Shown: piece by piece, positions 1 to 64,000 of the stretch | How positions within the stretch are numbered: position 1 is the first letter of the stretch | Layout: the number at the start of each line of letters is the position of its first letter | Program-made: the position numbers and the translations under genes | Notes under the pieces: generated by a model | The model's input: only the letters and a program-made list of their open reading frames with translations | Databases searched by the model: none | Told to the model about the DNA's origin: nothing | IMG/VR virus record: IMGVR_UViG_3300028886_000037 | Location: 32,001-96,000 of that record | Direction: 5' to 3' (one strand) | DNA length: 64,000 bases | Source: a virus | Taxonomy: Duplodnaviria > Caudoviricetes

Positions 1-1173
1 TGCGATCGTCCAGTCGTCGTACGCGAACTCGTCTTTGAGCCGCATCATGAGATCCCAAGTGTAGTTCTGGGTCCTGTACGTGCGGATCTTCGCTTGAGAG
101 TCTGCTTCGATCTCGGGCCAAGACTTTCCCTCGAGAGCGTTTATCTTGCTGAACAGAGCTCTCTGAGCTGAGTTCCAGTCGAAGGTCTCGAAGCTGGCGA
201 AGTTGGACTTGCAGAGGCACTTGAGGGTGTGGACTAGATCTTCGACAGAGTACCCCATCTCGTACTTGAGGTTGCACTTGTACCACTGCGGTACTAAGTG
301 AAGGATCCAGTTGCAAGCCGTCTTGTACCGGTTTCCCTCGCGGATGTGCCAGTCTCCCTTGACGCGATTCTTGTACGTGAACGGCGGGTAGATAGAGAAC
401 GGCTTGTCTTGCAGCTCTCCGATTCCCAGAGCTCTCGCTAGCATCTTGGAGTTGTAGGGTACGATTCTCAGCTCCTTCGGCTCTCCCTCTTTCGACTTCC
501 TCTTGAACTCCACGTACTCTGTGAACTTTCTGATGATGACCGGGTCTTTGTCGTCTTTAGGCTTCAGGATCTGGTGGCAGAAGAACTCCGTTCCCTCTGG
601 AATCGACAGCTTGTAGTGTTCTCTCTGCGGCATTCCGTAGCAGACTTGATGCCAGTTCTGGTAGCATTTCGAGTCACATGTAACTTTTCTTTTACATACA
701 GACTCCAGCTCGGATATGATCTTGAATGTCTCTCGTTTCAGATCCTTGACGACGAACATGGGGTTCGCGGTCTCGACGTACAAGTGCCAGCGGAAGGGAG
801 TTCCAGATGTAGATGGATAGAAGACGATGCGGTTGTTAGTGATGAGCTTCAGCGCTTCTAGCTCGTCTTCGGTCACGTTCTCGCCGTTGTCGTTGTCTAG
901 ATCGATGAAGAGAAAGCGAGACGAGAAACTCTCTACTCCTATCTTCTGGACTCTCTTGACTGAGTGGCCGCTCGTGATCAGATCGATGTAGTCTTCGAAT
1001 GTGCAGCGCTTCACTCCGACTGGAAAGATTCCGTGTGATCCAGAAGAGTTCCAGATTCCGCGAATGCACTCTGGATCGTATTTAGTCCGGCCGTTCTTTC
1101 CCTCGCCGAGCTCCTTTGTCTTCACGTCGCTGATCCATAGCGAGTATTGAAGATATTCTGTGTATTTTTTCAT
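1..1173 (-). CDS. AEP-superfamily primase/polymerase-like (Rep-like) protein, runs off the window start
   Basis: Not in the ORF track because it is truncated. Manual translation from the ATG at 1173: MKKYTEYLQ...RFLFIDLDND (DxD motif I)...YPSTSGTPFRWHLY (SxG..H motif II)...REGNRY (PriCT-like). No stop before position 1. Confidence 0.6.
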   Translation of the reverse strand, partial: MKKYTEYLQYSLWISDVKTKELGEGKNGRTKYDPECIRGIWNSSGSHGIFPVGVKRCTFEDYIDLITSGHSVKRVQKIGVESFSSRFLFIDLDNDNGENVTEDELEALKLITNNRIVFYPSTSGTPFRWHLYVETANPMFVVKDLKRETFKIISELESVCKRKVTCDSKCYQNWHQVCYGMPQREHYKLSIPEGTEFFCHQILKPKDDKDPVIIRKFTEYVEFKRKSKEGEPKELRIVPYNSKMLARALGIGELQDKPFSIYPPFTYKNRVKGDWHIREGNRYKTACNWILHLVPQWYKCNLKYEMGYSVEDLVHTLKCLCKSNFASFETFDWNSAQRALFSKINALEGKSWPEIEADSQAKIRTYRTQNYTWDLMMRLKDEFAYDDWTIA

Positions 1174-1302
1174 GTAGGGTTAACCAAGTTATATTTATGT
1201 TCGAGTTGGGCTAAAATATAATACATTTCGTCCGCTATAATATAACTCTTCCAGATTAAAATGTGACAAATTATAACTTGTCCAGAAAAAAAGGTAATAA
1301 AA

Positions 1303-1989
1303 TCACTTCAGCTGGAGAAAACCCTGAGGATCGAACTTCACTTCGTAACGTGTGCTAGGTATCATCGTCTCGAAGTCGATGAATCCTATCGGGTAGAGAT
1401 TCTCATTCTTGTTGACTGCGATTAAGAACCCTGACGCCAAACTGATGCGGTCGCCAGACGTTACGATATTCTCTGCTTTTACGCCAGGAGTATCTCCGTT
1501 GAGGAAAGTCATCGGAACGCCATAAGAGTCGTACTCGACTTCGTCATAGACGCTCTTGAACGGAATCTCAGCTCCAAGAATCTTAGCATCGCTCTCGTCT
1601 TGTTCTATCGTATGACCGAGAAGTCTAGCGTTGAGCTTAGCTTTTTCAACAAATTTGTTTATATAGTTCGATCCGAGATCGAGTGAAGCTGACGCTGGGA
1701 TGTTGAAGATCTCTTCGTAAGTCTTGTCGGTCTCGCAGTCCAAGCCGTTCGAGTCAGATACCCACGGACGACAGTCCATGCGAGCAGACGGATAGCGGAA
1801 TGTCGAAGATGGAACGAAGTTGCTCTCGACCGAGCTTCTCGGAATCGATCCGTCTCCGTCTTCTGCTGGCTTGAAGGTGTCGTAATTTCCAGCAGACGTG
1901 AGAATGCACTCGAGGTCTCCGTATGTCAGAGACTTCGAGCTGTCGCTGAAGAGATAATCTATGAAAGTGTCGTATGCTTCATACTTCAT
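1303..1989 (-). CDS. Putative virion/tail structural protein (228 aa)
   Basis: ORF coupled to the 1881-aa gene. C-terminus GFLIAV...PIGFIDF...VKFDPQGFLQLK resembles a small phage tail-associated domain. Confidence 0.4.
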   Translation of the reverse strand: MKYEAYDTFIDYLFSDSSKSLTYGDLECILTSAGNYDTFKPAEDGDGSIPRSSVESNFVPSSTFRYPSARMDCRPWVSDSNGLDCETDKTYEEIFNIPASASLDLGSNYINKFVEKAKLNARLLGHTIEQDESDAKILGAEIPFKSVYDEVEYDSYGVPMTFLNGDTPGVKAENIVTSGDRISLASGFLIAVNKNENLYPIGFIDFETMIPSTRYEVKFDPQGFLQLK

Positions 1990-1991
1990 TG

Positions 1992-4900
1992 TTAGTTCTC
2001 CACCTTGATCTCAGTCAAGAGTCCGTAATTCTTGTCATCTCCATCGAACTTGTTCTTCTTAGGAAGCTGAGCGATGTAGCAGCCAGATACGAGATCTCGT
2101 CCATATCCGCCATCGATGAATGCGACTAGATCACGATTCTCGTCAGACAGAAGAATGCCACGGAAGTCGTCGCCCTCGATAGCTCTTCCCTCTTCGAACT
2201 GCATGTTCGGATCTTCGTCGTTCTCGTTCTCTCTGTTCAAGAGCTCGATGATAGACCAGTCAGACGGAAGGTAGCCGAGATGGATGTTGGATCCGTCGTT
2301 CATGCAGTACTTCTTACCCTTCATAGCGTACTGGATCCACGGATTCTCTTCGATGTACTTGTCGTTCTGGTGGATCCATAGACCTCTTACGCCCTTCTTG
2401 TCTTTTCCGTAACGGATAGTGAAGTCTAGCGGCATCTTGTCTCTGTCGAGATCTCTCACATTCTTCATGTCGTAGTCCCACGTGAAGTAGCGGTCGGTGA
2501 TGCCGTTGTTCTTCTCGTATCTCGCGTTGAACGCGTCAAGGAGATACTGAAGCTCTGGACGAATCGGCATGTCTGATAAGAACTTCGAGATGTCCTTGTT
2601 GTAGATTCTATCAGCGTTGTGAAGCTCTGCATTCATGATCGGCTTGCTCAACTTTCTGTTCACGAAGTTCGGGTTGCCTCCGAACATCTGCATGTAGATG
2701 TCGTTGTAGTCAGAGCATGGAGCGTTGGCTGCCGGGCTCATGTGCATCGGGAAGTGCATGAGCAGATCATTGTAGTCGCCGTAGTACCAGATGTTAACTG
2801 GCATCAACAGCACGCTCGGCAGAAGATCGTAGGTCTTGCAGAGATGAGAGCGGACGAGATAGTCTGTCTCATCAGTTTCGTCGCTATCGTGCTTGACGCC
2901 GTAGATGATGTTGTGATTCCAGAATTTGAAATACTTGCTATAGTCAGAAGGACCATACCAGTTCTGATTGTAGTCGACCACTGGGTGAGCGGATGCCAAG
3001 AGCCAGTTGTTCACTTCTGGACCTTGACCTGTCATCCAGTCGTCCACGTTTACCGAGTAAGCTGGGAAGATGTTCGATCCGATTGGGAAGTTAGAGCTCT
3101 GCTTTGCTCTGTATCTTACACCAGTTGCAGCGAGGTCTGTCATCAAGAAGAAGTTCGTAGTGTCGAGAATGTTTCCGATGTTAGCCCATTCGACGACTGG
3201 CGAGAACACCTTCGAGAAGATCTTGAACAGCGCACGATTTCGATAGTCTTGCCAGCTCGTCTGAGCATCGCTATAGAAGTTCTCGTGACCACCGATGTAG
3301 ATGTTCTGGATAAGGAATTTCTGAACGAAGAGGTTCTCGAGCGTATCAGGTCCGCACTTGTCGATATTGCACCACGGAGAAGTTCCGATGTCGTTCTGAC
3401 GATATTCGTAGATTGCAGCAACGCCTCCGAACTTGTTAGCGATTGCGATCGAGCGATCGTTGAACTCTTCGATCTTCGTTCCGTCATACTTCTTAAGCAA
3501 GCTTCTGTTGATGAACTTTTCTGCGTTCTCTGTGAACTTGATGAAGCAGTTCTTGATGGATCCACAGTAAGCCGGATTCATCGAGAGAGCCATCTTAGAA
3601 ACTTTCTCTTGTCCCTCGTTTTCGTAAAGTGAGTACTCTCCACGATTTGACCAAGAGACACAGTGATTGATCATGCCTGCGATACCGCCGATGTTGTAGA
3701 TCGACTTCAACTTGTACTCGATCTCTTCGCCTATTTTGTCTTCCATGTCGTAGGCAGGAATGAGATGATAGTATTTCATGCTGCGATATTTGTAGCCGAC
3801 AGTACCAGGAACATAGTTTGCAAGATCTTCCGTGTAGTGATCTGTGTACTGAGACAGGTAGCTGCCGTGATACACATCTTCGACTGCTGAGATAGGAATT
3901 CTTAGACGCTGCACTGGAATCTTTGCGATCATCGGATAGACACGATACGTGTCAGCATCGTGTCCATCTGGTCTAGGACCAGAAGAGTGATTTACGTCCT
4001 CTTCGACGATGATGCTCATATCCACGTACATGTAGTCGAGGTTGCCAGCATTAGCGACATTCTCGTTTCCTAGAATATTCTGTTCTGTGGTCTCTACGAC
4101 TTTTGACTTAATTCTTGCGTTGGGCTTGATAGTTCCATCGGATTCTCGATCATAGTCCCATAGATCATCCTGACGCTCGTAATCTAGGAATACGCCAGAT
4201 ACGTCAGTATTCCAGTTCATTGCGCTAGACATATAGATGGAGTTCTGAGTTCTGTTAGCGATAGGAATCGAGATCTTGTTGACCTTGACTGCGTAGCCTT
4301 CTTCACCGACGATGTCCAAGAATCCTTCATTCTCTTCTGCGACTGAAGCGATATACTCACCGAACCGGTCGATAGAACTATTGTCTCTCGGAACGACCGT
4401 GAGCATGGTCTTCGCATTTCCGTAGTCATAATAGTTCTTTCCGTTGTACATGATCTCAGAAGTACTAATTTGATTGTATCTTGCGCTAGTTCCGTATAGA
4501 TCCCAATAACCTCTCTCGCTGATAGAGCAGAAGTAGTTTGGACGGTTTGCGCTAGTGTTGTAGTCTGCTAGCTTTGCTGACACGTTGTTTCCGAACCACA
4601 AGACTTCCTGATATCCGCTACATACTGAAGCGTATACGTGATTGTCGAAAGCTTTAGGACCGTTTCTGTCGGCTTTACTTTCACCCGGTTGCATGTACCA
4701 GACAAATTCGTCAAGATCTGTACCGAGATCCCAAGCCTCAGAAGTGTCGTTTGGACCAGTGTAGGCTGGAATATAATAATGTCCATCATGAATTTCTTTG
4801 TTTCTCGTACCAAACCAGCCAGGGCTACCACCAGCAAACGGTTGATCATTTCCTGGGAAGATAGCATTAGGATTCAGAGTTGGGTTAGCGAGCAACTCAC

Positions 4901-7637
4901 ATCCGACAGCTACTTTGGCATTCATGATGTTCTTCACGAACTCTAGAGCGTTATTCTTGGTCTTTCCACAGACGCCACTGAATGCTGGACAGTATTCTAG
5001 AACGTCTGCTAGCGTTACTTGATATGAGTCACCATTGGCTTTAGTCTTGGAAGGAAGTCCACCGACTGGATCTTTCTCAGATAGACCCTTTGCAGCGTCA
5101 CCGAGATAGCTTAGATCCATGTGCTCGATGACTGGACTTCCGAGATATCTGACAGCGTTGCTCAAAGCCGCAGAGTCGAACTTCAAGCATTCATAGATGT
5201 TGTCATCTTTGCTTGCGGTATACGGATTGTAGAGCTTGAATGTTGATCTCTCAGAAGCGATGTCGACTGGAAGTTCAGCCTTGATAGCGAATGACTGAAG
5301 AGCTGTTCCGTCTGGATCATACTCGTGGTCGTCAAGAGCAAAACGAAGCTTAGCGTTTCTCAGAGCTTCCGGAATTCCGGAGCCGATTGTAGCAGAGTCT
5401 TCAGTCTCGTAGCCAGGAAGCTTGAAGTTACAGAACTCTTGTGCTCTCTCGGGAGTGTTTCTCCTGTCGATCATGTTGAAGATGTAGTCAGTGTCTTTCA
5501 CTACATAGTCATCGCCGTCTTTTTCGATCTGAACTCCAGAAGCTACGATGTCATGGAACGTGTAGAAACGATCTGATGCTCGGATCGCGTCTGCGCTCGT
5601 TGCGCTGTACTTGATTCGGTCAGCTTCGCTCGTGATTCCGTGAGGAGACTGGTAGTAGTCCCAGTTGTAAGCGAATACGTTCACCTCGTTCGTGTAGCTC
5701 TCTTGATAATCTGGAGTGTAAGTTCTGTTGTCTGTGTACACTCGGCTCATTAACGGACTCGTCTCGGCTTCTTTCTCACTGAGAGGAACGATGTCGACGG
5801 TAGAGCTGATGTCATGAATGTCTCCACAGTTCTGCTTACCGCAGACGTTTCCGATGAATCCGACGAATGTGTCTTTTGCTTCTCTGATAGTGTGTCGGCA
5901 GTCGATGTTTCTGATCTCGCCGAAGTTGTTACCGACGATTGGTGAGCAGTAGTAAGCGATTCTGCTGTAAGGGTTCATCTTCTGGTGAATCGTAACTTGC
6001 TGATTGTACTTGCCTAGAGTAGCTAGCAGAATCTCGTCTCTGATCTGCTTTGTGATGTAAGTGCCGAACTCCCATTCGAGATGTCCGATGTCGTCGTTTA
6101 CTAGCGATCCAGCTGCTCCGATGTCATGACTATCCAGATCATTCCAGGTCTTGACACTGCCGAGATTGCCGATAGTGTTTGCGAGAACTATGTCTGCGAA
6201 GTTCTGATCATCTTCCATCGGAATTATCGGCGGAAAGTTTCGAGCGTTGAGCGGGTTGTTCGGGTCACTCGATGCTCTGAACACGTCACAGAATCCGACA
6301 TTGTCTTTGAAGGTGTGTTGACGGTAGTTGTTGAAAATCTTTAGAACCGTTCCGTCAGTTCCGATATGGTCTGTAGCTCTAGCAGTTCTACGGTCGATCG
6401 TTTCGCTGTTTGCGAGATTGATCTCTGAGAAGTGGTCTAGGTTGTAGTTTATCGGAGACAGGTAGTTCTTGCTCTCGTCAGAGCTGTTGACATAGTTACT
6501 GTATGCTCTAACGCCGAGAAGCGCTCTGAGGTTGTTGTCACTTCTCTTAGCAAGAGAAGCGTACCACTCGGTGTTAGAGTCGTCAGATAGCACAGTATTG
6601 AGTCTTGGATCAGACATATCGTTGAAGTAGCTGTCTGCGCCCTCAGCGAAATAGCCGACATACGGAATCACGTTGTATAGCGAGTTGATACAGAACTTGC
6701 TCGGGAAGAACGCGTTGTAGTTAGCGTTGTTCCAGACATTGTCTGCTGGCGAGTACTCGTACTTGTTGCTTGCTAGATAGACTTCGGGACAGAAGCCGTT
6801 GAACTGCATATCGCCAGAAGTGATGATGTTGTTGACGGTACCCCAGTTCGTACCGACGAGACCACCGACAACGACATCAGAGCAGTCATTACGGATCTTG
6901 TCGAGTGAGATCTTGTTAGAGCACTTGAAACGAAGGTTGTTGACGATAGCGTCTTTCACTACGCCGTCTCCGCCGAGATAGCCGATGACACCGTTAGAGT
7001 TCTCCTTACACTCGATCACGATGTTAGTGATTCTGTGGCCGTTGAAGTCCAAGATGCCCTGGAAAGGACGGTTGGGCTCATTACAGATCACAGTGTCGAG
7101 AAGCTGATAGCCCTCTGCTGGATTTCCGATGTCGTCACCCATCACGACGACGATTCTGTTGTTGAAGTTGTCTTTGTCGTTGCAGCGTTCCGAGATCCAC
7201 TTGAGCTGAGATTTCTTCTGAATGTAGTAGAAACCTGAGTTGATGTTCTCGTCGCTCTGGTAGATGTACTGGTCGAACTTCTCTTTCACTCTAGGATCAG
7301 CGTAACCGATCTCTCCGCTGTAAGTCTGGAGGAACTTCTCCCAGTTGTCAGGGTTCACGAAGATCGGCTTTTCTGATACGTCATTGTTGTAGTAGGCGCT
7401 GTACTCGACGCCGAACTCTTCGTATCTGAAGGTCGTCTGTTCTAGAGTCTTAGTGCCGTTGCCCTTTGCGTACTTGTTGAAGTCGTCAAGGGTCTTGTAC
7501 TGCTCTAGCTTGATTTCATCATTATCGAAGATGTCGATGAAGTCTGAAGTTACTGGTGTGCCGTGCACATCAAACATGTTCGGCACTTGACCATTTAAGA
7601 TTTTCTCTTTGAAGCTGTTAAAGAATACTTCTCGCAT
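1992..7637 (-). CDS. Very large putative tail fibre/spike or baseplate-attached protein (1881 aa) with GLUG/beta-helix-like rungs
   Basis: FQGILDFNGHRITNI, VGGLVGTNWGTVNNI, IGGIAG and FGGVAA motifs; Asn/Asp/Tyr-rich; late-promoter-like TGTAAATA immediately upstream. Confidence 0.55.
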   Translation of the reverse strand: MREVFFNSFKEKILNGQVPNMFDVHGTPVTSDFIDIFDNDEIKLEQYKTLDDFNKYAKGNGTKTLEQTTFRYEEFGVEYSAYYNNDVSEKPIFVNPDNWEKFLQTYSGEIGYADPRVKEKFDQYIYQSDENINSGFYYIQKKSQLKWISERCNDKDNFNNRIVVVMGDDIGNPAEGYQLLDTVICNEPNRPFQGILDFNGHRITNIVIECKENSNGVIGYLGGDGVVKDAIVNNLRFKCSNKISLDKIRNDCSDVVVGGLVGTNWGTVNNIITSGDMQFNGFCPEVYLASNKYEYSPADNVWNNANYNAFFPSKFCINSLYNVIPYVGYFAEGADSYFNDMSDPRLNTVLSDDSNTEWYASLAKRSDNNLRALLGVRAYSNYVNSSDESKNYLSPINYNLDHFSEINLANSETIDRRTARATDHIGTDGTVLKIFNNYRQHTFKDNVGFCDVFRASSDPNNPLNARNFPPIIPMEDDQNFADIVLANTIGNLGSVKTWNDLDSHDIGAAGSLVNDDIGHLEWEFGTYITKQIRDEILLATLGKYNQQVTIHQKMNPYSRIAYYCSPIVGNNFGEIRNIDCRHTIREAKDTFVGFIGNVCGKQNCGDIHDISSTVDIVPLSEKEAETSPLMSRVYTDNRTYTPDYQESYTNEVNVFAYNWDYYQSPHGITSEADRIKYSATSADAIRASDRFYTFHDIVASGVQIEKDGDDYVVKDTDYIFNMIDRRNTPERAQEFCNFKLPGYETEDSATIGSGIPEALRNAKLRFALDDHEYDPDGTALQSFAIKAELPVDIASERSTFKLYNPYTASKDDNIYECLKFDSAALSNAVRYLGSPVIEHMDLSYLGDAAKGLSEKDPVGGLPSKTKANGDSYQVTLADVLEYCPAFSGVCGKTKNNALEFVKNIMNAKVAVGCELLANPTLNPNAIFPGNDQPFAGGSPGWFGTRNKEIHDGHYYIPAYTGPNDTSEAWDLGTDLDEFVWYMQPGESKADRNGPKAFDNHVYASVCSGYQEVLWFGNNVSAKLADYNTSANRPNYFCSISERGYWDLYGTSARYNQISTSEIMYNGKNYYDYGNAKTMLTVVPRDNSSIDRFGEYIASVAEENEGFLDIVGEEGYAVKVNKISIPIANRTQNSIYMSSAMNWNTDVSGVFLDYERQDDLWDYDRESDGTIKPNARIKSKVVETTEQNILGNENVANAGNLDYMYVDMSIIVEEDVNHSSGPRPDGHDADTYRVYPMIAKIPVQRLRIPISAVEDVYHGSYLSQYTDHYTEDLANYVPGTVGYKYRSMKYYHLIPAYDMEDKIGEEIEYKLKSIYNIGGIAGMINHCVSWSNRGEYSLYENEGQEKVSKMALSMNPAYCGSIKNCFIKFTENAEKFINRSLLKKYDGTKIEEFNDRSIAIANKFGGVAAIYEYRQNDIGTSPWCNIDKCGPDTLENLFVQKFLIQNIYIGGHENFYSDAQTSWQDYRNRALFKIFSKVFSPVVEWANIGNILDTTNFFLMTDLAATGVRYRAKQSSNFPIGSNIFPAYSVNVDDWMTGQGPEVNNWLLASAHPVVDYNQNWYGPSDYSKYFKFWNHNIIYGVKHDSDETDETDYLVRSHLCKTYDLLPSVLLMPVNIWYYGDYNDLLMHFPMHMSPAANAPCSDYNDIYMQMFGGNPNFVNRKLSKPIMNAELHNADRIYNKDISKFLSDMPIRPELQYLLDAFNARYEKNNGITDRYFTWDYDMKNVRDLDRDKMPLDFTIRYGKDKKGVRGLWIHQNDKYIEENPWIQYAMKGKKYCMNDGSNIHLGYLPSDWSIIELLNRENENDEDPNMQFEEGRAIEGDDFRGILLSDENRDLVAFIDGGYGRDLVSGCYIAQLPKKNKFDGDDKNYGLLTEIKVEN

Positions 7638-7654
7638 GTATTATTTACATGCGA

Positions 7655-9556
7655 CTATCTCCAGCGCTTAGCGACATCGAGCATACCGTTGTCGTTGTCT
7701 CTCGATATGACTGTTCCAGTTGATAGCTTGAGAACCAACGCATTGTCTGAGACGTCATCGATGCTGTTGACTGGCGCGACCTTGTCTGGCGCTATCGTAG
7801 ACTCTTCGTAAGTGCTGATCGAAGTCGGACTCTCCTCGTCAATCGTGAATCTGTGATTGCTGAGAAGATAGTTTCCGTTGATCATCCAGTCATCGAAGCC
7901 GTAATCGTCATGCTTCTCGAACATAGCTTCACGGATGGCAGTCCAGTTGTCCACGTCGTCTTTGAAGATGTCTTGAATGCCTCCGACAGTGATCGTCTTG
8001 TCGAGAATCGTGCCACCAGACTCTTCAGTGCCTCTAGTGCTCGTCCAACGCTGCCAGTAGCACAACCATAGAAGATCGTCGTTTCCTCTCATGAAGCATG
8101 GATGTCCAATGTTCTTGTGCTCGTATCCGACAAGATCGCGGTTGTTCCAGTCGAGAATCTGATACGGTCGATTGATAATCTGGTAAGTGTTCTTGTTGTA
8201 GAGCTTGATCTTGCACTTGTCTCTCGGAAGTGAGATCCACATCGACCAGTTCTCTAACCAGTGGCTCTCTGACCACGAGTGACTGTCTTCGTTATCTACA
8301 TGAATGACGTGTTTCTTGTTCAATAGTGCACGTTTCTCCATCGCTTCAAAGCATCGAGGATCGAAACCATAGATGTTCAAGAATAGCAGTCTCGAAAGCG
8401 CATTGACACATTCAGGAGCGCCGTAGAGCAGCTCTGTCATCTGGTCTACGAAGTCATTGTCTGTAGTCGTGTTGTGCTTGATGTCAAGCGCTGCATTGCG
8501 AATCTGCGTGAATCGGTCAGCTAGATTGTTGTCCTCGATGATGATTCCATAGACCTGCAGATATTCGACATATTTGTCATCTGTCGCATTTCTGAGCTTG
8601 TCACAGAACAGCTGCAGAGATGATGCGACGATGTCTCTCGAGCTTCTCTTTCCGTATCTCTCATAAATCTCGAACATGGTCTTCACGGGCATCCAGTTTC
8701 TTCTGTAGCCGTTCCACATGTACATGCTGATACAGTTACGAGGCATGTTGTTCTCAGTGTTGTGAGAAGCGAGCATCTCTGGATATGGCTCGGCTTCAAC
8801 ATCTTCGTGATCGAGTGAGGACGCAGTAGCTAGCAGATTGTAGAGAAGTATTGGAAGTGTCATCACGTCTCTGATCGTAGATGCAGTAGCGAGCATCCTC
8901 GATGGAACTACGATGGAGTAATAGCTAAGCGTAGCAAGAGCATTTCCGACGATATTGTCACCGAAGATGAACTTGTTGATGTCTGCTGTTATCTCAGCTA
9001 CTTCCTCTGACGCTTTCTCTGTGATCTCTATCGACTTCTCATGAGTAGAAATCATAGAGATAGTCTTGAATGTATCGAGACCAGCTTTCCACCAGTCGCC
9101 TTTCTGGACATCATCAACGATTGTAACGATACCAGCAGATGCGAATTCCAAGAGCAAATTTCCCCATTCGCCAAATCTAGGAGAAGTCTTCTTGAACTCT
9201 GTCATGTCGTCTGTGATCTTGAAGTAACACCAGTTATCTAAGCTGTCTACCCAGAACCAGTCAGGTATCACGTTCTTGTCTGCTGGTGTCATTTGAGCAG
9301 CTTCAGTATCTTTTCCGAAGTCCTGAAGGTCACCGAGACTAACCATCGAATCACTCGGCTCTGGGTTTACCTCTTTCTCTGCTGTTCCATAGTAGTACTC
9401 GCTCGGTGACTGCCAACCATAAGTGTTGAGCATCTCCTCTCGGATCACATCTGCTACGCCCTGTTGTTCTGCGAGCTGAGTAGCAGTTCCTTCATACACG
9501 CCGTTCTTGGTGACGTTCTGTTGTTGTATATTGCTGTATCGTACAATTTCAGCCAT
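7655..9556 (-). CDS. Hypothetical late protein (633 aa), probably structural
   Basis: Long ORF with phage-typical codon usage; CATAAATA 4 nt upstream of the ATG. Confidence 0.5.
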   Translation of the reverse strand: MAEIVRYSNIQQQNVTKNGVYEGTATQLAEQQGVADVIREEMLNTYGWQSPSEYYYGTAEKEVNPEPSDSMVSLGDLQDFGKDTEAAQMTPADKNVIPDWFWVDSLDNWCYFKITDDMTEFKKTSPRFGEWGNLLLEFASAGIVTIVDDVQKGDWWKAGLDTFKTISMISTHEKSIEITEKASEEVAEITADINKFIFGDNIVGNALATLSYYSIVVPSRMLATASTIRDVMTLPILLYNLLATASSLDHEDVEAEPYPEMLASHNTENNMPRNCISMYMWNGYRRNWMPVKTMFEIYERYGKRSSRDIVASSLQLFCDKLRNATDDKYVEYLQVYGIIIEDNNLADRFTQIRNAALDIKHNTTTDNDFVDQMTELLYGAPECVNALSRLLFLNIYGFDPRCFEAMEKRALLNKKHVIHVDNEDSHSWSESHWLENWSMWISLPRDKCKIKLYNKNTYQIINRPYQILDWNNRDLVGYEHKNIGHPCFMRGNDDLLWLCYWQRWTSTRGTEESGGTILDKTITVGGIQDIFKDDVDNWTAIREAMFEKHDDYGFDDWMINGNYLLSNHRFTIDEESPTSISTYEESTIAPDKVAPVNSIDDVSDNALVLKLSTGTVISRDNDNGMLDVAKRWR

Positions 9557-9616
9557 ATAGTATTTATGAAGATTCTATCGATTATAAATAACAATATACA
9601 CGCTTAGGAGACCATT

Positions 9617-10000
9617 ATGAAACGCTTTCTAGAATTCATCAACGAGAATCAAGAGCTGAATGAAGCACTCAAGAGAAAGAAGATGATTCGTGATGGAAAG
9701 GTCGTAACCAAGTTCAAGACCACTGAACCTGGAGTCAAGCGTGTTGAATATGACGAGTACGGAAATGCGCACGAAGTCAGAATGACTCCGCAAGAGATTC
9801 TGAACAGAAAGCGTGGTGGAGCAGACAGTGAACCTGGCGAGAGGGGCCGTATCACTGGACAAAAGAAGCGTGCAGCCAAGGAACCGACTCGTGAACGCAA
9901 ATGGCAGCTCAGCATGAAAAAGCGTAAAGCTGCTGGTCTAAAGCACTACAACAAGAAATTTCCTGACGTAAACAGCGATCACGACGAGTCGAAGCTCTAG
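9617..10000 (+). CDS. Basic Lys/Arg-rich late protein with a capsid-targeting-like N-terminus (putative internal head/DNA-binding protein)
   Basis: TATAAATA at 9583-9590; SD AGGAG; starts MKRFLEFINENQELNEA followed by a very basic body. Confidence 0.55.
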   Translation: MKRFLEFINENQELNEALKRKKMIRDGKVVTKFKTTEPGVKRVEYDEYGNAHEVRMTPQEILNRKRGGADSEPGERGRITGQKKRAAKEPTRERKWQLSMKKRKAAGLKHYNKKFPDVNSDHDESKL

Positions 10001-10009
10001 GAGGCTCAC

Positions 10010-10183
10010 ATGGATGAGAAAGAATTCATGCAGAAGCAGATTCACGAGATCGAGCTCGCTAAGTACTACGAGGGAATCCGCATCGGAAGAGATCCGGGTG
10101 ATGAGTTTGTCCGTAAGTGGATAAAGGATAATGCGGAAGCTTATAGAGAAGCTAACAATCCGTCAGGAACTAACCAAACATAG
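10010..10183 (+). CDS. Small hypothetical protein (57 aa), below the ORF-track cutoff
   Basis: SD GGAGG then ATG at 10010; MDEKEFMQKQIHEIELAKYYEGIRIGRDPGDEFVRKWIKDNAEAYREANNPSGTNQT; TAG at 10181-10183. Confidence 0.6.
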   Translation: MDEKEFMQKQIHEIELAKYYEGIRIGRDPGDEFVRKWIKDNAEAYREANNPSGTNQT

Positions 10184-11243
10184 GTCTCTCGCTGTATAGT
10201 CTGAGACGGTTTTGATTCATTCTCTGGTCGATAGCGCAGTTGATAGTAACTTTCATCTTCTCGCCGAGCGCATTCTGATCAAGCTGCCAGCTCCAGTCCT
10301 TGATTGCGACGATCAGGTAAGTGTCGAGAATGCCAGCGCGTAGAATGTCGAGTCTGTGAAGCGACTGATTGAACTTCTCTTTGCCGTAAGTGATTCTCTG
10401 CTTGTCGCTCCATCTTCTGACGAGCAGCTGATCTGCGAAGTCTGTAATAAATTCACCAGTCTTTTTGATGGGGTCCCAGAGATTTTCAAAGAATCCTTTA
10501 TCTTGTGTAGTAGTCTGGTCCGAGTCTTCGTCCATAAGATATCCTGCACCAGGAACATTCTTACGAATAGCATCTTTAGCTGCCTTCTCTGCTCTGTCTT
10601 GGATTTTAGCTTTGAATGAATCTAATGCGGAATCCATAATCGGACCTATCGTAGATAAACCGGCGTCTGCGCTTTTCATCATGCTTGATATTAGCTGACT
10701 CATATTTGAAGAAGTTGCTACAGTTGCATAATTTTTCAAATACGAGATGATAGATGCATAATTTGATGGGCAGCATACTGGGTCGAATATCCTAGAAGGC
10801 TCTCTCCATGCTGTAAACTCCAATTTGAAACCGTCCGGTTGAAAGGCCTTATCCATCGGATATCTGACTGAGTAGTTTCCAGCCAACTGGATATTCATAT
10901 TTGTTCCAGTAGCAGATCCGAGTGCTCCAGCTACTCCACCACGACCCGTATAGTCTCTCATCTTGTCCATCAATGCTGTTACTGGTCCAGCTTTCAAGGT
11001 AGTCTTGAAACTAATCTTTGGAATTTCGTTCAATACTCCACAGATAGCAGACGCTTTTCCGCCTTCGTTGGTAGAGAGAACAAACCAGTTGTTGCCATAG
11101 AAGTTCTCGCTGAATCCGTTGAACATTGTCTTGATGTCTTTGCCGAAGTCGATCTTGATGGCTTCGGCAGTGTTTCTCTGCTTACGGAGTTCCTCTTCTG
11201 CGGCTTCTCTCTGAGCTTCTAGTCCTTCTATTCCGTCTGCCAT
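10170..11243 (-). CDS. Hypothetical tail/baseplate-region protein (possibly gp48/gp54-like tube-cap fold)
   Basis: In an operon downstream of gp15; alternating beta-strand pattern typical of tube-fold proteins; the assignment rests on position. Confidence 0.35.
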   Translation of the reverse strand: MADGIEGLEAQREAAEEELRKQRNTAEAIKIDFGKDIKTMFNGFSENFYGNNWFVLSTNEGGKASAICGVLNEIPKISFKTTLKAGPVTALMDKMRDYTGRGGVAGALGSATGTNMNIQLAGNYSVRYPMDKAFQPDGFKLEFTAWREPSRIFDPVCCPSNYASIISYLKNYATVATSSNMSQLISSMMKSADAGLSTIGPIMDSALDSFKAKIQDRAEKAAKDAIRKNVPGAGYLMDEDSDQTTTQDKGFFENLWDPIKKTGEFITDFADQLLVRRWSDKQRITYGKEKFNQSLHRLDILRAGILDTYLIVAIKDWSWQLDQNALGEKMKVTINCAIDQRMNQNRLRLYSERPMFG

Positions 11244-11246
11244 ACG

Positions 11247-12254
11247 CTACCTGCACATGCTGATGAATTGTTCTTGAGTTACTCGTGTTGCGCTAGACAC
11301 AGTCAAGTTTATCTTACACCATTCTGGAGCTACACCCTGTCTCTTACCCTTGGAGTTTATCAACTGGACTATGTGAGGCGAGAATTCGAACTCGATGTCC
11401 TCGATGTAGAAGTCTAGAGGAGAACCTTCACTGCTATCGAGAACTATATTTCCTCTAGCGTCGAATAATCGAAACGTGAATGTATATCCGACTCGTTTAT
11501 TAGTAAAAGCAAATGCTGATATGATTTCACCTGCTCCTTTAACAGTTCTGAGCATTCCTTCTTTGAAGGTAGAGTCGCCGAAAGTTGCACCCCATAGACC
11601 ACCTCCTACGTCAGATGCTCCTTCGATTAGATACTTTCCACTCTCTCCTTTTTCTCCATTTAGGTTATCTTTCGTTGCCTCAAGATTTTTACCAATCAGA
11701 TCGATTTTGAAGTCTTCTGGCATAACAGCTGTTCTAGAGAACTTTATCCATTCCCACATATTAGAGACTTTCTTCGACTTCATGTTCAAAGCTTCACTTA
11801 GAGTGTCGCCGTAACGTAGTCCCTCGACGTGTAGTCCCTTCTTCAATACAGGGTAAGTCAGAAGGCTGAACTTAAATGATATGTAAGATGCCTTTTCGTC
11901 AAGCTGAGCAGCTAACTGAGTCCAACTATCAGTAAGGATCGGTGGCGTATATTCTGATCCACCCATAGTCTGAATGAATTTCGGAAAAGCTGCGATCAAG
12001 TTTTTAGCCCAGCCTGGGGTGCTTTTTGGGATAGCACCAGATATGTCACCACCGCCAAAAGCTGATACTGCTTTTCCTATGAAGCCAGTGTTATTGTTTT
12101 CCCAATCGCCCCAGTCAGTTCCATAGTTTAAGGCTGGAAAATCGGTGATATATGACGACATCTCTCCACAATTCTCTACAGCGTCCTTACTGTAGGGAGA
12201 TAGAATTATCGAGCCAGTTCTAGCTTGTCCGCCGTATATTTGAATCTTAGCCAT
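11247..12254 (-). CDS. Hypothetical tail/baseplate-region protein (possibly gp48-like)
   Basis: C-terminus FYIEDIEFEFSP...PEWCKINLTV resembles baseplate tail-tube-cap proteins; position in the tail module. Confidence 0.35.
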   Translation of the reverse strand: MAKIQIYGGQARTGSIILSPYSKDAVENCGEMSSYITDFPALNYGTDWGDWENNNTGFIGKAVSAFGGGDISGAIPKSTPGWAKNLIAAFPKFIQTMGGSEYTPPILTDSWTQLAAQLDEKASYISFKFSLLTYPVLKKGLHVEGLRYGDTLSEALNMKSKKVSNMWEWIKFSRTAVMPEDFKIDLIGKNLEATKDNLNGEKGESGKYLIEGASDVGGGLWGATFGDSTFKEGMLRTVKGAGEIISAFAFTNKRVGYTFTFRLFDARGNIVLDSSEGSPLDFYIEDIEFEFSPHIVQLINSKGKRQGVAPEWCKINLTVSSATRVTQEQFISMCR

Positions 12255-12255
12255 A

Positions 12256-13674
12256 TTAGTTCATGTCCACTGGAGTCGGAACTTCTGTGCTTCCGCCTCT
12301 CTCTTCTTTGTTGTTCTCTATGTAAGCGTTGTAAAGGCCAGAGATGTCGAAGTGAATGTTCGAAAGAAGTCCACTTATGACTCTAGTCTCGCTGAGTATC
12401 ATTCTAACTGAGTCGTCGCTCATCTCTGTGTTCAAGCTGTCTGTTATTCTCGTGATCCGATCTTCGGATTCTCTCGGAACCTCTCTCAGGGAGGCGACAG
12501 CTTCCGTAAGCTTTCTGAGATTTCCGTCGAGCATTCTCTGTAGAGAAACCTGACCATCAACCAGAGGTCTGACTGCGTTAGCGAACACATCTACTGTGTC
12601 TGCCGTCTTGTTCGACTCTGGAGTCGGCACATCTACGAGCTTCACTTGGACTGGAGACGTCAGAACGTTAAGGATTCTCTCCTGATACGTGTAGTCGTAG
12701 ATCGGAAGATGTGCGATAGCGTTCTCGTACTGGACTCTCTGTAGTTGATCTTCTCCAAGTTCTTTCTTCACCGTATCTGCTATAGCCGTAGTCCGGAAAG
12801 CTGTGAATTCTAGAATAGATCTCTGGATAGCCGAAGTGTGTAGGTTGATCTCTGAGAGACGTTCATTAACTCCGTTTCCGAAACCAGTGAGCCAGTTCAC
12901 ATCGAGAGTCTCCTGCGCTACTAGCTCACCTCTGTTTTGTTCACGATCGATCTGTTCAAAATTTCTATCAGACAGATTTCTGAACGTATCTACAGACATC
13001 GAGACATTATTCGATATGAGATCTGTAGAATCGGCAATTCTGCTAAGTGTGAAGTTCAGATTACTGTCTAAAGAGACAAGCTTTTCGATTATAGGCGTAG
13101 CTATACTCGTTCCAAGCGCTGAACCGATAGCTTCTAGATTCGATAAGTTGCTTAATAGCAACGATGTAGAGTCGAGAAGTGGAGATATTTTCTGAGCTAT
13201 CTCAGAGAATTCGGCTGAATTGCCAGCATTATTAGCTTCTACATATAAACCTGATTTGTCGATCAGATCACTATCATTAGCTACTCGTTGTTCTTTAACG
13301 AGTGTCTTGATGTCAGCGATCTGAGCTACTGTCTCTTTCTTGGCGTCATTCTCTTCGACAGCAGCCTTGACGATGTCCGTAGTGACTTCAGCGCCCCTGG
13401 GTGCCGTAGCCATGATGGCGCGTTCGACTCTCGTTCCGATTCTCACGACTGAAGCGTCGAGAAGATTCAGACTGTCGTTCACCTGCGAGAGGTAAGTCTG
13501 GATACCCAAGAAGTCCTGAGTAGCTGTGCTCTGGATGAATCTGTCTCGGTCGTCTTGTGCGTTGGCCTCGAGCTGCTTGAAGATGTCGTCAAGTTTGTAG
13601 AACAGCACATCCGTTGCGTTGTCCATTTTGAATTCCAGATCACGGAATAGATCTTTCTGACTCTCTTCAGGCAT
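12256..13674 (-). CDS. Alpha-helical protein, possible tape-measure/baseplate-hub (gp29-like) component
   Basis: Leu/Ser/Asp-rich heptad-like 472 aa; late promoter AATAAATA near 13697-13704; position after gp15. Confidence 0.3.
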   Translation of the reverse strand: MPEESQKDLFRDLEFKMDNATDVLFYKLDDIFKQLEANAQDDRDRFIQSTATQDFLGIQTYLSQVNDSLNLLDASVVRIGTRVERAIMATAPRGAEVTTDIVKAAVEENDAKKETVAQIADIKTLVKEQRVANDSDLIDKSGLYVEANNAGNSAEFSEIAQKISPLLDSTSLLLSNLSNLEAIGSALGTSIATPIIEKLVSLDSNLNFTLSRIADSTDLISNNVSMSVDTFRNLSDRNFEQIDREQNRGELVAQETLDVNWLTGFGNGVNERLSEINLHTSAIQRSILEFTAFRTTAIADTVKKELGEDQLQRVQYENAIAHLPIYDYTYQERILNVLTSPVQVKLVDVPTPESNKTADTVDVFANAVRPLVDGQVSLQRMLDGNLRKLTEAVASLREVPRESEDRITRITDSLNTEMSDDSVRMILSETRVISGLLSNIHFDISGLYNAYIENNKEERGGSTEVPTPVDMN

Positions 13675-13699
13675 AATTCACTCGATTCCTTTAGCTTAT

Positions 13700-14986
13700 T
13701 TATTCCTTGATCTCGACGTCGTGCTTGCTGATCCACATAGTGTCAACTCGTTCGTTGCTGCTATTGAGGAAGTCTTTGCGGCCAGACAGAGTGATGTCCT
13801 CTTCGGTTACGTTAGCTAGATCGAAGCGATCCTTCATGCTGCCCTGCCAAGAACGATTATCTGGATTGTAAGTGCCTGGCTCTTCTGCGTAGTTGCCAGA
13901 GATTCCAACCATTGTCGTATACTTGTCAGCGAACTCGGACGTGCAAGCGGAGTTGAACTCCCAGAATGCGTCGTCCTTGTCTCCGCTAGTTCTGTTGCCG
14001 AAGATGTCGAATCTCTTAGTCGGCTTCCAGTACTTGAACGCGTCATAAGCCCCTTCGACTGGAGCGTAGATTCCAACTCCATCCTCTTGGCTGTCTCCGA
14101 CCCTCTCGATGAGACCATTCTCTTTGAGCCAGTTGTCTGCGCTGTCTGCGATGTAGAACTTCTTCTCACCTCCTGGTACTGCAGATAGAGTGAAGTGGAC
14201 ATCCTCTGTCTCGTATCTCGCGATTGATGGATTCAACTTGACGATGATCTTGTCGATGATAGCGCCCTCTTGTATCTTCGTGTAGACCTGACCCTCGATC
14301 GTGAACGTGAATTTCGCTTCGAGCTCACGCTTGTCCTGTTCTCCGAACTCATCCTGGTAGTCGAGAGACATGTTGTCCAACTTCATCTTGATGTCACGAC
14401 GGATGTTCATGAACCAGAACTCTTTGATGAATATGAAAGCTTCAGGATTGAAACGTGAAGTGATCTGTTCGATGATCTGTAGAAGATCTCCGAACTTCTC
14501 TGCTTTAGCAGACAGTTCGAAAGTGAGATTGTAAGGGACTGGCTGCGTGTCTTGCCATAGAAGCTGGCACTCGCCCTCTTCGATTCCTTTGCTCATCATG
14601 TAGTCATCGTAGAACATACGGATCGCGTCTGATGAAGCAGCTCTCGTGTTGTCATACTGGAAGTGAGAGATCTTGTAGTACATGTTAGGAAGCGGAATGT
14701 AGTAAGTCTCTCCGCTCTCTTGCTCTTTTCTGAAGTCGTGAGCTTTCGATCTCGGACCGAACTTCAACGGAACTTGAATTCTCTTTCTCGGATAGCCGTT
14801 CTCGTCATATCGGATCACGTAGAGATCGTTAAAGAAGTTAGTGAACGCGACCATGATAGCTCGGACAGTGTCTGCGAAATAGTAGCCGACCGGATATCCG
14901 AGATCTCCTCTGTCGTCGAGTGTCGCTTTCCAGAAACCATGCTTCGAAGGATCGTAGCCTTCTGTCTTCCAATTGCTTTCAGCCAT
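13700..14986 (-). CDS. gp15: Tail sheath stabiliser/tail terminator gp15-like
   Basis: AFTNFFNDLYVIRYD, IQVPLKFGPRSK, LPNMYY..YD..R, PVPYNLTFEL, QIIEQI motifs; ATG at 14986 with SD GGAG. Confidence 0.85.
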   Translation of the reverse strand: MAESNWKTEGYDPSKHGFWKATLDDRGDLGYPVGYYFADTVRAIMVAFTNFFNDLYVIRYDENGYPRKRIQVPLKFGPRSKAHDFRKEQESGETYYIPLPNMYYKISHFQYDNTRAASSDAIRMFYDDYMMSKGIEEGECQLLWQDTQPVPYNLTFELSAKAEKFGDLLQIIEQITSRFNPEAFIFIKEFWFMNIRRDIKMKLDNMSLDYQDEFGEQDKRELEAKFTFTIEGQVYTKIQEGAIIDKIIVKLNPSIARYETEDVHFTLSAVPGGEKKFYIADSADNWLKENGLIERVGDSQEDGVGIYAPVEGAYDAFKYWKPTKRFDIFGNRTSGDKDDAFWEFNSACTSEFADKYTTMVGISGNYAEEPGTYNPDNRSWQGSMKDRFDLANVTEEDITLSGRKDFLNSSNERVDTMWISKHDVEIKE

Positions 14987-15023
14987 AAAAAACTCCAAGT
15001 ATATATTATATACAGGTGAAACT

Positions 15024-15887
15024 ATGTCTGAGCCTAACTACTTCAAGATACCGTACAAACAGCTTCCGAGCCTTGGACAACTATATCCGAAAGACTCTTC
15101 GATACGATTCAGGATTCTACAAGTTCGTGACCTGAAGTATCTCGGTGCGCTTGACAGAGACAATTCGAGCGAGATCGTCAACGACGTCATCAAGCGTTGT
15201 CTGAAAGTCGAAGGAATGAACATCGAAGACATCTACCGCATGGATCGTCTCTCGATTCTGTTCTACCTTCGCAGAAACACTTTCATGCTGTCGAACGGAT
15301 ATCAGACAGAGTTCGTCTGTCCATACTGCGGAACACGAGTCAGCAAAGAGTTTCAAGTTCACGAGCTCGCGAAGAAGACTATTCAGCAATCACTGTTAAG
15401 AAAAATTTACATTGATGGCAAACAGGTCAAGGGCGTCTACAAGAAGATCTTCGATCCAGAGTACAAGACTGATGATCCGGAGCTTGACTTAATTCTGAAC
15501 TGGACTAACGTGGACGAAGTCTATGATCACGTCAACCAGAGAGAGCTGGAAAACACGATCCTAGAACTTCCAGCAGACCAGTACGCGAAGCTGAGACACT
15601 TGGCTACCGATACGAGATGCGGAATTCTCAGCTACACAGAGCTTCAGTGCGACAACTGCTTCAACAAGATGAGAGTCGGAGTCGATCTGTCGGACGACAA
15701 GCTGTTCAACAAGGTCAAGATGACTACGATGATCCGCAACCAGATTCAAGTCAGCAAGTTCTGTGGAATAAATCTGACAGACGATATGCCCTACAACGAA
15801 GTCGAGCTGACGATCGCGATAGTGAACGATCTGTCTAAGAAAGAAGCAGAAGCCGTGAGCAAGACTAAAGGAGTCGCAAAACAATGA
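15024..15887 (+). CDS. Baseplate hub assembly protein gp26-like
   Basis: LPSLGQLY N-terminal motif, CPYC and CDNC Cys pairs; directly upstream of the gp5-like gene; start at 15024 with SD AGGTG. Confidence 0.65.
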   Translation: MSEPNYFKIPYKQLPSLGQLYPKDSSIRFRILQVRDLKYLGALDRDNSSEIVNDVIKRCLKVEGMNIEDIYRMDRLSILFYLRRNTFMLSNGYQTEFVCPYCGTRVSKEFQVHELAKKTIQQSLLRKIYIDGKQVKGVYKKIFDPEYKTDDPELDLILNWTNVDEVYDHVNQRELENTILELPADQYAKLRHLATDTRCGILSYTELQCDNCFNKMRVGVDLSDDKLFNKVKMTTMIRNQIQVSKFCGINLTDDMPYNEVELTIAIVNDLSKKEAEAVSKTKGVAKQ

Positions 15888-16696
15888 GTGAAAGAGATCT
15901 AAGCAAAATATACGGCAACATTCCCGCAGATTCGCTAAACGGGCATTCTACGGCCGATTTGTCAGACCCTAAGGTAACTAACCGGTGGACTGGTAAAGTC
16001 ATCGCAAACAACGATTCTATGCGCATGGGCAGGGTGAAGGTAAAGATCTTCGGCTTCTATGACGATGTAGATGACGCTGTGATTCCTTGGGCTCTTCCAG
16101 AGAACGGCTATCTTGGCGCTTCGACTTCTAACTTGGTCGTTCCTCCAGTCGATACGATAGTTCGTGGATATTTCGAGAACGGAGATCCGTACAAGCCAGT
16201 CTATGACGGAATGATCACGGTAGAGAATCCTTTGGCTGCAGCAGCCGAAGCATTCATTGGAATGAGAGCGCCAGGCGACAGCATTCTGGACGACGCTGCT
16301 AGCTCGCTCGACTATCCAGACGTGATGGTCCTGATGAAGACTGATGACGGCGAAGGAGTGACTCTAAATCGCAAGAACGGCCAGATGAAGATAAGTCATC
16401 GATCTGGCCTGAAGATTCAGATTGATCCGAACGGAAGCATTCTCGTAGAGCAGAGCATGTCGAAGAAGATCGTGAATCCGAACGCTGCGACGATGGATGT
16501 GAAGATAGAGGGTAAGTTCACTCTCGAAGCAAATGACGACATCGTGATCAACGCAAAGAAGAACGTCTACATAGATGCAGTCAAGGGCGACGTGAATCTT
16601 GGAAGAAACAGTCTAAAGACACTAGTGTGCGCTCATCCGACTTGCTTCGTCACCGATGCTCCGACGAACGGCGGAAACACTAACGTCAAAGCTTAG
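15884..16696 (+). CDS. gp5: Baseplate central spike gp5-like (OB-fold plus short beta-helix, no lysozyme domain)
   Basis: GKVIANND.MRMGRVKVKIFG, IPWALP, VPP..T.VRGYFENGD (Gp5 OB fold); C-terminal AHPTC possible metal site. Confidence 0.8.
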   Translation: MSERDLSKIYGNIPADSLNGHSTADLSDPKVTNRWTGKVIANNDSMRMGRVKVKIFGFYDDVDDAVIPWALPENGYLGASTSNLVVPPVDTIVRGYFENGDPYKPVYDGMITVENPLAAAAEAFIGMRAPGDSILDDAASSLDYPDVMVLMKTDDGEGVTLNRKNGQMKISHRSGLKIQIDPNGSILVEQSMSKKIVNPNAATMDVKIEGKFTLEANDDIVINAKKNVYIDAVKGDVNLGRNSLKTLVCAHPTCFVTDAPTNGGNTNVKA

Positions 16697-16935
16697 TAGC
16701 TAGTATTCAAGTTCTTGGCGAGATTTTCTAGAAAATCCTTGAGACAGTCACGGCAGATGTGCTCTGCTGAGTCTTTTCCGGAGTACTTAGACAGAGTCAA
16801 GTTCATTCCGTATTGAACAGGTGTCCCATCAGTCAAATAGAGATTTCCTGCAAATTCGGTTTTGTGATCTCCGTGAATCTCTTTTCCGCAGAAGTCACAG
16901 TGGATCTCTTCTTGGATCGTTAGTATCTTACTCAT
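16693..16935 (-). CDS. Small Zn-finger hypothetical protein
   Basis: CDFC...HICRDC; last gene of the early operon. Confidence 0.5.
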   Translation of the reverse strand: MSKILTIQEEIHCDFCGKEIHGDHKTEFAGNLYLTDGTPVQYGMNLTLSKYSGKDSAEHICRDCLKDFLENLAKNLNTSY

Positions 16936-17260
16936 ACCATCTCCTTATCTTTTCATCTAGTATAACGTCATGATATGTAATGATCTTGTCGAGATATTTC
17001 AAAAAGAAGTTCGAGATCAGCACAACTTCATCAATGTCCCAGCCCATAGCGCTTATGAAGTTGCCTTTATCGTCTTCATACTTGTAGGAATATGGTGCGC
17101 CACGAAAGTCGTGATCTTGATCATCTCCCTCTTCTGGGTACGTGATCGGAGTCAGATCAAGTGACGGAACATTCAATATCGCTTGAAATTCGACATTGCG
17201 GTTAGAGCCGCTGATCAAGCCATGTTCGTCGATTGAGTGTACATTCATTATCCTTCTCAT
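16928..17260 (-). CDS. Hypothetical protein
   Basis: ORF overlapping its neighbours in the early operon. Confidence 0.45.
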   Translation of the reverse strand: MRRIMNVHSIDEHGLISGSNRNVEFQAILNVPSLDLTPITYPEEGDDQDHDFRGAPYSYKYEDDKGNFISAMGWDIDEVVLISNFFLKYLDKIITYHDVILDEKIRRWYE

Positions 17261-17814
17261 TGAAGCTTTGCGTGAACGAAGCCGAGCTCGATAGCCTTTC
17301 CGACCGTGAGCTTGTCGCCCTCTTTGAGTCCTAGCTCATTGCTTCCATCAGAAGACAGATGACTAGGAGGCAGCGGATCTCCTGGATGGAAAGTGAACAT
17401 GCAAGCGCCATATCCGCCATCTCCGATGATGATTACTGTGTAGTCTACGAACCATCGCATTGCAGACGACGCGAAAGGATCGGTGAGAACGAGAGACAGA
17501 GTTCCGGTTCCCTTCACGTCCATCATCGTGCAAATGAGATTGTGATTAAGTTCCTTTAGAGGAATCATTCCGAGCCACCCACGAATAGCATCAGTCTTGA
17601 AGGCGCGACAACCAGGCGCTACTGCGGGATGGTCATACTTGTACCACGAGACGTGCATCAGCGCACGTTCTAGATCTTCAGCGTGGACATAGTCAGTTAC
17701 GCTGCCTTTCCCGTTGCAAAGACGCTGCTCGATGCACTTGCGGAAATACTCTGGATCGTGTTCTTTTGTTCGCTGGATCGCGTGCCACACGTACTGATTG
17801 TAATCGTAGTCCAT
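17257..17814 (-). CDS. Hypothetical protein (185 aa)
   Basis: SD AGGAG; FTFHPGDP motif; operon context. Confidence 0.55.
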   Translation of the reverse strand: MDYDYNQYVWHAIQRTKEHDPEYFRKCIEQRLCNGKGSVTDYVHAEDLERALMHVSWYKYDHPAVAPGCRAFKTDAIRGWLGMIPLKELNHNLICTMMDVKGTGTLSLVLTDPFASSAMRWFVDYTVIIIGDGGYGACMFTFHPGDPLPPSHLSSDGSNELGLKEGDKLTVGKAIELGFVHAKLQ

Positions 17815-17825
17815 TCGAAGTCTCC

Positions 17826-18236
17826 TTAGAAGTTAGTGGAGATGATCTCTTTCCACTTCAACCAGTTCTTGATCGTGAAAGAGAGTGAAGTGATGTTAGC
17901 TGCGGTGTCTTCTAGCCAGCCCATGTAGTAGCGCTGTTCGATCAAAGCGCGATTGATCTTTGCGACGTCGTCGTCTAGCGCCGTCTGTTCTGTAGCTTCC
18001 TTAGCCGTGTAAGCGTATCCGCCGTCCTTGAGCTTGTTCTTCGCTTTCGCGACGGCCTCTTCGAGCTTGACTTCGAGATTAGCCACGATTGCGACTTGTT
18101 TGCGGTAAGCGTCGATATACTTCTGCTTCATGCCTGGAATCTGCATATTCTTTTCCAGAATGTCGTCTGGGTTCTCAGGCATCACTACATCTTCGAGCGC
18201 CATTTCCTGAAATTTCAAAAAGTCTTCTTTAAGCAT
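17826..18236 (-). CDS. uvsY: Recombination mediator UvsY-like
   Basis: 136-aa helical protein ending SFTIKNWLKWKE, like the UvsY C-terminal IKN.I.W motif; close to gp46/gp47. Confidence 0.75.
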   Translation of the reverse strand: MLKEDFLKFQEMALEDVVMPENPDDILEKNMQIPGMKQKYIDAYRKQVAIVANLEVKLEEAVAKAKNKLKDGGYAYTAKEATEQTALDDDVAKINRALIEQRYYMGWLEDTAANITSLSFTIKNWLKWKEIISTNF

Positions 18237-18453
18237 TCGGTTCCTCGATCTCGTTGACGGAAAGCATATAGCGTTTTCCGTTCATAGTGAACTTGACGTT
18301 CTGTTTCGTATCAAGCAGAAATTGTGCAGCTGCTCCTATCACTTCGTCAGTGACGGCAGACTTGCTCTTCCAACCGCCAGAATCCGACTTAATTCCAGCA
18401 TATATCGCGGCTAGACCGCATCCAACGTGATACTGTGGCATTTTCACCTCCAC
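18229..18453 (-). CDS. Small hypothetical protein
   Basis: YHVGCGLAAIYAG...KSAVTDE; coupled ORF in the early operon. Confidence 0.5.
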   Translation of the reverse strand: MEVKMPQYHVGCGLAAIYAGIKSDSGGWKSKSAVTDEVIGAAAQFLLDTKQNVKFTMNGKRYMLSVNEIEEPNA

Positions 18454-18761
18454 TTTTCCAAAACTTTGTCCAACTTGTTGTGAAGATCCGTAACTTTCTC
18501 CCAGTCAATAACGTCCTGGTCGTCAAGTCCGTGCACATCGTCTAGACGGCTATACATGTCGTCGATTGCGCTCAGCCACTGTCTCGTCATCTTGACTACG
18601 CAGCGGTGCAAACGATGGATCTCCATTCCGTCATCGACTGAACGGACATACTCGTCGGCCTTCATGTCTTCGATCTGCTTTTTGAGAGCTCTTACGTTAT
18701 CACGCTCCTTGTCGAGCATAGCCTCAAGCTCATCGCGTCCATAAGAATCGTAGCCTAGCAT
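18444..18761 (-). CDS. Small hypothetical coiled-coil protein
   Basis: Coupled ORF in the early operon. Confidence 0.45.
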   Translation of the reverse strand: MLGYDSYGRDELEAMLDKERDNVRALKKQIEDMKADEYVRSVDDGMEIHRLHRCVVKMTRQWLSAIDDMYSRLDDVHGLDDQDVIDWEKVTDLHNKLDKVLEKWR

Positions 18762-18970
18762 TGTTCTCTGTCCTCTTTGCGGTAAGTGTCGTAATGCACT
18801 TCAGTTTCTCTTTCATAGTGAAATTGACGGCCGCATACGTCACATTCATACTCAGAGCAGTCGCTCGACAGCTCGTTGCTGTTCTCGTGAATGTAGCCGC
18901 AATACGGGCACACCATCTCTTTGGTGTGCCAGCTAAAAAGTTTCTTTCTAGTATCTGCGAATCGGTCCAT
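18755..18970 (-). CDS. Small Zn-ribbon protein
   Basis: CPYC...CDVC. Confidence 0.55.
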   Translation of the reverse strand: MDRFADTRKKLFSWHTKEMVCPYCGYIHENSNELSSDCSEYECDVCGRQFHYERETEVHYDTYRKEDREQC

Positions 18971-18971
18971 A

Positions 18972-19130
18972 TTATTCGTCCAGCCAGTCGAAGAACTGCT
19001 CTCGGTCGGTTTTGATCGACTTTTCGATCAATTTGAGATTATTCTGAGCTGCAAAACGACGTCCATCCGCCATCAACTCGCCATATTTTTGGATTTTCTC
19101 AATAAGCAGCTTTTTGTCGCTATCCTTCAT
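18972..19130 (-). CDS. First gene of the early operon, 52-aa hypothetical
   Basis: Manual translation MKDSDKKLLIEKIQKYGELMADGRRFAAQNNLKLIEKSIKTDREQFFDWLDE; leader AAGGACC; directly behind an early promoter. Confidence 0.55.
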   Translation of the reverse strand: MKDSDKKLLIEKIQKYGELMADGRRFAAQNNLKLIEKSIKTDREQFFDWLDE

Positions 19131-19164
19131 AGTTGGGGTCCTTTTTTTTGAAGTTTACATATAC

Positions 19165-19194
19165 AATATAGGCATTTTCGTCAAATTTGTAAAC
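19165..19194 (-). promoter_or_regulatory. Early (sigma70/T4-early-type) promoter
   Basis: Minus strand GTTTAC-aaatttgacgaaaatgcc-TATATT; same spacing as four other copies. Confidence 0.75.
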
Positions 19195-19246
19195 CCTAAA
19201 GTGCATGAAATTTTAGTTTTGCGCAAAATTCTATAATTAAAGAGCA

Positions 19247-21028
19247 ATGTATATCAAGTTCCATTCGATAAAGTTCAAGAATTTTCTGTCCTATGGCAAC
19301 GGATGGACTACTCTGAACTTCAACAACAAACTCAACCTGATCAATGCCCAGAACGGCGCAGGAAAATCGACAATCGTTGACGCTATCTCGTTCGTGCTCT
19401 TCGGTAAGCCCTATCGTGACATTAAAATGAAGAGCCTTGTGAACTACATCAACAAGCGCCACTTGGAGGTAGAGATCCAGTTCGACATCGGCAAGGATTC
19501 CTACCGCATGCTGAGAGGACTTGCGCCGTCGAAGTTCGAACTGTACAAGAACGGCGAGATGGTAGAAGCGCTGAGTTCAAAGAAGCTCAATCAGATCGAG
19601 ATCGACAAGCTGCTCGGCGTCAAGTATCTGCTATTCAAGAACGTGATGTGTATCGGGGCAATCTCGAACGTGCCGTTCTTCAACATGTGTCTATCCGACA
19701 GAAGAGAACTGCTCGAAACGATATTCGGACTCACGAACATCGCGGATATGCTCGACGAGGTGAAGGACCGCAGATCGAACGACAACATCACCATCAAGAC
19801 GATGAGCGCAACTAAGACTGGTCTCGAGAACTCGATCAACGACCTGATCAAGATCATCGCGGACATGGAGCAGAAGAGCCGCAATTTCGAAACGAACAAA
19901 GCGGACAGACTAGAGAAGGTGAAAGACCATATCGAGCAGCAGAAGTCCGACTTGGTGAAACACGAGACCAACATCAAGAAGTGCGAAGAGAAGTGCGCCG
20001 AGCTCGAACCCGACTTCTCAGAACTCGACGACACTATTATTAGGATTCGTGAACGCGTCGCTGGACTCGCAGAGCACAAGGCGAAGGTGACTAGCCTGAC
20101 GAAGATTTACGACTTCCGTGACAAGAACAAGTGTCCGATATGCGGGACAGATTTCTGCTCAGATCACGCGAAAGAGTATTTTGACGGAATTCTCGCCGAG
20201 ATCAACATGGAGCAGGGATTCTACGACACTCTGAACGAGAAGCAGAAGGCAGACGAGGAAAGCGCAGAGAAGATGCGCAACTCTAAGTATTTCTACGAGA
20301 AGGTGAAGAGCAGAATTTCGACAGAGCAGACGGTCATCGAGGGCTTGAAGCGTGGCATTGCTTACGACGAGCAGCAGTATAAAGACATCGAGGCTGAGAC
20401 AAACGGATTCGATCCGTCTGACCAGAGAAAGCGCGTAGAGGAGTATCGAAAGCAGCTCAAGATCTGCAACGACACGATAGACGAGACGTCCGAGCGAGTA
20501 GCGATCGACACTGACCTCATCACGATTCTCTCAGACAGCGGAATCAAGCGATACTTCTTTGAGGAGATCGTTCCGATTCTAAACCTCAAGATCAACGAGT
20601 ACATCAAGAAGTTCGGCTTGAACGTCGAAGTCATCTTCGACAGCATGCTAGAGTATACGCTCACTCGTGGCGCGTTCGAAATGGAATACAACGGACTATC
20701 GAACGGAGAGAAGACAAGAGTGAACGTCGCTATGCTTCTCACTTTCTACGACATCGCGAAACAACTGTCAAACTGGTCGAGCTCTATTCTGTTCATGGAT
20801 GAGATTTTCGACACTGGTATCGACGGCGATGGAATTACGGACTTCCTGAAAGAGTTGATCACGATGATTCAGGGCGACAGCAACCTCGGCGTGTACCTAA
20901 TTTCGCACAAGCTAAATGATCTAAATTTTAGTCAAATACAATATAAGTTCGAGACGCTGAGAGTCCAGAAGAAGGGCTGCTTCAGCCAGTTGGTAAAGGA
21001 TAGAAATGAGCAAGGTAGCCCTAGTTAG
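19247..21028 (+). CDS. gp46: Recombination endonuclease ATPase subunit gp46 (SbcC/Rad50-like)
   Basis: FKNFLSYGN, Walker A NGAGKST, CPIC zinc hook, signature LSNGE, Walker B LFMDEIFD, ISH. Confidence 0.95.
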   Translation: MYIKFHSIKFKNFLSYGNGWTTLNFNNKLNLINAQNGAGKSTIVDAISFVLFGKPYRDIKMKSLVNYINKRHLEVEIQFDIGKDSYRMLRGLAPSKFELYKNGEMVEALSSKKLNQIEIDKLLGVKYLLFKNVMCIGAISNVPFFNMCLSDRRELLETIFGLTNIADMLDEVKDRRSNDNITIKTMSATKTGLENSINDLIKIIADMEQKSRNFETNKADRLEKVKDHIEQQKSDLVKHETNIKKCEEKCAELEPDFSELDDTIIRIRERVAGLAEHKAKVTSLTKIYDFRDKNKCPICGTDFCSDHAKEYFDGILAEINMEQGFYDTLNEKQKADEESAEKMRNSKYFYEKVKSRISTEQTVIEGLKRGIAYDEQQYKDIEAETNGFDPSDQRKRVEEYRKQLKICNDTIDETSERVAIDTDLITILSDSGIKRYFFEEIVPILNLKINEYIKKFGLNVEVIFDSMLEYTLTRGAFEMEYNGLSNGEKTRVNVAMLLTFYDIAKQLSNWSSSILFMDEIFDTGIDGDGITDFLKELITMIQGDSNLGVYLISHKLNDLNFSQIQYKFETLRVQKKGCFSQLVKDRNEQGSPS

Positions 21029-22094
21029 CGATCTGCACTTCGGAACTCATTCGGACGACAGAATTTTTCAGGACTCTCAATTCGCATTCATGGAGCAGAT
21101 GGCGAATGACTGCAAAGAGCGAGGGATAGAGAAAATCTTCGTTCTTGGCGACCTGTTCGACACTCGTCATGCCGTGAATGTTTTGACGATAAACCGAGTG
21201 GTCGACTTCTTCAAGCGACACGAGGGCGAAGTGATCTGGTATATCGTTCTCGGCAATCACGACCTCTATTACAAGAATTCGATGGACATTAGTTCGTTGG
21301 TCGTTCTTGACCGCATCGCCAACGTGAACATAATCGACAAGCCAATTAGAATGAGGCTTGATCCTAAGAAGTGCAGCGAGACTGGAAAGGATCACGACAC
21401 TGTCGTCGTGCCGTGGGTTACTGACTATGAAGAGTTCCGCAACTACGTTGAAAAGGAATTCGATCTTGGATGCGGAATCACTCGCCTATTTGGTCACTTG
21501 GACGTCATCGGTGCAAAGATGGACATCTTCAACAATCGTGCAGAGCAGGGCTTCGACAAAGACGAGCTGTTTAAGCACTGGAAACACATCTATACGGGCC
21601 ATTATCACATTCACTCGGAAACTACACAGGGTGACTGCAAACTGACCTATTTGGGCTCTCCATACCAGCTTAATCGTTCAGAGATCGAAGAGAAGGGATT
21701 TTATATTCTCGACACTTACACGGAAGAGATGGAATTTATCAGTAACGAGCACTGCATCGAGTACAAGAAGCTCAAATTTCCAGATATGCCCGAAGATCCA
21801 GAGACATTCATTCATGGCAACATAATTGACGTCGAGATCAGTTGGGAGTCTTCGAAGTACATGAACAAGGTGAACGAGTACCTTGAGAAGATCGAAAGTT
21901 ACGGACCAGCATATCCAGTCAATCCGATCTACCAGCGCAGACAAGAAAATACGCCTATCGAAAGGATAGACGTATCTAAAATCACGCTGCTGAGTCTCGC
22001 CAAGAAGTATATTGACGACAGCTCAGATATTAAGGACAAAACGAAGGTCTTCAACGCGTTCAAAGAGCTTCATCAGAGTCACTCGATTCAGTGA
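21006..22094 (+). CDS. gp47: Recombination endonuclease nuclease subunit gp47 (SbcD/Mre11-like)
   Basis: SDLHFG, GDLFD, GNHD, GHYH, YLGSPYQ metallophosphoesterase motifs. Confidence 0.95.
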   Translation: MSKVALVSDLHFGTHSDDRIFQDSQFAFMEQMANDCKERGIEKIFVLGDLFDTRHAVNVLTINRVVDFFKRHEGEVIWYIVLGNHDLYYKNSMDISSLVVLDRIANVNIIDKPIRMRLDPKKCSETGKDHDTVVVPWVTDYEEFRNYVEKEFDLGCGITRLFGHLDVIGAKMDIFNNRAEQGFDKDELFKHWKHIYTGHYHIHSETTQGDCKLTYLGSPYQLNRSEIEEKGFYILDTYTEEMEFISNEHCIEYKKLKFPDMPEDPETFIHGNIIDVEISWESSKYMNKVNEYLEKIESYGPAYPVNPIYQRRQENTPIERIDVSKITLLSLAKKYIDDSSDIKDKTKVFNAFKELHQSHSIQ

Positions 22095-22211
22095 TCTCTT
22101 CGCTCTTTTTCTTGCGCTTTGGAACTTGCACTTCAACTTTGACTTGCTGAACCGTGTTCGGTATTACGACGTTCACATCGATTCTGCGGTATGGACTTCT
22201 TACTCTTACGC

Positions 22212-22613
22212 TCATGGCTCCTCCAATTCTATCTTCTCTTCTGGAATTCCTATCTTGGTCTTCAGCACTTCGGGAAGATACTTTCGAAGCAGCTGGATGG
22301 CTTTTGTCTGTTTGTCACGCTTCATTTTCTCTACGCAGTTCTTAGCCTGGACTATGAAGAACGGATCTTCGGCCATGTGAGAGGTGAACATGTCCACTTC
22401 CTCCGGAGTCAGGTATAGAACGACTGACTGGTTCTTCTTTGGATTCAACGACTCTAGCTTGTGGAGCGCGTAGAGCTTGATCAACTGAATGATCCAAGTC
22501 TTTGGCCTGTCCTCAGCGCAGAAGTCCCAGATTCCGCCCTCGTCTGACTCCTCTTCCATGTCTAGAAAGACATGAGGCTGTTCGAGCAGAAGCTTTTCGA
22601 CTAGGTATCTCAT
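22212..22613 (-). CDS. Hypothetical late protein
   Basis: Coupled to the upstream late gene; N-terminus MRYLVEKLLLEQ. Confidence 0.5.
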   Translation of the reverse strand: MRYLVEKLLLEQPHVFLDMEEESDEGGIWDFCAEDRPKTWIIQLIKLYALHKLESLNPKKNQSVVLYLTPEEVDMFTSHMAEDPFFIVQAKNCVEKMKRDKQTKAIQLLRKYLPEVLKTKIGIPEEKIELEEP

Positions 22614-23113
22614 CAGTTCTCTCCTATCAAGCTGTTGTAGAAGATGATTACGGCAGCAGAGAGCTTCAGAACGTCGAAGTCACGATCCTTGTACTTCGTG
22701 ATGACGTCATAGGACTTCGGAGAGCAGTTGTCCCAGTTTCTCCAGTCGAACTTCTCTTGCTCTACCATCGCGATGACCTGCTCGCAAGCGCCACGGATCT
22801 GTTTCTCGAAGTTCTTGATCTGGTCGCCCATTGCGTTATACTTAGTCGTGTGAGCGCAGCTGTCTTGGAATGCGGAGTGAATTCCATCTATGATTCCCAC
22901 TGCGACATCCTTCTGAGCCTTGATCTTGTCAGCTAGGGATTCTCTCAGGCTCTTGTGCTCTTCATGAGGAGCTTCTTGCGCCGGTGCGGGTTCAGGTGCG
23001 GGAGCTGGTGCAGGTTCCTGTGCTGGTGCTTGAGGCTGCTGTTGTGGAGCAGGTTGCTGCTGTGTAGGCTCGGCTTCATCGACACGCTTTCTAAAATCAC
23101 TAAATCTTTTCAT
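22613..23113 (-). CDS. Putative internal head protein (capsid-targeting-like N-terminus, Pro/Gln/Ala linker)
   Basis: TATAAATA at 23129-23136 (-); MKRFSDFRKRVDEA. Confidence 0.5.
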   Translation of the reverse strand: MKRFSDFRKRVDEAEPTQQQPAPQQQPQAPAQEPAPAPAPEPAPAQEAPHEEHKSLRESLADKIKAQKDVAVGIIDGIHSAFQDSCAHTTKYNAMGDQIKNFEKQIRGACEQVIAMVEQEKFDWRNWDNCSPKSYDVITKYKDRDFDVLKLSAAVIIFYNSLIGEN

Positions 23114-23147
23114 AAATTCCTCTCAAATTATTTATAGACACGAAAAA

Positions 23148-23170
23148 AGCGCTGGAATGACCAGCGCTTC
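23148..23170 (-). terminator. Rho-independent terminator
   Basis: AAGCGCTGG-5nt-CCAGCGCTT hairpin followed by a U-run on the minus strand. Confidence 0.75.
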
Positions 23171-23190
23171 AATTCTTTTCGGATGCTAGA

Positions 23191-23589
23191 CTATTCGTCA
23201 GCCGGGCCGTAGATGTTGTCGTTGTCCATTGCGCTTACGACTGCAGCTGCAGCTTCTGCGTCAGCGGAACCGTCATCTTCGTACTCAACCTTGTCAAGGA
23301 TTGACTTGATAGCTTCGAGCTCTTCCTTCGTGACCTGGATAGTGAAGATCTCCTGTTCCTCGCCATCGCCCTCATCCCCAGTTTCGGATGTTTCAGCAGT
23401 AGCGCCCGGTTCTTCATCTTCCTTCACGACCTTGTAGCCGTGAGCATTAGCAACTTCAATAGCTTCGGCGATCAGTTCCTTCTTGGACTTCTCAGCCTTA
23501 GCAGACTCATCGACCACCTTGTAGCCATGAGCCTCTGCCACTTCGATTGCTTCATCTAGCATCTCTTTTGTGATTTTAGAGTCTTTCAT
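23191..23589 (-). CDS. Acidic late protein with a duplicated EAIEVAxAHGYKVVxE motif (putative prohead core/internal protein)
   Basis: Two internal repeats; TATAAATA at 23618-23625 (-). Confidence 0.5.
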   Translation of the reverse strand: MKDSKITKEMLDEAIEVAEAHGYKVVDESAKAEKSKKELIAEAIEVANAHGYKVVKEDEEPGATAETSETGDEGDGEEQEIFTIQVTKEELEAIKSILDKVEYEDDGSADAEAAAAVVSAMDNDNIYGPADE

Positions 23590-23620
23590 TTGGTTAACCT
23601 CGTTGTTAAAATCTTTTTAT

Positions 23621-24109
23621 TTATACCGTTCTTCGTCCGCCAGTTACGATTCTCTTGATCGCGTCTCGGAGGTCTTGGACGATGATCTGTTCGTTTACGA
23701 TGAGTCCGTATGCTGAAGCGAACACAGACTTCAATTCCTTTGACTTTCTGACGATAGCGTCTTTCAGCTCAGAATCCTGTGGATAGCACAGCGCATTTGA
23801 GATCTGACGGTCATCTAGACCCTCTTGACGGCAGTATGCGGTGTAGCCCTCGACTAGATCACTTGCAGCTTCGCGGACCATCGGCATGATGGTCTCTGGA
23901 TCAGCGAACTGCTCATCGAGCGTGTAGCTCTCTTCGAGGTTCTCAGTGTTGAGCTCCTCGTTTTGGCCAGGCTCGATGTCGTCGTTGATCACAAGTTTGG
24001 CTCCGCAGCACGGACACACTGGATTTGAGATGTTGACTGTGTATGCAGTCTCTTCGTCATCCAGTGCTTCCAGCACCCTCAGAGCGCCCATTTGAGTTTC
24101 GCTGAGCAC
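23621..24109 (-). CDS. Hypothetical protein with CPCC motif
   Basis: ORF in the late head-associated cluster; GTG start. Confidence 0.45.
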   Translation of the reverse strand: MLSETQMGALRVLEALDDEETAYTVNISNPVCPCCGAKLVINDDIEPGQNEELNTENLEESYTLDEQFADPETIMPMVREAASDLVEGYTAYCRQEGLDDRQISNALCYPQDSELKDAIVRKSKELKSVFASAYGLIVNEQIIVQDLRDAIKRIVTGGRRTV

Positions 24110-24112
24110 GAG

Positions 24113-25048
24113 TTAGTCTTCCTTCTTCTCGTCTTCTTTCTTGTCGTCGTCTTTCTTTTCGTCGTCAGAACCCTTGCACTCTTCCTTCTTCTCGTCGCAG
24201 CATGCTTTGCCCTTGCAAGCCTTAGCAGCCTTGAGCTTCTCTAGGAAAGACATAGTCTTCTTCTCGGGCTTCTTTTCCTCTTCCTTCTTCTCTTCGACGA
24301 TCATCTCTGGTTCGGCCTTCGGCATCTCAGCTGCTTCCTTGAGGAATTCAGCCTTGAGCTGAGCCTTAGCTTCGTTGATCTTCTCGCGGATCTTGGACTT
24401 GACAGCCGTCATGATCATTTCGTCGAGCTTGTAGAGCTTTCCTGACTCTACGATGCCGATGAGAGTTCCAGAGTTGCTGTTGAGTAGCTTTCCAGCCTTG
24501 CGGTTCATCTGGTAAGCTTCAGACTTTGTAGCGTCTTCGGGACGGGATTCATCCTGAGAGAAGTCGCTTTCCTCTTCGCCACCCTCTGCCGGAGCAGTTT
24601 CGCCACCTTCAGCTGGCTTGTCCTCGATTGACTGTTCCTGAGCTTCTGGAGCTGGTTCTGCACCGCCCTCTGCTGGAGCGTTGTCGAGATCGATGTTAGG
24701 AGGAGCGTCTGGAGAAGCTTCCGGTGCTGGAGCTGGAGCTGCCGGTTCGACCGGTGCTGCTGGTTCAGCTTGAGCAGCGTTCTGCTTAGCGATATAGTCC
24801 TTGAACTCCTGGATAGCAACGGAGAAGCCGTTGACCGTGTCCTTGAGAGCAGAGACAGTATCTGCTAGATTCTCTTCTGCAGCCTGAGAAGCTTGCGGCT
24901 CCTGAGTGGTTTTGCCACCGAGAAGATCTGCAAAGTCGTCATCTGCTACGTTCTCTGGTGCACCTGCTACGTCTTCAGCGCTTACTGGCTTCTGTTCCAC
25001 GTCGGACAGAAAATCCTCATTTAGAAGCTCTTTTCTCTTTTTAGTCAT
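24113..25048 (-). CDS. Acidic low-complexity late protein (prohead core-like)
   Basis: E/A/P/K-rich; LLNE cleavage-like site near the N-terminus; TATAAATA at 25080-25087 (-). Confidence 0.5.
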   Translation of the reverse strand: MTKKRKELLNEDFLSDVEQKPVSAEDVAGAPENVADDDFADLLGGKTTQEPQASQAAEENLADTVSALKDTVNGFSVAIQEFKDYIAKQNAAQAEPAAPVEPAAPAPAPEASPDAPPNIDLDNAPAEGGAEPAPEAQEQSIEDKPAEGGETAPAEGGEEESDFSQDESRPEDATKSEAYQMNRKAGKLLNSNSGTLIGIVESGKLYKLDEMIMTAVKSKIREKINEAKAQLKAEFLKEAAEMPKAEPEMIVEEKKEEEKKPEKKTMSFLEKLKAAKACKGKACCDEKKEECKGSDDEKKDDDKKEDEKKED

Positions 25049-25095
25049 GTTGTAACACCCTTCTAGTATTTCTTTATGTTATTTATACCAGTAGT

Positions 25096-25530
25096 TTACA
25101 GAGAGTTGATAACTACCTGCATCTCTTCAGACTTTCTGAGCTCGTCGAAAGCGTCTGTGAAGTCTTTCCACTCGTTGAAGCTCTTGATGTCGGCAGACAT
25201 CGTGGTTCTGATGTTGTCGAGCACCCATTCGATCGTCTTCTTCTGGTTGTCTACTGTCTGGTTCTGGAAGGAGAGCTGGAACTCTGCCGGGCTGAATTTG
25301 TCTTTGAGCTTCTTGACGTACTTGTCGTTGTCTTCACAGAACTTGTCAAGCTTCTTGAAGAGAGCCTTGAGAGACTCGTCCTTCTTGATCTCGTCTTCAG
25401 TCTTGCCGTTAGCGCTCTTCACGACGGCCCAGATGTAGTATAGCGGGTTCGTGTCTTCCTTCTTCTGGAACACTGTGGATTCGTTTAGAAGGAATTCATG
25501 TAAATTTTTGTATTCTTTTGCCTCTTTCAT
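25096..25530 (-). CDS. Hypothetical late protein
   Basis: SD AGGAG; N-terminal LHEFLLNES. Confidence 0.5.
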   Translation of the reverse strand: MKEAKEYKNLHEFLLNESTVFQKKEDTNPLYYIWAVVKSANGKTEDEIKKDESLKALFKKLDKFCEDNDKYVKKLKDKFSPAEFQLSFQNQTVDNQKKTIEWVLDNIRTTMSADIKSFNEWKDFTDAFDELRKSEEMQVVINSL

Positions 25531-25548
25531 CTCTTGGATGCTCCTGTT

Positions 25549-27081
25549 TTAATCTCTGAAATTGAAATAGATCTTGTCTGGATCCTTGTAGTCGTTGAGG
25601 TTATTGATCGTCATGTCTGGTGCGTATTCCCATGTCTCATGACTTCCCTTCGCCCATGATGCAGAATTCTCTGTGACTGTAGCGCAAGTGTCGTTCCAAG
25701 ATCCAGAGTTGGTCTCTACGGCTTCATAAGCGCCATTCCAGTTTCCTGAGTTTTCGTAAACTGTGTCGTAAGTGGATTCCCAGTCGCCTGAGCTTGATCC
25801 GACAGTCTTGAATGTCGAATCCCAGTCCCCCGAGTCAGCCTTGACCGTCTGGTAAGTGCTCTGCCAGTTAGTAGCGGAGCTCTTCCAGCTGTCGTCTCCT
25901 TTAGCCCATGCGGCAGAGTTTGCGCTGACAGCGCTTGACGCAGCTTCCCAGTAAGCGGAGTGACCATCGACCGTGTGATAGGTGTCAGTCCAGTGACCAG
26001 AGTCTTCAAGGCTGATTCCTGCCCAAGAAGCTGAATATGAGCTCACTGTGCTATAGACAGAGTCCCAGTCTCCTGAAGTCTGCTGGACATCTTTGATTCC
26101 GTCATAAGCTTCGTCGTAGTGACCCGAGTTCTCCTTCATTGACTCGTAGACGCTGCTCCAGTTGCCTGAATTAGCGTTCGTAGTCTCGTAGTCGGACTCC
26201 CAACGGCCTGAGTTTGCAAGGACGGTCTGATATGTCGAATCCCAGTGACCTGAATTGTCGAGAACGATGCGGTACGGGCTATCTGGATCTCCGATGACGT
26301 GCCAGAGTTTCTCTAGCTGATAGAAGATGCCGCCGTAGTTCGATCTAGGCTCTCCAGATGGAGAATCGGTTTCTGGACCTGGCTTCCACATGAGCTCGTC
26401 GTGATACTTGATCCACTCCATCAGGTCACTGTAACCTGAGTCGCTCATCCATCTTCTGCTGCCGGAATCACCCCATTTGCCACCGCTATAGAGGTCGTTC
26501 ATAGCCTCGTCGATCCAACCCCAGTACATCTTGTAGATTTCTGAGAGATCCAGCGGATGCTCAGGACTTCCGTTACCTTGGAAATAAGCGCTCTCAGCGT
26601 GGAAATACGGCTCTGCGCTGTATGTCTTTAGGAATGCGCTTGTAGCGGATATGATGTTGTAGATCGACTCGTTAGCGCCAGAATCCCAAGCAGAAGCGAT
26701 CTTGTAAGCGCTGTCCCAGAATGCTGAGTTTGCGCTCACAGTCTCATAAGTGCTCTGCCAGTTGTCGGCTGAGTTCTTCCATGAGTCATCAACAGCGCGA
26801 TCCCAGTCAGCTGAGTGACCGGAGACTGCGGAGTAAGTCTTATTCCAGATGTCGACTTCGCCAGAAGTGATGCAGAGACAATGATCTTCGTCTCCGTCGC
26901 AGCAGTGTTCCCACGGATACGCGCCCATCACTGGTTCAGTGTCGTTCCAGTGGTGCCAGTGCGGAGGTCTGTGAGGAGGATGATCTCCTGGATAGTCTTT
27001 GTCGTAAGGAAACACTGACGGCCAAGGTCCGCATGGTCTGTGCGGAGGTCTCGGCGGAAACTTCTCTTCTTGATCTGCCAT
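25549..27081 (-). CDS. Trp-repeat fibrous virion protein (14-residue NSGxWxSxYxTVxx repeats)
   Basis: More than 12 repeats with 14-aa period; Pro/His/Cys-rich N-terminus. Confidence 0.55.
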   Translation of the reverse strand: MADQEEKFPPRPPHRPCGPWPSVFPYDKDYPGDHPPHRPPHWHHWNDTEPVMGAYPWEHCCDGDEDHCLCITSGEVDIWNKTYSAVSGHSADWDRAVDDSWKNSADNWQSTYETVSANSAFWDSAYKIASAWDSGANESIYNIISATSAFLKTYSAEPYFHAESAYFQGNGSPEHPLDLSEIYKMYWGWIDEAMNDLYSGGKWGDSGSRRWMSDSGYSDLMEWIKYHDELMWKPGPETDSPSGEPRSNYGGIFYQLEKLWHVIGDPDSPYRIVLDNSGHWDSTYQTVLANSGRWESDYETTNANSGNWSSVYESMKENSGHYDEAYDGIKDVQQTSGDWDSVYSTVSSYSASWAGISLEDSGHWTDTYHTVDGHSAYWEAASSAVSANSAAWAKGDDSWKSSATNWQSTYQTVKADSGDWDSTFKTVGSSSGDWESTYDTVYENSGNWNGAYEAVETNSGSWNDTCATVTENSASWAKGSHETWEYAPDMTINNLNDYKDPDKIYFNFRD

Positions 27082-27125
27082 CCCTTCTCCTTGCCTTTAG
27101 ATCTTAGCTATCGGTGAACATTGAC

Positions 27126-27545
27126 TTACTTTTTGAGGAACAGGTTCTTTGTGTTGGCTAGCTGAACGCCGAGATCGTGGATAGCTGTTCCGATCTTGTT
27201 GATACGAGCGTCGAGAAGCGCATTGACCTTCTTTCTGAACTGTTCGAGAGCGTCATCACGTCCCGTGAAGTCTTCTGGAAGGATCCATTCCTTTTCGATA
27301 TAGCTTGTGAGCTCGTTCACCATGTCGTTCGAGAATCCGTCAAGAGAAGCGATAGCGTCAGCGTTGCCCTTAGAGAAGTACTGAGCGACTAGATTTCCCA
27401 TAGCGGACTTCTGCTCGACCGGGGCTGGAGTAGAAACGTTTGTGCTACTCGGATCCGGAACCTTTCCGTTGATCTCGTCCTCGAACACTTCCGGGCTGTA
27501 GTTAGCATCTTCATTGACTTTCTGTAGATACTCTTTGAATTTCAT
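27126..27545 (-). CDS. Putative internal head protein (capsid-targeting-like N-terminus)
   Basis: MKFKEYLQKVNED; TATAAATA at 27572-27579 (-). Confidence 0.5.
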   Translation of the reverse strand: MKFKEYLQKVNEDANYSPEVFEDEINGKVPDPSSTNVSTPAPVEQKSAMGNLVAQYFSKGNADAIASLDGFSNDMVNELTSYIEKEWILPEDFTGRDDALEQFRKKVNALLDARINKIGTAIHDLGVQLANTKNLFLKK

Positions 27546-27682
27546 AGGTTTTACCTCTTATATCTCTAGTTTATTTATACTCTCATGTTCAAAGAAAAAA
27601 ATCATATACTTAGCAAATTGATACGAATTTGCACTAAAAATAACAAAAAAATCAAAAATAAACACGTATAAATATAATATAG

Positions 27683-27780
27683 ATTATTGGATTGGACTGG
27701 AATCTAATAATAGGAAACGAATTTAAAAAGGCTAGGAATAGTCTTAAATCCTATTGGTACCAGTCCTACTAATAGGATTT
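27683..27780 (+). ncRNA. Structured 5' leader of tnpB: three hairpins with complementary (kissing) loops
   Basis: Stem 27683-27711 with loop GGACTGG; small stem 27728-27745 with GGAA loop; stem 27746-27780 with loop CCAGTCC. Confidence 0.65.
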
Positions 27781-27786
27781 TTTTGT

Positions 27787-28983
27787 ATGAAGAAAGGACT
27801 AGAAGTAAGGTTATACCCATCTAAGGAACAAAGAGTACTCATTGACAGAACTCTAGGTTGTTCTCGTTTTGTGTATAATCGTGTTCTAGCCTTAAAGAAA
27901 GAACTATGGGAAGACTATAAGCTATCATTCAATCCCAACCTGAAGAGTTTTAAGGAAGAATGGAAATTTCTGACGAAAGTACCAAGTCAGGCATTAGCAA
28001 ACAGTTATGTGGATTGCATGACTGCTTATAATAACTGGTTCAATTCACTAAAAGGAAAATCTAAAGCTAAACAATCATACCCAAAGTTCCATAAGAAAGG
28101 ACAGAAAGACTCCTTTAGGATTGCTGCTACAAAGACTTCTAAAGGCTATGATGTAAGGATAGAGGACTATGAACATATTAAAGTCCCAAAGTTAGGTGCA
28201 GTTAAATTCCGAAACTATAATGGAATAGACTGGTCTAAAGTTCACATCTATAACATAACGATTAAAAAGACTCCTACTAATAAGTATTTTGCTAGTCTTT
28301 GCTGTGAACTTCCAGAACCTGAATATGTAGAGCCTAAATTTAATGCTTGTGGGTTTGATCTTGGAATTAAAGACTTTGCTATCTTTGATTACGGCGAAGT
28401 AATTGAAAATCCAAAGTATTATAGAAAGACTGAATATAAGATAAAGAAAACACAAAGAGTTTTAAGCAAATGTGTAAAGTTTAGCAAGAACTACAAGAAA
28501 GTCAAGTTAAAACTCGCTAAACTACACGAAAAGATTAGGAATCAAAAAAAGAACTTTCAACACAAATGGTCAAGGAAAATAGTGAACGAAAACCAAGTCA
28601 TTGTTTCCGAAGACTTGAATGTTAAAGGCATGTTGAAGAACCATAAACTTGCAAAATCTATACAAGATGCAAGTTTTAGTTCATTCTTCAATATGATAGC
28701 ATACAAATCTAACGAACAACATAGACAGTATGTAAAGATAGGAACATTCTATCCATCGTCTAAGTTATGTCACTGTTGCGGATTCAAGTACAAAGGTCTA
28801 AAACTCGAAGAACGCTTTTGGACTTGCCCACAATGCGGAACATACTTAGACCGTGATGAGAATGCGGCAATCAATATACTAAACGAAGGTCTTAGAATTT
28901 TAAGTAGAAATACCGTAGGAAGTACGGGAAACGATAAATCGTTTAAGCCTGTTGATACTGATTTGAGTACAAACCTTGAGTAG
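27787..28983 (+). CDS. tnpB: RNA-guided endonuclease TnpB (IS200/IS605 OrfB), catalytic residues intact
   Basis: HTH RLYPSKEQ..GCSRFVYN; RuvC-I GFDLG; RuvC-II VSEDL; Zn finger CHCC/CPQC; RuvC-III DRDENAAINI. Confidence 0.95.
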   Translation: MKKGLEVRLYPSKEQRVLIDRTLGCSRFVYNRVLALKKELWEDYKLSFNPNLKSFKEEWKFLTKVPSQALANSYVDCMTAYNNWFNSLKGKSKAKQSYPKFHKKGQKDSFRIAATKTSKGYDVRIEDYEHIKVPKLGAVKFRNYNGIDWSKVHIYNITIKKTPTNKYFASLCCELPEPEYVEPKFNACGFDLGIKDFAIFDYGEVIENPKYYRKTEYKIKKTQRVLSKCVKFSKNYKKVKLKLAKLHEKIRNQKKNFQHKWSRKIVNENQVIVSEDLNVKGMLKNHKLAKSIQDASFSSFFNMIAYKSNEQHRQYVKIGTFYPSSKLCHCCGFKYKGLKLEERFWTCPQCGTYLDRDENAAINILNEGLRILSRNTVGSTGNDKSFKPVDTDLSTNLE

Positions 28984-29078
28984 GAATCAGTCATAGTTTG
29001 TAGACATTCTGTAAGCTACGCTGGAAAGTCATCTGTTTTAGCAGAGTGACTTACTTCATACTCTTACCAGCCGTCGAA
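28905..29078 (+). ncRNA. Putative omegaRNA (reRNA) scaffold plus guide
   Basis: Overlaps the tnpB 3' end (ACCGTAGGAAGTACGGGAA...), contains the subterminal hairpin, ends TTCAT; predicted guide ACTCTTACCAGCCGTCG. The 5' boundary is approximate. Confidence 0.6.
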
Positions 29079-29969
29079 CGGGTCAAACGGATCAGATTTA
29101 CGCTTCTGATTGACTATCTGCGGCGGTTCGTCTTGCGGTTCGTAGACGTGAATTCTCGTGTTGATCTGAGATTTTTGGATGATTTCTGGCTCTTTGCCTT
29201 CCGATTTTCGCTCTTTCTCAGTGTAAGGATTCACAGTGTCTTCGTTCTTCACGTAGTCATTTACCGCTAAAATGTCGTGATGCGACTCGATGTCTGCTGT
29301 TCTGTTCTCTATGTCGAAGGTCTCTGCGAGCGACGTGAACTTCTCGATCGGCATATCGTCGTCGTTCTCGTTCATCACGTCCACGTCCTCGTGATTGTTC
29401 TTCCAGATTCTCAACGTGAACGTGTAAGTGATCGGAGTTCCGAGGAATGCAGTTCCTTCTCCAAACGCCTTCACGTTGATGATCTCGTAGTACTTGTCGT
29501 TGAACTTGAAATACATCAAGTCGCCGATCTTCGGCTTATACATCTCGTACTTGATCGCAGTCCTGTCGTAGTCGTACTGGCTCGCTTCGTTGAAGTGTGC
29601 GATAGTCGCCTGGACTTCGAAGACTTCCTCGTAGAGCATACCCTGAAGCTGGTACTTCTTCTGGAGATTCGGAATCTTGTCAGTGTAGACGGATAGTCTG
29701 AATCGACGGACGATATTCTCCAACGGATCTTCGCCGAAGAGACGGTCACGCTTAGTAGAGATCTGCTTCACGTAGTAGTCGATCTCGAATCCGAACTGAT
29801 TGTAAGCTTCCGAAGTCAGAGAGCTCATCAAAGCTGCTTCGTTAGCGTAGCAGCTGTTTGGATCAGTGCCATCGAACGGAAGAGACTTGTTCCAGTCCCA
29901 ACCGCTAACGGTGCAGCCTCCTGAGCCGCCCCAGATTCTATTGAACTCTTCTTGAAAATCTGTACTCAT
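29064..29969 (-). CDS. gp14: Neck protein gp14-like
   Basis: G.EIDYYVK....DRLFGEDP, PKIGDLMYF, YYEI; C-terminal DPF; start at MSTDF (29969). Confidence 0.85.
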   Translation of the reverse strand: MSTDFQEEFNRIWGGSGGCTVSGWDWNKSLPFDGTDPNSCYANEAALMSSLTSEAYNQFGFEIDYYVKQISTKRDRLFGEDPLENIVRRFRLSVYTDKIPNLQKKYQLQGMLYEEVFEVQATIAHFNEASQYDYDRTAIKYEMYKPKIGDLMYFKFNDKYYEIINVKAFGEGTAFLGTPITYTFTLRIWKNNHEDVDVMNENDDDMPIEKFTSLAETFDIENRTADIESHHDILAVNDYVKNEDTVNPYTEKERKSEGKEPEIIQKSQINTRIHVYEPQDEPPQIVNQKRKSDPFDPFDGW

Positions 29970-29992
29970 GCTTATAGTATATATATTGTGAT

Positions 29993-31303
29993 ATGAACGT
30001 CTCCACAATCATCTGCACCTACATCTACCAGACTTTTGTCACCATAAAGACTGCTTTAGAGGTTACGCAGGCTGCAGCAGACAAGATACTTGACCTGATC
30101 TACGGTCTTGTCAAGCTTGCTCTGTGGAGCGTCAGAGAGATTCTTGATCCGATCATCAAGGTCATCAGAAATTCCATAACATCTCTGATCAAGTCATTGG
30201 GCTCATTGTGGATACGAGATTTCTCGAACACGAAAATGTGTCAAAATCTCTACAAGTGCGAGTTCTTCCGTGACTATCTTCTCAATCCTGACTCGATATT
30301 CTCGAAAGCCGTTTGTGGCATGTTCGGCTTAGACGGAAGCGACCGATATTCTAGAGTTCAGGCTGAGCTTCACGAGATAACTCAAGACTTCCAGCGTTTC
30401 AAGGAGCAGATCTGCTCTGGCATCTCGCTCGACTTCACTCTGTCTGCGATCACTGGTCTGTTCCAGAGCTTCTTGGCTCAGATCAACAAATGGCTGAGAT
30501 GGCTGCAGCGCAAGGTTGACGCTGTGTACCGCTTCTTGAGATACTATCTTGACAGCTTGAAGCGTTGGGGTGTTTTCGATCTTCTCAATCAGCTGAAGGC
30601 TATGTTCGACTGTATCTTGGACGAGACAGAGATCTGTGCTAGCAACGAGACTGCTGCATCGTTCTATCAGGCGTTCACTGACAAGATGAAGATATACTGC
30701 ACGAGAGCTAACGACTGGATCATCAAGCCGAACTACGAAGAGCTGTGCACGAGCTTCATGAAGGGAAAGATCCGTGAATTGAAGGATATGTGCAACAAGG
30801 TCGAGAACGGACTACGACTCTTCGTCAACCCGAGCAACATTCATCCGACTTCTGACTGCCTCAACCTGGCTGGTCACATCACTGGAATCGGAAAGTTCTT
30901 AGTCACCGGAAAGGCATCTAACATACCCATCTACAAGTACTGCAAGAACAAGATCAACGCTATCATAGACGCATGGAACGGAACGAATCCGACAGTCCAG
31001 TACTCTAGCGTTGATACTCTTCTCGAGGATCTTCGTTTCGAGAGAGATGGAGTCTATGTCAAGGATACGAAGCTTGCGCTAGAGCAGAGTGGAGCTGACG
31101 AGATGAATATGTCTCTTGACGGCACCGAAGACACTAGCAGCATGAACAAGGCCATCATCGTCGGTGACAACGTCTACTCGGCAGCATATCTTCTCTATCT
31201 GTTCCAGCAGAACGACAATGAGGCTGTCAACTACTTCAACGAGTACAACGTAGCCTACACAGATCTTGTGAATCTGGCAGACTGCGCTAAATTTTACGAA
31301 TAA
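29993..31303 (+). CDS. Hypothetical helical, Cys-containing protein (436 aa)
   Basis: Long ORF with phage codon usage, divergent from gp14 across a 23-bp gap. Confidence 0.55.
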   Translation: MNVSTIICTYIYQTFVTIKTALEVTQAAADKILDLIYGLVKLALWSVREILDPIIKVIRNSITSLIKSLGSLWIRDFSNTKMCQNLYKCEFFRDYLLNPDSIFSKAVCGMFGLDGSDRYSRVQAELHEITQDFQRFKEQICSGISLDFTLSAITGLFQSFLAQINKWLRWLQRKVDAVYRFLRYYLDSLKRWGVFDLLNQLKAMFDCILDETEICASNETAASFYQAFTDKMKIYCTRANDWIIKPNYEELCTSFMKGKIRELKDMCNKVENGLRLFVNPSNIHPTSDCLNLAGHITGIGKFLVTGKASNIPIYKYCKNKINAIIDAWNGTNPTVQYSSVDTLLEDLRFERDGVYVKDTKLALEQSGADEMNMSLDGTEDTSSMNKAIIVGDNVYSAAYLLYLFQQNDNEAVNYFNEYNVAYTDLVNLADCAKFYE

Positions 31304-31304
31304 T

Positions 31305-32951
31305 TTACTTCGCTACGACTTCAACATATTTGAGGTTGAAGTTGAAGTGACATGCTTCGGCAGAGATATTCTCGTCAGAATCCTTCAATCTAGCAGAGAA
31401 CTTGAACTGGAGATTTCCTGATCCACGAGCGATTCCAGATAGAGGAAGATCGATGATATTGAATTCATTGATCGGCATCTTAGCCTTAATCGTGTGATCC
31501 ATTCCGTCGTCACTAGTTACGGTTACTGCGATGTCTGCTTCAGTGTTTGCAGTCAAGCCGTCATTAGCGACTTCGACGAGAGCGTGCCATTCGTAGATCT
31601 TGTCGTCTGGTAGAACGACAGTTCCGTTCTCTACGTCCAATGTGCCGCCATTTGTAGCGTTCTTTGTGAGGTTAGCCATCACTAGCTCGGCGTATGTACC
31701 GTTATTAGATGTCGGCAGAGAGATATTGTTGTCCTGAAGCGAAGATCCTCTGAACCATTGCATTTCACTCGGATCGCTTGATCCAGAACCGCCGCCTGCA
31801 GAGATCTTCGCTACGCCAAGATGCTTGATCTTAGCTTCTGCTCCAGTCGATCCGACCTTTACCTTGACAGACATCAATGTGCCATCGGAAGTTATGTGCT
31901 TCAGGAACGAGAAGCCTGCGCTGTAACGATTTTCATCGATTCTTGGAGTGATCGTGTTGCACTTCATGAAGCCTTCTCCGAAGTCAACTTCGAGATCGGC
32001 TAGAGTGTCTATTCCTTCATCGAGCTGAACATCGATGACTGCGTTGACTTGATAGATGCCTGAGTCGAGCGCTAGCTCTGTTGCGCTGCTTGCCCTAATC
32101 GAGCGGCCGCCGAAGTCTGGGTTGCTAGGAAGATACAATGGAAGCGCATCTTCATCTCCGACTTCACGAACTTCTCCATTGTCGCCGATCCAGTAAACAG
32201 GACCATCCCCGTCGTTTCCGCTGCCACTTCCGCCCTGCTCGATGCAGAAGATGTTGTTGACTGAGAATGAGATGCCTGGAATAGTCTCTTCTGCGGTCAT
32301 GTGCAGCTTGACAGATTCAAGATTCTGAGCCATCCAAGTGATAGACTTTGTCACCTTGTGAGCTTTAGTGCCATCGATTCTGAAGTCGAAGTCATATACT
32401 TCGCCCGGTGCAGTGTCAGCAGTGATGTGAACTGTGTACTCATGATCTGCTGGATCAGTTACATTTGCGATGACTTCTGCTGAAAGAATGTATTGCTTGT
32501 TAGTAAGCATGCCAACGACTGAGTCATTCTCGATTCCGAGATATTCATGACCTATAATGTGATCATCTCCATCTGGCAGAGGAAGATCTGCTGTTGACGG
32601 TTGTACGAATGTGATCCAAGTCTGTGGAAGCTCGCTTGACGAAGTGCCCTTGTTAGAGTTCACGTAAGCTAGCTTTCTCTCGCCGTTGACGCTCAGATCG
32701 TAGATGATCTTGCGGTCTTGTTCGCTAGTTCTCTTCGTTACGTTTATGGACTCATCGTCGGAAGTGACTTCGACCTGATAGTTGCCATACTTCGCAATAG
32801 CCTTAGCGAGAATGATGTCGTTATCCATCGCAGGCTCGATGTTGTTGTCATTGAGCCAGTTACCGTCAGCGATCGTTCTGCGGTTCCACTTGGAGACTTC
32901 GTAGAGCTTAATATTAGTTCCTTCAACAGTGAATTGTCGTGTTTTAGCCAT
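31305..32951 (-). CDS. Putative virion structural protein (collar/fibre-like, beta-rich modules joined by Gly/Ser linkers)
   Basis: Downstream of gp13; GATAAATA at 32982-32989 (-); GGSGSG linkers. Confidence 0.45.
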   Translation of the reverse strand: MAKTRQFTVEGTNIKLYEVSKWNRRTIADGNWLNDNNIEPAMDNDIILAKAIAKYGNYQVEVTSDDESINVTKRTSEQDRKIIYDLSVNGERKLAYVNSNKGTSSSELPQTWITFVQPSTADLPLPDGDDHIIGHEYLGIENDSVVGMLTNKQYILSAEVIANVTDPADHEYTVHITADTAPGEVYDFDFRIDGTKAHKVTKSITWMAQNLESVKLHMTAEETIPGISFSVNNIFCIEQGGSGSGNDGDGPVYWIGDNGEVREVGDEDALPLYLPSNPDFGGRSIRASSATELALDSGIYQVNAVIDVQLDEGIDTLADLEVDFGEGFMKCNTITPRIDENRYSAGFSFLKHITSDGTLMSVKVKVGSTGAEAKIKHLGVAKISAGGGSGSSDPSEMQWFRGSSLQDNNISLPTSNNGTYAELVMANLTKNATNGGTLDVENGTVVLPDDKIYEWHALVEVANDGLTANTEADIAVTVTSDDGMDHTIKAKMPINEFNIIDLPLSGIARGSGNLQFKFSARLKDSDENISAEACHFNFNLKYVEVVAK

Positions 32952-32999
32952 GTGCAATACACTCCATGCTTTCTTTCTAGTTATTTATCGCTATTTAGG

Positions 33000-33809
33000 T
33001 TAGCCGACTAAGATCTCGGCTGTTGGACTCTCAAGATCGATTCTCTCTTCGCACTTCTCGATCATATCCTTGAAGTCTGCGGCTAGAGAGTCGCCGTTCA
33101 ACTGACCACCGCCTGCGAGCTGCAATGTGTACTTTCTAAGAGCGAGAGTCCACAGCCAGCCAGCTTTTGCGACTAGATACTTACGGAATAGCGGATCCTG
33201 AATGAGGTTTAGGACGTGCTCGCGCTTATAGACACGGAGAAGACAGCGGTCTGGGTAACGCGGAGTAGGACGTACCATGAGCGCTTTCTCTTCTCTGATG
33301 TACTTTACGCTGTATTTTCTTGCGAAGTCCATCTTCGCTTCTTCCAACCAAGTGAGCGTAGCGTTCCAGTTGCCCAGAACGTCGCCGTAATCAGCACCGC
33401 CCCAACATGTTCCTGGGAAAGTCATGCCTCCCCACGGGAATTGCGAGACTAGCGCATTCGTAACTGGAGATAGAAGGTTGTCGGTGAGTCCGAGGAAGCT
33501 GGGAAGATTCAGATCAACCACTTCCTCGAGTTCCTGACAGATCTTGTAGTGAGTCATTCCGGGAACGAGCTGGAAAGCCAAGTAGTCTTCACGATGTCCT
33601 TGGCTGTAGTATTTCCAGAAGTATCTTATGCAGTCACCGATCAAGTCCATAAGCTGCTCGTCTGACAACTCTACGCAGATTCTTGGTGCACCAAGCTGAC
33701 GAAGAACATAAGCCTTCAACGCGGCTAGATTGTCGATCCAACCAATGTCGTAGTACGGATCTCTGTGCTCGCAGTACTTCGGTAGTCTCGGATTGCTGCT
33801 CTGTATCAT
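33000..33809 (-). CDS. gp13: Neck protein gp13-like
   Basis: LKAYVLRQLGAPRICVELSDEQL; C-terminal LRKY..LAGGGQLNG. Confidence 0.9.
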   Translation of the reverse strand: MIQSSNPRLPKYCEHRDPYYDIGWIDNLAALKAYVLRQLGAPRICVELSDEQLMDLIGDCIRYFWKYYSQGHREDYLAFQLVPGMTHYKICQELEEVVDLNLPSFLGLTDNLLSPVTNALVSQFPWGGMTFPGTCWGGADYGDVLGNWNATLTWLEEAKMDFARKYSVKYIREEKALMVRPTPRYPDRCLLRVYKREHVLNLIQDPLFRKYLVAKAGWLWTLALRKYTLQLAGGGQLNGDSLAADFKDMIEKCEERIDLESPTAEILVG

Positions 33810-33828
33810 AGATCAGCCTCCCAGCTAA

Positions 33829-34464
33829 TTACTCACCATAGTCTTCAGGATTAGTTTCCTGGAATGTAGAGTAGACAATATCTACTTCACGTGTGATCTT
33901 TCCGTCACCTTCCTGATCCAATGTCGTAGAGTGAATTCCCATTGGCCAGCAGTAGTAGAGTGTGTAGTCGTGAGGCATACCCTGTGCTAGTCTTGAGTCG
34001 AAGCATGTTAGCTTGATCTTTGCGCTATAGTCTCTCATGTAGTTGGAGACAGCAGCGCCAGTCTTCTGGTCGAAATAGACAGCAGCGTCGCCGCCATCCT
34101 GACCGATGTCAGCGTTGTGCATGAGGTTCATCCAAGCTTGGAACATGTGAGAGGTCGTCCAGTCTTGGAACTCGTCAAACTTCAACGTAATCTGGCCGTC
34201 TTGCTTCATACGGCCCGGGAAGACTTTCTTTGATCCTTGCCAATGGGTCACAAGCGTATTTTCGACCTTTCTTTCTGGTAGAGCTGCGGTTTTGCATCTC
34301 AACGTAAACTGACGTGTACCGCCGATATGCGGACTATCGAACAACGTAGCGAGAGGTGTACCCTTCTCAGGAATGATCACAGCTTGCCATAGGAAGTTCT
34401 TAGCGATATCCTTGAAATTGTCGATCTCGCTAGTAAACACGTTCATATCATTTTCAGCTGCCAT
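33829..34464 (-). CDS. gp19: Tail tube protein gp19-like
   Basis: LRCKTAALP, KVFPGR, ITLKFDE, FQAWMN, YTLYYCWP motifs; TATAAATA at 34499-34506 (-). Confidence 0.85.
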   Translation of the reverse strand: MAAENDMNVFTSEIDNFKDIAKNFLWQAVIIPEKGTPLATLFDSPHIGGTRQFTLRCKTAALPERKVENTLVTHWQGSKKVFPGRMKQDGQITLKFDEFQDWTTSHMFQAWMNLMHNADIGQDGGDAAVYFDQKTGAAVSNYMRDYSAKIKLTCFDSRLAQGMPHDYTLYYCWPMGIHSTTLDQEGDGKITREVDIVYSTFQETNPEDYGE

Positions 34465-34501
34465 AGCAATTTACTCCTAAATGTACTCTTTTACTTGTTA
34501 T

Positions 34502-35524
34502 TTATAGACGTTGAATTGCGGCCGATACAGTTACTACATTCTTGATCGTAGCCCTATTCTCTGGAGACGCCGCCCAGTCGTTCTTAATCTGAGTTTCCCA
34601 AACCGAAACTTCAAAATCTCCTTTCATAGGAGCTGATTGTCCGTCTAGAATCGTCATCACATCCATCGTTTCCGTCTTTGTCCCTTGAAACTCTGTCGGG
34701 AGCATGTTGACTGCTTCGGTGAGCTCATCAACGAGATAACCAGACACGTTCTGGAATGCGACCTGCTCTTTCATTCCCTCTGGAATGAAGCCGCTCGTCA
34801 TGACGTGATAAATCGGATCTGCGTTAGTGAAGAGATAGTCTTTCGTGTAGCCCTGGGAGTTTTCGTAATACGACGGAATCGTTCCTTCGCCGATGCTGCA
34901 TCTATCAGCATTAGGTGGGAAGACATAGTCTGGCGCAGAAAGTTCTTTCTTTTCCGCTTTTCCCTGAACGATCAGCGGTGGAAGTGCAGTGATGTACTGA
35001 CCGGTTACGCTCAACAGAACATAAGGATTCTCTGGATCCTGTTCTTCTGGAATATGGCTCTCTGGCTCTGTGCATTCGAAGAGCACATAAGAGTCGTCGA
35101 AACCCTCAGTCTCTGTGCCATCGGAGCACTTAGCTGGAATGTAGATCGTCAGCTCGTAGCGGTCTTCCTGTGAGTTGTATACGAACTGAGTGTCGTAGAA
35201 GACGGAAGCCGTGATAGGAAGTCCATCTTTGTCGAGACGTGTTCCGAGATTGAACGTGAGCTCGCGATTCTCTCCAAGGATCTCGTTAATTGACAGCCAG
35301 CATCGCTTCATGATGTCTGGATTCGACATCTCTAGCTCTGGAATGTTCTCCACAGAGATCGTCGTGGCGTCATACATGTACGGATGTAGCTTCGCATTCG
35401 TAACGTGGACAAGGAGACGCTCACGGCCATCTTCGACTACCACTTCGCTAGTCGTGTAAGACGCCGTAACCTCTTTGTCGTTGCTTTGTCGAATTGACTT
35501 AAATGCGTTAGTTAGATCGGCCAT
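34502..35524 (-). CDS. Hypothetical structural protein (340 aa)
   Basis: Lies between gp6 and gp19; acidic and beta-rich. Confidence 0.45.
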   Translation of the reverse strand: MADLTNAFKSIRQSNDKEVTASYTTSEVVVEDGRERLLVHVTNAKLHPYMYDATTISVENIPELEMSNPDIMKRCWLSINEILGENRELTFNLGTRLDKDGLPITASVFYDTQFVYNSQEDRYELTIYIPAKCSDGTETEGFDDSYVLFECTEPESHIPEEQDPENPYVLLSVTGQYITALPPLIVQGKAEKKELSAPDYVFPPNADRCSIGEGTIPSYYENSQGYTKDYLFTNADPIYHVMTSGFIPEGMKEQVAFQNVSGYLVDELTEAVNMLPTEFQGTKTETMDVMTILDGQSAPMKGDFEVSVWETQIKNDWAASPENRATIKNVVTVSAAIQRL

Positions 35525-35533
35525 TCAATCCTC

Positions 35534-38221
35534 TTATGCGTACTTGTATCTGAATCTGAGTCGTAGGACTGGAATATCTCTCATCGAGCTGAAGTTGACG
35601 ATGTTGTTGTTGTCATCAAGGATGTTGTCGTCGAAGACTACCTTCAAGATCGGATAGAGATATGCGAAGTTCTCTCTCGCTACTTCGTCTGTGATCTTTC
35701 CGGAGTCAAGAGCCTTCTTTAGCTCGTAGTAGAATGACTGCTCGCTCAAGTTCTTCGTGATGTCAGTGGAGTTAGCGCCTCGTCTTGAGAACGTCTCGAC
35801 ACGGATCTGCTTAGCGGAGTAATAGTCATCTAGCTGCTTGATCTTATCTTCGGTTATTCCAACCTGATACAGAGATCTGAATGCGACTTCTTTTGAAACT
35901 CCCATAGCGATCAGCAGTTTCAATACTCCATAATAGGCAAATAGAGCTCTGATCTGATCTGGAGGTTCTGTCTCGAAGTCTATCTCGTAAGGCAGCTCGA
36001 TGGGTCTATCTTCGGTACCGACAACCAGCTCTCGTCCGAGGATCCAGTCGTTCACGACATTCAGGAAGTTCATATCGAGTCCACTTATCTTGCCTTTCTT
36101 GAACAGCGAGTCATCTTCTATCTCTAGGTCCATGTAGTAGCTAGTAGAGATTGACGGATTCGTGTTGAGCGATAGGTAGACAGCGTCTGGATCTACGCTC
36201 ACTTCCTCGATGCGGTAAGTGTTGCTAGACGGGTTCTCAGACTGGATCGTGACTGTGAAGTCCTTTCCGACCATGTCGCTGAACACGTCTCTCATGTCTG
36301 TTCCGCGAATGTCGTTCATCGGAACGATCAGGATGTTGCGGTTCGATCTGATGTAGCCTGGCTCGAAGCGGTAAGACTTGTTCTCTCCCTTGATCCAGTC
36401 AGAGACCTTGAGGTCAATGTTAGCACGCTTTGCGGAAGGATTCTGTAAAATTAGATTTACAATATCTGACTTGAAGATTCTCTCTTTGAAGCCAGTGTTG
36501 CGTGAGAGCCACTTGTAGATCGAGTTCTCTAGCTCGTCTTTGAACTTCGCCATGTCGACGTGTCTGTCAACCAGAATGTCGCCGACCACGTCGTAGTAGT
36601 GGAATAGCGGAGGCATAGAGATTAGCTTCGTGTTGAGCATCATTCGATCCTCAGCGTCAGCACGGATCTGCTCGCACCATTGACCGAAGACTGAGCCGTC
36701 ATTGTACTGATCGTAAGTCATTCTCTTCGGATGAACGAGGAACTCCACGAAGTCAAGCAAGTGATCCATGTAGGTCTGGTAGTCGATGTACATGCAAGTG
36801 TTCGTAATGTCCTCGTCTTCGTCAAACACGTTGATCGGACGATAGAGTCCATCTGCTTCGCGATAGATGTCGGACAGGATAGAGTACAGAACCAAGTTCG
36901 TGATTCCAGCGTCATGCTCGACGCCCTCGTCTTCAAGCTGATTCTCACCAAATGCGATCGCGTGCTTGACGATCAGCGGATCAGTGATGGTCAACAGGTA
37001 AGACTGGAAGTCTGGGTAAGTGATTAGCTTTCCGTTAGATGCGAAGTAGAGCTTTGCGTTTCTGACCATGCTTTCTTTAGACTCGAAGTCAGTTCCGCCG
37101 TGAATAGCGCTCTCGAACATGAACTGGACGTTGTTGGTGATGTTTACGACTCTACCCTCGCCAGAAGCGTAGATCTTGCCCTCTGGACGAAGAACTGAAC
37201 CGACTGCGTCCGGATAGTTAGCGTCTGATCCGTCAGTGATCACGTACTGGACGAAGATCATGTCGTCGAGAGACTTTAGACCCTCGACTGTGTCGATTCC
37301 GTTTCCGAAGTAGAGACGGACTGTCTTGTCGTAGTTCGATCTGATGCAGACAACGTTGTAAGGAGGATTCTCTTTCTGGCGCTTGACTTCGTTCTCTTTG
37401 TATAGCTCGACGGCTTCGTCTTCGATGTAGAAGATGTTCTCGTCTGTCATAGCCTCTTCGAGAGACTTGCCGATTCCGATCTTGCAGAGACCATAGCGTG
37501 GCTCATATTCTCCGTTCTTGAATGCGAACGGATCACGAACGCCGTAGTAGTTCGAGAACTTGAGATCGTCGATGTCGTAGAACTGGTCTTTGTGTCCAAC
37601 CTGGCTTGCGAATGTCACTGGATCGATCGTCTTCGATACTCTCTTTCCCTGAACGACTTTGATATTTCTCAACTTAGATGCAGCGGCGCTGCTGACCTTT
37701 CCAGCGAGCGTCAAGTAGCCATCATTGTCGCTCTCGTAGCCGTTGACTGCATAGATGATCTTCTTTGACCATGAGGAATTGCCAACGCCGTTTCTCACGT
37801 CGTCTGCGGTGAGCTTGTATGAGTAGCATGCGTCAAGGAAGAAGTCGTGACCGTTGAACGTGAATGTCAAGTTTTCGTTATTGAGCCAGATCGTGTCGCC
37901 AGCCTGAACGGTGCTCGGGAGAGGTCCGTTCAGATTCAACGAGATGTTAGCGACTGCGGGAACTGGACGCTTTGGCTGATAGCCGAGATTGTGGCACAGC
38001 TTGATGACGCTAGAGTCAAGTTTTGCAGTGTCGAGATAGTTCTCTTCGGCAGTGCGCTGAATGTAGAAGTTTGTCAGATCTAACACGCCAGCGATGAATT
38101 CCTGGAGATAGGAATAGATGCTAGCTTGGCTCAAATTCTTGTACTGCTCATCGGATAGGACTCGGTTGTTCCAGTCCGTAAGCATCGATTCGTGCGTGAC
38201 TTTCGTATAATCTAGGCTCAT
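35534..38221 (-). CDS. gp6: Baseplate wedge subunit gp6-like
   Basis: ENYLDTAKLDSSVIKLCHNLGYQPKR, LYFGNG, YVITDG..AN, GGTDFES..S, LIT.PDF; start MSLDY at 38221. Confidence 0.9.
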   Translation of the reverse strand: MSLDYTKVTHESMLTDWNNRVLSDEQYKNLSQASIYSYLQEFIAGVLDLTNFYIQRTAEENYLDTAKLDSSVIKLCHNLGYQPKRPVPAVANISLNLNGPLPSTVQAGDTIWLNNENLTFTFNGHDFFLDACYSYKLTADDVRNGVGNSSWSKKIIYAVNGYESDNDGYLTLAGKVSSAAASKLRNIKVVQGKRVSKTIDPVTFASQVGHKDQFYDIDDLKFSNYYGVRDPFAFKNGEYEPRYGLCKIGIGKSLEEAMTDENIFYIEDEAVELYKENEVKRQKENPPYNVVCIRSNYDKTVRLYFGNGIDTVEGLKSLDDMIFVQYVITDGSDANYPDAVGSVLRPEGKIYASGEGRVVNITNNVQFMFESAIHGGTDFESKESMVRNAKLYFASNGKLITYPDFQSYLLTITDPLIVKHAIAFGENQLEDEGVEHDAGITNLVLYSILSDIYREADGLYRPINVFDEDEDITNTCMYIDYQTYMDHLLDFVEFLVHPKRMTYDQYNDGSVFGQWCEQIRADAEDRMMLNTKLISMPPLFHYYDVVGDILVDRHVDMAKFKDELENSIYKWLSRNTGFKERIFKSDIVNLILQNPSAKRANIDLKVSDWIKGENKSYRFEPGYIRSNRNILIVPMNDIRGTDMRDVFSDMVGKDFTVTIQSENPSSNTYRIEEVSVDPDAVYLSLNTNPSISTSYYMDLEIEDDSLFKKGKISGLDMNFLNVVNDWILGRELVVGTEDRPIELPYEIDFETEPPDQIRALFAYYGVLKLLIAMGVSKEVAFRSLYQVGITEDKIKQLDDYYSAKQIRVETFSRRGANSTDITKNLSEQSFYYELKKALDSGKITDEVARENFAYLYPILKVVFDDNILDDNNNIVNFSSMRDIPVLRLRFRYKYA

Positions 38222-38238
38222 GCAATTTACCTCTATGT

Positions 38239-38250
38239 TATTTATAAATA
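38239..38250. promoter_or_regulatory. Bidirectional late promoter (palindrome TATTTATAAATA)
   Basis: TATAAATA on both strands between the divergent gp6 and terminase-like genes. Confidence 0.75.
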
Positions 38251-38266
38251 CTTGAAGAGGTAACTC

Positions 38267-39043
38267 ATGAATCTGAAACTTACATTCAATCAAGTGAAAA
38301 CTTTACAGAAGTGCAAAGAGAATCCGTCGAGATTTCTCAAGTTCTGCACGATTCTCGGTCCGTCTGGCGACCAGGAGTTCAAGCCGTTCAGATGGCAGAA
38401 GAAAGTCCTGAAGTCTTTCAAAGAGACAGCTTTCGATCCAAAGGCGAAGCGAGGACACGTGCTGATTGGTCCCAGACAGTCAGGAAAGACGACACTGATC
38501 GCAGCTTATGCGCTATGGTATGCGCTATTCCACAATGACCGTAACGTATGCTTGATGGCCAGAAAGTGGGCGCAGGCTAACGAGATCTTGCATCTGGTCA
38601 AAGAGATCTACAGAAAGCTGCCCGAGTATATGCGTCTGGATACGAAGCTTGACCGGAAAGAGATCATGCAGTTCACGAACAACAGCAGGATCTTCTCTTG
38701 CTCCGCGAACTCTGCTATGCTTCATGGCCGCACGATTGATCTGTTCGTGATCGACGAAGCCGCGTATATCGATGACTACGACTTCGAAGAGCTGATGATG
38801 TGCATCCTTCCAGTCATGATGTCTCGCCCGTCTGCCCAGACGATATTTCTATCGACTCCGCAGAAGAAAGAGACTACGTTCTACAAGATATACGAAGATG
38901 CGGTATACGATAAGAACTCCTTTGTTCCGCACCGAGTGAAGTGGAACTGTCGTCCCGAGCATACGAAGGAATGGCTCGAGAGCATGAAGAAGAACTTCAA
39001 CAAGGACCACTTCCGTTGCGAGATCCTCGGCGAGTTTATTTAG
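38267..39043 (+). CDS. Terminase large-subunit-like ATPase domain only (258 aa, no nuclease domain)
   Basis: PFRWQ Q-motif, Walker A PRQSGKTT, Walker B LFVIDEAA, coupling motif LSTP; stops at RCEILGEFI. Confidence 0.8.
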   Translation: MNLKLTFNQVKTLQKCKENPSRFLKFCTILGPSGDQEFKPFRWQKKVLKSFKETAFDPKAKRGHVLIGPRQSGKTTLIAAYALWYALFHNDRNVCLMARKWAQANEILHLVKEIYRKLPEYMRLDTKLDRKEIMQFTNNSRIFSCSANSAMLHGRTIDLFVIDEAAYIDDYDFEELMMCILPVMMSRPSAQTIFLSTPQKKETTFYKIYEDAVYDKNSFVPHRVKWNCRPEHTKEWLESMKKNFNKDHFRCEILGEFI

Positions 39044-39642
39044 CCTTTCCAGTGGAACTGGTCGATCGTCATTGACGTTTCGATCTTCTTGACTTCATCC
39101 ATCGTGATCTTGCGCTGGCCGAGAGACTTTTCGACCAGCAGCATGTTGTGAGCGTTGATCTTGTTGATCGGGTCAAGCAGACCCAGACGGAAGATCTTGT
39201 TGAGATTGAGCGAGAGAAGCCAAGCTTCGCGTTCAGAGTAGTAGCGGGACTTCGGCGTGATCTTCATAGAAGACGGCGGAAGCGTCGTTACGACTTCATC
39301 GTCCTTCTGGCTGTAGCGTCCCTGATTGCTGACGAGGTGTAGATAGTGGCAGCACTCGTGAAGGAAGACGGCTGCTGCGTCGTCGTCTTTGAACTTGATC
39401 TTGCCGTCGCTGAGATAGTCTTTGCTCAGGTAGAGGATGTTTACGAAGGACTTAGTGGTAAAGAAGCCGCCGATGCCGCTTCGATCCAAGATCTTCTGGT
39501 CCTGAAATACGACTGATGCGAACTTAGCGCCAGTGATCTTGCCTCGAATGAAGTTCCATGCGATCTGAAGGCCGCTGTTGTCAGTCACCATTTCTAGCTT
39601 GGCGACTTGAATGCGGGTAAAAATAGTGCGATTGTCAATCAT
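39040..39642 (-). CDS. HExxH zinc-metallopeptidase-like early protein
   Basis: FLHECCHYLH plus downstream SEREAW (zincin third-ligand Glu); own early promoter. Confidence 0.6.
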   Translation of the reverse strand: MIDNRTIFTRIQVAKLEMVTDNSGLQIAWNFIRGKITGAKFASVVFQDQKILDRSGIGGFFTTKSFVNILYLSKDYLSDGKIKFKDDDAAAVFLHECCHYLHLVSNQGRYSQKDDEVVTTLPPSSMKITPKSRYYSEREAWLLSLNLNKIFRLGLLDPINKINAHNMLLVEKSLGQRKITMDEVKKIETSMTIDQFHWKG

Positions 39643-39673
39643 AACTGGTCCTTGATGACGGTTCTACATCCAT

Positions 39674-39703
39674 AATATAGGTAATTCCTGCACTTTTGTA
39701 AAC
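39674..39703 (-). promoter_or_regulatory. Early promoter
   Basis: Minus strand GTTTAC-aaaagtgcaggaattacc-TATATT. Confidence 0.75.
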
Positions 39704-39734
39704 AGAAAAAATTAAGATTTTCTTGAATTTTAGG

Positions 39735-39764
39735 GTTTACGAATTCTCCCGAAATACCTATATT
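39735..39764 (+). promoter_or_regulatory. Early promoter
   Basis: GTTTAC-gaattctcccgaaatacc-TATATT. Confidence 0.75.
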
Positions 39765-39796
39765 GTACATACAAACCGTCAACAAGGACCGCTTAA

Positions 39797-41416
39797 ATGA
39801 CCAACGTAGAAGTTTCCGACAAGGCTATCGAGCTCCAGTTCACCAACGCTGTGGACTACTTCGGCCTCTATATTCCTAACCTCCTTTCCTTCTACGCTCT
39901 CTTCACGAAGCGCGTAAACAACGACATCAACGCTATCCGCATCTGCGTCAAGACCGACGTTACTCCGGTTCTCGAATACAACAAAGCTTGGATCTGCAGC
40001 TGCGACCGAGCTGTCTTCGTCTTCATTCTCGCCATCGAGATGTACCGCTTCATCCTTCATCACTGCACGCACCGCGAACTCACTGGCGCAAACGCATTCA
40101 AGGCTTCCACTGCGACTTGCAACAGCAAGGAACTTCAGATCTTCCTCTCTTCTGCACCCGAAGAACTCGCTAAACACGTCCGCGAATCGATCTGGTGCAA
40201 GAAGCTCATCGAAGATGAAATCAACCAGAAGATCGCAGAAAACGACTATTACTACGAATCTGTCTTCCAGCTGCTCAATCAGCACCAGGAACAACAGCAA
40301 CAACAACAGCAGTCGTCATCTCAGGACGGCGAAGGAGATCAAGATGATCAAGACCAGAACAACGAAACCAGCTCCGGCAGTCAAGGCGACGAAGACTCCG
40401 ATTCCGAAAGCGACCAAGACCAAGACGGTTCTGAAGGTCAAGACTCAGAAGATCAAGAAGGTCAAGACTCAGAAGATCAAGAAGGTCAAGAAGGACAAGA
40501 CGGATCTTCTCAGTCTAAGTCTCGAGGAACTGGCGAAGATGACTCCAACGACCAAGGAACTTCAGATGCTCAAGACTCTTCCGACTCCAGTTCAGAATCT
40601 GGTGATGCGGGTGACTCTGATGGGAATCAGAGCTCTGGAGAGGGTCGAGGAACTGGAAACAATCCTGGGGCTCCTGGACAAGATGGCAAGGGAAAGTCAA
40701 AAAAGCAAAACCCCAAAAAAGACGCCTTCGACGAATGGAACCAAAACGGCGAACAGAACACGGAAGAGTGGGGCGCAAACAATATCGTAGACGAGATGAT
40801 CCGAGACGTGATCGAGAATAAGTGCAAGGTCACGGGCTGGGGCAAGCTGAGCGGCGAAGCTGTGGAAGAGATCATGCTCAAGAACAAGCGCAAGGTCAAC
40901 ATCACTCCGATCATCGCTGGCTTCGGCGCTACCGTCCGCTGCCGCAAGCGCGTCTCTACTCGTCTCCGCGTCAACAAGCGCTACGAATATCTTCCGGGCT
41001 ACCGCACCGACCGCAAGACCAAGATGCTCTTCGCCATCGACTCCAGTGGCTCTATGTCCGAGTCAGACATCCGCAAGGGCTGCGAAATTCTGCACAACTT
41101 CTACAAGAAGACCGAAATCGATCTAGCCTTCTGGGACGCTAAGATGGTCAAGCCGCAGAAGCTCAAAAAGAATTTCCAGAAGATCACGGCTCCTGGTCGT
41201 GGCGGTACGGATCCTCACTGCATCGGCGAATATCTCAAGGCCCACAACCTGCACTACGACGGCGTCGTCATCTTCACAGACTGCTACTGGGAATGGAAGG
41301 AAAACAACCTCGGCTCTCACATCTTCGTGATCTCTTCTGAAAAGAACTACACGGTGCCGAAGTTCGTCCGCCATCACGCTTCCATCCAGCAGCTCACTCA
41401 CGTCTTCGACGACTAA
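39797..41416 (+). CDS. vWA-domain protein of DUF2201 type (MoxR partner) with acidic Gln/Asp/Ser linker
   Basis: MIDAS DSSGSMS, GRGGTD, VIFTD; N-terminal peptidase-like domain with degenerate HExxH (LAIEMYRFILHH). Confidence 0.8.
   Translation: MTNVEVSDKAIELQFTNAVDYFGLYIPNLLSFYALFTKRVNNDINAIRICVKTDVTPVLEYNKAWICSCDRAVFVFILAIEMYRFILHHCTHRELTGANAFKASTATCNSKELQIFLSSAPEELAKHVRESIWCKKLIEDEINQKIAENDYYYESVFQLLNQHQEQQQQQQQSSSQDGEGDQDDQDQNNETSSGSQGDEDSDSESDQDQDGSEGQDSEDQEGQDSEDQEGQEGQDGSSQSKSRGTGEDDSNDQGTSDAQDSSDSSSESGDAGDSDGNQSSGEGRGTGNNPGAPGQDGKGKSKKQNPKKDAFDEWNQNGEQNTEEWGANNIVDEMIRDVIENKCKVTGWGKLSGEAVEEIMLKNKRKVNITPIIAGFGATVRCRKRVSTRLRVNKRYEYLPGYRTDRKTKMLFAIDSSGSMSESDIRKGCEILHNFYKKTEIDLAFWDAKMVKPQKLKKNFQKITAPGRGGTDPHCIGEYLKAHNLHYDGVVIFTDCYWEWKENNLGSHIFVISSEKNYTVPKFVRHHASIQQLTHVFDD
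40433..40491 (+). repeat. 24-bp in-frame tandem repeat (EGQDSEDQ, about 2.5 copies)
   Basis: GAAGGTCAAGACTCAGAAGATCAA at 40433 and 40457, partial copy at 40481. Confidence 0.85.
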
Positions 41417-41425
41417 GAGGTAAAC

Positions 41426-41644
41426 ATGAACAAGAGAGAAATAGCTAACTTCATCCACAAATTTGTGGAATGGAAATATCATGATCTGATCTCATACAAC
41501 GAGATCGAAAATGGTATGATCTACTATCCAGATACCGACAGATACGGCTTCAACTGTCACAAAGTGCTTGAAAAGTACGGGATCGGCATTGATCAGTTCA
41601 AGAAGGATCTTGCCGATCTGCTGCTCATCTTCAATCGCACCTAG
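41426..41644 (+). CDS. Small hypothetical protein
   Basis: SD GAGGT; follows the vWA gene. Confidence 0.55.
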   Translation: MNKREIANFIHKFVEWKYHDLISYNEIENGMIYYPDTDRYGFNCHKVLEKYGIGIDQFKKDLADLLLIFNRT

Positions 41645-41648
41645 CAAC

Positions 41649-41677
41649 AATCCTCTCGTATAAATAACGAGAGGATT
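41649..41677 (+). promoter_or_regulatory. Hairpin carrying a late promoter in its loop and the SD in its 3' arm
   Basis: AATCCTCTCGT-ATAAATA-ACGAGAGGATT; TATAAATA at 41659-41666; ATG at 41680. Confidence 0.8.
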
Positions 41678-41679
41678 TT

Positions 41680-41997
41680 ATGCGAACAGACGAAGGAAGA
41701 CTATGGAACGCCACTAAGGCAGTAGGCCGTGGCTTAGTGAAGGGTGCCGCAGCAGCGCATAATGCGGCTACAAAGGCAGCTGCTGGCGCAAAAGAATTCT
41801 ACGATGCCTCTTATAAGAAGCGTAAGTATAGAGCTCCAGACTGGGAGTCTGTGGCGAAAGAAGTGGCAGACGAGATCAGCGAGACGCTGCAGTATGTCGA
41901 CAAGAAGCTCGTATTGAAGTGGTCGAGATACATCATAGAGGAAATCGCTAAGAGAGATGCACGGATCGGCAAGTTCGCATCCGACTTTGCAAACTAG
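41680..41997 (+). CDS. Late hypothetical protein, paralog of 42009..42260
   Basis: DEGRLW...PDW...KLVLKW...EIAKRD..IGKF. Confidence 0.6.
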   Translation: MRTDEGRLWNATKAVGRGLVKGAAAAHNAATKAAAGAKEFYDASYKKRKYRAPDWESVAKEVADEISETLQYVDKKLVLKWSRYIIEEIAKRDARIGKFASDFAN

Positions 41998-42008
41998 GGA
42001 GGAGACAG

Positions 42009-42260
42009 ATGCAGTATATCGACAGTCTACGCAGCCTAGATGAGGGTCTATGGCAGAAGTTCACCCATCAGGATGATGACCAGCAGGGTTACCAAGAACC
42101 GGACCTTAAAGAGCTGATTACGAGCGTCCAAGAGACGGTCACAGACTACTTCCCGTTCGCAGAAGAGAAGCTAGTAAAGCGCTGGATCCGCGAGATGATC
42201 ACCGAGCTAGCTAAGCAGGATCGAAAAGCGGGCTCCTTCATGACTAACTTCCTTGACTAA
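42009..42260 (+). CDS. Late hypothetical protein, paralog of 41680..41997
   Basis: LDEGLW...PDL...KLVKRW...ELAKQD..AGSF. Confidence 0.6.
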   Translation: MQYIDSLRSLDEGLWQKFTHQDDDQQGYQEPDLKELITSVQETVTDYFPFAEEKLVKRWIREMITELAKQDRKAGSFMTNFLD

Positions 42261-42277
42261 CGAGATCGAACACTATG

Positions 42278-42303
42278 AAACCGTCGATAGTCTCGGCGGT
42301 TTT
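42278..42303 (+). terminator. Rho-independent terminator
   Basis: AAACCGTCGA-tagtc-TCGGCGGTTT hairpin followed by U residues. Confidence 0.6.
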
Positions 42304-42344
42304 CTTGTAAAATCAAAAAAAATCAAGAAAATCTCAATTTAGGG

Positions 42345-42374
42345 GTTTACAATACTCACGGAAATACCTATATT
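42345..42374 (+). promoter_or_regulatory. Early promoter
   Basis: GTTTAC-aatactcacggaaatacc-TATATT, with an upstream A-tract. Confidence 0.75.
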
Positions 42375-42423
42375 GATAATACAAAAAAAGAAATAGAGCT
42401 AACTTCAACAAGGACCAACTAAT

Positions 42424-43536
42424 ATGCTCTCCAAAGTCTCTGTCGCCGAATTCATCGATCTCGCCATCTGCACTCCCGCCCGCAAGGCTATGCTCGCTGT
42501 GGGTGAATTTGGTATCGGTAAAACACAGGTCATCCGCCAGATCGGCGAGAAGCTCGGCCTGAAGGTCATCTGCTTCGACTGCACTCATCTCAACGACGTT
42601 GGCGACATTCTCGGTCTTCCGTCCATCGTCAATGGCAAGACCGTCTTCAACCCCACTTACTGGTATGAACCGGACACTCCGGTGCTGCTCTTCTTCGACG
42701 AAGTCTTCCGTGCTAACCCGGACGTTCGTAACGCTCTCATGAGCCTCTGCCTTGACCAGACTATCGCTGACAAGAAGCTCGCTCCGGGCTCTCGCGTCTT
42801 CGCTGCTGCTAACCCTCCGGGATTCCACGGCTACGAAGGTGAAATTCCCGACCCGGCTCAGCTGTCCCGCTACGCTGCTTACTGGCTCGAACCGACCTTC
42901 CAGGAATGGTACAAGCACGCTAAGGAATGCAAGATCCACCCGGCCATCCTCGAATACCTCAACAAGAACAAGTCCGATCTGGATCCGTTCAGCAACGCTA
43001 AGGCAATGAACGTTGAAGCCGACATGGATGGTCAGGACCTCACCGTCCTTCCGTCTCGCCGTTCTTGGTTCGACTACTCCGACTTCCTCTACAACGCTGA
43101 GAAGGTCAAGGGCGTCAAGAAGCTCACCCGTGAATTCGTCATCCTCGGCGGTTCTGGCTACATCGGTAGCACTATCGCCATCAAGTTCGCTCCGTTCTAC
43201 ATGAACGCTTCCTCTGCCGTTGGCGCAGAAGAGATCCTTCGCGACTGGTCTTCCGTCAAGCCGAAGGATGATGAGAAGTTCGACGTGGCTACCGCTACCA
43301 AGCTCGCTAACGACATCAAGATCTTCGTTCAGTCCTACAAGAAGGACATTCCGGCCAAGTGGAAGAAGAACTTCGGAAGCTTCATCCGCGAAGGCATGAG
43401 CAAGGAAGCTCAGGTCGCTATCATCAACAACCTCGTATACCAGGACATGATCAGCGGAGAAGACTGGGTCTTCCAGATCTCCGACGACTCTCTGCAGGCC
43501 TTCTACGAGGAAACGATCGCTTCCAAGGTCGCTTAG
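42424..43536 (+). CDS. MoxR-family AAA+ ATPase
   Basis: Walker A GEFGIGKT, DILGLP, Walker B LFFDEVFRA, sensor AANP, DPAQLSRY, PSRRSW. Confidence 0.85.
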   Translation: MLSKVSVAEFIDLAICTPARKAMLAVGEFGIGKTQVIRQIGEKLGLKVICFDCTHLNDVGDILGLPSIVNGKTVFNPTYWYEPDTPVLLFFDEVFRANPDVRNALMSLCLDQTIADKKLAPGSRVFAAANPPGFHGYEGEIPDPAQLSRYAAYWLEPTFQEWYKHAKECKIHPAILEYLNKNKSDLDPFSNAKAMNVEADMDGQDLTVLPSRRSWFDYSDFLYNAEKVKGVKKLTREFVILGGSGYIGSTIAIKFAPFYMNASSAVGAEEILRDWSSVKPKDDEKFDVATATKLANDIKIFVQSYKKDIPAKWKKNFGSFIREGMSKEAQVAIINNLVYQDMISGEDWVFQISDDSLQAFYEETIASKVA

Positions 43537-43559
43537 CGCAAGCTTCGCTTAAGACTTTC

Positions 43560-43614
43560 GGTCCCGTCTCCTTCAATTCAACTGGTCCTTGTCTTTCGGA
43601 GACGGGACCTTTTT
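43560..43614 (+). terminator. Terminator with a 12-bp stem and an unusually long 26-nt loop
   Basis: GGTCCCGTCTCC / GGAGACGGGACC followed by TTTTT; TATAAATA follows at 43616-43623. Confidence 0.75.
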
Positions 43615-43639
43615 CTATAAATAAATCGAGAGGTACACT

Positions 43640-43876
43640 ATGAACGAGAAAGAAGCTATAAAGACTCTGAAGGACTCTGGACTCAAGGTCATCAAGGAAT
43701 ATGCAGACACTTACACGAACGACACTTATGATCAGCTCTTCGAAACAATCTACGATATGAGCGCCGAAGAGTGTGCCGATCTTTGCGAGACGATCCACAA
43801 GATCTGCTTCACTAGCGAGTACAAGCGTGCGATGACGTTCAAGCAGGATCTGATCCGCCTGCTCAAGGGTCTGTAA
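43640..43876 (+). CDS. Small late protein (EAIKTLKDSGLKVIKE motif)
   Basis: Late promoter plus SD GAGGT; N-terminal motif resembles the repeats in 23191..23589. Confidence 0.6.
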   Translation: MNEKEAIKTLKDSGLKVIKEYADTYTNDTYDQLFETIYDMSAEECADLCETIHKICFTSEYKRAMTFKQDLIRLLKGL

Positions 43877-43901
43877 TAAATCAAGAGAAATCTTAAACAG
43901 A

Positions 43902-43931
43902 AAGAGAGGAAGACTTTCATCTTCCTCTCTT
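43902..43931. terminator. Terminator hairpin between convergent genes
   Basis: AAGAGAGGAAGA...TCTTCCTCTCTT; arms similar to the hairpin at 52528-52559. Confidence 0.6.
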
Positions 43932-43952
43932 CATTTGTGCAGTCAAGATATT

Positions 43953-45968
43953 TTAGAGATCTTTCAGCTGTGTGGCGTAGTCGTACCAGTTGCGGGCGTC
44001 GAACTCCTTCTTGCGGTCCTTAGAGTAGGACTTAGTCGGAGTAAGGAAGCCGACGATTCTAGTGAATCGGTCATAGATTCCTTCGCCACAGACTGGGCAA
44101 GTGTCTCTGCCTACGAAGCCGTGGTGATTCTTGCAGACGTTGATCTTCGTGTTGAATGCGAAGTAGATCACGCCAGCGTTAGCGATCTTGTTCAGCATCT
44201 CCCATGCGACATCATTTGACGGGAACTTGCTCTCCACGTTGATGTGAGCGATTGCGCCACCTGAGCACATTGGGTCAAGGATAGCAGAGAGGTTGATCTT
44301 CTCTTGGATCGTGCACTTCTCCTTTAGCGGGATCCACTGGTTAGAGTAGATGAAGTCGTCGTTGCGGTCATAGAGAAGGTTGTCTTTCTGGCAGAGAATC
44401 ACTGCAGCGCGTTCAGCTGGCACTGACTCGATGTTGAAGCTGTAGTCCTGAGTGAAGTTGTCCTTCACTTCGTTGATCGTGTCGAAGATAGCCTGAGCGA
44501 GATCGATTCCTTCCTTGGTGTAAGACTTGTTGCCGAACTCGTCAGTCTCGATGAATCCGAACTCCTTGATCGTCTCGTAGAGACCGAGAATTCCGACTGT
44601 GCTGTACTGATGGTTGATGTCGATGCCTCCTTCGACGTAGTTCGGGAGTAGGCCTCTCTCGACGTTCTTTCTGATGATCTCGCGCTGGACGTCGAGCAGC
44701 TTGCAGCACAGCTCAGTTCTCTTCTTGAGAAGCTTGAGGAAGTTGTTGATGCTGTGGATCTTGTTGTCCTTCTTGATTCCAGACTCAATAGCGACTCTCA
44801 CTAGGTTCATTGTGTTGACCTTGATCGATCCGATAGAGAGCGAGGTTCCGCCGATGGAGTTCATGAACCCGTTGAGCTTTTCGTTGTTCTGTCCGATAAC
44901 GACTTTCTTTCCGTCTTTCTTCAACCCAGTAGTCGAGGATAGCAAACGACAGCAGTTGCTCAGTGTAGTGACGTCCTTTGAGACGAAGAAGTTCGAGTCG
45001 TTCCACTCAGTGTTGTGGTCAGAGCACCAGCGAGCGAACTCTTCATCGACGAACTTGCCGTCCTTGAACTGAAGGCTGTAAGTCAGGACGGGGAACGTGA
45101 ACATGTTCTCGCTTCTGATCTGAGATACGACTTCCATGAAGATCTTCTGGTGCTCGATGAACTCTTCGACGCAATCGATGAACAGCGTGCCGTCTGGGAA
45201 TTCTAGACCGCCGAACAGAGATTCGCAGTATTGACGGTCAAAGATCGAAACGTTCACGAAGGCTGTCTGGTCGATGCGCATAAAGGGCTGATTCAGGCGG
45301 TATATGAGCTTTTGGAAGCTCTGCCTTAGGTAACTGTCCGGGTCCTTGGTAAAGAAGCCCTGCTGCACGTCTTTGCGCCAAAAATAATAGGTCCAGACGA
45401 GAATGTTCGGGATGCCGACTGCGCCAGAGCTGCGATTGCTCATGAAGGATACGAACTCGATCACGTCGTCCAAGAATGTAGTGAGATGCTTGGGCGGGAT
45501 GTTGTTGTAGTTCTTGAGGAAGAACAGACCCTCTTTCGCTAGTCTAGTGAGATCGTAAGCGAAGCAGTAGCCCATGTAGGTCGAAGTGCAAGCGTCATGC
45601 AGATAGAATCCGCCGTTGTACTCCTGTTCGAGCCACTCACGAGCCGTCTTCAGCCCGTACTTCTGCTTGAGCTCTAGGAATAGCTTGTTGAATGCGAAGA
45701 TCTTGTCAAGCGGCTTGTCCTTCTCGTTGAGCAGAGCGCGAATGTCCTTCGTGGAAGCGTTCGCGTTAGCGTCGATAGTTACGTCTGCGGTGACAGCGTT
45801 CTTTGCAGTGAATGCATCAATGAAGTCACTGAAGTTCACGTTCTTCTCGGCGAATCCGTTGAGAATCTCAAAATCTTCTCCATACTTTTCCATGACTGCG
45901 GATAGAGCCTTGTTGAAGTCCTTGTTGACCTTCAGTGGGATGTTGAAAACAGAATTGTTGACTGCCAT
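43953..45968 (-). CDS. nrdD: Anaerobic (class III) ribonucleoside-triphosphate reductase
   Basis: FYLHD..YC, FTFPVLT, SNCCRL finger loop, ESVPAE, SGGAIAH, C-terminal CPVC and RIVGFL glycyl-radical motif. Confidence 0.95.
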   Translation of the reverse strand: MAVNNSVFNIPLKVNKDFNKALSAVMEKYGEDFEILNGFAEKNVNFSDFIDAFTAKNAVTADVTIDANANASTKDIRALLNEKDKPLDKIFAFNKLFLELKQKYGLKTAREWLEQEYNGGFYLHDACTSTYMGYCFAYDLTRLAKEGLFFLKNYNNIPPKHLTTFLDDVIEFVSFMSNRSSGAVGIPNILVWTYYFWRKDVQQGFFTKDPDSYLRQSFQKLIYRLNQPFMRIDQTAFVNVSIFDRQYCESLFGGLEFPDGTLFIDCVEEFIEHQKIFMEVVSQIRSENMFTFPVLTYSLQFKDGKFVDEEFARWCSDHNTEWNDSNFFVSKDVTTLSNCCRLLSSTTGLKKDGKKVVIGQNNEKLNGFMNSIGGTSLSIGSIKVNTMNLVRVAIESGIKKDNKIHSINNFLKLLKKRTELCCKLLDVQREIIRKNVERGLLPNYVEGGIDINHQYSTVGILGLYETIKEFGFIETDEFGNKSYTKEGIDLAQAIFDTINEVKDNFTQDYSFNIESVPAERAAVILCQKDNLLYDRNDDFIYSNQWIPLKEKCTIQEKINLSAILDPMCSGGAIAHINVESKFPSNDVAWEMLNKIANAGVIYFAFNTKINVCKNHHGFVGRDTCPVCGEGIYDRFTRIVGFLTPTKSYSKDRKKEFDARNWYDYATQLKDL

Positions 45969-46115
45969 ATTGTTTCCTTGGTTCAAAAATCTTTACTTTG
46001 CTACATAATGAAAGCAGCGCATAGACAGCGCTGCTGTGAATAAAGTTGACTATTTAAGGAGTTCCGTGTAGCATTGTCGATTATTTATACCGTTCGAAAG
46101 CTCCAAAACTCACCT

Positions 46116-46334
46116 TTATTCAGCGTTCTTTCGGATCCACTCGATTCCGTCTTTGAAGTCCATGACTCTTCCGTCGACTTCGAGAAGCGGAGCCATAGTG
46201 AAGCCTAGTGAAGTAGCGACTTCCAGCACCTTAGCGTTGTCGTCGATCTCTTCGAACTCGATGTTGGCTTCCTTCAGCTTACGTTCCATCACGTTGCACT
46301 TGGGGCAGTGTGTTGTGTACATCTTGACTGTCAT
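46116..46334 (-). CDS. Glutaredoxin/NrdH-like redoxin
   Basis: MYTTHCPKC...APLLEVDG; adjacent to nrdD; start MTVKMY at 46334. Confidence 0.85.
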   Translation of the reverse strand: MTVKMYTTHCPKCNVMERKLKEANIEFEEIDDNAKVLEVATSLGFTMAPLLEVDGRVMDFKDGIEWIRKNAE

Positions 46335-46359
46335 GACTGTACTCCTTAGTGAAACTTCG

Positions 46360-46827
46360 TTAGTTGCTGAGTGTCGCGAGGAACATCTGCTTCTTGTACT
46401 TCGGACCCTTCGGCATCTTGCCCGGCTTCTCTGGTTCATCGTCTTCGACGCGAGCGTGGAAGTACGGGATGACCATCTTGGAAACCTGTTCCGGATCCAT
46501 GTCGGTCTCGAAAGTGATCTTGTAGACGGACTTCTGCTTCTTGAGGTTGCGCTTCACAGCTACTTCGGTGACCTTGCACTCGATCTTAGCTTCGCCGAAC
46601 TCGAGATCGATCTCGTCGTGCATGTCGAGCGTGTAGTTCTTCCAGCTGTCGGAGTCTGCGATCTTTTCGAGATCGGCTCTGTCAGTGTTGTTCTTGAAGT
46701 AGCGGAGAAGCTGGATCGGACCCTCTTCGTTAGTCTTGATGACGATCTGAGAGTAGACGATCAGATCTTCCTTCTTGGTGAAAGCCTTGTAGCCTTCGAG
46801 TGTAGCGTTGTCGATAGTTACGTTCAT
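46360..46827 (-). CDS. Hypothetical protein
   Basis: SD GAGGT; 155 aa. Confidence 0.55.
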   Translation of the reverse strand: MNVTIDNATLEGYKAFTKKEDLIVYSQIVIKTNEEGPIQLLRYFKNNTDRADLEKIADSDSWKNYTLDMHDEIDLEFGEAKIECKVTEVAVKRNLKKQKSVYKITFETDMDPEQVSKMVIPYFHARVEDDEPEKPGKMPKGPKYKKQMFLATLSN

Positions 46828-46866
46828 GAGTTACCTCTTTAGTATTCCAGTTAAATTTACAAAAAT

Positions 46867-46891
46867 GCTGCTGGAACAAAATTCCAGCAGC
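46867..46891 (-). terminator. Rho-independent terminator
   Basis: GCTGCTGGAA-5nt-TTCCAGCAGC with a U-run on the minus strand. Confidence 0.65.
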
Positions 46892-46912
46892 TCGTTGGTG
46901 CACAATCAAAGG

Positions 46913-47317
46913 TTATGCGTAGAAAATCTCACGGTCGAACAGTGACTGCGCTGTCTCTTTCGGGCTCAATTCTGGGCCGAGAGACTGAGCTATCAGCTGA
47001 ACGAAGATTTCCTTGACCGTCTTGTATACGCAGAGTTCCTCTTCAGTGAGTCTGTCGAATCCAGATCCAGTGAAGCCCTTTGTAGCGTATAGCTGTGCGA
47101 TCTCGTTGCGGAGGTTCGTGATGTTGATGTAGTGCTTGTTGTTGAACAGATACACGGCATTGTCGGATAGACGCTTAGCTATCCAGCGATTCTCTGACTT
47201 CTGAGCCAGATCGTTCACTTCTGCGCTGATGTCGCTGCTCGTTGAAGCCGTCAACGAGACAGAGGTCTCTTCGACAGATTCCTTGAGCGCTTTGACGTAA
47301 TCACAGAACTTCATCAC
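46913..47317 (-). CDS. Hypothetical protein with a capsid-targeting-like N-terminus
   Basis: MKFCDYVKALKESVEE. Confidence 0.5.
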   Translation of the reverse strand: MMKFCDYVKALKESVEETSVSLTASTSSDISAEVNDLAQKSENRWIAKRLSDNAVYLFNNKHYINITNLRNEIAQLYATKGFTGSGFDRLTEEELCVYKTVKEIFVQLIAQSLGPELSPKETAQSLFDREIFYA

Positions 47318-47805
47318 TGAATTTCCTTCAAATATACCCTGAGATCTTCCAATGTCTTCTTGACGTCATTACGATGGAACAGCACAGCGTGACCCTTGTT
47401 GGCCTCGAACTCTTCACAGTTCTTCTGGTAGTCGTCGATGAGAAGCGTGTCTGGATCTGCAAAGTCCTTCTTGTCACATCTTCTCGCTACTAGAACGATC
47501 TCCATCGGATTCGTGCCCAAGTTCTTCTGGATCCACTCTCGCTTGCCAGCCTTAGCGGCTTCGTTGATGGCGTGAGACAGAACGTAGAGCGTCAGATCCT
47601 TCTTTCTCGCGAAAGCGTAGAGACGAGAGTATAGCCATAGACCCTCAGTCAGGACTGGAAGATTAGCCCAGAACTGTTCATCGGCTTCGACTAGCTTCTG
47701 CTCGTCCATCTCGCCAGTCTCCGGATTGAAGATTCCAGCGTTGTATGCACCCTTGAGGAAGTCGACGACTACGCCGTCCATGTCGATTGCAATTTTCCTA
47801 ATCAT
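47314..47805 (-). CDS. HAD-family 5'(3')-deoxyribonucleotidase (NT5C-like)
   Basis: IAIDMDGVVVDF, FWANLP, GKREW, LLIDD. Confidence 0.85.
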   Translation of the reverse strand: MIRKIAIDMDGVVVDFLKGAYNAGIFNPETGEMDEQKLVEADEQFWANLPVLTEGLWLYSRLYAFARKKDLTLYVLSHAINEAAKAGKREWIQKNLGTNPMEIVLVARRCDKKDFADPDTLLIDDYQKNCEEFEANKGHAVLFHRNDVKKTLEDLRVYLKEIQ

Positions 47806-47808
47806 AGT

Positions 47809-48258
47809 TTATTTATTCAAGATGCTCTTCCAGCGGTTCATGACGAACTCTTGCATTCCTGGCTTTCTGTCGATTCTCTGTCTTCCGTCACCGTAGATGT
47901 AGTAGATCAGATCCGTGTTGTCGATTCGCAGCGGATAGTAGATGCGCTTTCTGTTGTACTCGCGTAAGCAAGCTTTAGCGCCAGGAAGGATCGAATTCAA
48001 CTCCATCTCTGAGAACAGAACTCTGCTGTTAGAGTCTAGCAGTCTCTTTCTCTTGTGCATTCCAGCGACCAGAGTTTCTCTGAGCTGCTCTGGAAGCTTG
48101 TGGAAGTTGAGACCGATGATATTGTTGTCACGGCCAGGAGCTGGTCCTACGCAGTAGATCACTGGCGTCTCGTCGACATCTAGCGAGCCGTCTTTCGCCT
48201 TGTAGATGAAAGTGTAGAAGTACCCGTTGAGAATGTCGTTAGCTTGCGTGAGAGCCAT
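47809..48258 (-). CDS. gp2: DNA end-protector protein gp2-like
   Basis: GYFYTFIYKAK..D..P, GLNFHKLP..LR, CLREY motifs. Confidence 0.7.
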   Translation of the reverse strand: MALTQANDILNGYFYTFIYKAKDGSLDVDETPVIYCVGPAPGRDNNIIGLNFHKLPEQLRETLVAGMHKRKRLLDSNSRVLFSEMELNSILPGAKACLREYNRKRIYYPLRIDNTDLIYYIYGDGRQRIDRKPGMQEFVMNRWKSILNK

Positions 48259-48887
48259 TATCCTAGCCTCTGCGATAGAACTTCTTGGATCCAGATCTCG
48301 AGATCATAAGTATGGTTGTGCTTGATGATCTCTTCGAAAGACATGTACCAAGTGTCTACGTTGTTGTACTTGCCAGGCTTGCAGATCTCTAGCATCTTCT
48401 CTTCCGAAGCGCCTTTGATGAATCCCTGAACATCGAAGAGACTGACGATGTATGTTCCGCGATTGCCAAGCGTCAAGTACCAGAAGTCGAACGGAGATAC
48501 GCCCTTTCCGATGAAGTTGCACAGATGAGCGATAGCGTCTTTCTTGGCGCTCTCGCCAGTTCTACGGAATGTGACGGACGCATAGTCCCAGCGCTTCGAG
48601 TACTTCACGTCCACGTACACGCAGTAGTCGCGGACTGGACGACCGTGAACATCTCTTGACGCGATGCGGATGTCGCCGAGCTGTGCGTTCTTCTTTGGCG
48701 TCTCGATCCACGTGAGCACGTTCGGAAGCTTCTTGACGCTATCGAGAGAGTCGGAGTTAGAACAGACTGAGTGGATCAGCACCCAGTCACGCTCTTCTCT
48801 ATCGAATCTCTTTGCGAGGTACTCGAGGATATGGTCTTCGGCTTGTAGGCCAGCTTGGCTGTCAGGATTGATGCTCAGATCGCTCAT
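48258..48887 (-). CDS. PD-(D/E)xK-fold nuclease-like protein
   Basis: GLQAE helix, GDI, YVDVKYS. Confidence 0.5.
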   Translation of the reverse strand: MSDLSINPDSQAGLQAEDHILEYLAKRFDREERDWVLIHSVCSNSDSLDSVKKLPNVLTWIETPKKNAQLGDIRIASRDVHGRPVRDYCVYVDVKYSKRWDYASVTFRRTGESAKKDAIAHLCNFIGKGVSPFDFWYLTLGNRGTYIVSLFDVQGFIKGASEEKMLEICKPGKYNNVDTWYMSFEEIIKHNHTYDLEIWIQEVLSQRLG

Positions 48888-49428
48888 CTTCTTCTACCTC
48901 GATTTCGACATCTATCTCTTTACCGTTCTCGTCGTAGATGCCCTTTTCTTTCTTTTTCTTCTTTTTCTTGACTTTAGCGTTCGGATCGATGGGCAGAGAC
49001 TTGCCCCATGCGTGAGTCCACATCTCGCTGTAAGCTTCGTTAGACCACGTGTTGACGAGCTCAGTAGAGTTACCGTCACTGTCTGCGGATGCTGTGTTCA
49101 TCGTAGCGAACTCGTTCGACTCGTGCTTGTACTTGTTGTTCCACAGAACTAGCTTGCTGAAGTAAGCAGACTGTAGCAAGAATGCGAGAGCCGAGTTCTC
49201 TTTTCCTTCGGGAGTGAACTCCTCGAAGTTCTGAAGATAGTGATCAATGATGTAGATCACCATGTCCTGAATGAAGTCGTAGTAGGCTTTGTCATTCTTT
49301 GACTTCTTGATCTGGTATGCGCAAATTTCGCGAAGGTCATCCCAGAACTGGGCGTGTTCCTTCTCAGAGATAGTCCCAGCGTTGTAGTCTAGGATTCTCT
49401 TCTTAAGCTCTTTGTTGTTGATCTTCAT
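48862..49428 (-). CDS. gp55: Late-transcription sigma factor gp55-like
   Basis: INNKEL N-terminus, DFIQD, NFEE....NSALAFLLQSAYFS (like NFDP..NPFAYFTQ); consistent with the abundant TATAAATA promoters. Confidence 0.65.
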   Translation of the reverse strand: MKINNKELKKRILDYNAGTISEKEHAQFWDDLREICAYQIKKSKNDKAYYDFIQDMVIYIIDHYLQNFEEFTPEGKENSALAFLLQSAYFSKLVLWNNKYKHESNEFATMNTASADSDGNSTELVNTWSNEAYSEMWTHAWGKSLPIDPNAKVKKKKKKKEKGIYDENGKEIDVEIEVEEDERSEHQS

Positions 49429-49452
49429 ATCGTGGAGTCTCCATATCTCTAT

Positions 49453-49674
49453 TTATCTCTCTCGATAGATGATCCGTCCGCGAGTCAAGTCGTATGGACA
49501 GAGCTCGATCTGTACCCGGTCGTCTGGGTTAGTTCTGATGAAAGCTTTGCCGTGCATCTTGCCAGCGAGGGTACAGATGCACTCTTGGCCGTTCTCGAGG
49601 GCGCACTTGAATCTGATTCCGCCGAGCGCTTCGAGAACGATGCCGTTCAGGATGATTCCCTTTTCCTTAGCCAT
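49453..49674 (-). CDS. infA: Translation initiation factor IF-1
   Basis: MAKEKGI...G.VLEAL....F...LENG......AGKM...FIR..P.DRV.IEL.PYDLTRGRIIYR. Confidence 0.95.
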   Translation of the reverse strand: MAKEKGIILNGIVLEALGGIRFKCALENGQECICTLAGKMHGKAFIRTNPDDRVQIELCPYDLTRGRIIYRER

Positions 49675-50837
49675 TAGATAGTCTCCAGAAGGGAAGTGTT
49701 CCTGTCGATGACCGATAGTAAGCGGTTCATCGAGTCAGTGGACTCAAGGATCAAGCCAGACTTGTTGAGATTCTCGTACTGCCATTCGATGAGCTCGTTG
49801 TAGTTCTCTTTCTTGCACATGTTCCAGAACTTCTCGTCTAGCTCTTCGACAGTAGCTGAGTTCTTGATCTTGCAGTCAGGGAAGATCTCTTCGTATGGAG
49901 AGTCTGACGAGGTGTCGAACACAGATCCAAAGAATCCCATTCCAGCGATAGAGGACTCGTAGAATCGTAGAGCGGACTTGCTCATGTTGAACTCGTTCTC
50001 GGCGAGCGGAGCGATCTGGAAGTCAGCCTTAGTGCTCCAGCAGCGGCGTGGATAGTTGTAAGAGTTAGTCCACGGAATGAACTGGATCTTCGGTGCGATG
50101 GGCTGGAAGAACCACGGGAAGTCTCCCATGATCTTGAAGTCGATCTTGTCTTCTCTGACGTTCTTGATGACCCAGTTACGGAATGCGCAGTTCCAGTCGC
50201 CGAAGTCGCCAGGATCCTTGTTGTCTTTCGGGTTTCTGTAGTGACCAGAAGCGCCAGAATAGAGCACGACCGGACGCTTGATGTCTTCTGTGATCGGCTT
50301 TTTCTTGTCGCATGACCAGAGGAATCTCGGCACTGTGTTCTTCACGGTCACTACGTTGTCGAAGTTGTACTTCTGGATGACAGCCTTCTTGAGGTAGTCG
50401 GTAGAGCACATGACTACGTCGAACAGCGGAATGATCTGGTGGAGAGCATCTTCGATCTCTTCGTCGAGATTAGCTTCTTTTCTCCTGACGTAGCTCATGT
50501 TGTATGGAGGTAGACATTCGCCACGGATCGGAGAGGTGAAGAACAGGTCGTCGACTTCGTAGATCATCTTGAAGCCGAACTTTCTCTGGAATCCCTTGTA
50601 CTTCTGGATGATTGACAAGTGCTGATATGTCGCTGGCTTCTGCCAGATGATTGCGCGTGTCTTGGCCAGAATGATCGGGTCTAGCGTAAAGACGGGCAGA
50701 ATGACTGCTTTGATTCCGAAGTCGTTAGCGTTGATGTAGTCTGCAAAGAAACGGCATCTGACGTGACTGCACCCAGAATTGTCTGCTAGATAGAAAAGAA
50801 CGAGATTTTTGTCGTTTTCACTATTGATTTTGAGCAT
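49674..50837 (-). CDS. Glycosyltransferase (GT-B, phage-type)
   Basis: SGCSHVR, MIYEVDD, CSTDYL, IAPLAENEFNMSKSALRFYE. Confidence 0.7.
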   Translation of the reverse strand: MLKINSENDKNLVLFYLADNSGCSHVRCRFFADYINANDFGIKAVILPVFTLDPIILAKTRAIIWQKPATYQHLSIIQKYKGFQRKFGFKMIYEVDDLFFTSPIRGECLPPYNMSYVRRKEANLDEEIEDALHQIIPLFDVVMCSTDYLKKAVIQKYNFDNVVTVKNTVPRFLWSCDKKKPITEDIKRPVVLYSGASGHYRNPKDNKDPGDFGDWNCAFRNWVIKNVREDKIDFKIMGDFPWFFQPIAPKIQFIPWTNSYNYPRRCWSTKADFQIAPLAENEFNMSKSALRFYESSIAGMGFFGSVFDTSSDSPYEEIFPDCKIKNSATVEELDEKFWNMCKKENYNELIEWQYENLNKSGLILESTDSMNRLLSVIDRNTSLLETI

Positions 50838-50893
50838 CTTTAGTTAATTTTCCTTACTTTTATTCAGTTGAAATATAAGCAATTTATAGTGAT

Positions 50894-52102
50894 TTAGATT
50901 TTCTCCAAGATCTTGAACTTCAGAGACCAAGATCTGTCAGATTCGTGAAATTCTCTGTCTATGAACGAGACGACGAGCCTCTCGTCGTCATTTCCAAATA
51001 TAATGACCCAGCGGTCTCCGTCCTTTTTGAGCTTTGCGCTCTTCGACGGATTCGTGTTCATAGCTTCTCGGATGAAAGCATCGCCTACGCCCATCTCGAC
51101 AGCTCTGAACTGATTTGACATGACTATGTGATTATAGCCCTTAGAATCGCCAGAAAGGCGCTTTCTGTAGTCTCCAAGGATGTAGTGGAGTAACACATAG
51201 GTGTTTCTAATATCGGCCCTTAAAACGTGATTTACGGCCGCTACGAGCACATCTGCGTATGTCGGCTTAGCGATACGGGTACACCACTTAGATATGACCT
51301 CTTCGACGATATTGTCTGTTCCGTGTTCGATAAAGCCAGTCTCTGTGAGAATGTCGTTGAGAAACGCACGGAACGTCGTGTTGCACAAGAAGATCTTCTG
51401 GTCGCCCTCTACTACGCTCTTCAGCGAGATGCGGCACTTTGGCGACAGCTGGACGTCTGCTCTATCCTTGTAGATGCCGTTCTTGTCTAGCTTGTCGTAT
51501 CCGAGCCACTTCTTGTGCTCTATCGGAGAGTTCAAGTCCCACTGTTTCTTGATGTAGAGATTGTGAATGTTGATGATCTCTCGACGCTTTCCGAGAACAT
51601 ATCCGTTCTTCTGCTCTAGCTGATTGAGAAGATTAGTGATGACGTCTCTCGACTTTCCCTGATTCCTGAGAATCTTCGTGATGGTCTTCTTAGCCAGTGC
51701 GCTGAGCTGCCCGTCTCTCGCGAACATTCCGTCTACGCCAGTCTCCAGCATGACCATCGGAAGCAGCTCTGTGATCATAGCGTTGAAGTTCGACGAGATC
51801 TTGACGCTCGGCTTCATGTAGATCTTCATGATAGGCTTAGCGCCATCCATCACTTCAAGACGTCCGACCGTGCTGCCAGGAGCGTTCTCGCGATACTTGA
51901 TCTTGTAGTCAGTTCCGTCGACTTCGAGTCCGTCAAGCTCACGCATCAGAGATTCTCTGTCTTCGTTGAAGACATAGTATCGGGTCGTCTTAGTGTTTCT
52001 GTTGGAGATGTCGTCGCCTAAGCCGTTGATAGAAGCGATCTTGCGCAGAAAGTCTTCCAGCGGATCTCCGCTTGACATGTTCTTGAGAGATAATCTTGAC
52101 AT
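50894..52102 (-). CDS. Hypothetical protein, probable restriction-endonuclease-like fold
   Basis: MITEL helix and RADV....ISLKS (D...S-x-K) pattern. Confidence 0.4.
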   Translation of the reverse strand: MSRLSLKNMSSGDPLEDFLRKIASINGLGDDISNRNTKTTRYYVFNEDRESLMRELDGLEVDGTDYKIKYRENAPGSTVGRLEVMDGAKPIMKIYMKPSVKISSNFNAMITELLPMVMLETGVDGMFARDGQLSALAKKTITKILRNQGKSRDVITNLLNQLEQKNGYVLGKRREIINIHNLYIKKQWDLNSPIEHKKWLGYDKLDKNGIYKDRADVQLSPKCRISLKSVVEGDQKIFLCNTTFRAFLNDILTETGFIEHGTDNIVEEVISKWCTRIAKPTYADVLVAAVNHVLRADIRNTYVLLHYILGDYRKRLSGDSKGYNHIVMSNQFRAVEMGVGDAFIREAMNTNPSKSAKLKKDGDRWVIIFGNDDERLVVSFIDREFHESDRSWSLKFKILEKI

Positions 52103-52139
52103 GTAAAGAATCTTTTACTGAACTTATTGACAAATTACG

Positions 52140-52169
52140 GTTTACAAACACCGCCAAAATGCCTATATT
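52140..52169 (+). promoter_or_regulatory. Early promoter
   Basis: GTTTAC-aaacaccgccaaaatgcc-TATATT. Confidence 0.75.
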
Positions 52170-52225
52170 CTATTTACAACCCGATAGAGGGTTGGCCAAT
52201 TAGATCTAAACAAAAGGAACAACAC

Positions 52226-52498
52226 ATGAAGAAATTCGAATCTTCTCCCCTCTATGTCTATCACACAAAGAAGAAAATGGCTGCTCGCGGCTTGAGCAAG
52301 CAGAGCCAGAACCGCTGGTACATCCAGTTCACCGATGGATCCAAGATGCAGGTCACTCCGGGCCTGAACGCTAAGGTCATCTCCGAAGCCGACTACAAGT
52401 GGATCGCTGGCGCTGAATCCAAGAAGTGGAAGCGCAACAAGACTCAGTGGGACAAGTACCAGATCTCTCGCGCACAGAAGATCGTCGCAGCGCTCTAG
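52226..52498 (+). CDS. Small basic early protein (90 aa)
   Basis: SD AAGGA, start MKKFESS at 52226; monocistronic between an early promoter and a terminator. Confidence 0.65.
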   Translation: MKKFESSPLYVYHTKKKMAARGLSKQSQNRWYIQFTDGSKMQVTPGLNAKVISEADYKWIAGAESKKWKRNKTQWDKYQISRAQKIVAAL

Positions 52499-52527
52499 AT
52501 TTTGTCAAATCGTAAGTTGGACAAAAA

Positions 52528-52559
52528 AGAAAGAGAGGAATTTTACTTCCTCTCTTTCT
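52528..52559. terminator. Bidirectional terminator ending the capsid operon
   Basis: AGAAAGAGAGGAA-ttttac-TTCCTCTCTTTCT; U-run on the minus side. Confidence 0.7.
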
Positions 52560-52581
52560 GAATGTTTGGTCAGCTTGTCGA

Positions 52582-52950
52582 TTAAGCCAAGTGGCTGTCG
52601 CCCTGATCGATTCCGACGTACTCGGAACGACCAGAAGTCTCGATCTTCGGGAACTGCTTGTGGACGATGTCCGAAGTAGCCTTGTCGTAGCCGCTGGTGT
52701 AGAGTGCGGAAGTGACCATGCCGCTCGATGCCGAGTAGCGAGGATCGTCCGGATTTCCAACCCATGCAGACTGCGGGAGGTTGAGCTTGAACGTGTCCTG
52801 AACATCTAGCCATCCGTGCGGAGCGTTATCCGGGCTGAACTGGGTGTAGATGCCATCGATGTAGCTGCTGGCGACGAATGCGCTATCTGGGATAGCGTGG
52901 TCGTTACCAATGTGATACTGTGACTTAGAAGGTAGTTTGTACATTGTCAA
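52582..52950 (-). CDS. Small protein co-transcribed after the major capsid gene (possible decoration protein)
   Basis: Strong SD AAGGAG; position between gp23 and the terminator; SA/SG-rich. Confidence 0.5.
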   Translation of the reverse strand: MTMYKLPSKSQYHIGNDHAIPDSAFVASSYIDGIYTQFSPDNAPHGWLDVQDTFKLNLPQSAWVGNPDDPRYSASSGMVTSALYTSGYDKATSDIVHKQFPKIETSGRSEYVGIDQGDSHLA

Positions 52951-52981
52951 AATTCTCCTTTTGTGTTAAATTTCACTCTGA

Positions 52982-54331
52982 TTACCAAGTGCCTTCGTCG
53001 TTAGTATCGAAACCAACCTTAGCAGCAAGTCCTTCGAATCTGAGAAGTCTGTAGTAGTTCTCAGCGCCGAGCATGTTGTCGGCGAAGGCGTATCTGCTCA
53101 TCACGCCAACTCTCGGAGAGAAGTCGCGAGGATCAGTAGCCTGAAGTGTCAAGCTGGTGATGTACGGGCAGTATACCACACCGCAGTTAGAGAGGCCTTC
53201 GCCCTTGTATGCGATGAGTGCTTCACCGTTATCGATACCGGTCATCGGGTCAACAGCGTTGTTGTCGATGAAGACCTTGATGTTTCCGTTTAGAGTACCT
53301 GCAGCTGCGGTTGCAGAGCTACCGTTGACGTTGGTAACGATCTTGCTGAAGTTCGGAGCCGCGATCTGCAGAGCAGTAGCGATATCCGGGCTTACTACAG
53401 CAATGTTACCAGAGCTGGTACGAGTGCTGGTACGGATGTTGTTCGAAGCGCCAATGAGCTTAGCGACGATGTTTGCGAGTCTTTCCTGAGACCAACGGCC
53501 ATTCCAACCGTCACCGAATCCGCCCTGGTTAGAAGCATTTGCGCCAACCGTAGAATCCGGAGTTCCCTGTGCGAACTTGTAGGTCTTCGGGGTGCAGAGT
53601 GCCTTACAGTGAGCGATAGTCTCACGGTCGATTTCCTGAACGAGCTCTTCCTGACAGGTCTTGATCATCTCGCTCATCATGTCGAGGTGCTGCATAGACT
53701 CGATGTCCTGAGCAGACTCGATAGAGAAGCTAGATCCAACCTTACGGGTCTTAGCTGCCACGACCTGCGTAGCGAGCATGAGTCCGAGTTCCGGCCACTT
53801 CTCAAACTTGTTAGCGTCTCCGCCGAGCTTCCAGCGTTCTGCAGCTTCAGTCTCGACTGCGGTACCTGCGTCCGGAGCGCCCTGGGTGTTAGCAGTAGAG
53901 CCAGTGAAGCCAGAGAAGCGAGCGACGTGCTTCCAAGCTGCTTCGATGATTTCTTGTGGGTTAGAGGTCTTGTAGATTCTGCGGACTGCGCAGGCTAGAG
54001 ACACCGGACCAGCCATCGGCTGAACACCGACGAGTACGTTTGCGAACATTTCCGGGAATGCTCTACGGACGATAGCCATAGAGATGTTCGGAAGAACGCC
54101 CTTACCCGGGCCACCATGCGGAATGCCCTGGTTGAGACCAGTAGCACCAGCAACGCCCATGCTGAAGTCTTCGTCAAGTCTCATGCCCTTCTTGACCCAG
54201 CGGTCCTGGTTTTCAAGCAACTTTGCAGTGTTAGCACGAATATACTTGTCCTGAATAGATGCAACAGAGAGTGCATTTGGCTTTTCGCTCCATGCCTCAG
54301 TGATTGTCTTCTGTGAATTTAGGATTTTCAT
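52982..54331 (-). CDS. gp23: Major capsid protein gp23-like
   Basis: TAKLLENQ, VRRAFP...LVGVQPMAGPVSL, AKTRK, ESAQD, QEIDRE, GTLNG, YKG...G..YCPY, DFSPRVGVMSRYA. Confidence 0.97.
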   Translation of the reverse strand: MKILNSQKTITEAWSEKPNALSVASIQDKYIRANTAKLLENQDRWVKKGMRLDEDFSMGVAGATGLNQGIPHGGPGKGVLPNISMAIVRRAFPEMFANVLVGVQPMAGPVSLACAVRRIYKTSNPQEIIEAAWKHVARFSGFTGSTANTQGAPDAGTAVETEAAERWKLGGDANKFEKWPELGLMLATQVVAAKTRKVGSSFSIESAQDIESMQHLDMMSEMIKTCQEELVQEIDRETIAHCKALCTPKTYKFAQGTPDSTVGANASNQGGFGDGWNGRWSQERLANIVAKLIGASNNIRTSTRTSSGNIAVVSPDIATALQIAAPNFSKIVTNVNGSSATAAAGTLNGNIKVFIDNNAVDPMTGIDNGEALIAYKGEGLSNCGVVYCPYITSLTLQATDPRDFSPRVGVMSRYAFADNMLGAENYYRLLRFEGLAAKVGFDTNDEGTW

Positions 54332-54361
54332 TCTCTTTTACTCCTTGAAAATTCTTATTCC

Positions 54362-55378
54362 TTACAGCTCGCAGTACTTAGCCACTGAGGTGAGGTACTC
54401 GTCGCTGCTTTCGTCCAAGCGTCTGGACTCTTTGTGTGATTTGATACGTTCGTTTACGAAGTCTGGAGTGTTGTCCTCAGAATAGGACTTCACGAAAGAC
54501 TTAGGTCTTGGTCTCGTGGATTCCGCGACGATGCTCTTCGGAGCAGTCATCTGAACCTTGCTCTCACGAATGGCCTGTTCTCTTGCCTCTTCGATTCTCT
54601 TTGCAGACTCCTTGAGCATGTTGCAGTAAGAATCGATGTCTGCCTTCGTAGTAGCGAAAGACTTCTCAGCGAAGAACTTTCTCACGTTAGCTCTGTCAGC
54701 AGCTGATAGATCGGAGACCTTCTCTGCGATGAGAGCGCGCTTAGCGTACTTCTCAGACATGTTAGTGAGGTTCATGTTCTCTTGGATCTGAGCAGCGAGA
54801 GTCTCTTCGAGTTCGGCAGCGTGTGCCTGAGCTTCCTTGAGCTTCTTCTGGCCAGATGTGTTGAGAGGAACAAACTGTTCTTGATAGAGGTTCTGGATTC
54901 CCTTGATGATGGGTGAGAAAGTCTCGTTGACAGCTGCATTCTTGATGAGATCAGGAGAGATGTTCTCGTTGATAGCATAGTCAAGATAGTCGTCAAGCTG
55001 CGCGAGGATAGACTCTTCCATCGTAGCCAATTCCTTTTCGTATTTTTCCGCGAAAGCCTTCTCGAAATTCTCGTCGATGTACTTAGCGCAAGCATCTTCG
55101 ATCTCTTTCTTCTGTTCGTCGAGCTTGAGTGCAGCGTTCTTAGCGATTGTTGCAGTCTTGATCTCGAGATACTTCTCGGAGAGAGTCTCTAGTTCAGCAG
55201 TCTTCTCGGCTACCTTCTTGTCGACTTCTCTTGCGATGTATTCTTCTGCTTTCTCGGAAATAAGATTGGTTTCAGCTTTAACTCTAGCGTCAACAGCTTC
55301 ATCAAAAGATTCCTTGACGGTTGCCAAGTCCTCTTCTGATACGCCTAGCGCCTTGAGCTTTTCTGCGATTTTATCCAT
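54362..55378 (-). CDS. gp22: Prohead core/scaffolding protein gp22-like
   Basis: Acidic coiled coil with FDEAV and LDDYLDY; immediately upstream of gp23. Confidence 0.8.
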   Translation of the reverse strand: MDKIAEKLKALGVSEEDLATVKESFDEAVDARVKAETNLISEKAEEYIAREVDKKVAEKTAELETLSEKYLEIKTATIAKNAALKLDEQKKEIEDACAKYIDENFEKAFAEKYEKELATMEESILAQLDDYLDYAINENISPDLIKNAAVNETFSPIIKGIQNLYQEQFVPLNTSGQKKLKEAQAHAAELEETLAAQIQENMNLTNMSEKYAKRALIAEKVSDLSAADRANVRKFFAEKSFATTKADIDSYCNMLKESAKRIEEAREQAIRESKVQMTAPKSIVAESTRPRPKSFVKSYSEDNTPDFVNERIKSHKESRRLDESSDEYLTSVAKYCEL

Positions 55379-55488
55379 TTATTTCCTCCGGCTTATGATT
55401 TATATATCATTGCGTTTTTGTGAAAAATTTGCTTTTTTGAGAAAAAGTTAACATTTTATTAACTTTTTCTCTTTATTTATCTGAAAAA

Positions 55489-56247
55489 TCAGAACTTAGA
55501 AGCCAAATCACGCATCGTGTCGACTTCTCCAGCGTTCTTAGAAGCGTCAATCTTCTTCTGATTCTGGATGTCGAGGATAGCCTGCTTGATCTTCATCTTG
55601 AAGTAGTTCTTCGTATTGTCGTCAGTCTGGAACAGAGCTCTGTTGACGATGTCAGAGAAGGACTGGTAGTCGTGGATCTCTTGGAAGTCCTGCGGGATGA
55701 GCTTCTTTCCGTTAGCGATCACTTCGAGGACGTTCTTCGCGTCATCGATCTCTGCAAGGTTGACGTCTGTAGAGTTGATAGCGTCGTTTACGCCCTTCAG
55801 AACGCCCTCGACGTCGTAGATCATTCCTCCGGGAGGATTTCCCTCTGCTGCGCTTCCTTCGCCGCTAGCTCCAGTGAAGTCTGGATCATCTTCACGATCT
55901 GCGAAGCGATTGTCTGTTGCTTCGGTCTCGTCGCCGAGCTCGCCAGTGTCTCCACCGGGACCGCCGCCTGGACCACCAGCTGGACCTCCGCCGATGTCTC
56001 CTCCGAGATCACCGCCAGCGTCACCGCCTAGATCTCCACCACCGTCATCAGAGAAGTCTCCTCCACCGAGGTCGCCATCTCCGCCGTCACCACTGTCATC
56101 ATCGCCGCCGCCGTCGAGATCCTCTGGCGGATTGTCGTCCTTTGGCGCGTCATCGTCTGGACCGGCTTCCTTTAGCAATTTCAGAAAGTCGACTGGAGCT
56201 ACCTGCTCATTCACGAATTTTCTGATAGATTCCAAATTCATTTCCAT
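55489..56247 (-). CDS. Acidic Gly/Asp-rich late protein (prohead-associated?)
   Basis: GGDLGG repeats; LLKE cleavage-like site. Confidence 0.5.
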   Translation of the reverse strand: MEMNLESIRKFVNEQVAPVDFLKLLKEAGPDDDAPKDDNPPEDLDGGGDDDSGDGGDGDLGGGDFSDDGGGDLGGDAGGDLGGDIGGGPAGGPGGGPGGDTGELGDETEATDNRFADREDDPDFTGASGEGSAAEGNPPGGMIYDVEGVLKGVNDAINSTDVNLAEIDDAKNVLEVIANGKKLIPQDFQEIHDYQSFSDIVNRALFQTDDNTKNYFKMKIKQAILDIQNQKKIDASKNAGEVDTMRDLASKF

Positions 56248-56248
56248 G

Positions 56249-56572
56249 TTAAAGCTCCTGATTCTCTAGTGCCTCTTCCAAGTTCTTCTTGGACAGCTTG
56301 AAAGTGTTTGCGCAGACTAAGTAGTCGTAGATTCGACGATTGAGCTTAGCGTCGCAATTCTCGTTCAGGATCAACGTCATTATGCGTTTCTTGTCCTTGT
56401 TCTTTATCGCTTCGGCTATGATGTCGAAGGTACGCGAGTACATGTCGTATAGCACATCGTAGTCCGACAGATCATTTCTGTTGCACAGACTAGCGATCAG
56501 CTTACGAAGGAACTCGTCCTTCTTGCTGATGCGGTAAAAGATCGAGAACTTTGTGTAAAGAGGTCTACTCAT
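56249..56572 (-). CDS. Hypothetical protein
   Basis: AATAAATA at 56585-56592 (-). Confidence 0.5.
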   Translation of the reverse strand: MSRPLYTKFSIFYRISKKDEFLRKLIASLCNRNDLSDYDVLYDMYSRTFDIIAEAIKNKDKKRIMTLILNENCDAKLNRRIYDYLVCANTFKLSKKNLEEALENQEL

Positions 56573-56598
56573 GATTTCTATTGTTATTTATTTCCGAG

Positions 56599-57339
56599 TT
56601 ACGTCAGATCGAATTTCGGCAGATCTTCCATCGAGACTTTCTGCTGCGGAGGAAGAACTTTCTTGACCATCTTGAGAATCTCGTCAGATGCGAAGCAGAG
56701 ATTGTTCTGGATGTAAGTGTTTCCACCTCCCTGGCCAGCAGCTGCTGCTTCTTGCTGCTCTTTGATGACGTCCTGCTTGATGTTGCCGTTGCCCTTGTCC
56801 TCGACGACCTTGTAGTCGGTGACCATCTGGTCGATCTTAGCGAGTCTCATCACGTTGTCGGCGACCACTTTAGACAGAGTAGCGTAAGTGTCGAACAGGT
56901 GAGGATTCGTGCCTATCTTCAACTGAGACTCGATCACTTCCATCACTGTCCTGTTGTCGGAGATCAGAGACTTGAGCTGAGCTTTCATGTATGCCTTGTC
57001 TTCAAGGTCATAGCGCTGAGTCATGGTCTTGAGCTTGACTTCGGCTTCTAGCTTGACGATCTCTTTGTTGTCTTCTTGCGCTTTCTTCTTCAAGTCGGCA
57101 ACCGATGGACCATGTCCACCGTTCTCGTCTTCCTCGTCTTCGTCTGGAACTGCATGCACTAGTTCTCCCGTCTCCTCTTCAAGGAAACTCATAGGATCTT
57201 GCGCAACTGGCTCTTCAGGCTCAACTGCGGCTACTTCTTCGACTGGATCGGGAAGTATAGGTTTAGCTTTTTCGTCGGCTCTTCTGTCTTGGATGTCGAA
57301 TTCACGGCAGAGAGCGTCAATTGATGTCTCGATGCTCAT
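56599..57339 (-). CDS. Terminase small subunit gp16-like
   Basis: PHLFDTYATLSKVVAD...NTYIQNNLCFASDEILKM resembles the T4-like TerS PRAYEV...NNA.F..S..EL.KM pattern; GATAAATA upstream. Confidence 0.6.
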   Translation of the reverse strand: MSIETSIDALCREFDIQDRRADEKAKPILPDPVEEVAAVEPEEPVAQDPMSFLEEETGELVHAVPDEDEEDENGGHGPSVADLKKKAQEDNKEIVKLEAEVKLKTMTQRYDLEDKAYMKAQLKSLISDNRTVMEVIESQLKIGTNPHLFDTYATLSKVVADNVMRLAKIDQMVTDYKVVEDKGNGNIKQDVIKEQQEAAAAGQGGGNTYIQNNLCFASDEILKMVKKVLPPQQKVSMEDLPKFDLT

Positions 57340-57388
57340 AGTTGACCACGCTGGTTAGTTATGAGATATTTATCGAGAAAAACGTAAA

Positions 57389-57413
57389 AGGCTCGGGATA
57401 TTTCACCCGAGCC
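57389..57413 (-). terminator. Rho-independent terminator
   Basis: AGGCTCGGG-7nt-CCCGAGCCT with a U-run on the minus strand, after the topoisomerase gene. Confidence 0.7.
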
Positions 57414-57440
57414 TGATTCTAGGTTATTATGAAAAAAATG

Positions 57441-58928
57441 CTATTCTTGGACTTTGAGCATTCTCGGCTTGAAGAACTCCTTCAGTGAGTCAAGCTTTCT
57501 CGCCACGACCTTGTCGATGTCGTTCTTGTCCTTGTTGACGCGCTGCAGCTCTTGATCGAGTGCGCCGAACTCGAGGCGCATCTTCTGCATGTCGGTCTTC
57601 TTGATGGATCCGATCTTAAGATCGAGAATGTACTCAGCGCCCTCTTTCGCTCTCGGATGGCCCATGAGATACGGCAGATTGTTCATCAAGTGAGACACAG
57701 CGTCATCGGCGTTCAGAGCAGCCTGAATGACCTTCAGATTCTCTGCGGCGCACATACGGCACTCGACATGGAACATCTTGTCGTCGATCTCTTTTGCTCG
57801 AATATCGAGCAGCTTACCCTCTTGCTCTCTTCTCCAGTCGAGCCAGATCTTCATGTACTCAATGAAGGACTTCTGAAGGAGAACAGTGTCTACATCTCTC
57901 AGCTCTGGATTCTTGCTCTTCTGACGGTCAAGCGCGTAGTACTGGACGTTCTGCACGCAGATCAGATTCTTGTGGATCTTGCTCTCGAACGTGTCTTCTC
58001 CCTGATATACGACCTGGAAGTTGCAGACGTTCTCCTTAGTGGAAGCGTCGTTAGCGTCAAGCACGTACTTCTCAGACATGAGCTTGATCATAGCGTTCTG
58101 GAACTTCGACGGCTTGAAGCCAGGGCAGTACCCAGTGACCGTGAGCAGATATTTGTCTCTGCCCTGCGGAGTGATCGTGTAGTCGCACTCGTAAGAGACC
58201 TTTCCCGTGCCAGTTTCGTAAATTTCTTTTAACTCTTCTTTGGAAGTGAGCAGCTTACCGCCATAGACGGAGTCGGGGCCGTGGAAGACTTTGAACAGAT
58301 CTTCCATCTTCGTCTTCTCGCCCTTCTTTAGCACGATCTTGAGGGCGTCTACGATCTCTTCGAGGTTGTGGTCAAGCGTCTCTAGACGAACAGCCACGCC
58401 GATGCCTGTTCCGCCGTTGACGAAGAACATCGGAAAGTCCATCGGAATGTCGATTGGCTCCATGTACTCGCCAGAGAAGTTAGGAACTTCGTCAGCGACT
58501 TCGTAGCTCTCGAAGCATCTCTGTCCGAGCTTGCTGAAACGGCACTCTGTGTATCTAGGAGCTGCTGGCTCGTCATCGAGACTTCCCCAGTTTCCCTGTC
58601 CCTGAACAAGACTGTAAGTCTGATTCACTAGACCGCCAAGTGCGCCATAAGCTTCAGAGTGCGGGTGATACTTGCCCATGCAGTCGCCAGTGACTCTAGC
58701 AGACTTCACAGTCGGAGCAGTGTTCCATGCCTTCAAGTCATACATAGCCTTCAGCAGACGACGCTGAGAGGGCTTCAATCCGTCTCTAATTGACGGAATC
58801 ATTCTGTCTTCGATGACAGACATGCCATACTCTTTGATGTTGAACTCCAACACCTTAGAGACTTCGGACTCGGTTAGCTGATTTGTGGACTCTTCTTTAG
58901 TTTTGAGAAATTTGCTTTTCTTGCTCAT
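57441..58928 (-). CDS. Type IIA topoisomerase subunit A (GyrA/ParC/gp52-like, no C-terminal pinwheel)
   Basis: DRMIP..RDGLKPSQRR, KSARVTG, YHPHS, GQGNWGS, catalytic AAPRYTE, NGGTGIGV. Confidence 0.92.
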   Translation of the reverse strand: MSKKSKFLKTKEESTNQLTESEVSKVLEFNIKEYGMSVIEDRMIPSIRDGLKPSQRRLLKAMYDLKAWNTAPTVKSARVTGDCMGKYHPHSEAYGALGGLVNQTYSLVQGQGNWGSLDDEPAAPRYTECRFSKLGQRCFESYEVADEVPNFSGEYMEPIDIPMDFPMFFVNGGTGIGVAVRLETLDHNLEEIVDALKIVLKKGEKTKMEDLFKVFHGPDSVYGGKLLTSKEELKEIYETGTGKVSYECDYTITPQGRDKYLLTVTGYCPGFKPSKFQNAMIKLMSEKYVLDANDASTKENVCNFQVVYQGEDTFESKIHKNLICVQNVQYYALDRQKSKNPELRDVDTVLLQKSFIEYMKIWLDWRREQEGKLLDIRAKEIDDKMFHVECRMCAAENLKVIQAALNADDAVSHLMNNLPYLMGHPRAKEGAEYILDLKIGSIKKTDMQKMRLEFGALDQELQRVNKDKNDIDKVVARKLDSLKEFFKPRMLKVQE

Positions 58929-58949
58929 AACAGTTGAAATTTAGTAAAT

Positions 58950-59402
58950 TTACAGGCTTATGACTTTCTGTTGGATCAGGTAGCGCAGATATGCGTAGAT
59001 GTGTTTGCAGAATGTAGGGATCTGTGCTTTATTTACGACTCTGTTCGGGATAGTAGAGTTTCCTGGCACTCTACCAGCGTAGTTCTTGTTCTTGTAGAGC
59101 GGATATGCGACATTGTAGCGGAACGCGTCACATGAGCACTTCACTTCGACCATCGCGTTGATGTCCCACGGATCTTCCAAGTTCTGCTTGTGGAACTGGA
59201 CAAAGACTTTGTAGGGAGTGCTCTGCGAGTGAGCTTCCACGAGTCCAGAGCACGTCATCGTCAGAGTGTCCTTGCCCTTAGAGGTCGAGTTCACAATGCG
59301 GACGTTCTTGTAGTCTGAGTAAGGGAAGACTTTCTTGAAGTTATCCCTTAGCTGAATCAGGCTCTGTTTCTCGTTCAGGAATTCCAGGAATCTCAATTTC
59401 AT
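58950..59402 (-). CDS. SWIM zinc-finger protein with a capsid-targeting-like N-terminus
   Basis: VKCSCDAF...FCKHI; start MKLRFLEFLNE at 59402 with SD GGAG. Confidence 0.7.
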   Translation of the reverse strand: MKLRFLEFLNEKQSLIQLRDNFKKVFPYSDYKNVRIVNSTSKGKDTLTMTCSGLVEAHSQSTPYKVFVQFHKQNLEDPWDINAMVEVKCSCDAFRYNVAYPLYKNKNYAGRVPGNSTIPNRVVNKAQIPTFCKHIYAYLRYLIQQKVISL

Positions 59403-60102
59403 CGTCGCTCCTAAATAGTGCATATTTGTTGATCGGGAATGTGTTTACGATTCTAGACCACTTGTCGAAGACATATACTCTAAGCTTGTCCATCTCTTTC
59501 CGGTCGAAGTCGCCAGCGGATGCGTGAACTACTGTGACTGGAATCGTGCAGACGCCGATCTTGTTTCGAAGAGCCTGAAGGCAGATGTCCACGTCGTAGA
59601 AGTGGTAGCTCTTGATGTTCTCGTCGAAACGGATCTTCTTGAAAGCGTCAGTGTGGATCCACATGCAGCATCCGTCCACTGTAGCTAGTCCGTCGTGGAA
59701 GCCTGGCCAGTCCTTCATCTCGTAGACTCTCTCTGGAACGACTGGCTTCTTGTCTGGTCCAAGGACCTTCTGGAGAATGTAGCCGCAGCCGTTGACTTCG
59801 CGGTCGGGGTACCACCAGTGCATGAGATAGTCTAGATTGAAAGTTCCGATGACTCCAGCGATTAGCTGGTCACGGCTGTAAGCCTGACGTAGTCTCGCCT
59901 GAACGATGTCTGGTTGAGTTCTGATCTCTGCGTCATCGTGAATGAAGCAGACCCAACCCTTGTAGTCTCCTATCATGTCGATGGCTCTGTTGTACTTCTT
60001 GCACATAGAGTCGCCGTAGGAGTTGTCGAGATACGTGATGTCGTTTACCGCATCATATTCTCTAGGATCTTTAGTTGGTACGAATGTCTTGATAGGAATC
60101 AC
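59341..60102 (-). CDS. GT-A (family 2-like) glycosyltransferase
   Basis: KKYNRA, CFIHDD, GVIG, TVDGCC, FDE...HFYDVDICL, VVHAS.G. Confidence 0.8.
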   Translation of the reverse strand: MIPIKTFVPTKDPREYDAVNDITYLDNSYGDSMCKKYNRAIDMIGDYKGWVCFIHDDAEIRTQPDIVQARLRQAYSRDQLIAGVIGTFNLDYLMHWWYPDREVNGCGYILQKVLGPDKKPVVPERVYEMKDWPGFHDGLATVDGCCMWIHTDAFKKIRFDENIKSYHFYDVDICLQALRNKIGVCTIPVTVVHASAGDFDRKEMDKLRVYVFDKWSRIVNTFPINKYALFRSDDEIEIPGIPERETEPDSAKG

Positions 60103-60893
60103 AGATATAGCCCCAGTGTTTCTAAGCTTTTCTTATTTAGAGGAGAGACTCGCAGTGTAGGCCAGTCTCTCTGGCACTTAGCGTAGTTGTTCGACATGAT
60201 GTAGATTTTGCTGACTACGGGCTTCGTGACTTTCACAGTGTCGTCGTTCTTGTTCTGCTGAGTAGCGTGTGCCATCAACTCGACTCTGTAACGGTCCAAG
60301 AGATTCTTGGCGTTCTTGTAGATCAAGTCGGTGTAGAGCTTCTTAGCGTCATCAGTGCAAGAGGAGATGTAAGAGTCTCTGTCTGAGCTGCGGATCACAG
60401 TATCGAGGAATAGCTTCCAGTCAGTGCCGAGAGATGTTCTGACGGAGTCTGGCAGCTGCATTCCAGTCACTTCGAACCAAGTGTCTATAGCGTCCTGGCT
60501 CCATAGAGCTTTCTGGAACACAGTCTCCTTGAGTCCGCGAATCTCTTTCTTAAGCTCGTTCGAGTAAGTCCTGAAGTCTGTCCAAGTGCAGTCGTCCTTC
60601 GACTGGAGAACGTGATCAAGATAGTTGTCCTCGGAAGCCTTCAGACCTTCGATCTTGATGACGCAGTCAAAGCTGGTGACTGGACTATTGATGCTGTCGA
60701 ACAGAGTCTGGCCGTTCAGAGTTCCGCTGATCTCTGGGGATCTGTTGATCGTGTTGATCGTAGTGATCAGATCTTCGTACTTGCAGAGGACAAACGAGAA
60801 AATCGGCTTGCTGTTTATGCAAGATTTTAGAAGATCCTTCGATAGCGGAAGGGTCGTCGCATCTACATCATATATGAATCTGCTGTCTAGCAT
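60099..60893 (-). CDS. Hypothetical protein (264 aa)
   Basis: GATAAATA 4 nt upstream of the ATG; coupled to the GT gene. Confidence 0.5.
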   Translation of the reverse strand: MLDSRFIYDVDATTLPLSKDLLKSCINSKPIFSFVLCKYEDLITTINTINRSPEISGTLNGQTLFDSINSPVTSFDCVIKIEGLKASEDNYLDHVLQSKDDCTWTDFRTYSNELKKEIRGLKETVFQKALWSQDAIDTWFEVTGMQLPDSVRTSLGTDWKLFLDTVIRSSDRDSYISSCTDDAKKLYTDLIYKNAKNLLDRYRVELMAHATQQNKNDDTVKVTKPVVSKIYIMSNNYAKCQRDWPTLRVSPLNKKSLETLGLYL

Positions 60894-60900
60894 ACGTTAT

Positions 60901-62793
60901 TTATCGTGTTTGATAGTCAAGCACGCCAGAGCATGGACAGAACGTCGTCTCGCAGAAGTAGATGCGCTTGTTGACCCAGAACAGATCCACTCTCACGAAC
61001 TGGAACAGCTTAGCGATCGCTTCGACTACAGGTCTCATCGCAGCGACTGCTTCCTTCTGCTCGATGTTCAATCCCTTCTGGAGAGGCCAACTTCCCAAGC
61101 ACCAGTCTAGATCTTTTCCTTCGATGTCTGTGAACGCGATGTGCTCGATGATCACTTTGCTCGCTTTTCTCTGGATCTCTACGGCTACGATGTTGCCGTT
61201 CTCGCAGTAGAACTGATAGTCTGTCGGCTTGACGTCTCTCGGGAACAGGGACGGCTGAACTAGAATAGCTGGAGTGATCGTCTCGTACTGCCACTCGTAG
61301 CCAGCGATGTAAGCGTAGTTAGTGTCGAGCCATCCTCGTATCTTTTTCGCGAGGAAGTCGTAATTGATACCCTCAGTAGCGTTGAATCTGATGTTGTACC
61401 CTGATGCGTGATTGCACTTGAGAATGCAGTCATTCACTCGGCACAGCTCAAGAGCTTCCCTGATGTCGGAATCTGACGGCTTGTATCTCTCGTACAAGAG
61501 CGGAATTCTGATGTCTTCGAGACCGAGATCGTATAGTTCCTTGTACACGGCGCACTTGTCAGCCCAGAGGACTTTCTTTGGATTCGAGTCATAGAGCTTG
61601 TACAGGTTGATGCGGTCTGCGATGTTCAGGTCTTCGTAGTGACCTGGCTTGTCGATCTTGATGCTCGGCGCATTCTCTTGGATCCACTTGATAGCCAACG
61701 ACACTTTCTCTCTGTGCGTCGTAGCGAAACGGAAGTCTTCATAGCCGATCTTTCGATCCATTTTGTAGTCTCTAGCGTGATTCAGCTCGAGCTTGAACTG
61801 CGACTTGCGGATTGTCGTCGCATTCTCTCTGAACGGACTCCATACTGGATGGAACTGATCTTTGCCGTAGTCTTCGTGCTTCCACTCGCAGTAGCGCAGG
61901 AACTCGTCTTTCATGTCGAAGTCGAAGAAGTCGTATCCGCCATAGAAGCAGTTCTCTTCAAGCTTAGGAGAGTACCAGGGAGTCAGGCAAGCGCATGATC
62001 CACGCTTGATCTTCTCGTCCCAGTCCCATTGAGACTTGATGTGGTAGTGATAGAGACGGACGTTGCTCTGGAAGTCTATCGTTCCGAACGACGTGTTGCC
62101 CATGTCGAACGTGAGGACTTCGATAGGATGATGTCTCTTCTCCTTGTTTATCCAAGCCGTGAACATAGCAGCGTTTCTCTCGCCGTTTACGAATGGAACA
62201 TGTCCAGCTTCGTCAACGCCTGGCTGGATCTTCCACTCATACTCGTTGTACTCGGAGAACTTCACGATGCACTTGACCGTAGACTCTGTGTCGTTCCGGT
62301 GCTCTGTGTGAGTCAGAGCGAGAGGGCAGGACGGGTTTCGATCTACGAGAACGTCGTGGGTAGACATGTTGATGTGTGGAATGACTAGCGTGTCATAGTT
62401 CGTCTGCGGCTGTGCGTTCTCGTCGAGATACTCGCCGAAAGCTTTGTGTAGAACGATCTTGTAGTCGAGCTCGTTCTTCTCGTCGTTCGGATCGCGAAGA
62501 TAGAAGTACTCGTCATCGTCAAAGAAGGCTACGGCTTCATTCTCTTTGAAGATCTTGCCGTAAGCGCCGTTCATCAGGTCGGCATACAGCTTTCTCTGAT
62601 TCGGAAATCCGTTGAGACGGATATAGTGATAGTCGCCGAGAATCTCGTCTGCGATCTTCTTGACGTCGACGATAGAGTCGTTGTCGACGATGGTGAATCT
62701 TGCGCCGACAAAGCGGTTGTGATGATATTGGAGCCAGTATCTGATGTCTGGCTCGTCGTAAGCTTTAGTCAACAAGACAAAGTTAAGGTCCAT
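60901..62793 (-). CDS. Fusion protein: GT2/GT92-like glycosyltransferase plus TupA-like ATP-grasp
   Basis: N-terminal WLQYH..IVDNDS..FFDDDEY..VKCIV..LYHYHIKS; C-terminal ADKCAV, LKCNHASG, DYQFYC, FVRVDLF, FCETTFCPCSG. Confidence 0.75.
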   Translation of the reverse strand: MDLNFVLLTKAYDEPDIRYWLQYHHNRFVGARFTIVDNDSIVDVKKIADEILGDYHYIRLNGFPNQRKLYADLMNGAYGKIFKENEAVAFFDDDEYFYLRDPNDEKNELDYKIVLHKAFGEYLDENAQPQTNYDTLVIPHINMSTHDVLVDRNPSCPLALTHTEHRNDTESTVKCIVKFSEYNEYEWKIQPGVDEAGHVPFVNGERNAAMFTAWINKEKRHHPIEVLTFDMGNTSFGTIDFQSNVRLYHYHIKSQWDWDEKIKRGSCACLTPWYSPKLEENCFYGGYDFFDFDMKDEFLRYCEWKHEDYGKDQFHPVWSPFRENATTIRKSQFKLELNHARDYKMDRKIGYEDFRFATTHREKVSLAIKWIQENAPSIKIDKPGHYEDLNIADRINLYKLYDSNPKKVLWADKCAVYKELYDLGLEDIRIPLLYERYKPSDSDIREALELCRVNDCILKCNHASGYNIRFNATEGINYDFLAKKIRGWLDTNYAYIAGYEWQYETITPAILVQPSLFPRDVKPTDYQFYCENGNIVAVEIQRKASKVIIEHIAFTDIEGKDLDWCLGSWPLQKGLNIEQKEAVAAMRPVVEAIAKLFQFVRVDLFWVNKRIYFCETTFCPCSGVLDYQTR

Positions 62794-62840
62794 GTTAAAA
62801 CCTCTTTTAAGTTCAATCTAGAATGAAATATAGAATAAAA

Positions 62841-63068
62841 TCAGAACGATGTTCTGTCAACCCAGGAACTTTTCATGAATTCCATAAAGGGCTTAGAGTG
62901 CTCTACGCCGTCCTTAGTGGTGAACTTCACTTCCGTGGAGCTGAAAGAAGTGATAGTCACCTTCTTTGGACAGCAAGCTTTCTCGCTAGCTGTGTAGCAG
63001 TGTAGTCCCTCGTGAAGAGAGAATCCGTAACGTTTGAATGCGCCTTCGCAGATCGGACAGACCATCAT
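62841..63068 (-). CDS. Small hypothetical protein (CPIC motif)
   Basis: Likely start MMVCPIC at 63068, overlapping the upstream stop; SD GGAGG. Confidence 0.45.
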   Translation of the reverse strand: MMVCPICEGAFKRYGFSLHEGLHCYTASEKACCPKKVTITSFSSTEVKFTTKDGVEHSKPFMEFMKSSWVDRTSF

Positions 63069-63625
63069 CCCTCCAGAATCTTGTCGAGCTCGTCGTTGAC
63101 TCGGATCACAGTAGCTCTCTTGGACAGAGACTCTGTGTTTCCAAGAGCGTTCTGGATTCGATAGCTCGCGTCCATCGAGCGGACCCATGTCATCTTAGAC
63201 AGACGGTTCATATAGGGTCTGAGCCACTTTCTGAGCTGGCCGATGAACAAGTCAAGGTTAGAGATGCAGTCGTTCTCTTCGGCTGTCTTCGGCTCACGGA
63301 GAAGCTTTCCGTCTTTGTCGATCAGTCCGAGCTTGTAAGCCTTAGTCGTAGTGGGAACGGTGAGAAGGTTCTTCAAGAAGATGTACACGAGAATGTTGTC
63401 CACGCTGCGTGAGTGCGTAGACATCGAGATCTTCTTGTTAGCTGCTTTGAGCGACTTCATAGTCGACTGCGCTTCGTTGATGATATTGTCACTTTCCAGC
63501 GCCGCTACGGCCATTTTGCCGTTACGCTGTAGTTTCTCAAGGAAGTGCTTGTTATCACCCGCAGAAGCGGCTTCTATGCGCTCAAAACACTTGTTTAGAA
63601 CTTCAATCACTTGAGCATTCTCCAA
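63065..63625 (-). CDS. Conserved T4-like phage hypothetical protein
   Basis: FLKNLLT.P..TKAYKLGLIDKDGKLLR motif, recalled from T4-like genomes. Confidence 0.5.
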   Translation of the reverse strand: MENAQVIEVLNKCFERIEAASAGDNKHFLEKLQRNGKMAVAALESDNIINEAQSTMKSLKAANKKISMSTHSRSVDNILVYIFLKNLLTVPTTTKAYKLGLIDKDGKLLREPKTAEENDCISNLDLFIGQLRKWLRPYMNRLSKMTWVRSMDASYRIQNALGNTESLSKRATVIRVNDELDKILEG

Positions 63626-63804
63626 ACTGGCTTACTTCCGTACTTTCTGAGCTGATCTTTCACAGCGTCTCGAACGTCGCTGTCAAGCTCGTCCCAGAAG
63701 ACTTTGTCTGAGTACTTTCCACGCTCAAGAGCTACCTTGTACAAGTCCTTGTGGGCCTGTACGAAGGGTTGATTCTCTAGCTCTTCTAACGTTATCTCGC
63801 TCAT
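63607..63804 (-). CDS. Small hypothetical protein
   Basis: Coupled ORF. Confidence 0.45.
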   Translation of the reverse strand: MSEITLEELENQPFVQAHKDLYKVALERGKYSDKVFWDELDSDVRDAVKDQLRKYGSKPVWRMLK

Positions 63805-64000
63805 TACTTCTTCTTTCTCTTCTTCGGTGCAGGCATCTGGATAGGCGTCTGCGTCTCTGACTCAACAATCGGAGCATCGAGATCGGTGTCTGATACGAAG
63901 TTCTCAGCTGTGGGCTCTTCGATAGTCGGAGGAACGATCAAGCTCACGTCGGTGTTTCCAGCGCCAGCGAGCATCACGTCTGCGATGTCGAAGTTGCTCG
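63804..64000 (-). CDS. 3' end of a CDS entering from beyond the window
   Basis: ...SNFDIADVMLAG...QMPAPKKRKKK*, with TAA overlapping the next ATG. Confidence 0.5.
   Translation of the reverse strand, partial: SNFDIADVMLAGAGNTDVSLIVPPTIEEPTAENFVSDTDLDAPIVESETQTPIQMPAPKKRKKK

Follow-up and report, generated by a model that had tools for sequence, protein, structure and literature searches.

The window considered here (a continuous stretch of 64,000 nucleotides of phage DNA) contains a complete IS1341-type element whose TnpB is rather likely to be an RNA-guided homing nuclease working among close sister phages, a reading that draws above all on comparison of the occupied site with naturally empty alleles of the same locus. 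The element is, on the evidence of its domains and borders, a member by descent of the IS605 family and of IS1341 type: it has HTH, OrfB_IS605 and TNB domains without a tnpA, is inserted 3' of TTTAT, and ends on the right with a hairpin and TTCAT. Neither of two other groups accommodates it, as there is no resolvase and the junctions fall directly after TTTAT and TTCAT (which speaks against the IS607 group, marked by a serine-recombinase TnpA and a GG crossover core), and the catalytic triad is intact (where TldR repressors have an inactivated RuvC). The source virus record is 247,923 bp long and 98% complete, and encodes T4-like neck, tail-tube, gp23, gp46/47, UvsY-like and RecA-like genes; a gene for the late sigma factor gp55, looked for near gp46/47, was not identified. 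At 33.6% GC against 47.2% for the genome, the element is foreign in composition. The octamer TATAAATA, the T4 late-promoter consensus, occurs 12 times in the window, where 0.54 occurrences would be expected, and 55 times in the whole genome; at 38239-38250 of the window two late promoters stand back-to-back and overlap to form a 12-bp palindrome.

Every motif reported in the sequence-only reading from which this work started is present where it was placed (Table 1), and the element boundaries given there agree with those obtained by comparison with empty alleles. That reading had also predicted what the locus should look like without the element, and a search of sister phages recovered such a site, TTTAT followed by a guide match of 16-20 nt, in six contigs representing five gp14 haplotypes. 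Four of them (L019, L020, L285 and L286) carry the predicted empty allele letter for letter, with a guide match of 20/20, and two are near-exact, L023 at 19/20 with one late mismatch and L284 at 19/20, of which 16 are contiguous, likewise with one late mismatch. The flanks of these contigs are 93-97% identical to those of the window, the closest empty haplotype has 98.7% gp14 identity, and as predicted they join the promoter of the 139-aa gene to the gp14 stop (TAA at 29064-29066). The predicted guide spans that stop codon and the last codons of gp14, on the opposite strand. Alleles that lack the element carry the target, which the insertion interrupts in the occupied allele, and no TTTAT-plus-guide site is present in the element's own genome. 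More distant phages (83% gp14 identity) are empty too, and as they mismatch the guide from position 2 onwards the reach of the nuclease would be limited to close kin.

Table 1 Features of the element and of its insertion locus, in window coordinates.
Feature	Position	Strand	Basis or remark
139-aa phage gene, its late promoter split by the element	27126..27545	-	directly after gp14 in empty alleles
T4-type late promoter TATAAATA, flank side	27572..27579	-	seven bases flank, eighth (27579) the element's first base
Predicted TAM / left cleavage motif TTTAT	27574..27578	+	left border of 33/34 family sites
Complete IS1341-type element, 1481 bp	27579..29059	+	comparison with empty alleles
First 5 nt of left end, equal to first 5 nt of guide/target	27579..27583	+	
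A-run in the position of the left guide motif; left-end hairpin, decayed	27595..27622	+	fold, alignment
Element's own late promoter TATAAATA	27667..27674	+	8/8 positions invariant in 17/17 aligned elements
Structured leader	27683..27786	+	fold z -3.5
Leader hairpin 1, followed by a small hairpin	27683-27711	+	
Leader hairpin 3, followed by a T-run	27746-27780	+	terminator-like match
tnpB, 398 aa	27787..28983	+	Pfam PF12323/PF01385/PF07282
Predicted omega-RNA scaffold, 5' limit approximate	28910..29059	+	family alignment, folds; same stretch retained in tnpB-less mini-elements
Right-end hairpin	29026-29052	+	folds
Right cleavage motif TTCAT	29055-29059	+	
Predicted guide, flank DNA	29060..29079	+	agrees with what follows TTTAT in empty alleles
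gp14-like neck / head-closure gene, intact	29064..29969	-	PF11649, phrog_679

The protein itself gives every appearance of a maintained nuclease. The D/E/D residues of RuvC, which the earlier reading had described as intact, are confirmed as D191/E275/D357, and the zinc-finger cysteines C328/C331/C347/C350 are present. One counterpart used for comparison was ISDra2 TnpB (PDB 8bf8, 8exa and 8h1j), which has the same domain order and the same RuvC and zinc-binding residues (E 6e-72 over 370 aa against 8bf8/8h1j); it differs in that ISDra2 has a tnpA and a TAM of TTGAT, and in that the activity shown there is predicted here. At its C-terminus tnpB terminates at a TAG where most close homologs have CAG, with the loss of about 20 residues from a tail whose coding sequence overlaps the RNA scaffold; two other members (L011 and L116) end at the same point, and this tail is poorly resolved in TnpB structures. 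Read-through of TAG as a cause of the short C-terminus was ruled out, TAG being the stop codon of 37 of 140 long genes. Estimates of dN/dS for tnpB fall in the range 0.04-0.13 (for the nearest relatives, L227/L282, 0.09-0.13 at a dS of 0.46), while the changes private to the window copy comprise 13 synonymous and 6 replacement substitutions; judged by these ratios TnpB is under purifying selection, at a dN/dS of about 0.09.

More than 120 proteins are 85-91% identical to this TnpB. Where the context of a homolog could be established, it proved to be an AT-rich contig from a large phage, in several cases with T4-like neck, terminase or RegA genes, and the close homologs in GTDB are confined to two MAGs, both with a T4-like gp23 (in one case sharing a contig with an element), which are read as mis-binned phage, a subset of such contigs having been checked. 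A set of 34 distinct family sites was assembled, 29 of them with both ends. TTTAT stands at a near-fixed distance before the A-run and hairpin of the left end at 33 of the 34, with TTCAT at the other, and right ends close with TTCAT apart from a single TTAAT; the proposal that TTTAT is the TAM is accordingly supported, insofar as comparison of left borders can support it. Under the IS608 pairing rules, AAAA/TTAT and GAAA/TCAT would be the expected guide/cleavage pairs, although this is a lead rather than a test. Identical left-end linkers are found at unrelated sites, which is a mark of Y1 transposition, so that new sites have most likely been reached with TnpA acting in trans. No Y1 TnpA is encoded anywhere in the 98%-complete genome (the earlier observation having been only that none is adjacent), nor is any serine resolvase, and among the other loci searched five candidate partner TnpAs turned up, four of them from a mixed MAG and the fifth from a viral record that is unrelated, none flanked by the family's ends.

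Many copies in the family are truncated or have no tnpB. Outside the window, the same genome carries at 10790-11017 (L025) a 228-bp omega-RNA mini-element lacking tnpB but with its own TATAAATA, inserted at a TATTTAT-A junction; a 78%-identical mini-element is found in another phage (L215/L288), and distant relatives of the 228-bp locus have no insertion, though the initial 8 nt of the predicted guide are missing from them. The smallest remnant observed (L007:1645-1695) is a 48-bp fusion of left and right ends, also at a TATTTAT-A site. In L222/L223 (2560-3005) two divergent TnpB elements lie head to head, one of them starting at a TATTTAT that belongs to the late promoter of the other, and in another phage (L011:2800-4300) a 62%-identical TnpB element adjoins the 3' end of a gp14-like gene, with a different left neighbour; this last could be either an independent insertion at a like junction or a rearranged one.

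As to the ends of the window copy, the right-end hairpin folds at -6.9 kcal/mol, but the left end, although still alignable to the family, has lost its hairpin (0.0 kcal/mol, where most relatives reach about -5 to -6, the majority of family members having kept theirs). The nearest relatives, L227/L282, inserted at another site, likewise have no left hairpin. The window copy is a family member by descent which, given this decay, can probably no longer be transposed. The late promoter that the earlier reading had assigned to tnpB is indeed there, and is invariant in all 17 aligned copies although the sequence surrounding it is variable. In some distant homologs (L044 and L046, 46% identity) TATAAATA lies between TTGACA and TATAAT upstream of tnpB, a layout from which it follows that the element's late promoter may derive from the spacer of a sigma-70 promoter.

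Between this promoter and tnpB lies a structured leader, in which hairpins 1 and 3 can pair with each other through their loops; the loop sequences vary among elements while their complementarity is kept, with a pairing of 5-7 bases in 16 of 18 parsed elements compared with 20 of 302 cross pairs. The last hairpin and its T-run resemble an intrinsic terminator and stand just before the ATG. An Rfam scan of the window gave no match to either the leader or the omega-RNA, and no paper describing a kissing-loop leader of tnpB was found, within an incomplete coverage of the literature. The leader probably tunes read-through into tnpB or its translation.

The relationship between the TAM and the late promoter requires more careful treatment, because the earlier reading had taken the late promoter to be the TAM of an element adapted to phage late expression. 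A survey of the family bears out a link between insertion sites and late promoters. Of the 34 sites, 17 read TATTTAT, and at 15 of these 17, compared with 2 of the 17 others, the promoter is followed by the start of an ORF at a distance of 11-71 nt, from which it follows that these are real promoters. Excluding the index case, TA precedes TTTAT at 16 of 33 sites and the full octamer is rebuilt at 9 of 28, where the background in the flanks is 8.6% for TA (P 2e-9) and 3.7% for the octamer if all TTTAT are considered, and 23.5% (P 0.0015) and 14.5% (P 0.015) if only intergenic TTTAT are; this enrichment, roughly twofold over intergenic TTTAT, was obtained with genes called by a simple ORF heuristic and over sites that are not phylogenetically independent. 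The left end begins with A at 27 of the 34 sites, restoring or creating the octamer. At 27572-27579 the promoter is restored in just this way, since the element's first base supplies the eighth. In L211, L225 and L281 an initial A turns a 7/8 promoter into a full TATAAATA before a leftward gene, though the left-junction flanks of these three may be chimeric.

Whether any of this reflects targeting that has actually evolved, with the element reading beyond TTTAT (for instance the preceding TA, by way of extra left-end pairing) or with its TAM tuned to the late promoter, is quite another matter, and such an adaptation seems improbable. The excess of TATTTAT over both flank backgrounds would be in keeping with it, as would the fact that all three insertions in T4-like rumen phages with empty-site data (the window element, the mini-element in its own genome and L011) lie at promoters. 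Against this, half of the sites are not promoters at all, and the excess ceases to be significant when set against the genome's own intergenic background of 38% for TA (P 0.15) and 24% for the octamer (P 0.23). Moreover, TTTAT also borders 44-47%-identical elements (hosts unclassified) in which C is the first base of the left end. For the chromosomal ISGst2 / GstTnpB2 it has been measured as the TAM (PMC10055086), for which reason it probably did not evolve to match the promoter. The claim of adaptation is therefore not upheld; the simplest reading is that the TAM is old and fits the promoter by coincidence, survival having then acted as a filter on the sites. Searches of the literature for TnpB together with late promoters, or TATAAATA together with IS elements, returned nothing relevant, although coverage was incomplete.

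The short repeat at the junctions, ATACTCT at 27577-27583 and again at 29058-29064, had been put forward as a 5-7-bp direct repeat atypical for the family and a possible sign of some other route of insertion. The repeat is real, but two of its seven bases (AT) are simply the ends that TTTAT and TTCAT share family-wide, leaving a true overlap of 5 nt. At 27 of the 29 two-ended sites linker and guide match over 0-2 nt (26 of the 28 other sites reach 2 nt or fewer, and one further site shows no excess), while the match is 5 nt in the window copy and 8 nt in a mini-element (L218), whose eight copied bases are known to be target because the corresponding empty allele (L252) shows them. Among 812 cross pairs two reach 5 nt and none reaches 8; the match in the window copy, a case picked because of that match, can thus be chance. 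A second, unrelated TnpB in the same genome (169054-170498; L294), of a family common in rumen phages, has 11 guide-identical bases that meet a hairpin remnant at a 3-nt shared stretch. The relatives of this second TnpB have a TTGAC-like TAM and conserved left ends with AA as their first bases, so that the two combined read TTGACA, the sigma-70 -35 hexamer; the copy itself has lost the 5' half of its left end, its reading frame runs on without a stop through 555 aa and into the next gene, and an empty allele was looked for but not found. Cleavage by ISDra2 TnpB is known to fall 15-21 nt from the TAM and to require a seed of about 12 bp (PMC13639567), and all the target-copied left junctions seen here, at 5, 8 and 11 nt, are shorter than such a seed. 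If trimming left fewer than 12 target bases on a broken left end, and the left end of the donor were then attached there, uncuttable junctions of just the kind seen would result, and the 5-nt repeat is probably a repair scar of this sort. The first 7-8 nt of the left end are far more variable across the family than the rest (L004 and L010 differ only there), and this variable linker may record earlier copying of target. It is very improbable that the repeat is instead a true duplication left by a non-Y1 insertion (capture at a break, or circle crossover), or that it is kept so that TnpB can bind and repress the late promoter without cutting. The IS605-type family is not expected to duplicate its targets (PMC10055086, PMC13565253), no transposase was found and three such repeats are observed, all of which might seem to invite the former, and TldR repressors do act by binding of the latter kind (PMC13565253). 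However, nearly all other two-ended sites match over 2 nt or fewer, linkers travel between sites, the repeat fills the normal linker position and adds nothing to it, 5 nt is far below seed length, and the nuclease is intact. What had been taken for another insertion route is thus better read as a later repair scar of the left junction.

Taken as a homing system, the locus would have come about as follows. The element, non-autonomous as it is, would first have inserted directly after TTTAT by Y1 peel-and-paste transposition with TnpA supplied in trans; because that TTTAT lies inside the reverse complement of a late promoter, a left end starting with A restores the promoter and spares both neighbouring genes, and survival of such sites under selection would account for their making up half of those seen. 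With the left hairpin decayed the copy would then have ceased to be transposable. TnpB and its guide RNA would be expressed from the element's own late promoter, with the leader hairpin perhaps holding that expression down, and in mixed infections would cut the TTTAT-plus-guide site present in element-free sister genomes, after which the UvsX/UvsY/gp46-47 machinery would copy the element in, or else the rival would be lost. The 5-nt repeat would be the scar of such a repair, TAM-adjacent target bases having been kept in too small a number for recutting. Non-restorative homing leads one to expect a nuclease that is maintained although its element probably cannot be excised (PMC13565253, PMC11870625), and TnpA-independent drive by TnpB has been shown in plasmids (PMC11870625; PMC13565253). 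The RecA-like, UvsY-like and gp46/47-like genes, and the lack of any TnpA in the genome, count in favour, and spread of the element by the cutting of relatives is probable on this comparative evidence. The census counts against it, since only one occupied haplotype was found (the window and L024, with identical gp14) as opposed to five empty ones, a distribution in which there is no population-level sign of a sweep, and none of the empty targets carries an escape mutation in the first 16 nt. The same census fits a passenger that jumped into a harmless TTTAT, lost its left end and is now drifting, its TnpB having been kept earlier by restorative homing in a mobile family and now doing little between phages; this account is an unlikely one, but it is the alternative to be taken most seriously. 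The premature TAG and decayed left end agree with it, as do the frequency of truncated and tnpB-less copies in the family and the terminator-like hairpin before the ATG, which could keep tnpB largely silent; and the purifying selection on tnpB could predate its arrival at the present site. What argues against a mere passenger is that reading frame, catalytic residues, promoter, leader pairing and right hairpin are all intact, only the left hairpin having decayed, and that the lost C-terminal tail is dispensed with in L011 and L116 as well and is not among the well-resolved parts of TnpB structures. Homing among close sister phages thus remains the preferred reading.

Comparison with known systems helps to place the element. 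ISGst2 of Geobacillus stearothermophilus, with GstTnpB2, is similar in its TTTAT TAM at the left end, its right-flank guide and its tnpB-only copies, in their mobilisation by TnpA in trans, most likely so here as well, and in cleavage of vacant sites, shown there and predicted here (Meers et al., PMC10055086); it differs in being chromosomal and restorative after excision, whereas the window element belongs to a lytic-type phage, has no TnpA that could be found, and combines a decayed left hairpin with a T4-type late promoter and a structured leader. The gene drive that the TnpB of IS605 exerts in plasmids (Mears et al., PMC11870625; termed non-restorative homing in PMC13565253) shares the TnpA-independent cutting of an element-free orthologous replicon, predicted in the present case, but operates on multicopy plasmids, whereas the window supplies a natural occupied/empty pair of phages. 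The free-standing and intron-borne homing endonucleases known from T-even phages (Seg, Mob, I-TevI) are alike in that a nuclease gene occupies a harmless intergenic spot from which, by way of recombination repair, it would skew inheritance when phages co-infect (PMC13565253), and unlike in that there a protein reads the DNA, where the TnpB of the window uses an RNA guide that is reprogrammed at each new site. Homing by phage TnpB has been called theoretical in a review (PMC13565253). The homing principle is known, while the phage-specific wiring (an invariant late promoter, a left end that restores promoters, a covarying leader and scars) was not found described in papers. I-TevI, for its part, is under late-promoter control and has a leader hairpin.

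It may be, though this is put forward tentatively and with less confidence than the reading of the single locus, that a TnpB clade confined to T4-like jumbo phages would constitute a late-expressed, RNA-guided homing system, with insertion that prefers and restores late promoters, control of tnpB by a covarying kissing-loop attenuator of an undescribed kind, mini-elements that borrow the nuclease, and left-junction scars shorter than the seed in which earlier homing events are recorded. TnpB homing between co-infecting phages has been proposed but not demonstrated in the papers found (PMC13565253), and a locus that offers a natural occupied allele, exact empty alleles, a TAM defined by comparison and a transposase-independent state makes the idea directly testable. 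Beyond this, the rebuilding of the promoter by the TAM and the first base of the left end gives a simple reason why such elements are tolerated in gene-dense lytic genomes, the scars suggest, in a form open to test, how short repeats could come to flank members of a family that is said not to produce them, and the conserved leader RNA may turn out to control TnpB.

What the first reader, a model, noticed from the sequence alone, without database searches (positions are those of the whole stretch)
27667..27789. Kissing-loop RNA leader between the late promoter and the tnpB start codon
Seen: hairpin 1 is ATTATTGGATT-[GGACTGG]-AATCTAATAAT. A small hairpin AAGGCTA-[GGAA]-TAGTCTT carries a GNRA loop. 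Hairpin 3 is AAATCCTATTGGTA-[CCAGTCC]-TACTAATAGGATTT, followed by TTTT-GT-ATG. The two 7-nt loops are exact reverse complements and GC-rich in a very AT-rich context. All stem mismatches are G-U compatible on the + strand, which points to RNA. Hairpin 3 looks like a terminator and buries the only SD-like AGGA. Inference: a cis-acting attenuator or translational switch, or a discrete ~100-nt RNA, that throttles a toxic nuclease; alternatively a remodelled left end. I cannot place it in a named family.
Basis: partly seen in the sequence, partly recalled or inferred. Interest (0 to 1): 0.8.

Follow-up and report, generated by a model that had tools for sequence, protein, structure and literature searches.

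The report
Kissing-loop RNA leader of phage tnpB
The stretch in front of this rumen phage's tnpB nuclease gene is a real, uncatalogued folded RNA leader: the tips of two of its hairpins always pair with each other, in 19 different sequence versions across related copies, and it most likely keeps the selfish nuclease gene weakly expressed.

Summary
Observation confirmed. The three hairpins are at the stated places. They fold far better than shuffles on the + strand only (z -3.6), and no Rfam family matches.

About 30 related copies turned up in phage contigs. The two 7-nt loops are perfectly complementary in 19 different sequence versions (0 of 20000 permutations reach the observed pairing). 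All three stems also co-vary. The loops change at least as fast as synonymous sites, about twice as fast as the rest of the leader, and always in pairs. The only exceptions are one chimeric copy and one dead remnant.

The leader is the 5' UTR of a 1481-nt IS200/IS605-type tnpB-only element (27580-29060). The element carries its own T4-type late promoter, and an empty-site allele exists. The true left-end hairpin lies further upstream, so the leader is not a remodelled end.

Promoter plus leader behaves as a portable cassette. It sits in front of several TnpB lineages 38-47% identical to each other, and in front of one protein with only a weak TnpB-family match. 73 distant tnpB loci lack it.

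New here: a nested extended fold uses the same loop pairing and is iso-energetic with the three-hairpin fold in every copy, which suggests a two-state switch. Function is inferred, not shown.

This scan has already noted the same kind of leader in other rumen phage genomes.

The parts
27572..27579 (-). Phage late promoter TATAAATA of the divergent gene 27126-27545. Read on the + strand (TATTTATA) it is the flank or target motif after which every copy of the element sits.
   Evidence: empty-site joint
27580..29060 (+). The whole mobile element: 1481 nt, IS200/IS605 type, tnpB only, 25-39% GC in a ~50% GC phage. A 7-nt repeat ATACTCT leaves the boundaries ambiguous by up to 7 nt.
   Evidence: Homology among copies is confined to this span. 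Contigs of a related phage join 27576 to 29058, skipping 1481 nt. Composition.
27587..27634 (+). Left-end subterminal hairpin region, homologous to the right-end hairpin. The inner hairpin has decayed in this copy.
27667..27674 (+). The element's own T4-type late promoter TATAAATA facing tnpB. The predicted transcript start is about 27680-27682.
   Evidence: Near-invariant in the copies aligned; three later copies differ. Motif enrichment. The start site is inferred from T4 late-promoter geometry.
27683..27711 (+). Hairpin 1: 11-bp stem, 7-nt loop L GGACTGG at 27694-27700.
27712..27715 (+). Upstream AGGA 'decoy'. Together with the 3' arm of hairpin 1 it can pair with the anti-SD strand 27749-27759 in the extended fold.
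   Evidence: (repeat D13)
27728..27745 (+). Hairpin 2: 7-bp stem, GGAA tetraloop.
27746..27780 (+). Hairpin 3: 14-bp stem, 7-nt loop L' CCAGTCC at 27760-27766. Its 3' arm holds the SD-like AGGA at 27774-27777.
   Evidence: (99.6% of cells paired)
27778..27786 (+). U-run (T7) and spacer before the start codon. A run of 4-5 T right after the stem is kept in nearly every copy; one copy has it interrupted.
27787..28983 (+). tnpB, 398 aa, RuvC residues D191, E275 and D357 present. It ends about 20 codons earlier than its relatives because CAG has become TAG at 28981.
28984..29060 (+). Right end: variable hairpin, conserved subterminal hairpin (about 29026-29052) and terminal CTTCATA. This is the presumed omega-RNA scaffold region.

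Best explanation
The stretch is the 5' untranslated leader of the tnpB messenger of a phage-adapted IS200/IS605-type element. It is transcribed from the element's own T4-type late promoter, so the RNA begins 1-3 nt before hairpin 1.

Hairpin 3 buries the Shine-Dalgarno-like AGGA and is followed by a U-run. By itself it should block ribosome entry and may stop part of the transcripts.

The 7-nt loops of hairpins 1 and 3 pair with each other. This can happen in two ways:
- as a kissing complex that locks the closed three-hairpin state (off);
- after strand exchange, as the central helix of one long hairpin. In that fold the anti-SD strand is taken by an upstream AGGA-containing copy of the SD arm, and the real SD sits at a frayed helix end (on, or leaky).

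The leader would thus be a ligand-free two-state switch. It sets a low share of translatable, read-through tnpB messages late in infection.

Shown: the hairpins, the loop pairing, near-equal energy of the two folds, portability of the promoter-leader cassette, and decay of the pairing in a dead copy.

Inferred: transcription from this promoter, the effect on translation or termination, and which of the two folds is the active one.
For: Structure:
- It is + strand specific.
- On 21 distinct copies 94% of stem cells are paired and 13 pairs show changes on both sides, with 0 of 500 shuffles as good.
- RNAalifold finds the same three hairpins on its own.
- In the stems G.T occurs 37 times against 13 A.C.

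Loop pairing:
- There are 19 distinct perfectly complementary 7-mers.
- Cognate loops share 7 nt of complementarity; non-cognate loops mostly share 3-4. No permutation of 20000 reached the observed sum.
- Two near-identical leaders differ at 7 of 121 non-loop positions but at 6 of 14 loop positions, and all six changes are compensated.

Link to tnpB expression:
- The promoter, the start of hairpin 1, the AGGA, the U-run and the ATG keep fixed positions in all copies.
- A 166-nt promoter-plus-leader block, 93% identical, ends exactly at the ATG of two TnpBs that share only 39% identity.
- A remnant whose tnpB is cut after codon 52 has three uncompensated loop changes.

Two states:
- With the loop pairing enforced as a nested helix, the fold is the MFE in 9 of 21 copies and lies within 0.3-5.3 kcal/mol in the others (window: -30.2 against -27.6).
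- This also holds in the most diverged copies.

SD burial: the unpaired probability of the four AGGA bases is 0.04-0.60 in the window copy.
Against: There is no expression data for the leader. The RNA-library contigs that matched did not cover 27705-27822.

Nothing shows what would shift the balance between the two folds. A purely intramolecular lock gives no reason for the loops to change faster than the rest of the leader, which hints at an interaction in trans.

Covariation supports the upper stems of the three-hairpin fold only. No pair specific to the extended fold was seen to co-vary.

The stem of hairpin 3 has only 3 G-C pairs, so it is a weak terminator at best.

A natural relative lacks promoter and leader altogether (L023), so the leader is not essential to the element.
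Confidence: 0.6

Rival explanations
1. The functional product is a discrete small RNA of about 100 nt, running from the late promoter to the hairpin 3 terminator. It acts in trans through its two loops. It could repress messages of copies that carry the same loop type, a copy-number control comparable to IS10 RNA-OUT or to plasmid antisense RNAs. The loop pair would then be an identity tag.
For: Hairpin plus a 4-7 U-run is kept in every copy. Hairpin 1 starts at the predicted 5' end. The loops change at or above the synonymous rate while the rest of the leader is conserved (p-distance 0.43-0.49 against 0.24-0.39 and 0.16-0.21). Loop types do not follow the TnpB tree. Co-resident copies in one bin or phage all carry different loop pairs: L098-L102, and two copies each in G001 and G006. 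A tnpB-deleted mini-element keeps hairpin 1 with the loop of the full copy on the same contig.
Against: Both partners lie on one molecule, so pairing in cis should win. With about 19 types, different loops in co-resident copies are expected by chance. The pairing decays in the copy that lost tnpB, which argues against a job independent of tnpB. No short RNA has been observed.
Confidence: 0.2
2. The leader mainly protects or processes the RNA. A hairpin at the very 5' end, together with a compact kissed fold, would shield the tnpB/omega-RNA precursor from host or phage RNases. Alternatively, the ~30-bp coaxial helix is an RNase III site. Either way there would be no switching.
For: Hairpin 1 begins 1-3 nt after the predicted start in all copies. 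The kissed hairpins would stack into a long, nearly continuous helix (inference from the solved ColE1 and TAR-type kissing complexes, from general knowledge).
Against: This does not explain why the SD and the U-run are built into hairpin 3 in every copy. It does not explain the conserved upstream AGGA copy. It does not explain the equal energy of the two folds.
Confidence: 0.1
3. The structure acts as single-stranded DNA of the element's top strand, for example as an extra recognition or pausing signal during TnpA-type transposition or replication. The covariation would then reflect a long quasi-palindrome kept in step by template switching.
For: IS200/IS605 elements move as top-strand single-stranded DNA (established knowledge). 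The DNA fold gives the same hairpins (z -3.5). The whole span 27683-27780 is an imperfect long inverted repeat centred on hairpin 2.
Against: The left- and right-end hairpins that match each other lie elsewhere. The exchanged cassette runs from the promoter region exactly to the ATG. The structure is placed with respect to promoter, SD and start codon. A relative lacking it keeps normal ends (L023). The phage encodes no Y1 transposase.
Confidence: 0.07

Closest known systems
RBS-sequestering hairpins of T-even phage homing endonuclease genes (I-TevI, I-TevII, I-TevIII, segB, mobE; review PMC2988022)
   Same: A selfish nuclease gene in a T4-like phage is driven by a TATAAATA late promoter. Its SD, about 8-9 nt before the AUG, is buried in a stable hairpin.
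   Different: In T4 the late promoter lies inside the structure, so late transcripts escape it. Here the promoter lies upstream of all three hairpins, so the late transcript keeps the inhibitory hairpin. A second hairpin pairs with its loop. The gene is an RNA-guided TnpB inside a transposon, not a protein-only homing endonuclease.
IS200 tnpA leader (PMC4513863, PMC5435999)
   Same: Same transposon superfamily. The 5' UTR stem-loop occludes the SD and keeps expression very low, and the 5' UTR also gives a stable small RNA.
   Different: IS200 regulates the Y1 transposase and uses an antisense sRNA (art200) plus Hfq. No loop-loop pairing within the leader is described. There is no sequence or Rfam relation.
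Regulatory kissing loop of cobalamin riboswitches (L5-L13; PMC5028336)
   Same: The loop of an upstream hairpin pairs with the loop of the hairpin that holds the ribosome-binding site, and so controls translation.
   Different: There the kiss is stabilised by a ligand bound to a large aptamer, and the loop sequences are conserved. Here there is no aptamer, no Rfam match, and the loops are the most variable part.
Antisense kissing systems of plasmids (ColE1 RNA I/II, R1 CopA/CopT, pT181 attenuator; PMC3753616)
   Same: Fully complementary 6-7-nt loops. The kiss progresses to an extended or four-way structure. The loop sequence acts as a specificity determinant that differs among relatives.
   Different: Those systems use two RNAs transcribed from opposite strands. 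Here both loops lie on the same strand, 59 nt apart in one leader.

Membership tests
T-even HEG RBS-sequestering hairpin with embedded late promoter | SD of a selfish nuclease gene buried in a stable hairpin | tested here: met
   AGGA at 27774-27777 lies in the 3' arm of hairpin 3 (-14.3 kcal/mol); unpaired probability 0.04-0.60
T-even HEG RBS-sequestering hairpin with embedded late promoter | Late promoter placed so that late transcripts lack the inhibitory arm | tested here: not met
   TATAAATA at 27667-27674 lies 8 nt before hairpin 1 and 71 nt before hairpin 3
IS200/IS605 left-end (TnpA-binding) hairpin | Subterminal imperfect palindrome similar in sequence and orientation to the one at the right end | tested here: not met
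   The hairpin that matches the right end lies at about 27587-27634. Hairpins 1-3 have no counterpart at the right end, and the loop 7-mers occur nowhere else in the element.
Any Rfam 15 family, including riboswitches and the IS605-orfB motifs recalled from memory | Covariance-model match | tested here: not met
   No hit at gathering score in the window. Only chance-level hits at E >= 0.18 on 27540-29100.
Cobalamin-riboswitch-type regulatory kissing loop | Loop of an upstream hairpin pairs with the loop of the RBS hairpin | tested here: met
   19 co-varying loop pairs
Cobalamin-riboswitch-type regulatory kissing loop | Ligand-binding aptamer upstream | tested here: not met
   Hairpin 1 is a plain 11-bp stem-loop; no Rfam match
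Plasmid-type antisense kissing control | Partner loops on two RNAs made from opposite strands | tested here: not met
   Both loops lie on the + strand, downstream of one promoter. The minus strand does not fold.
Intrinsic terminator / attenuator | Stem-loop followed directly by a U-run, with a competing alternative pairing | tested here: inconclusive
   The scan flags hairpin 3, but it has only 3 G-C pairs. An alternative fold exists. Termination itself cannot be tested here.

The most novel reading that the evidence does not exclude
The two loops form a fast-evolving identity tag. Each TnpB element lineage would carry its own orthogonal 7-bp 'address', under diversifying selection. Leader RNAs could then recognise only messages of their own type, in trans as well as in cis. 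That would make this an incompatibility-like, RNA-based copy-number or competition system among RNA-guided nuclease elements that share a phage or a co-infected cell.
Probability: 0.2. Interest if true: 0.85.

Novelty: new variant of a known kind. Interest (0 to 1): 0.68.

Why it matters
TnpB is the ancestor of Cas12 and a genome-editing tool, yet little is known about how its natural expression is controlled. I found no paper describing a structured 5' leader for it.

This leader is a compact natural RNA device of about 100 nt with a programmable 7-bp loop-loop contact, and nature has already made it in at least 19 orthogonal versions. It is attached as a portable cassette to several TnpB lineages in large phages of gut and rumen.

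It offers a directly testable case of how a phage-borne selfish nuclease is kept in check. It also offers a ready set of orthogonal kissing pairs for RNA engineering, and a new family for RNA databases.

Tried and rejected
- RNA evidence: four metatranscriptome runs held only contigs. None covered 27705-27822, so nothing can be said on transcript ends or level.
- Near-identity search of the GenBank phage collection with 27400-29200: no match.
- Rfam at permissive E-values: only chance hits.
- Loop 7-mers elsewhere in the element, the omega-RNA region or the flanks (a possible link to guide or target): none.
- Design-level scan of the own genome: one other hairpin pair, at genome positions 204633-204782. 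It lies inside a coding region and is within the chance rate.
- Design-level scan upstream of 73 distant tnpB loci: none.
- My first covariance model had hairpin 3 one column out of register. The counts are void and were redone.
- The pseudoknot could not be entered in the count of structure pairs, because loop 1 is not in one register in the alignments. I used my own permutation test instead.
- Co-resident copies all have different loops, but with about 19 types this is expected by chance and is not used as evidence.
- Literature searches for TnpB with kissing, leader or late promoter found nothing on this structure.

Full report
**What is there**

The window is part of a 248-kb IMG/VR virus record. 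A T4-type neck protein gene lies next door. TATAAATA occurs 12 times in the window against 0.54 expected.

- TATAAATA at 27667-27674;
- hairpin 1 at 27683-27711, loop GGACTGG;
- hairpin 2 at 27728-27745, loop GGAA;
- hairpin 3 at 27746-27780, loop CCAGTCC, then T7-GT-ATG.

The ATG at 27787 opens a 398-aa TnpB with OrfB_IS605, Cas12f-like TNB and HTH domains. Its RuvC residues are conserved.

RNAfold returns exactly the three hairpins for the + strand: -31.1 kcal/mol, z -3.56. It does not do so for the minus strand (z -1.44).

Two small corrections apply. A second AGGA follows hairpin 1 at 27712-27715. The GNRA loop of hairpin 2 is present in 17 of 22 relatives, not in all.

**Context: a mobile element, and the leader is not its left end**

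tnpB lies in an AT-rich island (25-39% GC) within a ~50% GC genome. Relatives were fetched from viral contigs, metagenomes and MAGs. They share homology only from about 205 nt before the ATG to about 77 nt after the stop, and their flanks are unrelated.

Contigs of a ~95% identical phage, found in two metatranscriptome libraries, join 27576 directly to 29058 and skip 1481 nt. This is the empty site. The element is therefore about 27580-29060.

Every copy follows TATTTATA, the reverse complement of the late promoter, and ends in (C)TTCATA.

A subterminal hairpin near the left end (window 27587-27634) resembles one near the right end in sequence and orientation. The consensus reads GAAAAATCC[CATGC-TTTA-GCATG]GTGATATGAA on the left and GAAAAGTCC[TCTGC-TTTA-GCAGA]GTGATAGAC on the right. 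The three hairpins lie inside the element, between its own late promoter and tnpB.

The phage encodes no Y1 transposase.

**Covariation**

Aligning the upstream regions showed that the promoter is near-invariant and that both loops differ from copy to copy while staying complementary.

There are now 19 distinct loop pairs, each 7 of 7 Watson-Crick:

GGACTGG, GGACGAG, GGGTCAG, ATAGCGG, GGGCAAG, ATTACGG, GGGCTAG, ATTGCGG, GTAGTGG, GTACTGG, GTAGCGG, GTCACGG, GGATCGG, GTAGCAG, GGTCTGG, GTACGAG, CTGGTCC, GAGCGAG, CTCGCAC.

In a cognate against non-cognate matrix, cognate apical regions share 7 nt of complementarity (9 nt in two copies). Non-cognate ones mostly share 3-4. None of 20000 permutations reached the observed sum.

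The stems are supported too:
- 94% of cells are paired.
- 13 pairs show changes on both sides.
- Hairpin 3 is 99.6% paired.
- All slid controls are far lower.

RNAalifold finds the same three hairpins by itself. G.T pairs outnumber A.C 37 to 13, so the + strand is the one that folds.

There are two exceptions:
- L100 combines the hairpin 1 loop of one type with the hairpin 3 loop of another, giving 5 of 7 pairs. It looks like a recombinant.
- The remnant L108/L109 has its tnpB cut after codon 52 and shows three uncompensated loop changes plus a stem mismatch.

**Rates**

The p-distances compare as follows:

| Sites | p-distance |
|---|---|
| Loops | 0.43-0.49 |
| Fourfold degenerate sites of tnpB | 0.24-0.39 |
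| Rest of the leader | 0.16-0.21 |

These figures cover pairs with fourfold distance below 0.45 (98 of 153). Among the more diverged pairs the loops are not faster (0.40 against 0.51).

Loop type does not follow TnpB relatedness.

The clearest case is two leaders from different phages (G001 and G006). They differ at 7 of 121 non-loop positions but at 6 of 14 loop positions, and all three changed pairs are compensated. The loops are the fastest-changing part of the leader, yet they always change together.

**Distribution**

A covariance model finds one copy in the own genome. Among 100 tnpB loci it finds copies only in the close family. A design-level scan finds nothing upstream of 73 distant tnpB genes of 38-46% identity, mostly from non-phage contigs.

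The leader does occur in front of several TnpB lineages that are only 38-47% identical to each other. It also precedes a 431-aa protein that has no BLAST or Pfam similarity to TnpB and only a weak hit to a TnpB PHROG (E 6e-7).

In L232 and L233 a 166-nt block of promoter plus leader is 93% identical and stops exactly at the ATG. The two TnpBs behind it share 39% identity. Promoter plus leader is thus a portable expression cassette.

One relative (L023) has lost the cassette altogether. One mini-element keeps only hairpin 1 fused to the omega-RNA region.

**Two folds**

The stems of hairpins 1 and 3 are direct repeats of each other, while their loops are inverted. As a result the 3' arm of hairpin 1 plus the following AGGA can pair with the 5' arm of hairpin 3, and the two loops can then form an ordinary nested helix.

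With that helix enforced the window leader folds at -27.6 kcal/mol, against -30.2 for the three hairpins. The loop duplex alone is worth -11.3. The extended fold is the MFE in 9 of 21 copies and lies within 0.3-5.3 kcal/mol in the rest. It is within 1-2 kcal/mol in the most diverged copies.

The loop covariation therefore fits both a kiss on the three-hairpin fold and the central helix of an extended fold. The upper stems co-vary only as the three-hairpin fold predicts. I found no pair specific to the extended fold that co-varies.

In the extended fold the anti-SD strand is occupied and the SD sits at a helix end.

**Mechanism proposed**

This is inferred. Late transcripts start just before hairpin 1. 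Hairpin 3 hides the SD and, with its conserved U-run, may terminate some transcripts (flags it, but it has only 3 G-C pairs). The loop pairing either locks this closed state or nucleates strand exchange to the open fold.

The result would be a low, built-in share of translatable tnpB messages. I put 0.6 on cis control of tnpB expression. The evidence for this reading:
- promoter, SD, U-run and ATG keep fixed positions relative to the structure;
- the exchanged cassette ends at the ATG;
- the pairing decays once tnpB is dead.

The main weakness is that a purely intramolecular lock does not explain why the loops change so fast. That keeps open a trans-acting small-RNA or identity-tag reading (0.2). 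Protection or processing of the RNA (0.1) and a single-stranded DNA role (0.07) are less likely, for the reasons listed under the rivals.

**Comparison with known systems**

The nearest functional relatives are the following.
- The RBS-sequestering hairpins of T-even homing endonuclease genes (PMC2988022). There the late promoter lies inside the hairpin; here it does not.
- The IS200 tnpA leader (PMC4513863, PMC5435999).
- The regulatory kissing loop of cobalamin riboswitches (PMC5028336). That loop depends on an aptamer; none is present here.
- Plasmid antisense kissing systems, whose loops set specificity (PMC3753616). Those use two RNAs from opposite strands.

No Rfam family matches, and literature searches found no description.

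I class it as a new variant of a known kind. The principle of an RBS hairpin plus a regulatory kiss is known. The architecture, the hypervariable loops and the TnpB association are new.

Earlier notes of this scan report leaders of the same design in other rumen phage genomes. My results agree with them, but I did not use them as evidence.

Noticed in passing
window 27572-27583 and 29054-29064: The element sits directly after TATTTATA, the reverse complement of the late promoter of the divergent gene 27126-27545, as do all other copies. Contigs of a related phage carry the empty site (27576 joined to 29058). The target motif of this TnpB element family thus coincides with the phage late promoter.
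   Followed up: partly
window 28981-28983: The window TnpB stops at TAG where relatives have CAG and run about 20-57 codons further into the omega-RNA region (398 aa against 401-455).
   Followed up: partly
window 27587-27634: The inner left-end hairpin (consensus CCATGC-TTTA-GCATGG) has decayed in this copy, while the right-end hairpin (about 29026-29052) is intact. This copy may no longer be a substrate for a TnpA.
   Followed up: partly
L185:5850-6050: A tnpB-deleted mini-element lies on the same contig as a full copy. It consists of the left end, a shortened promoter and hairpin 1 (same loop GGACGAG), fused by a microhomology (AATTTTAAG..TAGAAATA) to the tnpB 3' end and omega-RNA region.
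   Followed up: partly
L023:1400-1510: A 62%-identical TnpB copy has the left-end hairpin joined directly to TAGGATTTTTAAATG. It has no promoter and no hairpins 1-3.
   Followed up: no
L357:1594-2889: A 431-aa protein in a 355-kb phage lies behind a leader of the same design. It has RuvC-like motifs by eye (IDMN, IEDL, NPAYSSQ) but no Pfam hit and no BLAST similarity to the window TnpB, only phrog_12300 at E 6e-7. It may be a very divergent TnpB-like nuclease.
   Followed up: partly
L021:1497-1510: One copy has ATGAAAAAAAG (A7 instead of A6) at the start of tnpB. This puts the ATG out of frame and may be an assembly error or slippage in the A-run.
   Followed up: no
genome G000:C1:204633-204782 (outside the window): A second hairpin pair with 7-nt complementary loops (CCATAGG/CCTATGG). 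It lies inside a 274-aa ORF on the other strand and is within the rate seen in shuffled genomes, so it is probably chance.
   Followed up: yes

Follow-up and report, generated by a model that had tools for sequence, protein, structure and literature searches.

Introduction

How lytic phages silence their early genes is incompletely known, T4 included, and the post-transcriptional means described for T4 are proteins. Phage RNAs that act by pairing include the c4/CI RNAs of P1/P7/P4, among which c4 pairs through loop-exposed sequences. In T4, the endoribonuclease RegB inactivates early mRNAs at a Shine-Dalgarno (SD) motif, and RegA acts as a repressor (PMC3014915). In bacteria, LhrC1-5 of Listeria monocytogenes are sRNAs with an anti-SD seed in a loop (PMC5880928), the terminator loop of OxyS pairs with the fhlA initiation region, as cited in PMC11979758, and the icaR mRNA of Staphylococcus aureus has a 3′ UTR anti-SD motif able to pair with its own ribosome-binding site (PMC3868564). 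The phage antisense RNAs sar (P22), OOP and aQ (lambda), and STnc6030 (BTP1) have one or two targets, and the 2025 review of phage sRNAs from which this is taken describes single-target antisense RNAs, mostly of temperate phages (PMC12197685). T4-like phages also contain PeSLs, promoter-terminator cassettes described as recombination points (PMC4122927).

Here we analyze a terminator hairpin behind the moxR gene of a T4-like phage. A sequence-only reading had proposed that its loop is antisense to the ribosome-binding leader shared by early genes and could act as an sRNA feedback switch.

Results

The window is the whole stretch of DNA analyzed here, 64,000 bases long, and corresponds to G000:C1:32001-96000 of a 247,923-base virus genome rated 98% complete, with 47% G+C and 37 tRNA genes. 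The phage is uncultured, T4-like and from the gut, with T4-type baseplate, terminase and gp23 genes near the window; no integrase was found in the genome at its rated completeness of 98%. The relatives comprise a related complete genome of 243 kb (G001), whose MoxR is 81% identical, and metagenomic records, the names of which, taken by themselves, suggest a rumen origin. The closest named MoxR (39% identity) is that of a Fibrobacter MAG, a bacterial homolog without such a hairpin, and the phage IF-1 points weakly to a host in the Planctomycetota or Spirochaetota. This translation initiation factor (73 aa) is encoded at window 49453-49674 (minus), a position kept in all relatives. Among the 37 tRNA genes, ARAGORN predicted one with the anticodon UUA, which would read the stop codon UAA, at G000:C1:153019-153091 (minus).

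The moxR locus contains the following features, in window coordinates.

42346..42374, plus strand: sigma70-like early promoter of moxR, TTTACA-17-TATATT (a consensus match), predicted source of the hairpin RNA
42424..43536, plus strand: moxR-type AAA+ ATPase gene, 370 aa, carrying the hairpin on its transcript (phrog_1297, E 3e-40; PF07728)
43537..43559, plus strand: variable linker with a weak mini-hairpin
43560..43609, plus strand: intrinsic-terminator hairpin of moxR, 12-bp stem with covariation and 26-nt loop
43583..43590, plus strand: invariant 8-nt loop core UGGUCCUU, complement of the early-leader tag AAGGACCA and candidate seed
43610..43614, plus strand: U-tail of 5 T, with U-rich tails in relatives too
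43616..43623, plus strand: T4-type late promoter motif TATAAATA, serving a 78-aa ORF at 43640-43876
43902..43931, minus strand: separate terminator of the convergent nrdD gene (43953-45986), with a short, unconserved loop, used as a control

The 12-bp stem with a 26-nt loop, noticed earlier as closing the moxR transcript, was recovered. The two arms of the stem, 43560-43571 and 43598-43609, match perfectly over 12 bp, 9 of them G-C (z = -3.4), and the five U of the hairpin and its position 23 nt past the moxR stop codon are those of a predicted intrinsic terminator, although the U-tails are weaker in some relatives. As the U-tail lies on the plus side, the plus strand is the RNA that ends at the hairpin, and as nrdD has its own terminator, minus-strand RNA should end before reaching it. 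The hairpin is single-copy in the genome by blastn search. The extent first assigned to the element, 43537-43614, is retained for 43560-43614 as the element proper and given up for 43537-43559, a linker that is not essential, since relatives have 0, 1 or 2 copies of it. The 78-aa ORF downstream is also outside the element and is missing from many relatives. A short GCAA-loop repeat overlaps the moxR stop codon in the window (43534-43552) and in L005, L008 and L080, in 0-2 tandem copies, and a similar 14-mer is found at G000:C1:63068-63081.

The hairpin stands 3′ of moxR in all 19 distinct relatives inspected, with protein identities between 98% and ~58%. Among the 132 pair cells of 11 distinct stems, 131 are standard, whereas swapping of the arms leaves 109 on average; in an automatic alignment, 94% were paired and 7 of 12 pairs had two-sided changes, values reached by no shuffle. 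The loop varies from 11 to 29 nt in length and at every position beyond the core, whereas the eight bases UGGUCCUU are unchanged in 16/16 distinct loops, which answers the question of loop conservation raised by the sequence-only reading. By comparison, identity to the window is only 49-70% at four-fold-degenerate sites of moxR, and the loops of the neighboring nrdD terminator are short and share no sequence. Pattern scans of viral contigs found the loop within a hairpin only in this phage clade, other matches being due to chance. The moxR hairpin is a real, selected RNA element. As in an sRNA seed, its 8-nt core is invariant and predicted to be unpaired (p 0.94-1.0 for 43582-43588, and only 0.2-0.4 for the next UUG), and the predicted targets are class-specific. 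A scan of the final 400 nt of moxR in 12 phages found no early or late promoter motif; the RNA would thus be the moxR message from the early promoter or a 3′ fragment left by decay, and a free sRNA would need processing.

The complement of the core marks a class of early genes. The motif AAGGACC followed by a start codon occurs at ~18 sites in the genome. When early-promoter-first genes are defined as those first behind a TTTACA/TTTAGA-17-TATATT promoter, the tag is found before 16 of 37 such genes and before 1 of 318 others in this phage (automatic gene calls; Fisher p 1e-16), and before 20 of 32 against 4 of 304 in G001 (p 3e-20). In line with the suggestion that late genes would escape, the tag is present at 0/42 and 0/37 genes, respectively, that come first behind the T4 late motif TATAAATA. 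As over half of the early-promoter-first genes of this phage (21/37) are untagged, a subset would be governed rather than early expression as a whole. AAGGA is followed by CC in 15 of 26 early-first genes, whereas elsewhere it is mostly followed by GA or AA and by CC in 1/70 cases; the remaining phage genes have ordinary AAGGAG-type sites. Because CC weakens pairing with the standard 16S tail (-4.9 vs -8.3 kcal/mol), it would be maintained for another reason. A host whose altered 16S tail would match the tag was considered and rejected: a strict pattern found no 16S-like end followed by GGTCCTT in genome contigs, and the ordinary AAGGAG-type sites on the other phage genes contradict it as well.

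Tagged genes encode both halves of a split NAD-dependent ligase, a CCA-adding enzyme, a helicase, a metallophosphoesterase, MoxR, the vWA-like protein and many unknowns. The two ligase genes are 7 kb apart (L396:2476-3570 and L396:10287-11147, minus), each with its own early promoter and its own AAGGACC tag. Tagged leaders are short, 5′-terminal and weakly folded, with 18-22 nt between the -10 box and the tag in 15/18 cases. In the moxR leader (window 42375-42423), this distance is 36 nt; the leader is longer than most tagged ones in nearly all relatives too, and the extra length might weaken the source message as a target. Near nrdD, T4-like gut phages at a greater distance (~70% NrdD identity) show no moxR and no tag.

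Four tagged leaders had been named as complementary to the loop.

39643..39654, minus strand: 12-nt leader tag of the 200-aa HExxH gene (39040-39642; early promoter 39702-39674)
39782..39791, plus strand: leader tag of the vWA-like gene (39797-41416; early promoter 39736-39764)
42408..42417, plus strand: moxR leader tag, a 10-nt complement to the loop
19137..19143, minus strand: 7-nt leader tag of the first gene (18972-19130) of a distant early operon

When recomputed, all these complementarities were exact: 43580-43591 is complementary over its full length to minus-strand 39643-39654, a 12-mer running up to the HExxH start codon, and the loop matches the moxR leader over 10 nt, the vWA leader over 9 nt plus a G-U, and 19137-19143 over 7 nt. 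The HExxH leader is the best target in this genome (12 nt, -20.5 kcal/mol) and, being on the opposite strand, can be reached only by pairing in trans. The 12-nt match holds here but not as a conserved seed, which is 8 nt long; some relatives do not have it, and on its own it is not significant (blastn E 1.8). Ranked by loop duplex energy, 12 of the top 18 among 355 leaders are tagged early genes, the order that had been expected, in a test that is partly circular. Loop-leader duplexes reach -16 to -25 kcal/mol, compared with -5 for the SD:anti-SD pairing of the tag, in energies that leave out the topological cost of pairing within a closed loop. Pairing of leader and loop would form a pseudoknot, which is beyond the fold program, so that the whole-transcript fold says nothing on pairing in cis. 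The suggestion that host AAGGA leaders might also be hit looks weak: selectivity lies in the CC, which is absent from the ordinary leaders of the phage, and a broad effect on host mRNAs is unlikely, as AAGGAG sites would pair over only ~7 nt.

The flanks of the loop core also appear to covary with the leaders. The U-run of the loop (2, 3 or 4) after the CC of the core tracks the A-run of the leaders before GGACC: loops with 2 U go with local leaders with 2 A, and loops with 3-4 U with at least one local leader with 3-4 A. The base 5′ of the core tends to match changes in the base after the tag. Covariation of the kind predicted earlier is indicated for these flanks, cognate combinations beating non-cognate ones with permutation p values of 5e-5 for 12 phages and 0.003 for 7 lineage representatives, in a test that ignores kinship, reads 2-4 leaders per distant phage and has a constant core. 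Since the lineages are related, this amounts to perhaps four or five independent changes. In L291 and L295, the cognate fit is no better than the non-cognate one. In all relatives, the loop is complementary to its own leader over 8-13 nt, and other leaders often fit better. In L077, its complementarity to the vWA leader extends over 21 nt and takes in everything between the predicted +1 and the start codon (-24.9 kcal/mol), whereas its own moxR leader, pairing over only 9 nt, is the worst partner. The HExxH leader has lost the tag in L081 but tracks the loop in L077, L080 and L295 (4 A in L077 and L295); as it lies on the opposite strand, this tracking speaks for an effect in trans.

A search for further hairpins of this kind, suggested at the outset, yielded one, at G000:C1:11036-11068 (minus; L393:1036-1068), 64 kb from the moxR hairpin. 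It has the same anti-tag core, an 11-bp stem and an 11-nt loop. GGTCCTT occurs at 38 sites in the genome, two of which are within loops of strong stems; both are U-tailed terminators with the tag complement on the tailed strand, that is, 2 of 33 terminator-like loops (rough P 2e-5). The second hairpin is kept in G002 and in G001, where it shows a compensatory pair and the gene in front is another one, and in L082, L086 and L313 the 11-nt loop form stands after moxR in place of the long form.

Several other structured elements were seen in these genomes. The second hairpin of G001 has no gene directly before it, and a possible extended -10 box could give a stand-alone RNA of ~75 nt with two hairpins. 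In this phage, another hairpin just upstream of the second terminator (L393:1072-1098; G000:C1:11072-11098, minus) has a loop that complements AAATGACCAA, the start-codon region of vWA; it is kept in G002 and differs in G001. An ORF-free unit behind an early promoter, L399:895-1040 (G000:C1:235895-236040, minus), has at its end a terminator with an 11-nt loop that resembles the standard 16S tail (UCACCUCC), and blastn found no match to the unit in G001. Finally, an 11-bp inverted repeat at window 41649-41677 holds a late promoter motif in its loop and the SD of a 105-aa gene (41680-41997) in its 3′ arm; by analogy, it looks like the hiding of late SDs on early read-through RNA in T4.

Discussion

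As the loops mirror the tag of ~18 early genes, they are predicted most likely to pair with those messages and to turn early protein synthesis down. That the pairing with early leaders is functional, across all the readings in which the loop pairs, seems likely to us, even if terminator loops may act without target pairing (PMC11979758), a point against it. As to the form of the pairing, the sequences make it reasonably probable that the loop displays an antisense RNA that would occlude early ribosome-binding sites in trans and lower translation. At -16 to -25 kcal/mol, a duplex that covers the SD would prevail over the 30S subunit, which favors translational repression in trans.

In the proposed mechanism, the moxR hairpin would double as an early-transcript terminator and an antisense module. 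The first genes behind many early promoters carry AAGGACC, in which a weak SD (AAGGA) would be combined with a private CC that does not pair with 16S rRNA, and the G-C-rich stem would keep the complement of this tag exposed in the loop. As early transcripts, or their exonuclease-resistant 3′ ends, accumulate, the loop could pair with the 5′ leaders of other early mRNAs, which are short and unstructured, and with that of moxR itself, over 8-16 nt. The free 5′ end of a short leader could wind into the closed loop, which would fit the near absence of the tag from internal genes. Covering of the ribosome-binding site would lower initiation, probably followed by decay or polarity, and the second terminator, G000:C1:11036-11068 (minus), would act alike through its 11-nt loop. 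As the regulator would itself be an early product, the outcome would be negative feedback on one class of early genes, with late and ordinary leaders spared. The role could be that of an early-to-late timer, as the sequence-only reading had it, of a dose limiter or of a superinfection bar. Taken further, an RNA-only circuit could replace RegB/RegA in this lytic T4-like phage, with a private tag on the early class, antisense terminator loops as its readers, a self-limiting early phase and possibly superinfection exclusion; we put this forward tentatively, as a possibility with somewhat less than an even chance.

The same pairing could act chiefly locally, the 3′ loop meeting its own or a co-transcribed vWA leader in an icaR-like 5′-3′ closure (PMC3868564) that sets MoxR and vWA levels, with the other tags reflecting shared cassette ancestry. 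In every relative, the hairpin indeed goes with moxR, its best partner is often the vWA or the moxR leader, and no clear U-tailed stop separates moxR from the vWA gene upstream on the same strand. However, the tag is present at 16-20 dispersed genes whose remaining leader bases differ, the opposite-strand HExxH leader tracks the loop, the own leader is the worst partner in L077 and a second hairpin lies 64 kb away, so that we regard a chiefly local role as unlikely. It is also conceivable, though quite unlikely, that the pairing is real without being simple repression and instead protects early mRNAs at their 5′ ends, changes how they are processed or serves mainly to exclude a second phage. 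Such roles would suit the extension of the complement to the predicted +1 in several lineages and the clade-wide invariant core, which would cross-react among relatives, and antisense-based exclusion is described for STnc6030 of BTP1 (PMC12197685). Yet the invariant part spans the SD and should block 30S binding, and the phage has no integrase, whereas known RNA immunity systems belong to temperate phages.

Other explanations do without leader-loop pairing. T4 RegB inactivates early mRNAs via the SD motif (PMC3014915), and the tag, 18-22 nt after the -10 box in 15/18 cases, might be the site of a RegA/RegB-like repressor or nuclease or of a DNA-binding factor, the hairpin being a decoy on minus-strand RNA or DNA; in L012 and L314, a convergent gene ends right at the hairpin. 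We hold this to be very unlikely, as the U-tail lies on the complement-carrying strand in both hairpins, the terminator of nrdD intervenes, RegA and RegB were not found at E<=1, and flanks that track base for base are better explained by pairing. That the hairpin is an ordinary terminator with an accidental loop, be it a relic minus-strand leader, a duplicated stem arm or part of a PeSL-like cassette in inverted orientation, is largely refuted by conservation and strikes us as highly improbable. The minus-strand reading of the loop does resemble an early leader, T4-like phages shuffle promoter-terminator cassettes (PMC4122927), and the 3′ arm is, in this lineage, an alternative partner for the core (-15.5 vs -26.4 kcal/mol). 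But the core is invariant despite changes in the stem, the flanks and synonymous sites, the alternative arm pairing is impossible in L081, L083, L084 and L085, and there are two independent loci. The relic leader of a lost minus-strand gene, which the sequence-only reading had named as the outcome that would undo it, is contradicted by the lack of an upstream -10 box and of a conserved start codon or ORF. A duplicated stem arm or two-state terminator was also rejected, being possible in some lineages only and with no shared downstream gene to regulate.

If the trans antisense reading is true, a terminator loop reaching a whole gene class by way of a two-base extension of the SD would represent a regulatory layout new to lytic phages as well as a compact, orthogonal antisense part. 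It also gives a search rule, a terminator loop complementary to a class-specific leader. Our literature search, which had incomplete coverage, found nothing on a phage terminator-loop or anti-SD RNA directed against early genes. No Rfam family, including C4, LhrC, OxyS and ar14, matched the window at the gathering threshold; around the moxR hairpin and the second hairpin, only chance-level scores far below threshold were obtained, and the C4 model did not match the hairpin. Searches for regA and regB (PF01818, PF10715) gave no candidate at E<=1 in the 98% complete genome, in which very distant homologs may escape.

PeSLs resemble the system described here in that early-promoter and leader elements are repeated and dispersed through the genome, but here the terminator loop complements the leaders, is not joined to an early promoter, and belongs to a single-copy hairpin followed by a late promoter motif or another terminator. 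With sar, OOP, aQ, STnc6030 and c4, it would share the control of phage genes by a phage RNA through base pairing; these are RNAs of temperate phages and mostly cis-encoded, whereas the predicted targets here are a dispersed multi-gene class in a T4-like phage without integrase. With LhrC and OxyS, it has in common a pyrimidine-rich seed exposed in a stem-loop or terminator loop and complementary to the SD region of mRNAs. Unlike them, it is phage-encoded, lies at an mRNA 3′ end, would address AAGGA-CC, the private non-rRNA tag that early genes of the same phage carry, and has no sequence or Rfam similarity to them. The icaR 3′ UTR has an anti-SD motif able to pair with the ribosome-binding site of its own mRNA, as the phage loop might, but the phage motif is in the terminator loop of a 70-nt UTR, the tag is on 16-20 unlinked genes and the phage's own leader is often not the best partner. 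As with RegB/RegA, early mRNAs would be inactivated post-transcriptionally through a motif in the initiation region by an early, self-limiting product, although by RNA pairing rather than by a protein and at AAGGACC rather than GGAG. The hairpin thus falls outside all the families compared; by analogy, it would act like the loop-seed anti-SD sRNAs and the icaR 3′ UTR, and would parallel RegB.
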